Shown here in pieces: positions 1 through 37,478 of a DNA stretch of 37,478 nucleotides. The stretch lies in the IMG/VR virus record IMGVR_UViG_3300008085_000011, positions 1-37,478 of that record. One strand, given 5' to 3'. Numbering within the stretch: position 1 is the first letter of the stretch; each line of letters starts with the position of its first letter. The notes below the pieces were generated by a model, which saw only the letters and a program-made list of their open reading frames with translations, had not been told where the DNA came from and searched no databases. A program made the translations under genes and the position numbers. The DNA comes from a virus. Taxonomy: Duplodnaviria > Caudoviricetes.

Positions 1-123
1 ATTGTTTCACGAGTGATCCCAAGAAATCCCGCCATTGCTTCTTTTGAAAAACCTTGTGCCATCTTGTCAAGGATAGCATCAATCATCCAATCCTCATATT
101 TTGTTGGCCTGCCAACACTGCGC
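1..123. repeat. Terminal direct repeat, copy 1 (circular overlap)
   Basis: 1-123 is identical to 37356-37478 (attgtttcacgagtg...gccaacactgcgc). Confidence 0.97.
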
Positions 124-254
124 TTTTCAATCTCGCCATGTTTTTCAACGAACAACTTATAATTCTCCTCGGCATCTTGAACACTTTGCTCAAGCTTTAA
201 GCGAGTTTTTGATTTTGGCTTTACTGTTTTTTGTTTTGTTTTTCGTGTGCTCAT
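1..254 (-). CDS. terS: Terminase small subunit, 5' part (continues across the circular join to 37079; 176 aa in total)
   Basis: ATG at 254 reads MSTRKTKQ...EKRSVGRPTKYEDWMIDAILDKM, in frame with ORF 37079..37441. GRPTKY followed by an HTH is typical of TerS; the gene lies directly upstream of terL. Confidence 0.88.
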   Translation of the reverse strand, partial: MSTRKTKQKTVKPKSKTRLKLEQSVQDAEENYKLFVEKHGEIEKRSVGRPTKYEDWMIDAILDKMAQGFSKEAMAGFLGITRET

Positions 255-260
255 GAGAAA

Positions 261-290
261 ATTTTACCATGCGTTTATTGTTCTTGACAA
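261..290 (-). promoter_or_regulatory. Putative sigma70-type promoter for terS/late operon
   Basis: Minus strand TTGTCA-N18-TAAAAT with TGn extension, 6 nt before the terS ATG; no Shine-Dalgarno. Confidence 0.55.
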
Positions 291-412
291 TTTTGGCAAT
301 TTTACTCATCCGCATTGTATTTGGGCAAGATCAAATTGAGTATGATGTTTATGAATATCCGAAACAAACAGGCGTTGAGATCACCTATCCTGAAAATCCT
401 TGCCAATGGTAA
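269..412 (+). CDS. Small membrane or secreted protein, 47 aa (not in ORF track)
   Basis: MRLLFLTILAILLIRIVFGQDQIEYDVYEYPKQTGVEITYPENPCQW*; hydrophobic N-terminus; fills the gap and stops at the 411-440 hairpin. Confidence 0.55.
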   Translation: MRLLFLTILAILLIRIVFGQDQIEYDVYEYPKQTGVEITYPENPCQW

Positions 413-440
413 ATAAAAAGGGCCTTACGGCCCTATTTAT
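411..440. terminator. Intrinsic terminator, probably bidirectional
   Basis: AGGGCC-TTAC-GGCCCT stem-loop (GTAA loop on minus strand) with A/T tracts on both sides, between convergent ORFs. Confidence 0.8.
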
Positions 441-508
441 TCATCATTCTCTTTATAATATTCATCATCACACCAAACGCATCCGTCACCATCACAAACA
501 TTGCACAT
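437..508 (-). CDS. Putative 23-aa Cys-rich acidic peptide
   Basis: MCNVCDGDGCVWCDDEYYKENDE*; AGGTGG upstream; starts 1 nt after the previous stop and ends at the terminator. Confidence 0.45.
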   Translation of the reverse strand: MCNVCDGDGCVWCDDEYYKENDE

Positions 509-509
509 A

Positions 510-1022
510 TTAAACCACCTTTTTTAAACACACATGGCCACTATTATCACAAAAATTATTATTTTTCACATTTAAATCAACCTCTGCAACGTGCTCAACA
601 TTAAGCAATTCCAATAAATCTGACATATCGCTTGCACAATCACGAGTCATATCACCAACAAAACCATCACTGATGAATCTCTGCACCATTTCAAAGGTTG
701 GAAAATCTGCCAAAGTCACACCACAACAATCACACTTTGTTGTTTTTTCAATCCAACACATATTGCAGTGATCCCACTCATAGACATGATCACCATCAAG
801 AAACTTTTGGAATTGACCAAAATCCGAGTCAAGTGCAGTCAATAGCTCATCAGCTTTAACAAGAGATATACCTCTGATTTTTCCATGAATATTTCTATTA
901 TTTAAATAATTGCTTAAATAGGATTGACTGCCACCTGTTATGCGCAATAAGTCAGCAATCTTTAGATCACGCTTGCGCATAAGCAACTTAACAAAACCAG
1001 AAAAACACTCATTTATTTGCAT
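510..1022 (-). CDS. XRE-like HTH protein with Cys-rich (zinc finger-like) C-terminal region
   Basis: N-terminal LKIADLLRITGGSQSYLSNYLN HTH pattern; CNMC and CDCC pairs; AGGAG Shine-Dalgarno. Confidence 0.65.
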   Translation of the reverse strand: MQINECFSGFVKLLMRKRDLKIADLLRITGGSQSYLSNYLNNRNIHGKIRGISLVKADELLTALDSDFGQFQKFLDGDHVYEWDHCNMCWIEKTTKCDCCGVTLADFPTFEMVQRFISDGFVGDMTRDCASDMSDLLELLNVEHVAEVDLNVKNNNFCDNSGHVCLKKVV

Positions 1023-1056
1023 TTTATACTCCTAATAGTATATGACACCTTGTGGC

Positions 1057-1065
1057 ATTATATCA
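1057..1065 (-). promoter_or_regulatory. Extended -10 promoter element
   Basis: TGATATAAT (TGnTATAAT) on the minus strand about 35 nt upstream of the 1022 start. Confidence 0.5.
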
Positions 1066-1089
1066 CAATATTATACTTTTTAGAAAAAA

Positions 1090-1444
1090 GGTAACATTTT
1101 ACATTTATACAGTGCGATAATGTCAATAAAATCAACAATGTTACCTTGTTACCTTGCAATTTTTGATCAAAAAAAAAGAGGTAACATTTTAAGTTATTGA
1201 AATCACAAAGGAATCGACCATTTGTTACCTTGTTACCTTATCTTTATAGATATATATATATATATATAAGAAAAAAAATATTTTTTTATATATCTATTCT
1301 TTTATTTCTCTCAAAAGGTAACAAAAAAAGGTAACACTGAAAAATCAATGACTTAGCTGTAAATACATTTTGTGGAAACTTAATGATTTCAAGTGTTACC
1401 TTGAGGTAACAAAAAAAGGTAACATTTTTACCGAAAAGGTAACA
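1090..1444. promoter_or_regulatory. Putative replication origin: 12 GGTAACA/TGTTACC iterons around an AT-rich core
   Basis: GGTAACA at 1090, 1180, 1317, 1330, 1405, 1418, 1438; TGTTACC at 1139, 1147, 1223, 1231, 1394; (AT)n run at about 1250-1268; non-coding and directly downstream of the primase-helicase. Confidence 0.85.
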
Positions 1445-1445
1445 T

Positions 1446-3902
1446 TTACATTTTGATTAAAAGGCCTTTTTTGAGTTGAGTGCCTTGTCTCACAACGATC
1501 TCACGTTCAAAACTTGGATGGCGTTTTAAAATTGCTTTAAGGTTGTGGTACATCGTGCGATTAACCAAAGACCTGAGCTCAACATTTCCAGTTTGGATGA
1601 ACAAACCATCAGAAACTTTTTTGATTCCATATGACCACAAAATCTCATCACCAAAACCATTCTCAAGTAGGTCGGCAATTGTTCGTTTCATTTGGTTATC
1701 AACAATTGTTTCCAATATGTCGTTCAAACAATTCTCACTCTCGTTTGCATCGTTGTCAACCTCGTATGATGATTGGCCTAAATTTAATCTTTTGGCAATC
1801 TGCACAATCAAGTCATGATCTTTGAGCTCACCATCAATCAGCATGGCCACAAAGCACGCCATTGTGGTGCCTATTTGGTCGGCAAGGCGTGAGTCAGTGA
1901 TTAACTCGCTCTTGATGAGTAAATCTCTTATGGTGTTAAAATTGGCCTTAATATGAGGCAATTGTTTGATCATCCGAGAAAACAACCTTGGCCCAAAATT
2001 TTGGATTTCCTCAAAGTCTTTTTGCAATTGTTTCCAATCTGCATTGTGCTCTGCAGTCAATTCAACTTCAAAAAATCTTGAGTAGTCTGCCATCGTTGGC
2101 AAGTAGGATTGGATTGATGACAAAAGAAAAACAGAGTTGACATTGTACTCAAGGGCATCACCTGATGCGGTGCCTCTGATTGTTTTGGTATTTATGCGCC
2201 TTGAGCATTGTCTGATGAGCTCAATGACAGCATCCATTTTGCGTCTTGTCTCTTGGTTATTTGGTTCTGCCTCATCAATGATCATTGGCATTGCGTTTGA
2301 TTTTAAATGCTGTCTAATTGATGCGCTTGTTATTGATTGATAAATTTCACCATTGAAAACGAGCTTTGAGATCATTTTCAAAACCTCGGTTTTTCCTGAT
2401 CCTCTTGGCCCTGTCAACCAAACCATGAAACGCCAATCAAGACCGCCAAAGATTTGTGCTTGAGCGATCCATGCAACTATATAAATAAAGTCACCCTCAT
2501 TTTTAAAACTTAATTTTTTGAAAAGGTCGATGATCTTTTTGCACTCTGCAACTGTTAAAGGATTTTCAACATCACACACCAATGGATCATTTGACTCATA
2601 TAAATATTTCGTTTCAAAGTTCTCTGCAATCTCGCCATCCAAAAGGAAACGATCACCAAGGTTTACAACTGTGCGTGCCTCATCAATCCAACAACCAAAA
2701 CCACGCACGTTTTTAGGATTGAAAAAACCTTGAGCCCTTTGCTCCTCAATCACACGCTCAATCACCTGATCCCAATTAACATGACCAATCCTTTGCTCAC
2801 CCTCTTCATTTCTTTTCCAACCATAGACATCACCCCAATAAAAACTGCCTGCCATTGTGAGAAAATTATTTTTTGTGTGCTCTGTTGGTGACAGGTCAAG
2901 CACTTGTCTTGTTTCAGTTGAATAGTAAAAAAACTTTTTGCCTTGCCTGCCAAGTGTGTGCACTGTCACAAAATCTGCATAACTGAAAATTAATTGATTG
3001 CGAGTTTCATCAGCACCGACAATGCAATAAAGATCATTAAAGTCACTCATCCCGCTTTTGTGCACGCCAAAGTCAGGCACCTTGATCACGCAATTTGATG
3101 CCAATTTTTTGGCATTTCTTGCTTTAATAATTCCAATGTTTTCCATTTTTCCAGTTTGATTGTTTTTCCTCTCGTGATCATTATCAGCGCAAATTATAAT
3201 TTTACATTTTGGATTTATTTTCCTGATGTTTGAAATAACGGCATCCAAATTGTGGCAGTTAAATGCAACCACAACAGGCTTTTGCGTCACCTCAAAGATC
3301 GTGCAACCTGTTGCAAATCCCTCGCACAAATAAAGGAAATCAGCATTTTTAAAATCACCAAGACCTGTGAATGATCCACGCATCCTGATGCCTGTTGTGA
3401 ATCTTTTTTCAAAACCACCATCATCATTTGCAAAGATGATCTGACAACCAACAAAGCCATCAAGATCATAAACAGGAATAAATAGGCCATTGTTTTCAGG
3501 ATTGATCCTTGCAATGTAATTTGAAACCAATTTTTTCCCTGACATATATGCGTGCAACTCTGCTTTTTCAGGCATTGCGTGGAAAATTGGAAACCATTTC
3601 TGCTTGCAGTCAGCGTGCTTTTTTTCAGCTTCAAAATTTTGAATGGCAATAACTTGATCAATTGCCTCTTTTGCTTTTCCTAAAAAATGCTTACTCTGAG
3701 CTTTTGGATCATAGTTTGACCATGTGTGCTTTTCGCCTGTTTTCCAATCACCAAAAGTTGCAAAATAATAAACATTGCCTTTGACGACAAATTCACTGCC
3801 AACTGACCACAAACTGTCTTTACGGTAAAATTTACCATCAAATGAAAATGATGGCACTTCTTGATTGAAGTGATGCAAAAACGCATCATATATTGTGCTC
3901 AT
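1446..3902 (-). CDS. DNA primase-helicase (TOPRIM plus P-loop NTPase)
   Basis: TOPRIM motifs CEGFATG, VVAFN, IICADND, SDFNDL; Walker A GPRGSGKT; Walker B IIDEAE. Confidence 0.9.
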   Translation of the reverse strand: MSTIYDAFLHHFNQEVPSFSFDGKFYRKDSLWSVGSEFVVKGNVYYFATFGDWKTGEKHTWSNYDPKAQSKHFLGKAKEAIDQVIAIQNFEAEKKHADCKQKWFPIFHAMPEKAELHAYMSGKKLVSNYIARINPENNGLFIPVYDLDGFVGCQIIFANDDGGFEKRFTTGIRMRGSFTGLGDFKNADFLYLCEGFATGCTIFEVTQKPVVVAFNCHNLDAVISNIRKINPKCKIIICADNDHERKNNQTGKMENIGIIKARNAKKLASNCVIKVPDFGVHKSGMSDFNDLYCIVGADETRNQLIFSYADFVTVHTLGRQGKKFFYYSTETRQVLDLSPTEHTKNNFLTMAGSFYWGDVYGWKRNEEGEQRIGHVNWDQVIERVIEEQRAQGFFNPKNVRGFGCWIDEARTVVNLGDRFLLDGEIAENFETKYLYESNDPLVCDVENPLTVAECKKIIDLFKKLSFKNEGDFIYIVAWIAQAQIFGGLDWRFMVWLTGPRGSGKTEVLKMISKLVFNGEIYQSITSASIRQHLKSNAMPMIIDEAEPNNQETRRKMDAVIELIRQCSRRINTKTIRGTASGDALEYNVNSVFLLSSIQSYLPTMADYSRFFEVELTAEHNADWKQLQKDFEEIQNFGPRLFSRMIKQLPHIKANFNTIRDLLIKSELITDSRLADQIGTTMACFVAMLIDGELKDHDLIVQIAKRLNLGQSSYEVDNDANESENCLNDILETIVDNQMKRTIADLLENGFGDEILWSYGIKKVSDGLFIQTGNVELRSLVNRTMYHNLKAILKRHPSFEREIVVRQGTQLKKGLLIKM

Positions 3903-3930
3903 GAAAACCTGCTTTTTATGATTTTGGAAA

Positions 3931-4350
3931 TCAACTGTGACCGATTGACTCTATTTTATCAAGGCAAATCTTGATCAATTTTTGCAAATCCTCATAACAT
4001 TTTATAACACCATAAATGCCATGCATCGACTCAATCAATTTTTGATAGTTTACTTGTGACTCGGATTGTCTTGCGTTACCTGTTTTAAATTCAAGCTCAA
4101 CAATCACAGGCCCAATTGGTGATGGCACAAGTGCATAAACATCGGCCTGACCATTAACGCCAACTTTCACTGGTCTGCCCTCACTTGTGTAAAGTTGACC
4201 ATTAAAGCGTTTAAAAAATCTTATTGTTGGAAATTCTAATTGTCCTTTTTCAAGGCATAGATTCATCAGGTTTTGATGTGCTCGGTATGATCCAATTGAT
4301 TTAGTCTCGTTTCTTGAGCTCGGTTTTCCTCGATCATTCTTTTCAACCAC
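3931..4350 (-). CDS. VRR-NUC-like / PD-(D/E)XK nuclease (start may be 4266)
   Basis: GQADV...ELEFKT...QSESQ motif; usual neighbour of a phage SF2 helicase; TGATG overlap at 4264-4268. Confidence 0.75.
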   Translation of the reverse strand: MVEKNDRGKPSSRNETKSIGSYRAHQNLMNLCLEKGQLEFPTIRFFKRFNGQLYTSEGRPVKVGVNGQADVYALVPSPIGPVIVELEFKTGNARQSESQVNYQKLIESMHGIYGVIKCYEDLQKLIKICLDKIESIGHS

Positions 4351-5756
4351 TTTGGCAATCCTAGTTCTTTTTCAAATTCAAAAATGCCATCACCAAAACG
4401 CTTGTGCAGTTTGAAAAATTTTGCATTTGGTTTCCAGTTTTTAACGATGGCTTGCCCCTCAAGAGTTGTCAACCCTCGCCTGAAACGCTCATAGTTGAAA
4501 CTTCTTTTATTGACTTCAATCAACTCGCCATCCTCATGCTCAATTTCACGAGTTGATTTTAAAAGCTCTGCAGAGCAATAAGGGCACACCCTAAACTGAG
4601 GAGAGACAACGGCAAAGCAACTCATGCAAGTTCTCACAAATGTTGGTTTTTCCTCATCCTCTTTTTTCTTTTTCTTAATGTCATCATGAGTCAGGCAGGC
4701 GGTGCGCATATCAAATGGCAATCCATGCCTCTCTGAGTTGTTCGCATGATCCAAAACAATGCAATCCTCTTTGTTTTTATAAGGTCGTAAACCTCTGCCA
4801 ACTTGTTGGATATATAAAATTTCACTCATCGTTGGGCGTGCGAGTATTAGGCATCCAATTGATGGCACATCAATGCCTGTTGAGAAAATATTGACGTTGC
4901 ATAAAATTTTTATGTTTCCAGTTTTGAGATCATTGATTGCGTTGGCACGCTCCTCACTTGTGTGACTCTCATCACAATATATTGATCTGATGCCATCATT
5001 ATTAAAGGCGTGTGCCATCAGTTGTGCATGAGCTTTGTTGACTGCAAATAATATCGTTGGTCTGCCTTGGCCGTAAATTTTCCAAGTGCGCACAATGTCG
5101 CCAACAACTTTTAAATCCTTAACGACATCAAAAAGCTCATCATTTTTATAGTCGCCTGCCACCTTTTTGACATTGCTCACATCAATTTTCTTTGGCGCAA
5201 AAAGCCTTGCATCAACCAAAAAGCCTTGATCACGCAACTCATGTGCCTCAATTGACTTAATGTAAGTTTCCCAAAAAATGAGAGGTTTACCACCAACTGC
5301 AAATGGCGTGGCAGTAAATCCAATAAAAAACTTTTCACCAAGAAAATCAAATAGTTTTACATATGTTGGCGAGGTGGTGTCATGGCACTCATCAATCAAC
5401 ACAACGTCAAATGACTTTAAAAAATCCAATTTATCCAATCGTCTTGAGATTGTGTCGATTGAGCAAATTTGCACATGGTTTGTTTTGTCGAAACGCTTAT
5501 CATTTGCCATCAAGATTGATGACCTGATTTGATGATATGACAAAAAGTTTTTATAGGTTTGAAAAATAAGCTCACGTCTGCGCATAACCACAAGCACCTT
5601 TTTGCCATTTCCAATTGCACCATTGGTAATGTCGCTCATGGCAAGACCTTTGCCCGCACCTGTTTGCGCCCAATAGATAATGCGCTTACATCCTCTCTTG
5701 ATCTTATCTCTCAAGAGCTCTTTTGCTTTATTTTGATAAGGTCTCAACATGATCAT
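4266..5756 (-). CDS. SF2 DEAD/DEAH-box helicase with C-terminal zinc ribbon
   Basis: LRPYQ, TGAGKG, DECH, TAT, TGIDVP and QQVGRGLR motifs; CMSC...CPYC. Confidence 0.93.
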   Translation of the reverse strand: MIMLRPYQNKAKELLRDKIKRGCKRIIYWAQTGAGKGLAMSDITNGAIGNGKKVLVVMRRRELIFQTYKNFLSYHQIRSSILMANDKRFDKTNHVQICSIDTISRRLDKLDFLKSFDVVLIDECHDTTSPTYVKLFDFLGEKFFIGFTATPFAVGGKPLIFWETYIKSIEAHELRDQGFLVDARLFAPKKIDVSNVKKVAGDYKNDELFDVVKDLKVVGDIVRTWKIYGQGRPTILFAVNKAHAQLMAHAFNNDGIRSIYCDESHTSEERANAINDLKTGNIKILCNVNIFSTGIDVPSIGCLILARPTMSEILYIQQVGRGLRPYKNKEDCIVLDHANNSERHGLPFDMRTACLTHDDIKKKKKEDEEKPTFVRTCMSCFAVVSPQFRVCPYCSAELLKSTREIEHEDGELIEVNKRSFNYERFRRGLTTLEGQAIVKNWKPNAKFFKLHKRFGDGIFEFEKELGLPKWLKRMIEENRAQETRLNQLDHTEHIKT

Positions 5757-5919
5757 TTATATCAATCCTCGCCATCCGCACAAGTTCCTCGTGCAATGCT
5801 ATCTGAATTTTCACATGGTGCACCTGATCCTTGTGCGTCAATAGATTTTGCTTGTCTCTCAATTCTTGCAAACGTCTTTTGAAAAACCTCAACTGCTTTT
5901 GCTTTTCCTTCACGCTCAT
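5728..5919 (-). CDS. Possible overlapping basic coiled-coil protein
   Basis: 63 aa, helical K/Q/L-rich; GGGGG upstream of the ATG; overlaps the 5762..6046 ORF in another frame. Confidence 0.4.
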   Translation of the reverse strand: MSVKEKQKQLRFFKRRLQELRDKQNLLTHKDQVHHVKIQIALHEELVRMARIDINDHVETLSK

Positions 5920-6046
5920 AAATAACCCCCAATTTTATAAAAAAAACCAACTCTGCAGGTCTGTTGTATTGATCAGCATCGTTGTTTAAATAGCCATCAA
6001 CTGCCTCTTGAATAAATGTCATGATGTTTTCATCATTAGTTTTCAT
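5762..6046 (-). CDS. Hypothetical protein
   Basis: 94-aa ORF tightly packed between its neighbours; no motif recognised. Confidence 0.55.
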   Translation of the reverse strand: MKTNDENIMTFIQEAVDGYLNNDADQYNRPAELVFFIKLGVIYEREGKAKAVEVFQKTFARIERQAKSIDAQGSGAPCENSDSIARGTCADGED

Positions 6047-6569
6047 AATAACTCAAAAAAACCCTGTGCCTTTTGTTTTTCTCATCCAATACTGACCAAT
6101 AAAATGGATCAAAACTCGTGTAAAGAGTGCCACGCCTGTTGATTTGTTTGTTGAGTATTTTAGCGCAAGCATAAATCTGGTTAATTGGATCAAAGATAGT
6201 TTTATCTGGATCATCATCACTCAAGTTTTTATCCTGATCCCAATTGAACCAAGTCACGCCATTGTAGATTGAATCCTGATAGCTCAATTGAAAAAGACCT
6301 TCACTGACAACTTGCTTGCCTGTGACAGCATCATTGCCAAGATTTTCAACGTAACGCTCTGTTAAGTTGAAACCCGACTCTGCATAGGCAAGTGCCTGAA
6401 TGAATTTTTTAAAATCATCATAATTTAAAAAGAAATCTGAAAAATTGTCATATTGGTGAAACGATCTAAAAACGTGCTCATTCCACTCTTCTTGCCAAAT
6501 GTGCTTACCTGGCATCTTTGGTGCACTTCTTTTTTTAAGTCTCTTGAAAAAATTGATCAACCATTTCAC
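6036..6569 (-). CDS. Lytic transglycosylase (SLT / lysozyme-like)
   Basis: Catalytic AESGFN, GLFQLS and FDP..Q motifs. Confidence 0.85.
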   Translation of the reverse strand: MKWLINFFKRLKKRSAPKMPGKHIWQEEWNEHVFRSFHQYDNFSDFFLNYDDFKKFIQALAYAESGFNLTERYVENLGNDAVTGKQVVSEGLFQLSYQDSIYNGVTWFNWDQDKNLSDDDPDKTIFDPINQIYACAKILNKQINRRGTLYTSFDPFYWSVLDEKNKRHRVFLSYYEN

Positions 6570-6742
6570 TACTTTCCCCCTTGCATACTTTTTTAGTATA
6601 ATACTATTTAATACGCTTATTAGTACAATTCTTCCTACTGGGATTTATTTATAACTTATTCGCTAAAAAACCTAGATTTTCTCCCTACTGGGAGCATTAA
6701 ATTTCTCAAGAAATTGTCTTGCTCGCTCTTTGTAGTCTTTAA

Positions 6743-7099
6743 TTATTCGTTTGACGGACTATTGCTGTCATAATTCCAAATATAATTAATCACCTCAACC
6801 ACTTCTTTTAGCTGAGTCTTTAATGATTCAATCTCTTTCCTGAGTCTCTCTTCAACACCTCTGTATCTATATCCTTCAGTAGCCTTTTCCAATTCAACAA
6901 CTTGCTCAGATAAAGTTTTATTCTCAGCTTCTAGTTGAGAGATTTTTCTGCTTAAAATATGCAATTCCGCAAGGTAGGTAAATTTATCACAACCTGAGTG
7001 ATGCTCACTTCTAAAACCACTCATATAATCACACCTTGCCCACGATTTGCATTTGCATTTTTTTGATTTTTGTACATATTGCTCAACGATATCAATCAT
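6743..7099 (-). CDS. Hypothetical Cys/His-rich plus coiled-coil protein
   Basis: CKC...C...HHSGC N-terminus followed by heptad repeats. Confidence 0.65.
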   Translation of the reverse strand: MIDIVEQYVQKSKKCKCKSWARCDYMSGFRSEHHSGCDKFTYLAELHILSRKISQLEAENKTLSEQVVELEKATEGYRYRGVEERLRKEIESLKTQLKEVVEVINYIWNYDSNSPSNE

Positions 7100-7102
7100 T
7101 CT

Positions 7103-7240
7103 CTATTCCTTTACTTCGTATTCGTTGATAAATTCGTTCAACATTTCAAATTCTGTATATGGGAAGCAAAATTTGTTGTCATAAAAACTAGATACAGTAT
7201 ATGTCTCTCCTGTTTTTATTTTATAAATTGCATGAATCAC
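7103..7240 (-). CDS. Small hypothetical protein, 45 aa (not in ORF track)
   Basis: GTG start, MIHAIYKIKTGETYTVSSFYDNKFCFPYTEFEMLNEFINEYEVKE*; fills the gap between flanking genes. Confidence 0.5.
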   Translation of the reverse strand: MIHAIYKIKTGETYTVSSFYDNKFCFPYTEFEMLNEFINEYEVKE

Positions 7241-7256
7241 CTCTGGTTAATAATTA

Positions 7257-7928
7257 TTATGCAAACTGCTCCAATGTTTTTGCCAAAAAGTCACCATAGC
7301 CTTGATGATCCTCAATTATCTGCACACTCTCATTTGTCCTATAGTCTGCAAAACATGGTTCTATAAGCATTGAAGGGACGCCGACATCACTCATTGCACT
7401 CAAAAAACCTGCACCACGATCTGATGAGTTCAAGACCTTCACGCCATTATCACCACGAGCTCTGATTGAATATCTCTCAATGAAACCATCAGCAATAACT
7501 CGTGCAATTTTTTCACTCATTTTGTTTGTTAAAATCTCAAAACCTCGTGCCTCAGGAATACCCGAGGCGTTCAAGTGCAACTCAATTGCCAAGTCTGCAC
7601 CAATGTCTTTTGCATCACGAGCAAGTGAGCGCATTGCGCTTGTATAATTTACACTGTTTTGACGATAACCAATAAAAATGTTGATTTTCTCTTTATTGAT
7701 ATAAGACTTGCACGCAATGGCAACGTCCTGATTAAAACTGTACTCTGATTTGTAGCGGTCATTTTTATAGATTTCCATGCCACCATCAACTGCAGAGTGA
7801 CCAACAACTAGGAAAATTGTTTTTGCTTTTGGATTAACTGGCACAACATTGCCACTGCTTGCGTCACTATTACTCGTGCCTTTTATCTTGCTAATTATAA
7901 TATTGAAAAAACGGATCAAAAATTTCAT
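7257..7928 (-). CDS. N-acetylmuramoyl-L-alanine amidase (Amidase_3 family)
   Basis: Zinc-site motifs LVVGHS, SEY, IELHLNA and catalytic MLIEPCF. Confidence 0.92.
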   Translation of the reverse strand: MKFLIRFFNIIISKIKGTSNSDASSGNVVPVNPKAKTIFLVVGHSAVDGGMEIYKNDRYKSEYSFNQDVAIACKSYINKEKINIFIGYRQNSVNYTSAMRSLARDAKDIGADLAIELHLNASGIPEARGFEILTNKMSEKIARVIADGFIERYSIRARGDNGVKVLNSSDRGAGFLSAMSDVGVPSMLIEPCFADYRTNESVQIIEDHQGYGDFLAKTLEQFA

Positions 7929-8193
7929 GCTCCTTTCCTTTTGTTAAATAAAAATAAAGTTTTGCACAGGCTTTTGTGTCGCTCAGTGCGTTGTGGTGAT
8001 CAAGCTCAATGCCCAATGTTTTTGCCCATTCATTGAGCTTATTGTTTCGGTGCCCTAGTTTTCTTGCGGTCTCAATTGTGCTCAAGGTGCATTTGTGGTT
8101 AAACATTTTATAAATTGATTTTTCAAGTCCTGTTTTTCTAAATGTGTAATCAAAAAAGTGCCAATCAAATCCCTTTAGTGCGTGATAAATCAA
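7891..8193 (-). CDS. DEDDh 3'-5' exonuclease, C-terminal half (ExoII and ExoIII)
   Basis: YHA..FDWHF and HHNALSD motifs; in the -1 frame relative to the upstream half. Confidence 0.8.
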   Translation of the reverse strand: MIYHALKGFDWHFFDYTFRKTGLEKSIYKMFNHKCTLSTIETARKLGHRNNKLNEWAKTLGIELDHHNALSDTKACAKLYFYLTKGKEHEIFDPFFQYYN

Positions 8194-8495
8194 AAGTTCA
8201 TCCTGATTTTTTCAACTCTGAAATCATTAAGAAACCACAAGAGCTTTTTGCAAAGCTCTCGTGGCGTTTGAAATTTCTCAAGCTCTGATCTTTTGAATCC
8301 ATGAATTTCCTCTGCCTCTGTTGAGTAAAATTTATTAAACTCAGGTCTGCAGGTTTCATAAAACTCACCAATCTCAGTGCCATCAATGTCAGTGACAATC
8401 ATGGCAAGAGAAACAATATCATTTCTCATTGGATCAAATCCAGTTGTTTCAACATCAATGAAAAATCTATACTTGTTGTTAAAAAGGGATTTCAT
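8190..8495 (-). CDS. DEDDh 3'-5' exonuclease (DnaQ-like), N-terminal half (ExoI)
   Basis: IDVETTGFD and EAEEIHG motifs; likely ATG at 8495 rather than 8552. Confidence 0.8.
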   Translation of the reverse strand: MKSLFNNKYRFFIDVETTGFDPMRNDIVSLAMIVTDIDGTEIGEFYETCRPEFNKFYSTEAEEIHGFKRSELEKFQTPRELCKKLLWFLNDFRVEKIRMNF

Positions 8496-8973
8496 CAACA
8501 CTTGTCTCTTGGTCATTTTGACTTGTCGGTTTTTTTTCACGATCAACAACATTCAACTCTTTTTTGAGCTTCATGATGTCACCTTTGGCTTTTAAGCCTT
8601 TTAAAGCACTGACTGCACTCTTGTGATCAAGTGTGCCTTTCATGGCACCGCCACCAATCTCATTGATCCATTTGGCAACAGCTCTGATTTTTCCATTCTC
8701 ATCAGTGTCATGCTCAACAACAACTCTCAAATCCTTATTGACATCAAGAGCATCAGAATCAGTGACCAACTCATCAAGATCATTGCCACAAAATCCCATG
8801 ACAAATAATGCCTTGAGAGTGATCTCTCTTGCTTTTCCCTCATTCAGTGATCCAAACCAAGTCAAACCATTGTCAAGTTTAACAAAAATTTGCGGTGCCC
8901 CTGATTTTGTCTCACGCACTCCCCATGATGCAACATGAGCAATGTGATCACCTTGCTTTAAAATTTCCGACAT
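8479..8973 (-). CDS. Putative single-stranded DNA-binding protein (DUF669-like)
   Basis: ETKSG motif, acidic tail ending DEIPF, position after the Sak4-like ATPase. Confidence 0.72.
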   Translation of the reverse strand: MSEILKQGDHIAHVASWGVRETKSGAPQIFVKLDNGLTWFGSLNEGKAREITLKALFVMGFCGNDLDELVTDSDALDVNKDLRVVVEHDTDENGKIRAVAKWINEIGGGAMKGTLDHKSAVSALKGLKAKGDIMKLKKELNVVDREKKPTSQNDQETSVDEIPF

Positions 8974-8989
8974 AAAAAATACTCCTCTG

Positions 8990-9877
8990 TTATTGTGCCA
9001 ACTTGCCTTGCAATTTGGTCATGATTTCCTCAAGTTTTACAAGATTGTTCTCGAATTTTGTCACAGTTTCAAGCACTGTTTTCTTAAAAGTTTCATCCTC
9101 AAATTTTAAAATCAGATCGTCAATTTTTTGACGGATGATCTTAACTTTTTCAGAATCGTCACGCATTGCCAATTGGTCAAATTCTGACCATGACAATGAT
9201 ATTTGCTCGGGCAATCCAAAGCGGTTTTTTGCATCAAATGCAGGTGCGTTTGATGTGTGCAAAACTCTATTGCCATCACTAATAACTGAAACTTTTTTGT
9301 TTGCATCCTTTGTGATATGCACCTCGAGCTTTGCAAAAACTAAAGCGTCAACAGTTTCGGTTATCAAGTCACCTGCTTTGCGGTGCAATTTAAGTTCATA
9401 CCTGTCAAATCCCTCACCTTCGATTGGATCATTGAATTTTTTAATCTGTGCGTGTGCAATCAGGATCACGTTTTTATTTGCCTCTCTCAATTCTTGACAA
9501 TGATTTAAAAATTGTTTCCAATACTCAAGCGCAAAGATATACCCTTTTGCGTAACCAATGTCCTCGATTGATTTTTTACCATGATCCTTTGCCACCATTT
9601 CAAAAATCATTGGTTCAAGGTGATCAAGTGAATCAATCACTATTGTTTGAAACTCATTATTGCGCTTAAGCTCTGCCAATGCCTGAGACATCCCAAGCCA
9701 ATTACTTATGCGCAATCTTGCAACATCCAATTGATCTGTGCCCCTCTCGGTTGCAAGAAAAATTGGCTTTGGTGCATTTGATGCAAATGTTGTTTTCCCA
9801 ACGCCCGATGGCCCATAAATTGCGACAAAATGAGGTGTTTTTTTCACTCCTCTTGTGATCCCTGCAAGTATGCTCAT
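8990..9877 (-). CDS. AAA_24 / Sak4-like ATPase (single-strand annealing)
   Basis: YGPSGVGKTT, TIVIDSLD, ILIAH, AKNR motifs; ATG at 9877 with GAGGAG upstream. Confidence 0.88.
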   Translation of the reverse strand: MSILAGITRGVKKTPHFVAIYGPSGVGKTTFASNAPKPIFLATERGTDQLDVARLRISNWLGMSQALAELKRNNEFQTIVIDSLDHLEPMIFEMVAKDHGKKSIEDIGYAKGYIFALEYWKQFLNHCQELREANKNVILIAHAQIKKFNDPIEGEGFDRYELKLHRKAGDLITETVDALVFAKLEVHITKDANKKVSVISDGNRVLHTSNAPAFDAKNRFGLPEQISLSWSEFDQLAMRDDSEKVKIIRQKIDDLILKFEDETFKKTVLETVTKFENNLVKLEEIMTKLQGKLAQ

Positions 9878-10059
9878 GATGTGTGCTCCTCTAAGAATTT
9901 GCAAACACGATCAATTGCCAATTCTGGCACTGCTTTGTTTTTAATCCAATGCTTGACTGTGCTTGGTGATTTATAACCCATTGCATTTGCAACATATGTT
10001 GCGCCAAATTTTGCAACTGCTTTGTTGAGCGTTTGCATTTTAAATTTTTTACGTTTCAA
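9874..10059 (-). CDS. Cro-like HTH regulator
   Basis: GATYVANAMGYKSPSTVKHW...VP; first gene of the leftward operon; GGGGAG upstream of TTG. Confidence 0.72.
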   Translation of the reverse strand: MKRKKFKMQTLNKAVAKFGATYVANAMGYKSPSTVKHWIKNKAVPELAIDRVCKFLEEHTS

Positions 10060-10108
10060 TTGACTCCCCTTTGTTTACTTTGCGCAATTTTTGACCAATA
10101 ATTGCAAA

Positions 10109-10273
10109 ATGACAAATGAAAAAAAAGAAATAAAAGATTTTAAACATTGGTTTTCAACCATTTATGACAATCCTAAAAAAATAAAACCTCGAAAAAAAGG
10201 TAAAAAGAAACCTTTAGATGAGGCAATTGAGCAAGTGAGGAGAGAAATTGAAAATAACAGTGCAAAAAGTTGA
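10109..10273 (+). CDS. Small basic hypothetical protein
   Basis: Lys-rich ORF divergent from the cro-like gene; ATG at 10109 in frame with the tracked ORF. Confidence 0.5.
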   Translation: MTNEKKEIKDFKHWFSTIYDNPKKIKPRKKGKKKPLDEAIEQVRREIENNSAKS

Positions 10274-10403
10274 TGGCGGTTTTATTTTAAGTGATGGTGA
10301 AAAGTCAGTTGTTGCAAGAAAATATGATCTTTATAAAAAGATGATGCTGATACTTGGTGAGACTGATGAAAAACCCTATCCAAAACCTGACAATATCAAT
10401 TAG
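10248..10403 (+). CDS. Small hypothetical protein, 51 aa (not in ORF track)
   Basis: GAGGAG then TTG; MKITVQKVDGGFILSDGEK...PDNIN*. Confidence 0.6.
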   Translation: MKITVQKVDGGFILSDGEKSVVARKYDLYKKMMLILGETDEKPYPKPDNIN

Positions 10404-10452
10404 TCAAGTGTTAAAAAGTTGAAAAAAATGCCTAAGTGATTCACACTTAAGT

Positions 10453-11208
10453 GTGAGTAAAATTAAAAGAGCTTTGATCATTCCTGATTGTCATCATCCT
10501 TTTGCGGGCCCTGACTATCAATTGATGACTGAAGTCTCTCAAGAAATGGTGCTTGATGAAATTGTCATCCTTGGTGACTTTGTTGATTTTTATGATATTT
10601 CAAGTCATCCAAAATCACCGCAAATCAGTGAGAAACTTTTTGATGAGCTTCATTGTGCAGAGGAAAAGCTCAATGAGTTGAGAAAACTTTTTCCAAATGT
10701 GCCGATATTTTATTGCGAGGGAAACCACGAAAACAGAGTGAGCAGGTTTTTGCAAAACCAAGCACCTCAGTTGTTTGGGATGTTTGACCTCAAATCAATT
10801 TTAAATTTAGATAATAAACAAATATCACTTGTGCCATATGGCCCAAATCAAAAACATTTTGTACTAGGATCAAATCTGATTGCTCGACACGAACCAATTG
10901 GCGGTGGTGTTCATTGTGCTCATAGCACAGTTGTCAAAACACAAACATCAGTCATCTTTGGTCATACTCACAGAATCCAAAAATCAAACATTGTGGCACT
11001 TGGCACAGGCGAGGTTTATGAGGGCATCAGTTGCGGTTGGCTTGGTGATAAAGATCACCCTGTTATGGGTTATGTAAAAAATCACCATCAATGGCAAACA
11101 GGTTGGGCCGTTGTTGATGTCATTGAGGATTTAAACGAATTCCATGTGCAGTTGATTCATGTTAAAAATGGCAGGGCAATGGTTGATGGTGAGTTGTATT
11201 GGTTATGA
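10453..11208 (+). CDS. Calcineurin-like metallophosphoesterase
   Basis: PDCH, GDFVD, GNHE, RH and GHTH metal-binding motifs. Confidence 0.92.
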   Translation: MSKIKRALIIPDCHHPFAGPDYQLMTEVSQEMVLDEIVILGDFVDFYDISSHPKSPQISEKLFDELHCAEEKLNELRKLFPNVPIFYCEGNHENRVSRFLQNQAPQLFGMFDLKSILNLDNKQISLVPYGPNQKHFVLGSNLIARHEPIGGGVHCAHSTVVKTQTSVIFGHTHRIQKSNIVALGTGEVYEGISCGWLGDKDHPVMGYVKNHHQWQTGWAVVDVIEDLNEFHVQLIHVKNGRAMVDGELYWL

Positions 11209-11426
11209 AAAAAGGAAAACTTTATAAAATAAAATTTTTAGATCACTGCAAAGGTCATGATGAGCTTTTGACCTGTGAGGTTGTTGGTTGGATCATAAAT
11301 GCTCGAGGCAATAAAGTATTTATTTCACCTTGGCGAGTTGTTGAAAACGACAAGGAAACCATTGAGCACAATGTTGATCCGTATGCTATTGCAAAAAAAT
11401 TGATTGTTTCATCTATTGAGCTTTGA
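11199..11426 (+). CDS. Hypothetical protein
   Basis: 75-aa beta-rich ORF overlapping the phosphoesterase stop. Confidence 0.65.
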   Translation: MVMKKGKLYKIKFLDHCKGHDELLTCEVVGWIINARGNKVFISPWRVVENDKETIEHNVDPYAIAKKLIVSSIEL

Positions 11427-11696
11427 TTTACATTTCTTGAGATCGTACTTGATTGATTTTAATTCTTTGATAATGGTGATCATTTCTTTTTCACCTTCAA
11501 AATAATCTGTTTGATTGGTGCAAATGTCACCCGATTGGATTGATCTTGTATATTGACGATCCTTTTTCCCTTTTCGTGGATCATCACACCCGAGATTTTT
11601 CTCACTTGATTGAACACAAATCTCTTTTGGCTTGATTAGGTCATCACAACCTGTTGCGAGCATCATTAAGCCTGCGAGCAATATCACTTGCCTCAT
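11409..11696 (-). CDS. Lipoprotein, putative o-spanin (Rz1-like)
   Basis: Signal peptide with lipobox LATG-C, further Cys residues, last gene of the late operon, overlaps the upstream gene. Confidence 0.65.
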   Translation of the reverse strand: MRQVILLAGLMMLATGCDDLIKPKEICVQSSEKNLGCDDPRKGKKDRQYTRSIQSGDICTNQTDYFEGEKEMITIIKELKSIKYDLKKCKSKLNR

Positions 11697-11886
11697 TCTC
11701 TGTGATCCTTGGTTTTAATTTGAGCTCAGTTTCGATTTTTATCAATTCTTTTTCAACCGATGCAACCTTACTGAGCTCATATTTTTTCATTGTCTCATAA
11801 AAAATTGACTCAATTGCCGTTGATAGGTAGTCAACCAAGTGACCTGCAATTTTTCCAAGAAAAACATCAAGCAACTTGGTAAGCAC
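11644..11886 (-). CDS. Putative i-spanin-like or lysis accessory protein
   Basis: Amphipathic N-terminus plus coiled coil; overlaps the lipoprotein gene by 53 nt; a clear transmembrane segment is lacking. Confidence 0.4.
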   Translation of the reverse strand: MLTKLLDVFLGKIAGHLVDYLSTAIESIFYETMKKYELSKVASVEKELIKIETELKLKPRITENEASDIARRLNDARNRL

Positions 11887-11888
11887 AA

Positions 11889-12104
11889 TTAACCAACTTG
11901 GCCGTCAAGTTTATCAATTGCCTCAAGCAAATATGGCTTGATTTGTGGCAAGATAACCAATAAAAGGTCATCATATTTATTTTCTGATTTTTTCACAAGC
12001 TCCTCTGCTACTGTCAAAACAGTTTCGAGCAATTCTTTAAGTGAATCCTCTGCAATGTCCAATCCTTTTGCTTTTAACATTGCAACCAATTGTGCCTTAT
12101 CCAT
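11889..12104 (-). CDS. Hypothetical helical protein in the lysis region
   Basis: 71 aa, GAGG upstream, amphipathic helices. Confidence 0.6.
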   Translation of the reverse strand: MDKAQLVAMLKAKGLDIAEDSLKELLETVLTVAEELVKKSENKYDDLLLVILPQIKPYLLEAIDKLDGQVG

Positions 12105-12107
12105 TTT

Positions 12108-12362
12108 TTACCTCTCAAGTAAATGGTTTATAATTTCGTTCTGACCATTCTCGATGCGCTCCAATCTTTTGTCAACTGTAATCATTGCCTGCTCTGATCT
12201 GGTTTTGAGCTCATTAAACTCTGCCCTTGATGGCGGTGATGATATAAACGCATTGAAAAAAATGGTTGCGAAAAGCAAACCAATGCCACCAACCATTGTG
12301 ATGAAAATGTTTTCCCATGTCAAAACTTTGACACCATCATCATCATGTTGCTTTTTTGTCAT
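12108..12362 (-). CDS. Single-TM coiled-coil protein, holin-like
   Basis: TM segment IFITMVGGIGLLFATIFF, then coiled coil RLERIENGQ; first gene after the tail module. Confidence 0.5.
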   Translation of the reverse strand: MTKKQHDDDGVKVLTWENIFITMVGGIGLLFATIFFNAFISSPPSRAEFNELKTRSEQAMITVDKRLERIENGQNEIINHLLER

Positions 12363-12801
12363 ATAAACTCACAGTGTATTTTTGACCATCAAGCTCTGTG
12401 CCCTCAGGCACAAGGAATTGAGGGCGTTTGCTTTTGCTTGAATAGTAAATACCCGAAACACTCGCAGGCCCAATGACCTGATCACCACTTGATAAGATTC
12501 TTTCATGCGATCCTGTCACAAGAGTTTCATCATAGTCTACACTTGATTTATAACGTATGATTGCACCACCAAATGATGTGACGTTGACCTTGCAGGCAAA
12601 TGGCGTTGAGACTGTTAAAAGCACGCCTGCACCAAGAGAGGCATTTGATATGACCTCAGGGCGTTTCCATGCAATGTTGCCATCAATGTAAAAATCAGAA
12701 TCAATGAGATCAAGCGTCACAACTGCATATTGGCCCAACGGCACAACAAATATGCCTGACTTGGCCTGTGTTGATATCGGTTTATTCTCAGGATATTTCA
12801 T
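12343..12801 (-). CDS. Putative tail tip / receptor-binding protein, paralog B
   Basis: Beta-rich; shares motifs with 12788..13333; ATG at 12801 matches the paralog alignment. Confidence 0.55.
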   Translation of the reverse strand: MKYPENKPISTQAKSGIFVVPLGQYAVVTLDLIDSDFYIDGNIAWKRPEVISNASLGAGVLLTVSTPFACKVNVTSFGGAIIRYKSSVDYDETLVTGSHERILSSGDQVIGPASVSGIYYSSKSKRPQFLVPEGTELDGQKYTVSLYDKKAT

Positions 12802-13333
12802 TATAAAGTGCCACCGTATATCTATTGCCATTCAACAATTGTTGAGACTTAACCCAAAAGCCTGCACCACTGGCATCACCGTTGTTTACATAATGACCTG
12901 AGACTGCGCACCTACCAATATTTGTGACATAAACCTGATCTCCACTTGATAAAACTCTTTGAACACTACCAGAAATTGACGGTTGGTTTGTCGAAACTGA
13001 TGCAATTTTCTCAATATAGTCAGGACTTGACTTGTATTTTATACCAATAAAAATTGGATTTGTTGGACTTGAGTTTGTCCTGTAAAAAATTGTCACTAAT
13101 GCGCTTTTTCCGTTTGGCACAGTGAAAACAGGTTGATCACCACCGCCATTGCCAGAATAATTTGCACTTATTGTGCGGTTTTCAGTCACAATATTGCCAT
13201 CAATTGTGAAGTTTTGTTGATCACAGTCAGGGATCACATAGGCATATTTTCCAACAGGGATTTGATATGATCCTGTTTTAACCTCAACTGAGATTGGATT
13301 AAAGTCAAACGGTTGCACAATTGGTGAGCTCAT
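12788..13333 (-). CDS. Putative tail tip / receptor-binding protein, paralog A
   Basis: Beta-rich 181 aa at the end of the tail module. Confidence 0.55.
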   Translation of the reverse strand: MSSPIVQPFDFNPISVEVKTGSYQIPVGKYAYVIPDCDQQNFTIDGNIVTENRTISANYSGNGGGDQPVFTVPNGKSALVTIFYRTNSSPTNPIFIGIKYKSSPDYIEKIASVSTNQPSISGSVQRVLSSGDQVYVTNIGRCAVSGHYVNNGDASGAGFWVKSQQLLNGNRYTVALYNEIS

Positions 13334-13848
13334 TAGTTAATTTCTCCAATTAAGTAAACTTGAAATTTTCCGATTGGCACAGGCAGTGCGGTGATGTCTA
13401 GTCGCAAAAATTCACCTGCAACAACAGTGCTTTGGTTTTGATCAAAGACCATATTGGTTGATTCATCAAAATCTTGCGTGCCAATATCATTCAAATCAAT
13501 TGATGGTTTTATTTGAAAAACAGATTGAAAATTTAACGGATCAAGGTCTGATGATTTTTTTACATCAAACTCCAATAGGCCAGTTGATGCACCTTTTTCA
13601 AAAATGACAACACGAGCATCAAGCAATGTAAAATTTGCAGGTGATTTCCAAATATTTAAACCTGTCAAAGAGGTTGCATTGTTTCTTATTTTTACGGTTG
13701 CATCAAATATGACAATTTTATTTGCACCCGCTTCAAGTGTTGTGGTGCGTGTGTTCAGGTCGTCAATATTCCCAATGATTTTTGTAAAAAGTTCTTTTCG
13801 GATTGCCTTGCCAACATTGTAAAGCGTTGTTGATATCGTTTGAAACAT
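13333..13848 (-). CDS. Putative tail protein
   Basis: Short coiled coil followed by a beta-sandwich-like region; tail context. Confidence 0.55.
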   Translation of the reverse strand: MFQTISTTLYNVGKAIRKELFTKIIGNIDDLNTRTTTLEAGANKIVIFDATVKIRNNATSLTGLNIWKSPANFTLLDARVVIFEKGASTGLLEFDVKKSSDLDPLNFQSVFQIKPSIDLNDIGTQDFDESTNMVFDQNQSTVVAGEFLRLDITALPVPIGKFQVYLIGEIN

Positions 13849-13854
13849 TGTTTT

Positions 13855-16419
13855 TCATCCTATCAAGTTTGTGCCCCAATCGGCCTCATCGTTGCCTGCA
13901 AGCTCGGTTATATCGTCAACTATATAGCCATTCTTGATTTTCTCATTTTCTTGAGCAATTGCAAAGTCACTGGCATCATCAGGAGTCACAGTTGCAACCC
14001 TGTTGAATTGATTTGCCAAATCAGAAAACTCAACCGTTGTTGTCTCACCATCTCTTTGAATTTTTGAGATAATACCAATTTTCTTGCGGTCTGCACTTGA
14101 ACCTAGTCTGGAATATAACCGATCAAGTGACAACCAAATTTTATCATTGATATTTTTGAGGGCCAAATTGAGCTTTGATGTCACTTTTACAACTGACTGC
14201 GTTAAGCTGTAAATTAGCGCATATCGCTCTGCAACCGTTGTTGCCTCGCTTGGATTGTATAAATAAAGGTCAACAACCTTTTCATTTTTTGATCCAATTA
14301 AATTATCAACAAAACTGTTTGTGTATTCTGTTACAACTGCACCTGCCTCGCCTGTAAAGCGATCGGCATCAAAATGCGCATAGTTTGCTTGGATTTTTCT
14401 GTAAATTTCACTTGTGGTTTGCACTGAAAATGAGCTTTGACCAATGAGATCATCGTCACCCAACTCATCCAAGTCTTGAGGTCGATCAGGAGTGAGCACA
14501 TCAAAGCTGATTTTAAAATCTGACCTTGATACAAGTGATCCAAAAACGCTCTTGTTAATTAAAGAGATCACCTCTCTGATAATTGGCGCCTCGGTGTCAT
14601 CATAATTTAATGGCAATTTCATGCTGATAACATAGTCAGCAATTTGGCGTGACTCATCAAAGCGATCAAGATCAATATTTTCAAAACCTGCCATTTCCAA
14701 AAGATCAAGCACTGCATCGGATGCGGTTTTAATCCATTTACCTGATGAGGTTTCTTTTCCAATGCAATCACAAACAACTTGAGAGTCATCAATGATGTAT
14801 GCGATATTTTTCTTGAGTGTATTTGTGGCAATTATATTTGCGCCATCATATTGAGTGCGCAAGATTAAGGTTGTTTCATTTTCAATCTCTAATATTTCAT
14901 ACCAATCAGTGTGGTTGATGTCATCCGACCTAATCCAATCTCTTGCTGAAAAATCCTCAACAAAGTTTGTGCCTATACCAATCACGATGCGTGATCCATT
15001 TTGAAATGTGACATTTGTGCCATTTACTTTTTTAGGATTTGTGATATTAAACTCTGCTTTTTCATCAAGTGTCAGAGTTGCTTGCGCAAGATTGCTGATT
15101 GAATAGTCACGATCAATCAAAAAACTTGTGCCATTGAAATAAAGGTCTCTCATTGGTGATTTTGTTAATTGATCACCGATGTTTGGTAAATTATCCAAAT
15201 TTTGAAATAAAATAATTGTGTCACCACTAATGCGCTTGATCCTGACTGACTCGCCATTGATTGAAACAATATCATTGACAAAAAAGTCATCAATCTGATC
15301 AACTCTCAATCTGTTTAATTGCACCGACTCAACAACTGTTGCAACAGGATCACGCAACTTGTGATCTGCAATGAAGAATTTTCTGTTTTTAAATCTGTAA
15401 GGTGTCTTTGGCTTAAGTGTTAAAGTTTGGTTGACAATCTGAGTTTCAAGCTCCTCTGATATTTCAATTTCAGTGTCTGAGATAACTTTGTTTATTTTAA
15501 AGTCAAGAGTTTCAAACTGAGTGACAATCTCAATGTTGTCATCGGGCGTGCAGTCTTTTAAGAATGTTGTGCCAATGCCTGTGATTGTTTGACTGCCAAT
15601 TGATCCTGAGACTGTGCCATCAACAACAAATCCACCAAGCACTTGATCAAGAGATTGCAAAAGTACGCCATTTGTTTGGCCATATAAAATGCGCTTGAAA
15701 TGATTTTTTGCATCCTTTGAAACAATGCCATCAGCATCAGTAAAAAGTGACAATGCAACTGGTTGGCGCAATTTATAAACAAAGTCTTTGACTCTAAATG
15801 AAACCTTTGTGTCAGTGAAACTTTTTGAGTCAATGTCACCATCAAAAACAAGTCTTGCCTCTGAAAATGGCGTGTTTGGAAACCATGAGTAAATTGTGAC
15901 TCTCTTGTTTTCCCAAAATAAGCGGTCAAATATAGGATCAAAAAAACCGCCTGTATTTACAAAAGAAATTTGCCCCTCACTTTCAAGGGAAATCCCTAAT
16001 TGCTCACTGCTATCAATCTCTTGATTAAAGGCACTTGTGTCATCAATTATGCCCTCATAATAGACTTGATCACCATCATTGCTCAAATCCCATGACAAAA
16101 CAAAAGGGCCGTTGGCAAAAAATAGCCTGTATGTTGCAGTCATAAATGACTCTTGAGGATTTGAGTCATCACTCATGCGCACATAAATTGTTTTGTTGTT
16201 ATAGTCAAAAAACCACTCACCCTGATCAAGTGCCAAGGTTTCAGCACGATCAAGAAAAACAGAGTTTGCCATGAGCTTAATCACATAGTGATCAACCTTG
16301 CGTGAGTAAATTGCACCTGTTTCATATGTCCAAAGGATGAGTTTTTGCACAGGTTCAATGTGCGCAAGCACTGCCTTTTCACTGACTGATTTCTGCGACT
16401 CATTTTGATATGTACTCAT
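13855..16419 (-). CDS. Large tail tip / hub protein
   Basis: 854 aa, acidic and beta-rich; repeated GS.T/I.GIGT.F motif; position in the tail module. Confidence 0.7.
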   Translation of the reverse strand: MSTYQNESQKSVSEKAVLAHIEPVQKLILWTYETGAIYSRKVDHYVIKLMANSVFLDRAETLALDQGEWFFDYNNKTIYVRMSDDSNPQESFMTATYRLFFANGPFVLSWDLSNDGDQVYYEGIIDDTSAFNQEIDSSEQLGISLESEGQISFVNTGGFFDPIFDRLFWENKRVTIYSWFPNTPFSEARLVFDGDIDSKSFTDTKVSFRVKDFVYKLRQPVALSLFTDADGIVSKDAKNHFKRILYGQTNGVLLQSLDQVLGGFVVDGTVSGSIGSQTITGIGTTFLKDCTPDDNIEIVTQFETLDFKINKVISDTEIEISEELETQIVNQTLTLKPKTPYRFKNRKFFIADHKLRDPVATVVESVQLNRLRVDQIDDFFVNDIVSINGESVRIKRISGDTIILFQNLDNLPNIGDQLTKSPMRDLYFNGTSFLIDRDYSISNLAQATLTLDEKAEFNITNPKKVNGTNVTFQNGSRIVIGIGTNFVEDFSARDWIRSDDINHTDWYEILEIENETTLILRTQYDGANIIATNTLKKNIAYIIDDSQVVCDCIGKETSSGKWIKTASDAVLDLLEMAGFENIDLDRFDESRQIADYVISMKLPLNYDDTEAPIIREVISLINKSVFGSLVSRSDFKISFDVLTPDRPQDLDELGDDDLIGQSSFSVQTTSEIYRKIQANYAHFDADRFTGEAGAVVTEYTNSFVDNLIGSKNEKVVDLYLYNPSEATTVAERYALIYSLTQSVVKVTSKLNLALKNINDKIWLSLDRLYSRLGSSADRKKIGIISKIQRDGETTTVEFSDLANQFNRVATVTPDDASDFAIAQENEKIKNGYIVDDITELAGNDEADWGTNLIG

Positions 16420-16996
16420 TCAACCTCGCATCCATTATTTTAAACCATAAAGGCGGGAAAAGAGAAATGATTGCACATAAAAAAAGATTGTAAGGCAATT
16501 TTGGAGTGCTCTTTTTTGCAATCATTTCTGACAATTTGCAACTCGGTGCAACATGATGAGTTGAATGAGCATCAGCATTTGCATAAGCCCATGACATCCA
16601 TGAGTGTTTATTTTCCCAAGCAATCCGAGGGAATCCCAATTTCTCAAGGCCATAGTGATGACAATAATTAAAAACTCTCATCCAAATACCAGAAAATATG
16701 CAAAAAGGCATAATTTTAAAGCCTGTTAATATGTGAAAAAGCACAAAAAATAAAAATTGAAAAACTGCACCATCCATTTCAATCCAAATGTTGATCAGGA
16801 TGTTTTTATAAACACTCTCACCCTTTGTCGGATGGCCAAAATCATTTGGAGTGTTTGCAACTGCGTGATGCAATTTGTGCAACTCATTAAATCTAAAAAT
16901 AAAAAAAGGTGCAAATAGATAGTCAACTTTAAATCCACGATGATGCAAATGATGCAACCATGCAAGCAGAGGTGAAAATAAACTAAATACGAGCAT
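16400..16996 (-). CDS. AlkB-like membrane di-iron oxygenase / fatty acid desaturase family protein (N-terminally short)
   Basis: His boxes HHLHHR, HKLHH, NYCHHYGL, HSTHH, plus TPND...GESVY, HSW and PPLWFKIMDARL, in the order seen in alkane 1-monooxygenases. Confidence 0.82.
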   Translation of the reverse strand: MLVFSLFSPLLAWLHHLHHRGFKVDYLFAPFFIFRFNELHKLHHAVANTPNDFGHPTKGESVYKNILINIWIEMDGAVFQFLFFVLFHILTGFKIMPFCIFSGIWMRVFNYCHHYGLEKLGFPRIAWENKHSWMSWAYANADAHSTHHVAPSCKLSEMIAKKSTPKLPYNLFLCAIISLFPPLWFKIMDARLNEYISK

Positions 16997-18053
16997 TTAA
17001 AAGCTCAAGAATTTTTACTCTGCACTCACTCCAAATTGTTGCATCAGTGAGCTCTTTATTTTTTAAAAATGACCACAATTGCAATCTGCCACTATAGTCA
17101 ATGATGGCGGGCAATCCAAATGAGAAATGAGCACTGAGTGCATCGAGCTCTGACATCGTCAAAATCTCTGAGAATTTAACAAGTGAACAAATAAACCATT
17201 TTGCATTTTTCCCCATATTGATCTCAGGCATTGCGGTCATATTGTTTGGATCAATAATTGCTTTATAAACGTCAACACTTGAAAATCTCTCATCAGCATC
17301 AGATTGCGACCAAGGCACAACGCCTTGATCTGCATCACTCATTGTTTTGCAATCAATTCCAAGACCACCATCAAAAAATGTAAACTTTACACCTTGCCAA
17401 GTTGTGACAAAAAAATCATCAGGTGACTTAATCTTTAGTGGTGCCGTTGATTTAAAGTTATTTATTGACGTTGTGATTGTTGATCCCTTTGGCACAACTG
17501 TATTTTCAACAATGGCATCACCTGAAACAATAGAGTCACAACATAATGATGAGTTTTTTAAAACTGCATTTTCTGAAACCTTTGCTGATCCTGTTATTGA
17601 TGAGTTTTCAATTTGAGCACTCCCCATGACTCTTGAGTTTCCAGTGATGTGAGCATTTTTCAAGGATGAGTTTTCTTTCACATCACTATAGTCATAAATG
17701 TATGAATCAATTATTGTCACACTGCCATTAATTCTTGAAAATCCACTCACAATAGACTTGCCTAAAATATTAGATAAACCGCCAACTGTTGCAAATCCCA
17801 AAACCTCAGAATCATCACCAATCATTGCATTGTCAAAAACCTCTGAGTTGTTGCAAATACCTGCATTGCCAAGCACCCTTGCCTGATCCATGGCCTTTGC
17901 ATTGTCATAAACAAAGCAACTGCCATCATGAGAGAGGTTTGACTCTGACTCAATAAAGCCACCAAGTAAATTGTCAAACAATCTCTTAATGCGTCTTAAT
18001 GTCTTGCCTTTATAAATCAGTGTTTCATCGGTTAAAATATATTTCATTTTCAA
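16983..18053 (-). CDS. Left-handed beta-helix (hexapeptide repeat) protein with unknown C-terminal domain
   Basis: GGFIESESNL...VYDNA phage motif followed by V.GNA/V.GSA hexapeptides. Confidence 0.75.
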   Translation of the reverse strand: MKMKYILTDETLIYKGKTLRRIKRLFDNLLGGFIESESNLSHDGSCFVYDNAKAMDQARVLGNAGICNNSEVFDNAMIGDDSEVLGFATVGGLSNILGKSIVSGFSRINGSVTIIDSYIYDYSDVKENSSLKNAHITGNSRVMGSAQIENSSITGSAKVSENAVLKNSSLCCDSIVSGDAIVENTVVPKGSTITTSINNFKSTAPLKIKSPDDFFVTTWQGVKFTFFDGGLGIDCKTMSDADQGVVPWSQSDADERFSSVDVYKAIIDPNNMTAMPEINMGKNAKWFICSLVKFSEILTMSELDALSAHFSFGLPAIIDYSGRLQLWSFLKNKELTDATIWSECRVKILELLNARI

Positions 18054-18059
18054 TCCTAT

Positions 18060-19277
18060 TTAAAAATTTGCAAATGATCCTGCGAGGCCATTTGATCCAC
18101 CTGTTGGCATGATGGTATTTGCCTGCACATAAACGTCAGACCTTATTTGCACGCCCTGTTCACCGCCCTCAATAACATTTGGATTTGGAGTACCACCACG
18201 AGCACCGCCACCAACTTGCCATGATCCAGAAAAGTTATTTGTTGTTGATTTTAATCTGACAAAACCGCCATTTCCACCTGCACCACCGCCACCTGCTAAA
18301 AAGTTGTCATAGTTTTGACCAGTGTAAAAACCTATCCTGTCGGAAATGTCAGTGAGAGGTGATCCTGGATCAACAAATGTTGCCTGTCTGCGACCATATA
18401 GCCTATTTGAGTTAAAATTAAAACCCCAACCGCCACGAGTTGCATTGCCACCATTAAAATTAAAAGTACCTGTGCCACTTAAAATTGAAACATAGAAAAC
18501 GCAAGCCTGACCATGTCTGCCTCGAAAACCACCGCCTGCACTAAATAAACTCACGCCACCTTTGCCTTGCAACAAAACTGCAGAGTCACCACCATTTTCA
18601 CCATAATTAACTGCACCACGAGACCAACCCTGCGCATATACTTTTTGTTGCATTGAGTTTGAATTACTGTCAAATGAGCAAAGCCCCTCAGGAATAGCAC
18701 CTGTGGGATTATTGTCATAAACCCTACCGATGCCACCATTTGCGCCTCTTGAAAATATTGCATCATCACACCCTCTAAATTGAGGTGAGCACGATGGTGA
18801 GTTCATGCAAGCACTAATTGACGACCTTACCTCAAATGATGCACCACCATTGCCAAAAGCAGGTGATCCCTCTGCGGGCGTTCCTGATGATGGCACGCAG
18901 GATGTTGTTAATCTGCCTGCCCTGCCACCAGCCTGTTGACTTTGTGAATAACTAAAATTATCACCTGCAACGGTGATAATTGAATCACTCATACCTGCGT
19001 GCTCACCTTTATCACCATAAAATGTGCCATCATTTTGCAAAGACAATGCGCCAAATGTAAAAATTTGACCGCCATTTGTAGGCAACCTTAAAATGCCACC
19101 TGCTTGGATGATCACGTTGTTGTAGTCGTAAAGGTTTCCCGCCTTAACTGGCAAGGTTATGTCCTGACCATTTAAAACTGTGAGATCACCATCAGCACCT
19201 GTAAAACCTTGGAAAAACCCACCACCAGATTTTTTACCGAGAAATGAAAAAGGCTGTGTTTTATGTCCAAAGCTCAT
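18060..19277 (-). CDS. Glycine-rich tail fibre / receptor-binding protein
   Basis: Many GG-rich motifs (AGGGGAGGNGG); follows a coiled-coil fibre gene. Confidence 0.7.
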   Translation of the reverse strand: MSFGHKTQPFSFLGKKSGGGFFQGFTGADGDLTVLNGQDITLPVKAGNLYDYNNVIIQAGGILRLPTNGGQIFTFGALSLQNDGTFYGDKGEHAGMSDSIITVAGDNFSYSQSQQAGGRAGRLTTSCVPSSGTPAEGSPAFGNGGASFEVRSSISACMNSPSCSPQFRGCDDAIFSRGANGGIGRVYDNNPTGAIPEGLCSFDSNSNSMQQKVYAQGWSRGAVNYGENGGDSAVLLQGKGGVSLFSAGGGFRGRHGQACVFYVSILSGTGTFNFNGGNATRGGWGFNFNSNRLYGRRQATFVDPGSPLTDISDRIGFYTGQNYDNFLAGGGGAGGNGGFVRLKSTTNNFSGSWQVGGGARGGTPNPNVIEGGEQGVQIRSDVYVQANTIMPTGGSNGLAGSFANF

Positions 19278-20240
19278 TTATGCAATCCCGTCAACTGCGT
19301 TGGCAATAACACTTGCACCAACTTTTATAAATGTCCAAATTGTTCTTGTGTTTGCAGTCACTGTTGTCACTGCAGTTGCTGATGGCCATAGAACACCAAC
19401 AGGAAAATCAATATCAACATCAGCACCTGAGTTGTTGAATATTGAGACAATTATTGTCTTGCCATCAGAATCATTTGAAAAAGTAAATATCTCATTTGTT
19501 GAGACTTGTTTTGAGAAAATATTTCCAAGAGACCAATCAACGTCTTGTGCAGAAATGACTTGTGTTGCTTTAACTGCCTCAAGATCATTAAGTCTGTTAT
19601 TTTGAGTTGTTTGCTCACTCTGCAAATTGCTGATTGCAGTTGCGTTGTTGCCAATGTTTGTGTTTTGAGTTGTTTGCTCTGTTTGCAAATCACCAATGGC
19701 AATTGCATTGTTTCCAATGTTTGTGTTTTGAGTTGTTTGCTCACCCTGAATATTTGAAACATCAGTTTCAAGATCATCAAGCCTGCCATTTTGAATTGTT
19801 TGATCAGTGCCAATTGTGCCAATGTTTGTGACAATGTTATCAATCTGATCTTGCAAACCTAAAATTGCGCTGTCATAGTCTTGAGAAAATTCAACCCAAA
19901 TGGCACTACCGACTGTGCTATCTTTGCAAATCCAAAAGCGTGAATCATACTCAAAGATTGATCCAACTGAAAAACCAAGTGACTCATCATCATTGATTGT
20001 GGGCACTGCTAAGTTGCCAAATGAGTTGAGCTCTGCCTCATTTTGTTTCCAAGTTGATCCATCATGAAAAACTATATTATTTAATGTTGTGTTGAAATAA
20101 ATTGATCCCTTTGCGCCTGCACCATTAACTGATTCATATGAGGCATTGTCAGCAAATTGAGCAAGAGCACTTGCGCCTTGAACTGTTGGCACTGTTGCGC
20201 TTGTTTGCGTGTCTGCAAAGTCTAATATTCTATTGCTCAT
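19278..20240 (-). CDS. Tail fibre / collar protein with coiled-coil repeats
   Basis: GSIYFNTT...W anchor motif, PT.NDD..GFSVGS motif and 21-aa repeats. Confidence 0.72.
   Translation of the reverse strand: MSNRILDFADTQTSATVPTVQGASALAQFADNASYESVNGAGAKGSIYFNTTLNNIVFHDGSTWKQNEAELNSFGNLAVPTINDDESLGFSVGSIFEYDSRFWICKDSTVGSAIWVEFSQDYDSAILGLQDQIDNIVTNIGTIGTDQTIQNGRLDDLETDVSNIQGEQTTQNTNIGNNAIAIGDLQTEQTTQNTNIGNNATAISNLQSEQTTQNNRLNDLEAVKATQVISAQDVDWSLGNIFSKQVSTNEIFTFSNDSDGKTIIVSIFNNSGADVDIDFPVGVLWPSATAVTTVTANTRTIWTFIKVGASVIANAVDGIA
19600..19742. repeat. 63-bp period tandem repeat within the fibre gene
   Basis: TTTTGAGTTGTTTGCTC at 19600, 19663 and 19726, encoding EQTTQN three times. Confidence 0.9.
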
Positions 20241-20671
20241 TTATAACCCCACAATTGAAATCCAAAAGGATTTTGATCATCATATAAAACTGATTCTGAA
20301 AATGTATTGATGAGATTCTCATGCGGTTTAATCCAACCAAAGTATGAATTTGGATCATAACCATAACCAACGCCTGAAACCTCAATTTGATATTCTGTTT
20401 TAATGTTTAAAACTGCCTCAATATCAAAGGTAAAAAAACCGTAGTGATATTGGCCTGCAGGCAACTCGGCAAGATTTAAAATTTCTGCAACTGTTAATGT
20501 TTTTGATGCGATCTTTTGACCATCATATTTGATTGCAACCTTGATTGATCCTGTTGGATCATTATGTAAATAAAGATAAGGCCTGACTGCCTGCACCTGC
20601 AAACGCTCAAACATTTTAAAAGTTTGCTCAACTGGCACTGCTTCAATTGGTTCAATCAACAAATAACTCAT
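20237..20671 (-). CDS. Hypothetical tail-region protein
   Basis: 144 aa, beta-rich, coupled to its neighbours. Confidence 0.6.
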   Translation of the reverse strand: MSYLLIEPIEAVPVEQTFKMFERLQVQAVRPYLYLHNDPTGSIKVAIKYDGQKIASKTLTVAEILNLAELPAGQYHYGFFTFDIEAVLNIKTEYQIEVSGVGYGYDPNSYFGWIKPHENLINTFSESVLYDDQNPFGFQLWGYK

Positions 20672-21451
20672 TTACTTCGCCTCTAAAAAGCTCACATTAA
20701 CATTATAATATCGCCAACTCGGATTGTTAAATTGTGGCACATCCGACAAATGAAATACACCCGCAAATCTGCCTTTGTTTGTACTTATTTTTTCATCGGG
20801 ATCAAGAATCAACCAAAATGGCGTAAATTGACCATTTGAGTCAAAGGCATCAGAGAGATTTTCAAATTGCTCAACTGTTAAGTTTTGAAATGAAAATCTG
20901 ATCCTTTTTTGAAAATTTATTTTATCAACGAAAATCTGACCATATCTGTTTGTTGTGTACTTTGATCTGTCATTGTTTTCATATGACCAATTTAAACTGA
21001 TTGATTTATTTAGGGCCATTTCACGACCAATGAACAACTTGCCAATCTCAACATATGGTGCCGATCCTGAAACTGTTACACGCCAAAATCTATATGACTG
21101 AGGCGTTGCGCTCAAATCAGTAAATCCAAAATTAAAAGCCTGATCGGGCACAAGTGTTGTTGAAAATTCAGGCGCATCAAAATTTGCAGTGATATTTGCC
21201 TCAATTGTCATTGTCGTAAAGCCAAAACCTCTTTTTGAGTCAGCAATTGCAATGATTGAGTCAACGGTCTCAATTGTTTTAAAATCAAAAATGACTGATG
21301 TTGAAATCACGCCATCTTGCGACCTGAAAACCTTTGTTGTTCTCGTGTCTTTTAAATTTGTTGCAGGGAAAAATGCGTTTTCATTTTCTGCAATTATTTC
21401 AGTTTCATCTTTTTGCACTAAATTAAAATTGAAAAATTTGTTGCAACTCAT
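20672..21451 (-). CDS. Distal tail-like protein
   Basis: Immediately after the tape measure; discoidin-like YRFWRV...EIGKLFIG N-terminal part and Dit-like C-terminal part. Confidence 0.65.
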   Translation of the reverse strand: MSCNKFFNFNLVQKDETEIIAENENAFFPATNLKDTRTTKVFRSQDGVISTSVIFDFKTIETVDSIIAIADSKRGFGFTTMTIEANITANFDAPEFSTTLVPDQAFNFGFTDLSATPQSYRFWRVTVSGSAPYVEIGKLFIGREMALNKSISLNWSYENNDRSKYTTNRYGQIFVDKINFQKRIRFSFQNLTVEQFENLSDAFDSNGQFTPFWLILDPDEKISTNKGRFAGVFHLSDVPQFNNPSWRYYNVNVSFLEAK

Positions 21452-24159
21452 GCGAAACTCACCCCTGATTTAATCTGATCCCTCACTGCCATTGCCACCT
21501 GTCTGCCATTTATCTCAACCTGTATTGGTCTGCTCGATATCGCATTTGTCAATTGTTGGATTGCTTGCAACACATTGCCACCGCCATCATTCCCAACGTC
21601 ACCTGATTGCAATCTTGCAAACAAGGTTGATTGTTGAGCTCTTGTGAGCACCATTTCTCGAGGTGACAAATTTGCTGTCACGCTATCTGCACCGCCATCG
21701 GGTACGCCCGCCACAATACCACCTGTGCGAAAAGCAGGCGGTTTTGATGATGCGATCTTTGCAGTATTAAGTGCCGTAGTTGCACCAATTAAACTTGCGT
21801 TTATCAGGTTTAATGGTGGTGGTGCACTGGCCAAAGCCTTTTGCACTGCCAAAACACCTGACACAATTGACTCTGATAATGCAACTGCTTTTCCAATTGC
21901 AAAAAACTTTTTACCCGCAGAGGATGTTAAGGCCAAGGCAAGTTGTAAAGTATTGGCAGTTTGTGCCAATTTTTCTTTTCCTGATAATTCTGAAAAACGC
22001 ACATCAGCAAGTGCAATTTTTTTCTTTTCCTCAAGCACTTTTTTATCAATGTCAAGCTCTGCCTTTTTCTGTTGGCCGAATCTTGCCAATGCCTGCTTTT
22101 GAGCAACATCACGCAATGCTTGCTCTGTGCCCAATCTCTCTTGCAAAAAGGCAAAATCCTCATCACGCTCAAGAGTCATGCGCTCTTTTTCAATCAATCT
22201 ATTTTCTTCTTTTAAAATCTTTACTTGATCCTCAATTGACTTGAGGTCATTGATTGTATTTTCACCCATTGTCTCAGGTACTAAAGAGGGAGATTCACCA
22301 AATGCAGTGAGCATGGCGTTTGCAGTGCTTGTTGCACCTTCCTCAGCGTTTGCAAAAAGTGTTTCGATCTCTGCACTTGATAGCTCTGCAAGCATTTTTG
22401 ATTCATTCAACTGCGCATTGAGCTCTGCAATTTTCTCAATGCCAACGGTTCCAACCTTAACATCAAGGCCCAATATATCGGCAATTCCTTGGATATCACT
22501 GCCAACTTTGTTGACGGTTTCAATCACTGCAATTTGCATCCCAATAAGTGCCTGTCTTGCTTTTTCAACTCCAAGCTCAAAATATGTGCCAAATAGAGAG
22601 GCAACATTTCCAAAGCCACCAACTGCATCCTTGATCTCTAAAAATTTAAAGATAAGAAAATCAAGAGCAATTGACAATCCAAATGTCAGCGTTGATTTCA
22701 ATGCACTGACTGATGTGATTGCGGTTTTTACTCCAATCACAAATGCCTTGGTTGACATTGTTGCACCATTCATTGCAATGGCAACCTGACCTCTAAAAAC
22801 GCTCAAGTTGTAAGCAAGATTTGTGAAACCTATTTTTATTTGTGCAAAGAATTTTCCAAAGCCTGCAATTGCAATTGTTGTGAGTGTTGCAATGATGAAA
22901 TTTTTAAACGTGTTAAAATTATTTAGTGTTGCACTTAGTATTTTATTGATGCTTGCAAACACTGTTGCAACTACATCCTCACCTGAAATTCCAAGCACTA
23001 TCAATGGAATGTTTTTAATTGTATTAGTTAATTTAGTAAGTTGAAAATCAATGTTTTGTGAAACCACAAAAAAAGCATCATCGGTTGATCCCGCAGATTT
23101 CCCAACCTCTTTGATAATTTGATCCAATTGATTAAAGTTATCTGATGCACCACCAAGCACACCTGAAACCGCCTCAATTCTGCCAAATAATTCTTTTATT
23201 TTCTCTGATGATCCACCTGTTGCAACTGACAAATCACGCAAGAAGCCCGCAAGACCTTTTGCCTGCAATGCTTGGATTGAAAACAAACCTGCATTGTCAC
23301 CAAGAATTTGCTTTGCTCTTTGTTGGCCATCAATAATACCTGCAAAAACTGATCTTAATTGAGTCACTGCCTCTGCCGTTGATCCTGCTCTGTTTGAAAA
23401 CGCTGAAACCGCACCTGTGACTTGTGCAAAAGTAAGGCCCAATGTCTTTGCAAGACCAAGCACATTTGGCAGTGAGCTTGCCAAGTCCTCAAGTCTTGTC
23501 TGACCAAGCTCAACTGCTTTAAATAAAATGTCAGTTATTTCCGCAGAGTCAGTGACACCCGCACCGTAAACGGCAAGTGACTTTGTGACTGCGTTGACTG
23601 TTGTTTCAACATTTGCAAGACCGCCAATTGCGAGCTTTGTTGAATTTGTCAAAACATTCATTGCCTTGGCAGTGTCTGTGATGCCTGCAGATTGAATTTG
23701 ATAAAACGTGCGGGCAACACTTGCAGAATCTTTGCCAGTTGCTTGAGAAACGCTAATAATTTGATCCCTGATCTCTGCAAGTCTTGGTGATGAAACTTTT
23801 GCAATCGTTTGAATCTCTGAAATAGCTTTATTAAACTCAGTGATATTTGAGACAACGCTCACCAATCCTCTGAAACTTAAATAAGCACCACCAAGAGCAA
23901 TCAAATCACCTGTGACGCTTTTTAACTTGTCACCAAGAAATGAAAAGGCACTTGTTTGTTTTGCAACTGCCTCTGTTGCCTGCTTGCTAAAATTGATTGT
24001 GCTTGCAGAGGTTTTTTTGACTTGAGACTCTTGCTCCTTGAGAGAATCCTTTACGCCATTACTTGACTTGGCAACATTAGACATTGCATCTTGCAGGCGT
24101 TTTAAATCTTTTTCAAGCGTTGCACTGTTGGTTGTGAAATCAATTCTTATATTTGACAT
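21448..24159 (-). CDS. Tail tape measure protein
   Basis: 903 aa, Ala/Gly-rich helical with TP901-like core, hydrophobic middle and FRTGGIV...NLSPREMVL C-terminus. Confidence 0.93.
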   Translation of the reverse strand: MSNIRIDFTTNSATLEKDLKRLQDAMSNVAKSSNGVKDSLKEQESQVKKTSASTINFSKQATEAVAKQTSAFSFLGDKLKSVTGDLIALGGAYLSFRGLVSVVSNITEFNKAISEIQTIAKVSSPRLAEIRDQIISVSQATGKDSASVARTFYQIQSAGITDTAKAMNVLTNSTKLAIGGLANVETTVNAVTKSLAVYGAGVTDSAEITDILFKAVELGQTRLEDLASSLPNVLGLAKTLGLTFAQVTGAVSAFSNRAGSTAEAVTQLRSVFAGIIDGQQRAKQILGDNAGLFSIQALQAKGLAGFLRDLSVATGGSSEKIKELFGRIEAVSGVLGGASDNFNQLDQIIKEVGKSAGSTDDAFFVVSQNIDFQLTKLTNTIKNIPLIVLGISGEDVVATVFASINKILSATLNNFNTFKNFIIATLTTIAIAGFGKFFAQIKIGFTNLAYNLSVFRGQVAIAMNGATMSTKAFVIGVKTAITSVSALKSTLTFGLSIALDFLIFKFLEIKDAVGGFGNVASLFGTYFELGVEKARQALIGMQIAVIETVNKVGSDIQGIADILGLDVKVGTVGIEKIAELNAQLNESKMLAELSSAEIETLFANAEEGATSTANAMLTAFGESPSLVPETMGENTINDLKSIEDQVKILKEENRLIEKERMTLERDEDFAFLQERLGTEQALRDVAQKQALARFGQQKKAELDIDKKVLEEKKKIALADVRFSELSGKEKLAQTANTLQLALALTSSAGKKFFAIGKAVALSESIVSGVLAVQKALASAPPPLNLINASLIGATTALNTAKIASSKPPAFRTGGIVAGVPDGGADSVTANLSPREMVLTRAQQSTLFARLQSGDVGNDGGGNVLQAIQQLTNAISSRPIQVEINGRQVAMAVRDQIKSGVSFA

Positions 24160-24411
24160 TTATTTCCTACCAAATCCCTTTGACAGTTTTTCAGTTTCTT
24201 TTTTCTCAAGTTTATTAAACTCGCTTTTTATTAGTATAAAGCACTTTGCCTCAAAAGCACAAAGATCATCACCATTAAACTGAAATCCAAGCTCTTTGAG
24301 TGCTTGCTTTTCAAGATATTCATCAACTAAAATTGACGCATCATTTCTTGATGGTATGCCTCGCCAAATCCAACCGCTTGCCTGCTTGAGATCGGCTTTT
24401 AATTGTTTCCC
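24160..24411 (-). CDS. Tail assembly chaperone -1 frameshift extension (gpT-like)
   Basis: Open -1 frame GKQLKADLKQASGWIWRG...GFGRK* from the slippery site G GGA AAC to TAA adjacent to the tape measure ATG. Confidence 0.85.
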   Translation of the reverse strand, partial: GKQLKADLKQASGWIWRGIPSRNDASILVDEYLEKQALKELGFQFNGDDLCAFEAKCFILIKSEFNKLEKKETEKLSKGFGRK

Positions 24412-24734
24412 AACTGAGGCCCATTGATAATAAAAAATGCAACCTCTGGGAGAATGCTGTCACAACCATGCGTGTGCTCAAGTTCCTCATAGCTGTCAAT
24501 TTTTTGACCATCTTTTGTGACAAGTGAAACACTTTCAATAAACTTTTGAGTTTCTTCAATTGCAGTGATCAATGAATCAACTTGATCAAATCCTGTGACG
24601 ATCTCACCACCATCATTTGTCTTGAAATTGCAGGATTTAATAAGTCTCAATCTCTCAGTGTACTTTGGCAGATTGACAACAATCTCACCTTGCATCGAGT
24701 GTGATTCATTTGTTTTCCATGTTGTTTTTTTCAC
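24399..24734 (-). CDS. Tail assembly chaperone (gpG-like)
   Basis: Between tail tube and tape measure; ends LGNN* over GGGAAAC (24405-24411). Confidence 0.85.
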   Translation of the reverse strand: MKKTTWKTNESHSMQGEIVVNLPKYTERLRLIKSCNFKTNDGGEIVTGFDQVDSLITAIEETQKFIESVSLVTKDGQKIDSYEELEHTHGCDSILPEVAFFIINGPQLGNN

Positions 24735-24867
24735 TGTTTATCCCCCTGTTTGATTTTAAAATAAGTGCTCACTCCATTTCCATGATCAAAAATCTCATAA
24801 AAAAGAGCACCGCACTTTTTGCATTTTATAAGATTTGCACCTTGAGTGATAACAGTCAAGTCAGTGC

Positions 24868-24897
24868 GAAAACAAAAAGGGCCCTCATCGGGCCCTA
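24868..24897 (-). terminator. Intrinsic terminator after the tail tube gene
   Basis: Minus strand AGGGCCC-GATGA-GGGCCCT followed by TTTTGTTTT. Confidence 0.8.
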
Positions 24898-24952
24898 TCT
24901 GTTGTGTGTGTTTGTGTGTGTTCTCATTTGTTCGAGACAACTTTTTTTACCA

Positions 24953-26470
24953 TTAAACAAAGTTGATGTAAAGCTCGCCAAGACCATCCTCAACATATGA
25001 CTTGAGTGTCATGCTTAATTGCACAAGGCCATCAGCATCCTCAAGTTTAAAACTTGAGATTGTTGCGGTTGGCATATAGATATTGGCACACTTGCCTGCA
25101 ACCCATTGCCCGCCTGCCTTTTCGCCAAATGAGTAAGTGAATTGAATGTTTGATCCTTGTCTGAAACGCTTGAATTTATCAGCATCAAATTGATTTAAAA
25201 GAGCACTCACCTCAAGCTCAATTTCTCTTGCTGAAATAACTGATCCTGACTTTCCTGTGCGTGCACAAATTGCAGGTATATCAGATTTTGTGCCTGAAAT
25301 TGATAGTGTCAAAGAGCTTGCTTCGAAGCAATCAATTGAGTGAAAATCACCAAGCATAACTGAGTTGTCTTTTGCAACCAATGGATTTGCATCATCAAAA
25401 TTTGGCGTTTGTGGTGCACCAAGATCAATTGCATCATTTGATGTGTATGATCCTAGTCCGACATCATCAGATAATGTGTCAAATCCAATTGTTTCACCAA
25501 TCGAGTTTGCACCATTTGCACCTGATTGCCACAAAAGATCAAAAATTGCACCATCACTTGTGATTTCAAATTTTCCTGAGACATCAAGATATTTAACTGT
25601 GATCACATCAGTTGTCTGAGACTGCATTGCAATTTGCAAAGCATCAGCAAGCTCATGAGGATCAACATAAATTTTTTCTGCAATGACTGCATTTTTTCCT
25701 GCACCATCATTAAAATCAAGCCATTTATTATTTGCAGTCACCTCAATTGGATCGAATGAATAACCAATACCATTAAGAGTGAATGATCCATTTACAAACT
25801 CGCCTGCACTTGCTTCAATTGATCCCTCGACCACTCGAGCACCCGATAAAAGCTCAACGGCACCGCCATTTGCACGATAAAGCCAAGCACAGAGTGTTGG
25901 ATGTGAATCATCAGCAGGCTTATATAAAACTGCTTTTCCCAATCCAACTGCAGAGGCAGGTGCATTGAAAAGATTTTGACCAAGAGTCAGGACATCACCA
26001 ACAACGCTGAAAACATTTCTAACCGAATAGCCATTAAGAGCATCTTTGACCAAAAGAGCTTGACCTCTCTCAAAAAGTGCACCCTGACCAACTCCAACAG
26101 TGATTGTTGCTCTTGTTGTTTCATTTCCAACAGTAGCAGACACAACGGTTGCCTCAACTGCAGAAATCTTTTTTGCACCCATAAGTGACTCGAGCAATGG
26201 CCCAAAATTTGGTGCTTGCCCCTCAACTCCTGAGTGTCTAATATAGTGAGAAACAGAGGCAGTTGGTTCCTCTGATCCTAAAATTGTTTTTGCTTTTCCA
26301 ATTGATCCTGTGAGCTCTGCATTTTCAAGCTCTGAAAAAGCAGGTTCCATGTCAAAACCATCTTGCAAAGCAATATACTCGCTTGATGATGTTGGCTTTA
26401 CTGCAACGCCCTCTGTGATCTCAGGCACAATTGCCAAAACACTTTTTTTGTTTGATAGTTTTGTACTCAT
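24953..26470 (-). CDS. Major tail tube protein with inserted domains
   Basis: 505 aa; position before the chaperone and tape measure; tube-like N- and C-terminal parts; followed by a terminator. Confidence 0.75.
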   Translation of the reverse strand: MSTKLSNKKSVLAIVPEITEGVAVKPTSSSEYIALQDGFDMEPAFSELENAELTGSIGKAKTILGSEEPTASVSHYIRHSGVEGQAPNFGPLLESLMGAKKISAVEATVVSATVGNETTRATITVGVGQGALFERGQALLVKDALNGYSVRNVFSVVGDVLTLGQNLFNAPASAVGLGKAVLYKPADDSHPTLCAWLYRANGGAVELLSGARVVEGSIEASAGEFVNGSFTLNGIGYSFDPIEVTANNKWLDFNDGAGKNAVIAEKIYVDPHELADALQIAMQSQTTDVITVKYLDVSGKFEITSDGAIFDLLWQSGANGANSIGETIGFDTLSDDVGLGSYTSNDAIDLGAPQTPNFDDANPLVAKDNSVMLGDFHSIDCFEASSLTLSISGTKSDIPAICARTGKSGSVISAREIELEVSALLNQFDADKFKRFRQGSNIQFTYSFGEKAGGQWVAGKCANIYMPTATISSFKLEDADGLVQLSMTLKSYVEDGLGELYINFV

Positions 26471-26481
26471 TTATTTCATCC

Positions 26482-26934
26482 TCATTTTGCGCTTTGGTGA
26501 TATTCAAAGCGAAAAGCACTCACCAAAGATAAATAATTGTTTCGATCTGTAAAAACAAACTCAATACCATTGTCACCCGAAAAATCAGATTTTGCCAATA
26601 AATCATTCAACTGACCATCAGCGTTAATTGCCTTAATGAGCTTCAATTGCTCATCCATTAAAAAACGCTCAACCTCTTGACGTTGAATCATATCTCTATT
26701 GGTGCCAAATATCTGATTTGTGAAAATGACCTCAACCTCACGCTCAAGCGTGATTAGGCAAGCAGTGACTCGATTTAAATTAGTTGCAGGCAACAGTGTG
26801 ACACCAAAGCCTGACTTGACAATCAAATCCTCATTGTCATCAATTACATATGGATTTGTGAGCTCAAGGCGGTTTGGAAATTGCTCTTTTATAAGTGCAA
26901 TCAATCTCTCATATGACTCTGATATGATTGTCAT
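26482..26934 (-). CDS. Putative tail terminator / completion protein
   Basis: 150 aa directly upstream of the tail tube gene. Confidence 0.6.
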   Translation of the reverse strand: MTIISESYERLIALIKEQFPNRLELTNPYVIDDNEDLIVKSGFGVTLLPATNLNRVTACLITLEREVEVIFTNQIFGTNRDMIQRQEVERFLMDEQLKLIKAINADGQLNDLLAKSDFSGDNGIEFVFTDRNNYLSLVSAFRFEYHQSAK

Positions 26935-27737
26935 TATCTCACCAACTCTCTGATTTTCATTTTAACCTCTGACAAATCGACTCTGCCATCACCATCCTGA
27001 TCGACTGTTAAACGTCTTGATCTTAGGTTTTGACTAAATAGTCTATTTGCCTCAACTCTCTTTTCATTAAAATCTGATCCGAGTGAAAAGTAAATAATTG
27101 ACAATGTTTTATATGCGCAAGCATGAGCAAAGTCATCAAACTGCACAATTTGGCCATCATCAACAATAATGCCCTTTGCCTTAAGATCAATGGCAGTTTC
27201 CATTGATGCGGTTAAAATTTGGGATGTAAAATCAATTTGACCAAATGCGGGCAAATATTGCTCAAGATCAGGATCAAGTGCCTTGATCATTTGTTGCGTT
27301 GTAAGTGCGTAGCCAATGCGCTTAAGTGACGTCAATGGGTTCACTGCACCTGATGCCACTGAGATTCTAATCCAATACAAATTAAATATTTTAGGCGCAT
27401 CATCGAGCTCAACAATGTCATCACTGTCTTTGCGTGTCCAACTCGTATCATCATCAAGCATAAATTGCAAAACGCCTGATTTCTTCAATCCTCGTGTTGC
27501 ATCCAAAATGTCAACTGCAGTTTTCCAACTTGTGCCGTCAAAAATCTCAACCTTTAAAGTTGCATCAGTGTCGTTTGGATTTTCAATCCAAAAAAACAAG
27601 TGATTGAAGGTCATGAGTTTGCCAATGTAAATGAAGTCAGTATCAAAAAGAACAACCTCAGAGTCATCTTGATTTTCAAGAGAAACATCAACTGATGTAA
27701 GTGTCTTTTTAATTGTGCGCAACCATTGAGTCAGCAT
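26934..27737 (-). CDS. Putative head-tail adaptor with N-terminal beta domain
   Basis: Helical C-terminal half (ACAYKTLSIIY) with DQDGDGRVD loop; neck position. Confidence 0.6.
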   Translation of the reverse strand: MLTQWLRTIKKTLTSVDVSLENQDDSEVVLFDTDFIYIGKLMTFNHLFFWIENPNDTDATLKVEIFDGTSWKTAVDILDATRGLKKSGVLQFMLDDDTSWTRKDSDDIVELDDAPKIFNLYWIRISVASGAVNPLTSLKRIGYALTTQQMIKALDPDLEQYLPAFGQIDFTSQILTASMETAIDLKAKGIIVDDGQIVQFDDFAHACAYKTLSIIYFSLGSDFNEKRVEANRLFSQNLRSRRLTVDQDGDGRVDLSEVKMKIRELVR

Positions 27738-27738
27738 T

Positions 27739-28263
27739 TTATTTTATCCTTTTTACATTTTCATCAATACGCTCAAGCATTGTCATTTTTTTATCAATGT
27801 CCTTTGGCGTGATGAAATCCTCATCTTTTAAAAAGTGTACACCAAAGCACGCCAATTTATAAGCGTCTGATTCACTGCAAAACAATGTTGCACGATCATC
27901 ATCAAACCATGTGAGTTTGCCCATTGATAAAATATTTATAAGCACGCCAATGATGCCCCAAATTGGTGCATAATGCGTTTGATTGAATGAGTTTGATATT
28001 ATTTTAAATTCTCTGAATTGTTCATCGGGCACAATAATTTCCCATTGCTTAATGATCATATGCTCATTTTTCCATTTCTCAATGATGATCTCATGTGCCT
28101 CGCCCCTTGATGTTTCACTGACCATCCATTGGCCAGTAAAAGGATCAATGAAGTGCACTGATGTGTGAGAGTATCTTTTGCGCAAAACCAATTGCACTGC
28201 CCATGAAAAAAAAGGCAAAAATAAGGTTGATCTTGACAATGTGACTCTCACGACTCTTTTCAT
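27739..28263 (-). CDS. Permuted papain-like amidase (YiiX/YebB-like NlpC/P60)
   Basis: YSHTSV (His) precedes LFCSE (Cys), with C-terminal ITPKDI. Confidence 0.72.
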   Translation of the reverse strand: MKRVVRVTLSRSTLFLPFFSWAVQLVLRKRYSHTSVHFIDPFTGQWMVSETSRGEAHEIIIEKWKNEHMIIKQWEIIVPDEQFREFKIISNSFNQTHYAPIWGIIGVLINILSMGKLTWFDDDRATLFCSESDAYKLACFGVHFLKDEDFITPKDIDKKMTMLERIDENVKRIK

Positions 28264-28877
28264 TTCAACTCATGTAAAACAAAATTAGCGCCAATTTTTT
28301 TTGTCTGTGCAGTGTTGTTGGTGTATGAAACCACAATTTTTAAATCTTTTATGACATCAGCATCATAGTCGCTGACATCCTTAAAGTGACCATCAGGCAA
28401 ACAAACATCAAAGCCAAATTGATTGAGCATATAATTTGGCACTGTTGATATTGTACCTGTTGGCGTGTCAAGCACCTTGAGTGATGCTTTATCACCAACA
28501 CTGCAACCAACAATTTCAATTTCATTGATCTTTGCCAAGTTATAAGGCACAGAAATTGAAATATCTTGAGTTACTCCTGCAGGGATGTCAGCATAAATAC
28601 CATGCTTGCGCCTATATAGTTTCAAACCATTTTTTAGTTTCTTATCTGCAAACGGTTGCACAATCTGTGATGATTCAATTGATTGATTTGCGCCTGCTTT
28701 ATAGTTTGAATCAAAATCACTCCAATCAGGATGCGTTGGGAAAATGTCGCAACGATAAACCGCAGGGCCATCATAGGCACTCAGCAAATAGGTGTCAGTT
28801 TCTTGTCTGAAATAATATTGCATTTTTAACTGCTTAGAGTTGCAAATTGCTTTAAATTGCGCCCAAGTCATTACCAT
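28260..28877 (-). CDS. Hypothetical virion-region protein
   Basis: 205 aa coupled ORF, beta-rich C-terminus. Confidence 0.6.
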   Translation of the reverse strand: MVMTWAQFKAICNSKQLKMQYYFRQETDTYLLSAYDGPAVYRCDIFPTHPDWSDFDSNYKAGANQSIESSQIVQPFADKKLKNGLKLYRRKHGIYADIPAGVTQDISISVPYNLAKINEIEIVGCSVGDKASLKVLDTPTGTISTVPNYMLNQFGFDVCLPDGHFKDVSDYDADVIKDLKIVVSYTNNTAQTKKIGANFVLHELK

Positions 28878-28880
28878 AAC

Positions 28881-29966
28881 TTACTCCTCAACAGTGAAGC
28901 CAACAATGCTTGCACCAAACGATGAAATTTTGCTCAAATTTGATCTGATTGTAACCTTTATATAGTCATCATTGCCTGACCCATATGAACCAATTTTTTT
29001 GATTGGAAATGGTTGAGGCGAGATAAACACTGCAATCATTTCATCAGGGCCTGATGTTTTTTGCATTTCAAATCTCTCACCTGCACCAAAAGCAAAGCGG
29101 TTTTTGAAATCCTCTGTTTTTCTTAATTCTGGAAACTCTAAAAATTCATTCTCAGATTTAACTTGAACCAATACACCTGCACCAATACTGAGCTCACTGT
29201 TTTGACTCAAAAACTTTGAAAATCGAATACCATTGCCCGATGAATAAAAAATGATTCTCTCAACATAAATTGTCTTGCCTGCAATTGCGGGCAATGTAAA
29301 AAAAATAGGTGATCCAACAGAGGCATTAACTGCCATGCTATTTGATGCGCCATTTTTTAAATCAGCAAAATAAAACTCTCCAATATTTGAAAAGCCTTGA
29401 GAGACAACGCCTGAAATCCCGAGTGTTCCAAGTCTTGGATCATTCGAGTCAACTGAAACTGTGTTTTGTTTGTTTTGTCTTTTGAAGTTGTCAAAGTGTC
29501 TGAGTGCATTTGCACTGCCTGTTGTTGTCACTCTGAAACTGTTTATTGTGGTGTTTTCACCATATTCACCATAAAAAATTGATTGAATATAAACAATAGC
29601 GTTGTCTTTAACTTTTCGAGCTTTAAAATAAGTGTTAAATGCGCTCAATGCGTTTAACTCGTTTACAATACGAGTTGTCATTGTATATCTATTTTCACCA
29701 ACCAAAGTTGTGAAAGTTTTTGTGAAATTTGGGATGTCAGGATTGATTGAGTCAATGTCAATTTTAATTGTGTCACCAACTGCACCAATAGAGTTTATCA
29801 TGAGGTCATTATCTGCAAAATCATAAATGCCAAAAAGTTGCTCAATCTGCACAATGCCATCAGTGCGCAGACGGTTGACACCATTTATTTCAATAACATC
29901 AGCATTGTAAAAACCATCATCACCTTTGATTTTTGTTAAATTTACACGCCTGTTATTTCCAAACAT
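28881..29966 (-). CDS. Hypothetical virion-region protein
   Basis: 361 aa coupled ORF, beta-rich. Confidence 0.6.
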   Translation of the reverse strand: MFGNNRRVNLTKIKGDDGFYNADVIEINGVNRLRTDGIVQIEQLFGIYDFADNDLMINSIGAVGDTIKIDIDSINPDIPNFTKTFTTLVGENRYTMTTRIVNELNALSAFNTYFKARKVKDNAIVYIQSIFYGEYGENTTINSFRVTTTGSANALRHFDNFKRQNKQNTVSVDSNDPRLGTLGISGVVSQGFSNIGEFYFADLKNGASNSMAVNASVGSPIFFTLPAIAGKTIYVERIIFYSSGNGIRFSKFLSQNSELSIGAGVLVQVKSENEFLEFPELRKTEDFKNRFAFGAGERFEMQKTSGPDEMIAVFISPQPFPIKKIGSYGSGNDDYIKVTIRSNLSKISSFGASIVGFTVEE

Positions 29967-30298
29967 TATTGAAACCCCTCAAAGTTTACAACTGCCTTGT
30001 AAGGCACTTGTGATGCGCTTGATTTGATCACAATCTGTTTGCAGTTTACAGGTTGCCATTGGAAAAAATCACCATAATGCAAAGTTAAAAATGTTGCGCC
30101 ACCATCCATTGAGATTTGGATTGAGTCATTTTCCCTTGTGTCGTCTGCCTCGTTTTGAAAAATAAACTTTTCAATGTTATTTGTAGGCACTGCAGGGATT
30201 GATGAAATTGAGAGAGGTGTCACATTTGTGACACCCTCAAAGCACTGAGTTGATCCCTCAGAGTTTTCAATTTCAAATGCAGGTATTGTGTTGCCCAT
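29966..30298 (-). CDS. Hypothetical beta-sandwich protein
   Basis: 110 aa; weakly resembles 30885..31298. Confidence 0.6.
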   Translation of the reverse strand: MGNTIPAFEIENSEGSTQCFEGVTNVTPLSISSIPAVPTNNIEKFIFQNEADDTRENDSIQISMDGGATFLTLHYGDFFQWQPVNCKQIVIKSSASQVPYKAVVNFEGFQ

Positions 30299-30300
30299 AA

Positions 30301-30864
30301 TTATGCAATCTCATTCACTGAAACTGAGGCCATCAAGTCTGATGTCTTATTGTCCTCAATCTTTGCGTAAACCTTGAGCACTTGATTGCCAGTACCACCA
30401 ATGGTGTCAAATTGATCAACCTCAAGTGCGAGCTTTGCAGTGTATGCGCCTGCACCTGTGATTCCATCAAGCAATATCGTTTCAGTTGGTAATCCGCCAT
30501 CATCATTAACATAAACGACCTCCCATGATGTGAAGCGTGAGCAAGTCACAATTGAGCTCAATTTGTTATAAACTTTTTCAACTGTCAAAGGGATTGATGC
30601 CACGAGTGTGCGAGTGTTTAAAGTCACACCACCTGCAATCACTTTTGTGCGGTTTCTTTTTGTTGTGCCCGCATCAGTAGTGACGACAATGGCACCCTCA
30701 GGATTTAGTTGAGGCAATACAAGATTGCCATCAGTGTCTTTAAATGCAAAAACAGTTGCACCATCTTTTGCGGTTGGTGAGTCACCCTCGTTTGACTTGG
30801 TTAAAGCATAGCCAAGTTTGTCAACCTCGCCCTCTAAAATATTAAAAACTTCTCTTGCACTCAT
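30301..30864 (-). CDS. Hypothetical virion-region protein
   Basis: 187 aa with GAGGTG Shine-Dalgarno. Confidence 0.6.
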   Translation of the reverse strand: MSAREVFNILEGEVDKLGYALTKSNEGDSPTAKDGATVFAFKDTDGNLVLPQLNPEGAIVVTTDAGTTKRNRTKVIAGGVTLNTRTLVASIPLTVEKVYNKLSSIVTCSRFTSWEVVYVNDDGGLPTETILLDGITGAGAYTAKLALEVDQFDTIGGTGNQVLKVYAKIEDNKTSDLMASVSVNEIA

Positions 30865-30884
30865 GTTTCACCTCATCCTTGGTT

Positions 30885-31298
30885 TTAAGTAAAATGTAAA
30901 ATTTCCAAAACACTATCACGCTCTGATCTGATATAAAATTGCTTGTTTAATTTTAAGTCAGTCAGTTGAAAAAAGCCACCCCTTGGAATTGACCAAAGAG
31001 GTGGTGATGATCCAAAATCATCAAAAGCAATCTCGATCCTTGAGATTGTTCGAGTTTTTATCAGCACCTGTTTGACATTTGGCCCAACAGTGTGAATGAT
31101 CACACCATTTTCGCTTATAGGATAGTTAAAAGGTATTATATCTGTTACATCATCAACATCAGTTGTAGGGATAGGATCATTTTTTTGATTTTCAACCGTG
31201 ACTGCAACAACGTCTTTTGTCTCGGGAAACCGCACAGATTGACGAAACTTTAATTTCTCTAAATCCATTGTGCTGAGTTTTTCGATATCAATTGCCAT
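30885..31298 (-). CDS. Hypothetical beta-sandwich protein
   Basis: 137 aa; first gene after the capsid terminator. Confidence 0.6.
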   Translation of the reverse strand: MAIDIEKLSTMDLEKLKFRQSVRFPETKDVVAVTVENQKNDPIPTTDVDDVTDIIPFNYPISENGVIIHTVGPNVKQVLIKTRTISRIEIAFDDFGSSPPLWSIPRGGFFQLTDLKLNKQFYIRSERDSVLEILHFT

Positions 31299-31310
31299 TG
31301 CAAGCCTTGA

Positions 31311-31341
31311 GAAAAAGAGGTGAGTGTTTTAATCTCACCTC
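31311..31341 (-). terminator. Intrinsic terminator downstream of the capsid genes
   Basis: Minus strand GAGGTGAG-N9-CTCACCTC followed by TTTTT. Confidence 0.75.
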
Positions 31342-31390
31342 GAGCACGATCAAAATGCAAGGTAAAAACAGGGAGATCCCTTGCATCAAA

Positions 31391-31621
31391 TCATTGTTTT
31401 TTTGATTTTCCCTTTTTGGTCGTGCCTGTTTTTGTTTCATCAAGTTGTGGCATCAGTCTTTGCATTGTCTCGTTGGCGGGCATTACTGTAAACCAACAAT
31501 ACCACTTGCCACCAAATGGCGTGACTGATTTGATCTCAACCATAAACCCGAGACTCTCAATGAGAGTCTCGAGTTGAGGTGCAGATTCTGCAACAACATA
31601 TCTGAGCTTTGTTTTATTCAT
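31391..31621 (-). CDS. Small protein coupled to the major capsid gene
   Basis: TAATG overlap with the capsid stop; basic tail. Confidence 0.65.
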   Translation of the reverse strand: MNKTKLRYVVAESAPQLETLIESLGFMVEIKSVTPFGGKWYCWFTVMPANETMQRLMPQLDETKTGTTKKGKSKKQ

Positions 31622-32463
31622 TAGCCTGTGATCTTTGCAATGCGCTTGTTATCGAATAACTTAGCACCATAAACAATGTCAGCAGTCATTAAATAACCAC
31701 GCTTGCCTGATGGATGCATGTCACTCAATTTAACATTGAGACCTGATTGCATAACCATTGCCACTGCAGAGTTATGACAAGCAAATCCAAGGTCAGCACT
31801 CAAGAAATCATGCTCATTGATTCCAAATCCGTAAAGAGGCGAGGAAAACTCACCTGTTGCGGTTGGTGATCCTGCAGGAACAAAGTCACTTGATGCAAAT
31901 TGTGTCTTTTGGATAATGTCGCTGAAATAGTCAACGTCAAGGAAAAGAGCACGGCCAGTTTTTGGCACATATGACTTAGACAATAAACGTCTAAGGTTTG
32001 CAACGTCACCTGCACCAAGGTCTGATACAACTGCAGGTGCAATGATGTTTGCGACTGTTGGGATTAGGATTGATTGCATATAAGTTTCAATTTGCTTGGC
32101 AACTGCATAAACAAGTGCTTCACGAGCTTTTGCTTGAAACTCAAGTGATTGAAGTGATGCAATGTTTTCAATCAAAAATGATGCTGATGCAAGACGATCT
32201 GCCTTCACTTCTTTTTGAACAACAACCATTGCCTCAGAGTTGATGTCCAGAGTGTTATCAACACCAATTTGAAGGTTTTCACCTGTTGGAGCTTGGATTT
32301 GATTAACCTTTACAGTGTCACCCGCATTGGCAATATTTCCCTCATAGTCACGCATGAAAAATGATCCAAGCATCAATGATGCTCTTAATTCATCATACAT
32401 TTGTGTTGACCACATTGTTGGGATTAGATTTTGTAATTCTGTTTTTCCTGATGGTGTAAGCAT
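31621..32463 (-). CDS. Major capsid protein (HK97 fold, P22 coat-like family)
   Basis: IPTMWS, RDYEGNI...GDTVKV and ADIVYGAK motifs; follows the scaffold gene. Confidence 0.88.
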   Translation of the reverse strand: MLTPSGKTELQNLIPTMWSTQMYDELRASLMLGSFFMRDYEGNIANAGDTVKVNQIQAPTGENLQIGVDNTLDINSEAMVVVQKEVKADRLASASFLIENIASLQSLEFQAKAREALVYAVAKQIETYMQSILIPTVANIIAPAVVSDLGAGDVANLRRLLSKSYVPKTGRALFLDVDYFSDIIQKTQFASSDFVPAGSPTATGEFSSPLYGFGINEHDFLSADLGFACHNSAVAMVMQSGLNVKLSDMHPSGKRGYLMTADIVYGAKLFDNKRIAKITG

Positions 32464-32496
32464 TTCAAACGTCCTTTGTTTGTTTGGTTGTTAATA

Positions 32497-33117
32497 TTAT
32501 CTTTTCACATTTATGCCGAGTTTTGCAAACATTTCACCCTCTCTCTTTTTTCTCTCTGCATATGGCAAGCGTTGCCACTCATCAAGAGAGATTGGAGTTT
32601 GTGGCGCATTGGGCGCATCACTCGAAACACCTGCAGTTTGCGTTGATCCAAAAAGGTCAGGCCAATCACTGGCAAGCGTCTTTGCTGTCACATCGGCACC
32701 GTAAACGGTGCTTGTTTCAGCATCGATTTTGATTGAGCTCAAATCTGCAATTTTCACTGCACGATCAACATAATTTGCCTTAATGCCCAATTTTGTGAGC
32801 TCTTTTTTAAGCTCATTTTCTTTGGCCATGTGAGCTTTATGTTGCTCAATCTGTGACAACTTAGTTGTCAAATCCTCAACCTCTTTGGTCTTGGTTTCAA
32901 ACAATGTTTTCCATTGTTCTTTTTCCTTGAGCTCACCCTCTGCCTTGGCCTTGAGCAATCCCTCAAGCTCTGAAACCTTTGTTTGATAATTCTTTTTTTC
33001 ATTTAAAAGTTTATCAACAAATGACTTCTCATAAGTATCAGAATTCTTTTCATCAGGTGCACCACTGGTTGCGCCTGAGGTGCCCACTGGTGCACCATCA
33101 ACTTTTGTCTCACTCAT
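32497..33117 (-). CDS. Capsid scaffolding protein
   Basis: K/E-rich coiled coil with WPDLF motif, immediately upstream of the capsid gene. Confidence 0.82.
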   Translation of the reverse strand: MSETKVDGAPVGTSGATSGAPDEKNSDTYEKSFVDKLLNEKKNYQTKVSELEGLLKAKAEGELKEKEQWKTLFETKTKEVEDLTTKLSQIEQHKAHMAKENELKKELTKLGIKANYVDRAVKIADLSSIKIDAETSTVYGADVTAKTLASDWPDLFGSTQTAGVSSDAPNAPQTPISLDEWQRLPYAERKKREGEMFAKLGINVKR

Positions 33118-33120
33118 AAA

Positions 33121-33702
33121 TTACAACCCCTTTTTTCTTATCGTGCTCTTGATAAAATCATTTATTGTTTTGATGATGATGTCAACCTCAGGCCCTGTGA
33201 GCTCAAAGAAATTGCGCCCTGCATCCTGCACATAAATTGCAACCTCTTTGTTTGTTGCTCTTGTTTTTGTGAATTTGTTATATCTGCGCCTTGTGGTGTC
33301 AGGGATATAAATTGAAAAACCATATCGACCAACATCAATCTCAATTGAATTTAACAACTCACCTGAAAAAGTAAGATTTGATCTTGCAGGTGAAAAAAAC
33401 TCACCCGTTTGCCTTGGTCGATCATCTTGATTCATGTAAATTTTTTTACTTGTGCCTTTTTGATGCCTGATCATTAGTTTGCCACTACGCACTGCAACAG
33501 TTGCAGTTGACAATGGTTTTAATTTTTTTCGAGACCGACCGCCAACCGTTGTGCCATAGCCTGCTTTTACTCTTTTATAAATAATTGATTTGGCAAGCCT
33601 GCCTAATCGAGATTGAAACCGAGGATCAAAAACCTCAGTTGCCACCTCATTTAAACGCCTGTTGAAATCCTTTACATCAAGATCAATCTTTGTTGCCATC
33701 AA
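33121..33702 (-). CDS. Virion morphogenesis-like protein, paralog B
   Basis: Basic; KPLS..T, NLTFSGELLNSI and RNFFEL motifs. Confidence 0.65.
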   Translation of the reverse strand: MMATKIDLDVKDFNRRLNEVATEVFDPRFQSRLGRLAKSIIYKRVKAGYGTTVGGRSRKKLKPLSTATVAVRSGKLMIRHQKGTSKKIYMNQDDRPRQTGEFFSPARSNLTFSGELLNSIEIDVGRYGFSIYIPDTTRRRYNKFTKTRATNKEVAIYVQDAGRNFFELTGPEVDIIIKTINDFIKSTIRKKGL

Positions 33703-34333
33703 TTACCTTGCCTGAAATCTCTATTGAAGGAATAAAAGAATTTTCAATTGCTTGCTCTGTTGCCACAGTGCCAAGACTTGTGACGGTTTCCTCTCTAAAC
33801 GCAAACCCATTGAGGTTTGTTTTTTCAAAGTCAATAAGGTTTTCAATAGTATCTGATCCAAGACGCTTAAAAACTGCACGCATTGCCTTTGCCTCATCGT
33901 CTTTTGGCAATCCGAGAAAATCACGCACTTTTGATCCCTTGATGTGACCATACGCCTTTGCGTTGTTAAACTCATCAGGAATCCAAACAGTGACCTCATA
34001 TGATCCCTTTGAGACTTTCATTGATGACAACATTTGACCTGATAGCCTCAGGTTTACATTTGTTTTCTTATTGTAAATTTTAAACTCGATAGAATCCATA
34101 TAGGCTTTGCTATATGGTAAAAATGGAATATCATTTTTATCAATACCCTTGAGCGTTCTTTTGACAATTGTGTCAATTATTTCCTCACCAAACTTTTGCA
34201 TAAATAAAGCACTCGATAATGTGCCACGCATTTTTGCTTTGAGTTTTGAATCCTTGTCTGCAAAAGCTCGATCAAATATATTCAAAAGATCGAGCTTGTA
34301 TTTTACTTTGGGATAGGCCAATTTCTTTGCCAT
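33683..34333 (-). CDS. Virion morphogenesis-like protein, paralog A
   Basis: PYSKAY, NLRLSGQMLSSM and RDFLGL motifs. Confidence 0.68.
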   Translation of the reverse strand: MAKKLAYPKVKYKLDLLNIFDRAFADKDSKLKAKMRGTLSSALFMQKFGEEIIDTIVKRTLKGIDKNDIPFLPYSKAYMDSIEFKIYNKKTNVNLRLSGQMLSSMKVSKGSYEVTVWIPDEFNNAKAYGHIKGSKVRDFLGLPKDDEAKAMRAVFKRLGSDTIENLIDFEKTNLNGFAFREETVTSLGTVATEQAIENSFIPSIEISGKVIDGNKD

Positions 34334-35805
34334 TAAGTACCTTTTTGATCATCATCATTTTTCTGATCTTGTTGGCCTTGATTTTTGTCAGGATTCTTTG
34401 CACCAAACTCATCACGCAACATTGTGATGCGCTCGGCTTTATCCTCTTTAATTTGATCAACCAAGTCATCAACCTCATTATCATCAAGTTGAGGATTGAG
34501 GGATTTGAGCTCAATTCTGAGCGTTGACAATCCCTTATCAATTTTAAATGCACTATCCTCAACACGCTCTTTTTCTGTGCGTAACACTGCAGGTTGTTTG
34601 AAGTATATAGCAAGTTCAAAGTCAGGTGAAAATGTTTGCTTTAAATCTTGAGGGAAATCTTTTTGCTTTATCCAAACTGGCACAATATTATGTGCCAGTT
34701 TTTCCCATAGCTCTTTTTCAGCTTCAATGAAAAATTGTTGTTGATCTTTTCGATCCTCAATTGTTTCGGCCTGATCAAGCATTTTTGAAATACCTGATGC
34801 AACATTGTCTGCGTTCAGGTCTGCACTCACTGTTGTTACAGATAAGTTTTTTGTGCTCAAAAGCATGGCAACCAATGTGCGCACAAACTCGAGCATTTGA
34901 GGGATGTCAACCTCAGGCTTGATCATTCCAATCTCAGGGCGTTGACCATTCTCGCCAAACTCCAAACTCACAACAGAGTTTGGATTGATAGGGATTTCAC
35001 CATCAACACCAATTGTGTAAATCATTGACCATGCTTGATATTTTGAGGCAAAAGAGAGATCGGATAAAAGCAAAGGAATAGCAATGCCTGTTCGCAAAAG
35101 ATCATCATCAGGAAATGGCACAATTTGAGTTTGTGATTGATTGATGTAAACAAACGGCAAAACGCCATAAGGATTGACACCATCAGGATTGTTTATTTTT
35201 GCCATTTCATCAGATAGTACCTCACCTTTTCCATTGGTGATAAAATGACTCTCATCCGACCACCAAACTAATCTGGTTTTTTTAGGATTAGGATCATGCT
35301 TAACAATTTTGATAACAATGTCAGGGATTTCAGGTGAAATTGTCGATGTTGAAAAAACCTCATAATTTGGGCGATCAACAGGGCGCAAAGCAGGTCTGCC
35401 AAAGCGGTCTTGATATATTTCAACCAATGCTCTTTTGTATAATTTAAAATGAGCGTTGACCTCTTTAAAAGTTCGGTCAATTTTCATTTCTTGCTCATAC
35501 TGACTGACGAGCATTGAGTCATCCTCATTGTTGTCATATGGCTTGCGCAATGGCGCTTCATTATAAACTTGTGCAAGTTTCCAAATCGCCTTTGCAACAA
35601 TGTTGATTGGGATCAATCTATTGTTGAGCTCAAGGATTGTCTCAGGCTTTTTAAATTCTTGCTTAATTGCGTCTTGCACCACTTGCTTGATTTTGCCATT
35701 AAAGACATATGATCTTTTTAAATCATCCTCACGCAAAATCCTATACTCGGTTTCATCAATTTGCTTGGCATAAAATTCAAGCAAATCCTTTGTCAAAACT
35801 GTCAT
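34333..35805 (-). CDS. Portal protein (SPP1 gp6-like)
   Basis: 490 aa after terL; NPYGVLPFV and ASGIS motifs; acidic tail. Confidence 0.85.
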   Translation of the reverse strand: MTVLTKDLLEFYAKQIDETEYRILREDDLKRSYVFNGKIKQVVQDAIKQEFKKPETILELNNRLIPINIVAKAIWKLAQVYNEAPLRKPYDNNEDDSMLVSQYEQEMKIDRTFKEVNAHFKLYKRALVEIYQDRFGRPALRPVDRPNYEVFSTSTISPEIPDIVIKIVKHDPNPKKTRLVWWSDESHFITNGKGEVLSDEMAKINNPDGVNPYGVLPFVYINQSQTQIVPFPDDDLLRTGIAIPLLLSDLSFASKYQAWSMIYTIGVDGEIPINPNSVVSLEFGENGQRPEIGMIKPEVDIPQMLEFVRTLVAMLLSTKNLSVTTVSADLNADNVASGISKMLDQAETIEDRKDQQQFFIEAEKELWEKLAHNIVPVWIKQKDFPQDLKQTFSPDFELAIYFKQPAVLRTEKERVEDSAFKIDKGLSTLRIELKSLNPQLDDNEVDDLVDQIKEDKAERITMLRDEFGAKNPDKNQGQQDQKNDDDQKGT

Positions 35806-35844
35806 TTAAACCTCATTAAATAAGTGCTCACAAATAAGTGTAAA

Positions 35845-37089
35845 TCAATAGCTCGAAACAGTAAAACCAACTTTTTGCTTCGGTTTGCCAACTCCATGAA
35901 AATACCAATCACCATATGACCAACCATCCGAGGCGTGTGATAAGTCAATGTTGCTTTTATCAACGCCCTCACCGTCTTCACGCCAAGCGAGCAACTCAAG
36001 GTCTTTGATCAAGTTTTTGCAACTCGGATCAACAACGCACCTTGAATGGTATAGATTTGAATTTGCAGAAATGATGCGTGACTCAACAGGTGGATTTGTG
36101 AAATGTTTAGTGAGCAATCCCGCATCTTGAAAATGCTGATAATTGGTGCGATCGATGGCAACATCACGCTTATTGTTTCCAGTCGAGTCACCCATGACAA
36201 TGATTGGTCTCTCGGGATATTTGGCTTTAACTCTTTGCGCCATTATCCTTGATCCCTCAAACTTCAAATGCTCCTCTGCAATTGCATATGAAATGTCTTT
36301 TTCCTTATCGTAAAACATATAAGTGCCACAATAATTTGAAATGTTGTAGTCAGTGAAAAAATAAAGTTGGTCTGTTGGCTTGATAAGATGAGCACATGGT
36401 GCAACGTGCAACTCTCTGTTAAATTCATTAAACACTGCACCATTGTTTAAATTAAGTCTTACTGCACCGCACTCTTGCTCAAACATTCTTGGGCTATATG
36501 ATCCACGCAATGAATCAATATAACTTTGAGATAGGTTGAGATTTTCCCACGTTGATGCATTGAGAACTAATTTTGTTTCATTTGCCTGAGTGTAAAAGTG
36601 ATCATAAATGTGATTGAAACCTTTTGGTGATGATGTGCAACGCAATAACTCAGGCTTTACACGCAAACGACCAAGCATTGTTTGAAATGCTATTGGTTTA
36701 TAAAAATCAACCTCATCGGCCCAAATCCATGCCACGTTGGGCCCACGAAAAGATGAATCATAGTTGAGTGCTGATGCAACAAATACTTTTGCACCATTCC
36801 AAAACTCCATGATGTTATCAACTTTGTTAAACTTATAATGTTTTCCCTCACGCCATCCAAAAAGTTGAAACGCTTTTGTGAGCTCGGGTAACACTGCCTT
36901 TTTAAACTGGCCAAAGTCTCGAGCAACTATCATTCCAATCTTATTTGGATTTTTTAAGATCATGGTGCATGACCATATTGATCCAACAAAAGTCTTACCG
37001 TAGCCAATACCGCACTCAAGCAAGATTTCTCTGCAATCCATGCTCATGAATTTAAGTTGTTTATTCCAAAGGCCTATATCAATTTTCAT
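35845..37089 (-). CDS. terL: Terminase large subunit
   Basis: Walker A GIGYGKT, FRG, Walker B WADEV, TSSP coupling motif, RNase H-like acidic residues (TDYN, GDSTG, HASDG). Confidence 0.93.
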   Translation of the reverse strand: MKIDIGLWNKQLKFMSMDCREILLECGIGYGKTFVGSIWSCTMILKNPNKIGMIVARDFGQFKKAVLPELTKAFQLFGWREGKHYKFNKVDNIMEFWNGAKVFVASALNYDSSFRGPNVAWIWADEVDFYKPIAFQTMLGRLRVKPELLRCTSSPKGFNHIYDHFYTQANETKLVLNASTWENLNLSQSYIDSLRGSYSPRMFEQECGAVRLNLNNGAVFNEFNRELHVAPCAHLIKPTDQLYFFTDYNISNYCGTYMFYDKEKDISYAIAEEHLKFEGSRIMAQRVKAKYPERPIIVMGDSTGNNKRDVAIDRTNYQHFQDAGLLTKHFTNPPVESRIISANSNLYHSRCVVDPSCKNLIKDLELLAWREDGEGVDKSNIDLSHASDGWSYGDWYFHGVGKPKQKVGFTVSSY

Positions 37090-37478
37090 CGGCCTCTGTT
37101 TTCTCTGAAAAGTTTATTGTGATTTCTTGATCAATTTTCTGAGTAATGTCATGCTCAACACTCTCACGCCAACCAAATCTGTTTTTCATGTTAAAAATCC
37201 AAACTGAGGCATTACCCCTTGAAACTGATTCACCTTTTTCAAGGTAAATATCACGCATCAGGTCATTGCCTTTTTGCTCCCAAAATATGCGTGAAAGTTC
37301 AACGCCCCGCTTTAAGGCGTCAGAAAAATGACAGTTTGACTTTTCCCATTGATTCATTGTTTCACGAGTGATCCCAAGAAATCCCGCCATTGCTTCTTTT
37401 GAAAAACCTTGTGCCATCTTGTCAAGGATAGCATCAATCATCCAATCCTCATATTTTGTTGGCCTGCCAACACTGCGC
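37079..37478 (-). CDS. terS: Terminase small subunit, 3' part
   Basis: HTH GITRETMNQWEK, FSDALKRG and IFNMKNRFGWR; overlaps the terL start; continues from 254 across the join. Confidence 0.88.
   Translation of the reverse strand, partial: RSVGRPTKYEDWMIDAILDKMAQGFSKEAMAGFLGITRETMNQWEKSNCHFSDALKRGVELSRIFWEQKGNDLMRDIYLEKGESVSRGNASVWIFNMKNRFGWRESVEHDITQKIDQEITINFSEKTEADEN
37356..37478. repeat. Terminal direct repeat, copy 2
   Basis: Identical to 1-123. Confidence 0.97.

What the first reader, a model, noticed from the sequence alone, without database searches (positions are those of the whole stretch)
16400..16996. Half-size AlkB-like di-iron oxygenase embedded in the tail fibre module
Seen: a 198-aa ORF with HHLHHR, HKLHH-AVANTPND...GESVY, NYCHHYGL, HSW, HSTHH and PKLP...PPLWFKIMDARL. 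Known: alkane 1-monooxygenases have HELxHK, EHxxGHH, NYxEHYG, LQRHSDHH and a PPLW..MD..L tail in the same order, and are about 400 aa. All nine His positions are present, but the N-terminal membrane helices are missing, the HYG-motif Glu is His, and no rubredoxin gene is evident. The gene overlaps both neighbours (14 and 20 nt), so it should be expressed late with the tail genes. Inference: a repurposed minimal enzyme that modifies a virion component, a host lipid or the receptor, rather than one for alkane catabolism.
Basis: partly seen in the sequence, partly recalled or inferred. Interest (0 to 1): 0.85.

Follow-up and report, generated by a model that had tools for sequence, protein, structure and literature searches.

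The report
Phage mini-AlkB enzymes behind tail adhesins
An uncultured phage carries a half-size relative of the bacterial alkane-oxidising enzyme AlkB that keeps all nine iron-binding histidine positions but has lost the membrane helices that form the alkane tunnel; shortened or apparently split versions sit in the same spot behind a likely tail adhesin gene in six other phages, and they likely modify a membrane lipid rather than degrade hydrocarbons.

Summary
Confirmed and extended. The 198-aa ORF (16400-16996, minus strand) is AlkB-derived: best PDB match FtAlkB by sequence (E 4e-10) and fold (Z 14.6-15.5, covering AlkB 133-375), all nine His kept, TM1-3 missing. It is not a lone decaying piece. 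Two further short lineages turned up: clade A (7 sequences, 268-276 aa) and clade B (12 sequences, 190-213 aa, the same minimal design, nine invariant His, dN 0.24 against dS 1.8). In 7 of 7 phage types with DNA the gene lies one gene behind a Gly-rich adhesin-like gene. Two otherwise 96-100% identical phages swapped adhesin tip and mini-AlkB together. All 4 clade-A loci carry a coupled 51-54-aa hydrophobic gene that weakly matches AlkB TM1-2: an apparent split AlkB. The gene is accessory (absent in 5 of 8 readable relatives). The complete genome has no rubredoxin. Best reading: a late-made membrane di-iron enzyme with an open pocket that likely oxidises a tethered acyl chain of a host lipid, linked to the adhesin. 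Substrate, activity and host are unproven, and the window's own lineage has no diverged orthologue. New variant of a known kind.

The parts
16400..16996 (-). 198-aa mini-AlkB (di-iron His core, partial TM4, TM5-TM6, C-terminal cap)
16940..16954 (-). His box 1, H15-H19 (HHLHH; the conserved E16 is His here)
16865..16879 (-). His box 2, H40-H44 (HX2HH, as in clade B; HX3HH in clade A and most full-length AlkB)
16649..16669 (-). HYG motif N110-G116; H113 at the FtAlkB E281/E271 position, H114 ligand position
   Evidence: PMC10110569, PMC10113152
16553..16567 (-). His box 3, H144-H148 (HSTHH)
16655..16813 (-). predicted TM5-TM6 hairpin (helices 62-91 and 96-114)
16983..18053 (-). variable slot gene: 356-aa left-handed beta-helix protein with an unknown C-terminal domain; overlaps the mini-AlkB start by 14 nt
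   Evidence: C-terminal part unrelated to the small slot protein of other phages
18060..19277 (-). 405-aa Gly-rich protein, likely fibre-tip adhesin (role inferred from position and make-up; no PDB hit)
19278..20240 (-). 320-aa fibre-like protein ending in a conserved 95-aa domain (D-I/V-D-W motif, 19281-19565)
13855..16419 (-). 854-aa tail protein downstream (20-nt overlap); not a fixed neighbour in other phages

Best explanation
The gene encodes a shortened AlkB-derived protein with all nine iron-ligand His positions but without TM1-3, and it likely works as an inner-membrane di-iron hydroxylase or desaturase that, likely made late with the tail genes and likely fed electrons by a host rubredoxin or ferredoxin, would oxidise the acyl chain of a host membrane lipid in a way tied to the neighbouring adhesin-like protein. 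Shown: ancestry, fold of the core, loss of TM1-3, recurrence in one slot, purifying selection in clades A and B, co-swap with the adhesin-like tip, no phage rubredoxin. Inferred: iron binding and activity; that removing TM1-2 (tunnel entrance and length gate of AlkB) opens the pocket sideways to a chain tethered to a head group; that the product changes an envelope feature which this adhesin type uses, so that the infected cell or its debris no longer traps sister phages, in the manner of T5 llp beside its receptor-binding gene. H113 may give a ten-His centre as in the sphingolipid hydroxylase Scs7p, which would favour hydroxylation in this lineage (inference).
For: Fold: AF2 pLDDT 86.9, pTM 0.86; of 48,161 chains FtAlkB ranks first, Z 14.6, rmsd 3.1 over 198 residues, on chain 133-375, and SCD1 scores Z 4.2. 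Residues before the first His: 15 here, 51-62 in clade A, median 119 in 109 full-length relatives. AlkB's tunnel opens between TM1 and TM2 (PMC10113152, passages) and TM2/4/6 line it (PMC10110569). Clade B: 12 aligned sequences at 54-84% identity to the first, nine His invariant, best PDB match AlkB by profile (E 2.8e-6) and by fold (TMq 0.64, E 0.05). Selection: L103/L109 dN 0.24, dS 1.8; L008/L104 and L003/L005 dN 0.18 and 0.24 with saturated dS. Slot: 7 of 7 phage types with DNA; 3 of these (L005/6, L007/8, L109) were found by AlkB likeness alone. Co-swap: L103 against L104, fibre-end protein 100%, downstream genes 88-97%, but Gly-rich 63%, small gene 29%, mini-AlkB 26%. T5 llp lies adjacent and downstream of pb5 (PMC9586334, passage).
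Against: No activity, substrate, host or expression data. The window's lineage has only near-identical kin and a long branch (2.2), so selection on it rests on motif retention and on the parallel with clade B. It has lost positions that full-length AlkB keeps (E16 in 108 of 110, the HSW His, L318 is Ala). Co-swap may be plain physical linkage in a recombination hotspot: distal non-Gly identity B-B is 47-54% against 33-50% for B-A pairs, a modest gap. An acyl-chain change is buried in the membrane and need not affect adhesin binding (own knowledge). The gene is absent from 5 of 8 readable relatives. The NAT-like neighbour in L005 lacks the His and Asp of its triad, so enzyme folds in this slot can be non-catalytic.
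Confidence: 0.35

Rival explanations
1. It tailors an acyl chain (on ACP, CoA or lipid) that ends up on the virion's fibre tip, so the gene block is adhesin plus its maturation enzymes.
For: Same slot and co-swap data; acyltransferase-type folds in the intervening gene (NAT-like in L003 and L005; beta-helix in the window); translational overlaps; unchecked notes of this scan report desaturase plus acyltransferase blocks behind fibre adhesins in other phages.
Against: The NAT-like gene of L005 keeps only the Cys of the triad; L008, L103, L104 and L109 have a 123-130-aa protein of no known family there; four near-complete phages with the same fibre-end domain gave no desaturase-family match.
Confidence: 0.2
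2. It is an active lipid desaturase or hydroxylase that adjusts bulk membrane properties late in infection (like cyanophage vFADs); the position is only a gene-exchange hotspot.
For: Cyanophage vFADs are active delta-9 desaturases (PMC5776448, passages); the gene is accessory; in L008, L103 and L104 it precedes small lysis-like genes.
Against: The slot is the same in 7 of 7 phage types whose downstream genes differ wholly; it descends from AlkB, not DesC.
Confidence: 0.2
3. It is a non-catalytic metal-binding membrane scaffold or chaperone for fibre-tip assembly.
For: Loss of the tunnel, extra His at 16, 18 and 113, a degenerate NAT-like neighbour; the second structural match is a subunit of the Orf2971/Ycf2-FtsHi motor (Z 9.0, rmsd 4.1, 185 aligned), which may be a co-opted desaturase-like fold (recalled, not checked).
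Against: All nine ligand His are kept in three deep lineages, which a scaffold would hardly need.
Confidence: 0.1
4. The window's copy is a decaying fragment of a captured alkB or of a clade-A gene.
For: Singleton lineage, long branch, 26-30% identity to clade A, several internal deletions.
Against: Open frame with overlaps at both ends; GC3 0.30 within the 0.25-0.39 of 17 other genes; 20 of 24 conserved columns kept; clade B keeps the same minimal design under purifying selection; confident compact model.
Confidence: 0.08
5. It is an alkane monooxygenase that supports host hydrocarbon catabolism, as viral alkB genes are usually read.
For: Closest family is AlkB; a source names the clade-A protein P0152 'alkane 1-monooxygenase'; a preprint counts 275 viral alkB as hydrocarbon-degradation genes (10.64898/2025.12.08.692962, passages).
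Against: TM1-3 absent and no partner ORF found in the window; no rubredoxin; tail-operon position; L318 is Ala.
Confidence: 0.05

Closest known systems
Alkane 1-monooxygenase AlkB (Fontimonas thermophila, PDB 8sbb and 8f6t; Pfam PF00487)
   Same: Nine His in four motifs in the same order, HYG motif, PPLW..MD tail, core fold (TMq 0.73-0.77, Z 14.6-15.5).
   Different: 198 against about 380 aa; TM1-3 and part of TM4 absent; shorter linkers (25/70/30 against median 31/100/39); HX2HH box 2; E281 and the box-1 Glu are His; no AlkG in the genome; phage tail operon.
Cyanophage fatty acid desaturases (vFAD-I/II; PMC5776448)
   Same: Phage-encoded membrane di-iron His-box enzymes that depend on a host electron donor.
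   Different: vFADs are DesC-like; this is AlkB-derived (SCD1 Z 4.2 against AlkB 14.6; no BFVD match at E 0.001). The word 'tail' does not begin any word in that paper's main text.
Viral alkB 'hydrocarbon-degrading genes' (bioRxiv 10.64898/2025.12.08.692962)
   Same: alkB-like genes on IMG/VR contigs, largely one viral clade by that paper.
   Different: That paper reads them as alkane catabolism, mainly in Schizomimiviridae, Autographiviridae and Mesomimiviridae; its main text has no 'tail', 'truncated' or 'histidine'. Its supplements are closed, so I cannot tell whether it lists these contigs.
Sphingolipid alpha-hydroxylase Scs7p
   Same: An extra His where AlkB has E281 (PMC10110569), as H113 here.
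   Different: No sequence or fold match was listed; only this lineage has the His.
Phage T5 pb5-llp pair
   Same: A host-envelope-acting gene directly behind the receptor-binding gene (PMC9586334).
   Different: Llp is a small lipoprotein that binds the receptor; an analogy of arrangement only.

Membership tests
AlkB alkane 1-monooxygenase | nine His in four conserved motifs | tested here: met
AlkB alkane 1-monooxygenase | AlkB fold of the catalytic core | tested here: met
   (the model was built on an AlkB-rich alignment; the Atlas's own model also has pTM 0.84)
AlkB alkane 1-monooxygenase | six TM helices with the TM1-TM2 tunnel entrance and TM2 length gate | tested here: not met
   model covers 8sbb 133-375 only; 15 residues before His 1; no TM1-2-like ORF next to the gene
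AlkB alkane 1-monooxygenase | Glu before the HYG His (E281/E271) | tested here: not met
   His113; but only 56 of 110 full-length relatives have E, so a weak criterion
AlkB alkane 1-monooxygenase | rubredoxin (AlkG) electron supply | tested here: inconclusive
   no PF00301 match in the complete genome; a host donor cannot be tested
AlkB alkane 1-monooxygenase | terminal hydroxylation of alkanes | not testable with these tools
   needs an assay
Membrane FADS-like di-iron superfamily (PF00487) | His boxes with membrane hairpin and profile match | tested here: met
   E 1e-6, 29.1 bits, 0.6 under the cut-off; clade A 36-50 bits and clade B 52 bits, over it
Membrane FADS-like di-iron superfamily (PF00487) | bound di-iron centre and O2-dependent turnover | not testable with these tools
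   no coordinates or metals returned
Cyanophage vFAD / DesC desaturases | DesC/SCD-type sequence and fold as closest match | tested here: not met
   AlkB Z 14.6 against SCD1 Z 4.2, rmsd 5.7; nearest sequences are AlkB-like
Scs7p/FA2H hydroxylases | ten-His centre in the Scs7p fold | tested here: inconclusive
   H113 at the matching position by alignment; Scs7p not listed in fold searches
Split AlkB (clade A relatives) | upstream small ORF is the TM1-TM2 hairpin | tested here: inconclusive
   hhalign E 0.0037, probability 9%, on AlkB columns 7-40; shuffles reaching the real score on a TM1-2 profile 2, 2, 1, 23 of 500, against 46-149 on TM3-4 and 21-298 on TM5-6; two independent pairs only

The most novel reading that the evidence does not exclude
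Phages captured alkB once, split off TM1-2 as a separate peptide (clade A), then dropped TM1-3 altogether (clade B and this gene), giving a roughly 200-aa open-pocket di-iron enzyme that travels with the fibre-tip adhesin and chemically tailors either the adhesin's lipid receptor or an acyl group on the adhesin itself: an undescribed adhesin-plus-modifier module, and the smallest natural AlkB core.
Probability: 0.3. Interest if true: 0.85.

Novelty: new variant of a known kind. Interest (0 to 1): 0.63.

Why it matters
Natural split and half-size AlkBs show which parts of this hard-to-study C-H oxidation enzyme are dispensable, and offer small scaffolds for structure and mechanism work (Glu, Gln, Ser or His at the debated E281 site). 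They warn that some viral 'alkB' hits counted as hydrocarbon-degradation genes may be tail-linked enzymes with no alkane tunnel. And they give a testable handle on why lipid-tailoring genes follow fibre adhesin genes in phages.

Tried and rejected
Upstream in-frame extension or a hidden N-terminal half: a stop lies directly before the ATG and no AlkB-like text is in the other frames. A separate TM1-2 or TM1-3 ORF in the window, L108 or L109: top scores were 6-11 bits on non-adjacent, mostly off-strand or internal ORFs. Homology of the upstream gene's C-terminal domain to the 123-130-aa slot protein: none. Own promoter: counts near chance (33 against 25.2, sd 5.2); the apparent 143-157-nt gaps of clade A proved to be coding. 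Cultured phages: no match for P0045 or the 854-aa tail protein among 50,697 records; P0194 hit only two records annotated alkB1 at E 0.03. Cellular genomes: the genome-contig scan gave 11 loci, all 336-815 aa; clade-B profile in 131 genomes gave only weak hits in open frames of 226-418 aa, not inspected further. Gly-rich scan of viral contigs: nothing confirmed; no PDB match for the Gly-rich or fibre-end profiles. The KtrA hit is a short local match, rejected. No RNA holder listed. The 93-row careful tree did not finish; a 35-row careful tree did. Literature searches listed no paper on short, split or tail-linked phage AlkB; subscription papers are not covered.
Full report
Observation. The window is a complete 37.5-kb phage record with direct terminal repeats; terminase, capsid, tail tube and tape measure genes run on the minus strand. 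The ORF at 16400-16996 is real, 198 aa, and overlaps its neighbours by 14 and 20 nt. It matches PF00487 at E 1e-6 and FtAlkB at E 3.9e-10. Against 96 AlkB-like relatives the nine ligand His are on invariant or nearly invariant columns. An AlphaFold2 model (pLDDT 86.9, pTM 0.86) has FtAlkB as best match in Foldseek (TMq 0.73-0.77) and among 48,161 chains (Z 14.6, rmsd 3.1, 198 aligned, chain 133-375; SCD1 Z 4.2). TM1-3 and part of TM4 are absent, and every linker between His motifs is shortened.

Relatives. The protein has no close kin beyond near-identical copies: of 657 hits at E 0.001 the 150 listed are mostly full-length AlkB-like proteins at 27-40% identity. Following neighbours changed the picture. 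A phage with a 59% identical tail protein (L003) has a 270-aa AlkB-like gene in the same place. Profile searches gave clade A, 7 sequences of 268-276 aa. A scan with the fibre-end domain, blind to AlkB, gave 11 loci; one (L103) holds a 205-aa AlkB-like gene in the slot. Its relatives form clade B: 12 hits among 29 candidates, 11 of them 190-213 aa and one 127-aa fragment that I left out. With the query they make 12 aligned rows with nine invariant His, about 17 residues before the first His (four rows begin at an inner Met) and an HX2HH second box, as in the window. So the roughly 200-aa design is stable, not an accident of this genome. Pairs with DNA show purifying selection (dN 0.24, dS 1.8 in B; dN 0.18-0.24 with saturated dS in A; simple counting method). 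In a careful tree of 35 rows the 9 short proteins part from 26 full-length ones at 91/85 support, unstarred and with long branches (a quick 93-row tree gave SH-aLRT 71): one origin is likely, not shown. Most full-length rows have no taxonomy, so calling them cellular is an assumption.

Context. In 7 of 7 phage types with DNA (window, L003, L005/6, L007/8, L103, L104, L109) the order is fibre-like gene with the D-I/V-D-W end domain, Gly-rich gene, one variable gene, short AlkB. Three of these were found by AlkB likeness alone. The gene downstream differs (854-aa tail protein, 933-aa or 697-aa proteins, small lysis-like genes). P0152, P0157, P0158 and 10 of the 12 clade-B rows have no DNA here; several lie on 41-89-kb contigs. 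The gene is accessory: of the 11 fibre-end loci one is the window's own type, two end before the slot, 3 carry a short AlkB and 5 do not, and whole-record searches of those 5 found no PF00487 match (4 are near complete). L103 and L104 share a 100% identical fibre-end protein and 88-97% identical downstream genes, yet their Gly-rich proteins fall from 86% in the first quarter to about 59%, and the small gene and AlkB-like gene are 29% and 26% alike: tip, slot gene and enzyme were exchanged as a block. This fits functional linkage but also plain physical linkage.

Split form. In 4 of 4 clade-A loci a 51-54-aa hydrophobic ORF fills the gap before the core gene and overlaps both neighbours. It is under purifying selection (pN/pS 0.11/0.87 and 0.27/0.69). 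It scores above shuffles on an AlkB TM1-2 profile (2, 2, 1, 23 of 500) more than on TM3-4 or TM5-6 profiles, ranks first among short ORFs in 3 of 4 loci and second in the fourth, and aligns to AlkB columns 7-40 at E 0.0037 but probability 9%. I put the TM1-2 reading at about 70%. No such ORF adjoins the window's gene or the two clade-B genes.

Mechanism. In FtAlkB the tunnel entrance lies between TM1 and TM2, Glu271 ligates Fe2 and may donate a proton, and rubredoxin docks on a basic surface (PMC10113152; passages); TM2, TM4 and TM6 form the vestibule, W62 sets chain length, and Scs7p has an extra His at the E281 place (PMC10110569; passages and part 2 of section 3). Without TM1-3 a closed alkane tunnel cannot form, and the di-iron site would face the bilayer through an open groove, which suits a chain tethered to a lipid or carrier (inference). 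The genome has no rubredoxin and no ferredoxin among 47 ORFs scanned, so electrons would come from the host, as for cyanophage desaturases (PMC5776448; passages). The short proteins are net basic (+6 to +21). Overlaps suggest coupled late translation; no expression data exist. I rank: host-lipid tailoring tied to the adhesin 0.35; acyl decoration of the fibre tip 0.2; bulk membrane tuning with chance position 0.2; non-catalytic scaffold 0.1; decay of this copy 0.08; alkane catabolism 0.05. Against an acyl-transfer pathway, the NAT-like slot gene of L005 keeps Cys but not His or Asp of the triad. Five unchecked notes of this scan describe desaturase blocks behind fibre adhesins in other phages; they are leads, not support.

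Host. Unknown. The fibre-end domain occurs in 7 of 131 genomes of the phylum of an Oligoflexales genome and 0 of 132 sampled from the phylum of a Polyangiaceae genome, mostly at the end of long fibre-like proteins, often followed by a secreted-looking tip gene (the L116 hit is in a virus-like stretch). It also weakly hits a Limnohabitans phage. This is a weak hint of a Bdellovibrionota-type host.

Comparison and verdict. It works like a membrane FADS-superfamily di-iron enzyme and descends from AlkB, but fails the six-helix tunnel criterion and should not be filed as an alkane monooxygenase. Viral alkB genes are in print as hydrocarbon-degradation genes (bioRxiv 10.64898/2025.12.08.692962; passages and section 7; supplements closed), without mention of tails or truncation in the main text. 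Searches listed no description of short, split or adhesin-linked phage AlkB. T5 llp (PMC9586334; passages) is an analogy only. New variant of a known kind; interest 0.63.

Noticed in passing
window 7891-8552 (-): Two overlapping ORFs (120 and 100 aa) match the N- and C-terminal parts of one exonuclease family (phrog_192, RNase_T): a split or frameshifted DnaQ-like gene.
   Followed up: no
window 16990-17007 (-): A weak 5-pair hairpin covers the putative ribosome site and start codon of the mini-AlkB gene (such sites occur at chance level), and a TTTAAAT heptamer lies in the upstream gene's frame at the junction. Either could bear on translational coupling.
   Followed up: no
L003:6337-7032 and L005:7151-7849: Arylamine N-acetyltransferase-like genes in the slot; the L005 copy keeps the Cys but not the His or Asp of the triad; the L003 sequence looks the same by eye.
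   Followed up: partly
L103:7332-7709, L104:7338-7709, L008:539-910, L109:7625-8017: A 123-130-aa protein family without Pfam match sits between the Gly-rich gene and both clade-A and clade-B genes.
   Followed up: partly
PDB 8xks_K and 8xqw_M: A subunit of the Chlamydomonas Orf2971/Ycf2-FtsHi motor is the next structural match after AlkB (Z 9.0 and 7.5).
   Followed up: no
L110-L124: The fibre-end domain closes long fibre-like proteins in genomes of an Oligoflexales-containing phylum, up to 6 per genome, often followed by a tip-like gene, one kind of which is Gly-rich.
   Followed up: partly
L028, L034, L037, L038, L061, L069, L076, L079, L091-L093: AlkB-like ORFs of 798-873 aa with Q at the HYG Glu position, probably fusions with electron-transfer domains.
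   Followed up: no
L003:7998-10558: The tail protein gene is in three ORFs, in a contig that also has ambiguous bases; probably assembly error.
   Followed up: no
GenBank CAKLQH020000011.1 and CAKLQF020000009.1: Records named Acinetobacter phage MD-2021a carry an annotated alkB1; they may be host contigs.
   Followed up: no
window 10453-11426 (+): A metallophosphoesterase and a 75-aa ORF are the plus-strand genes between the late and replication blocks; L003 has counterparts of both.
   Followed up: no
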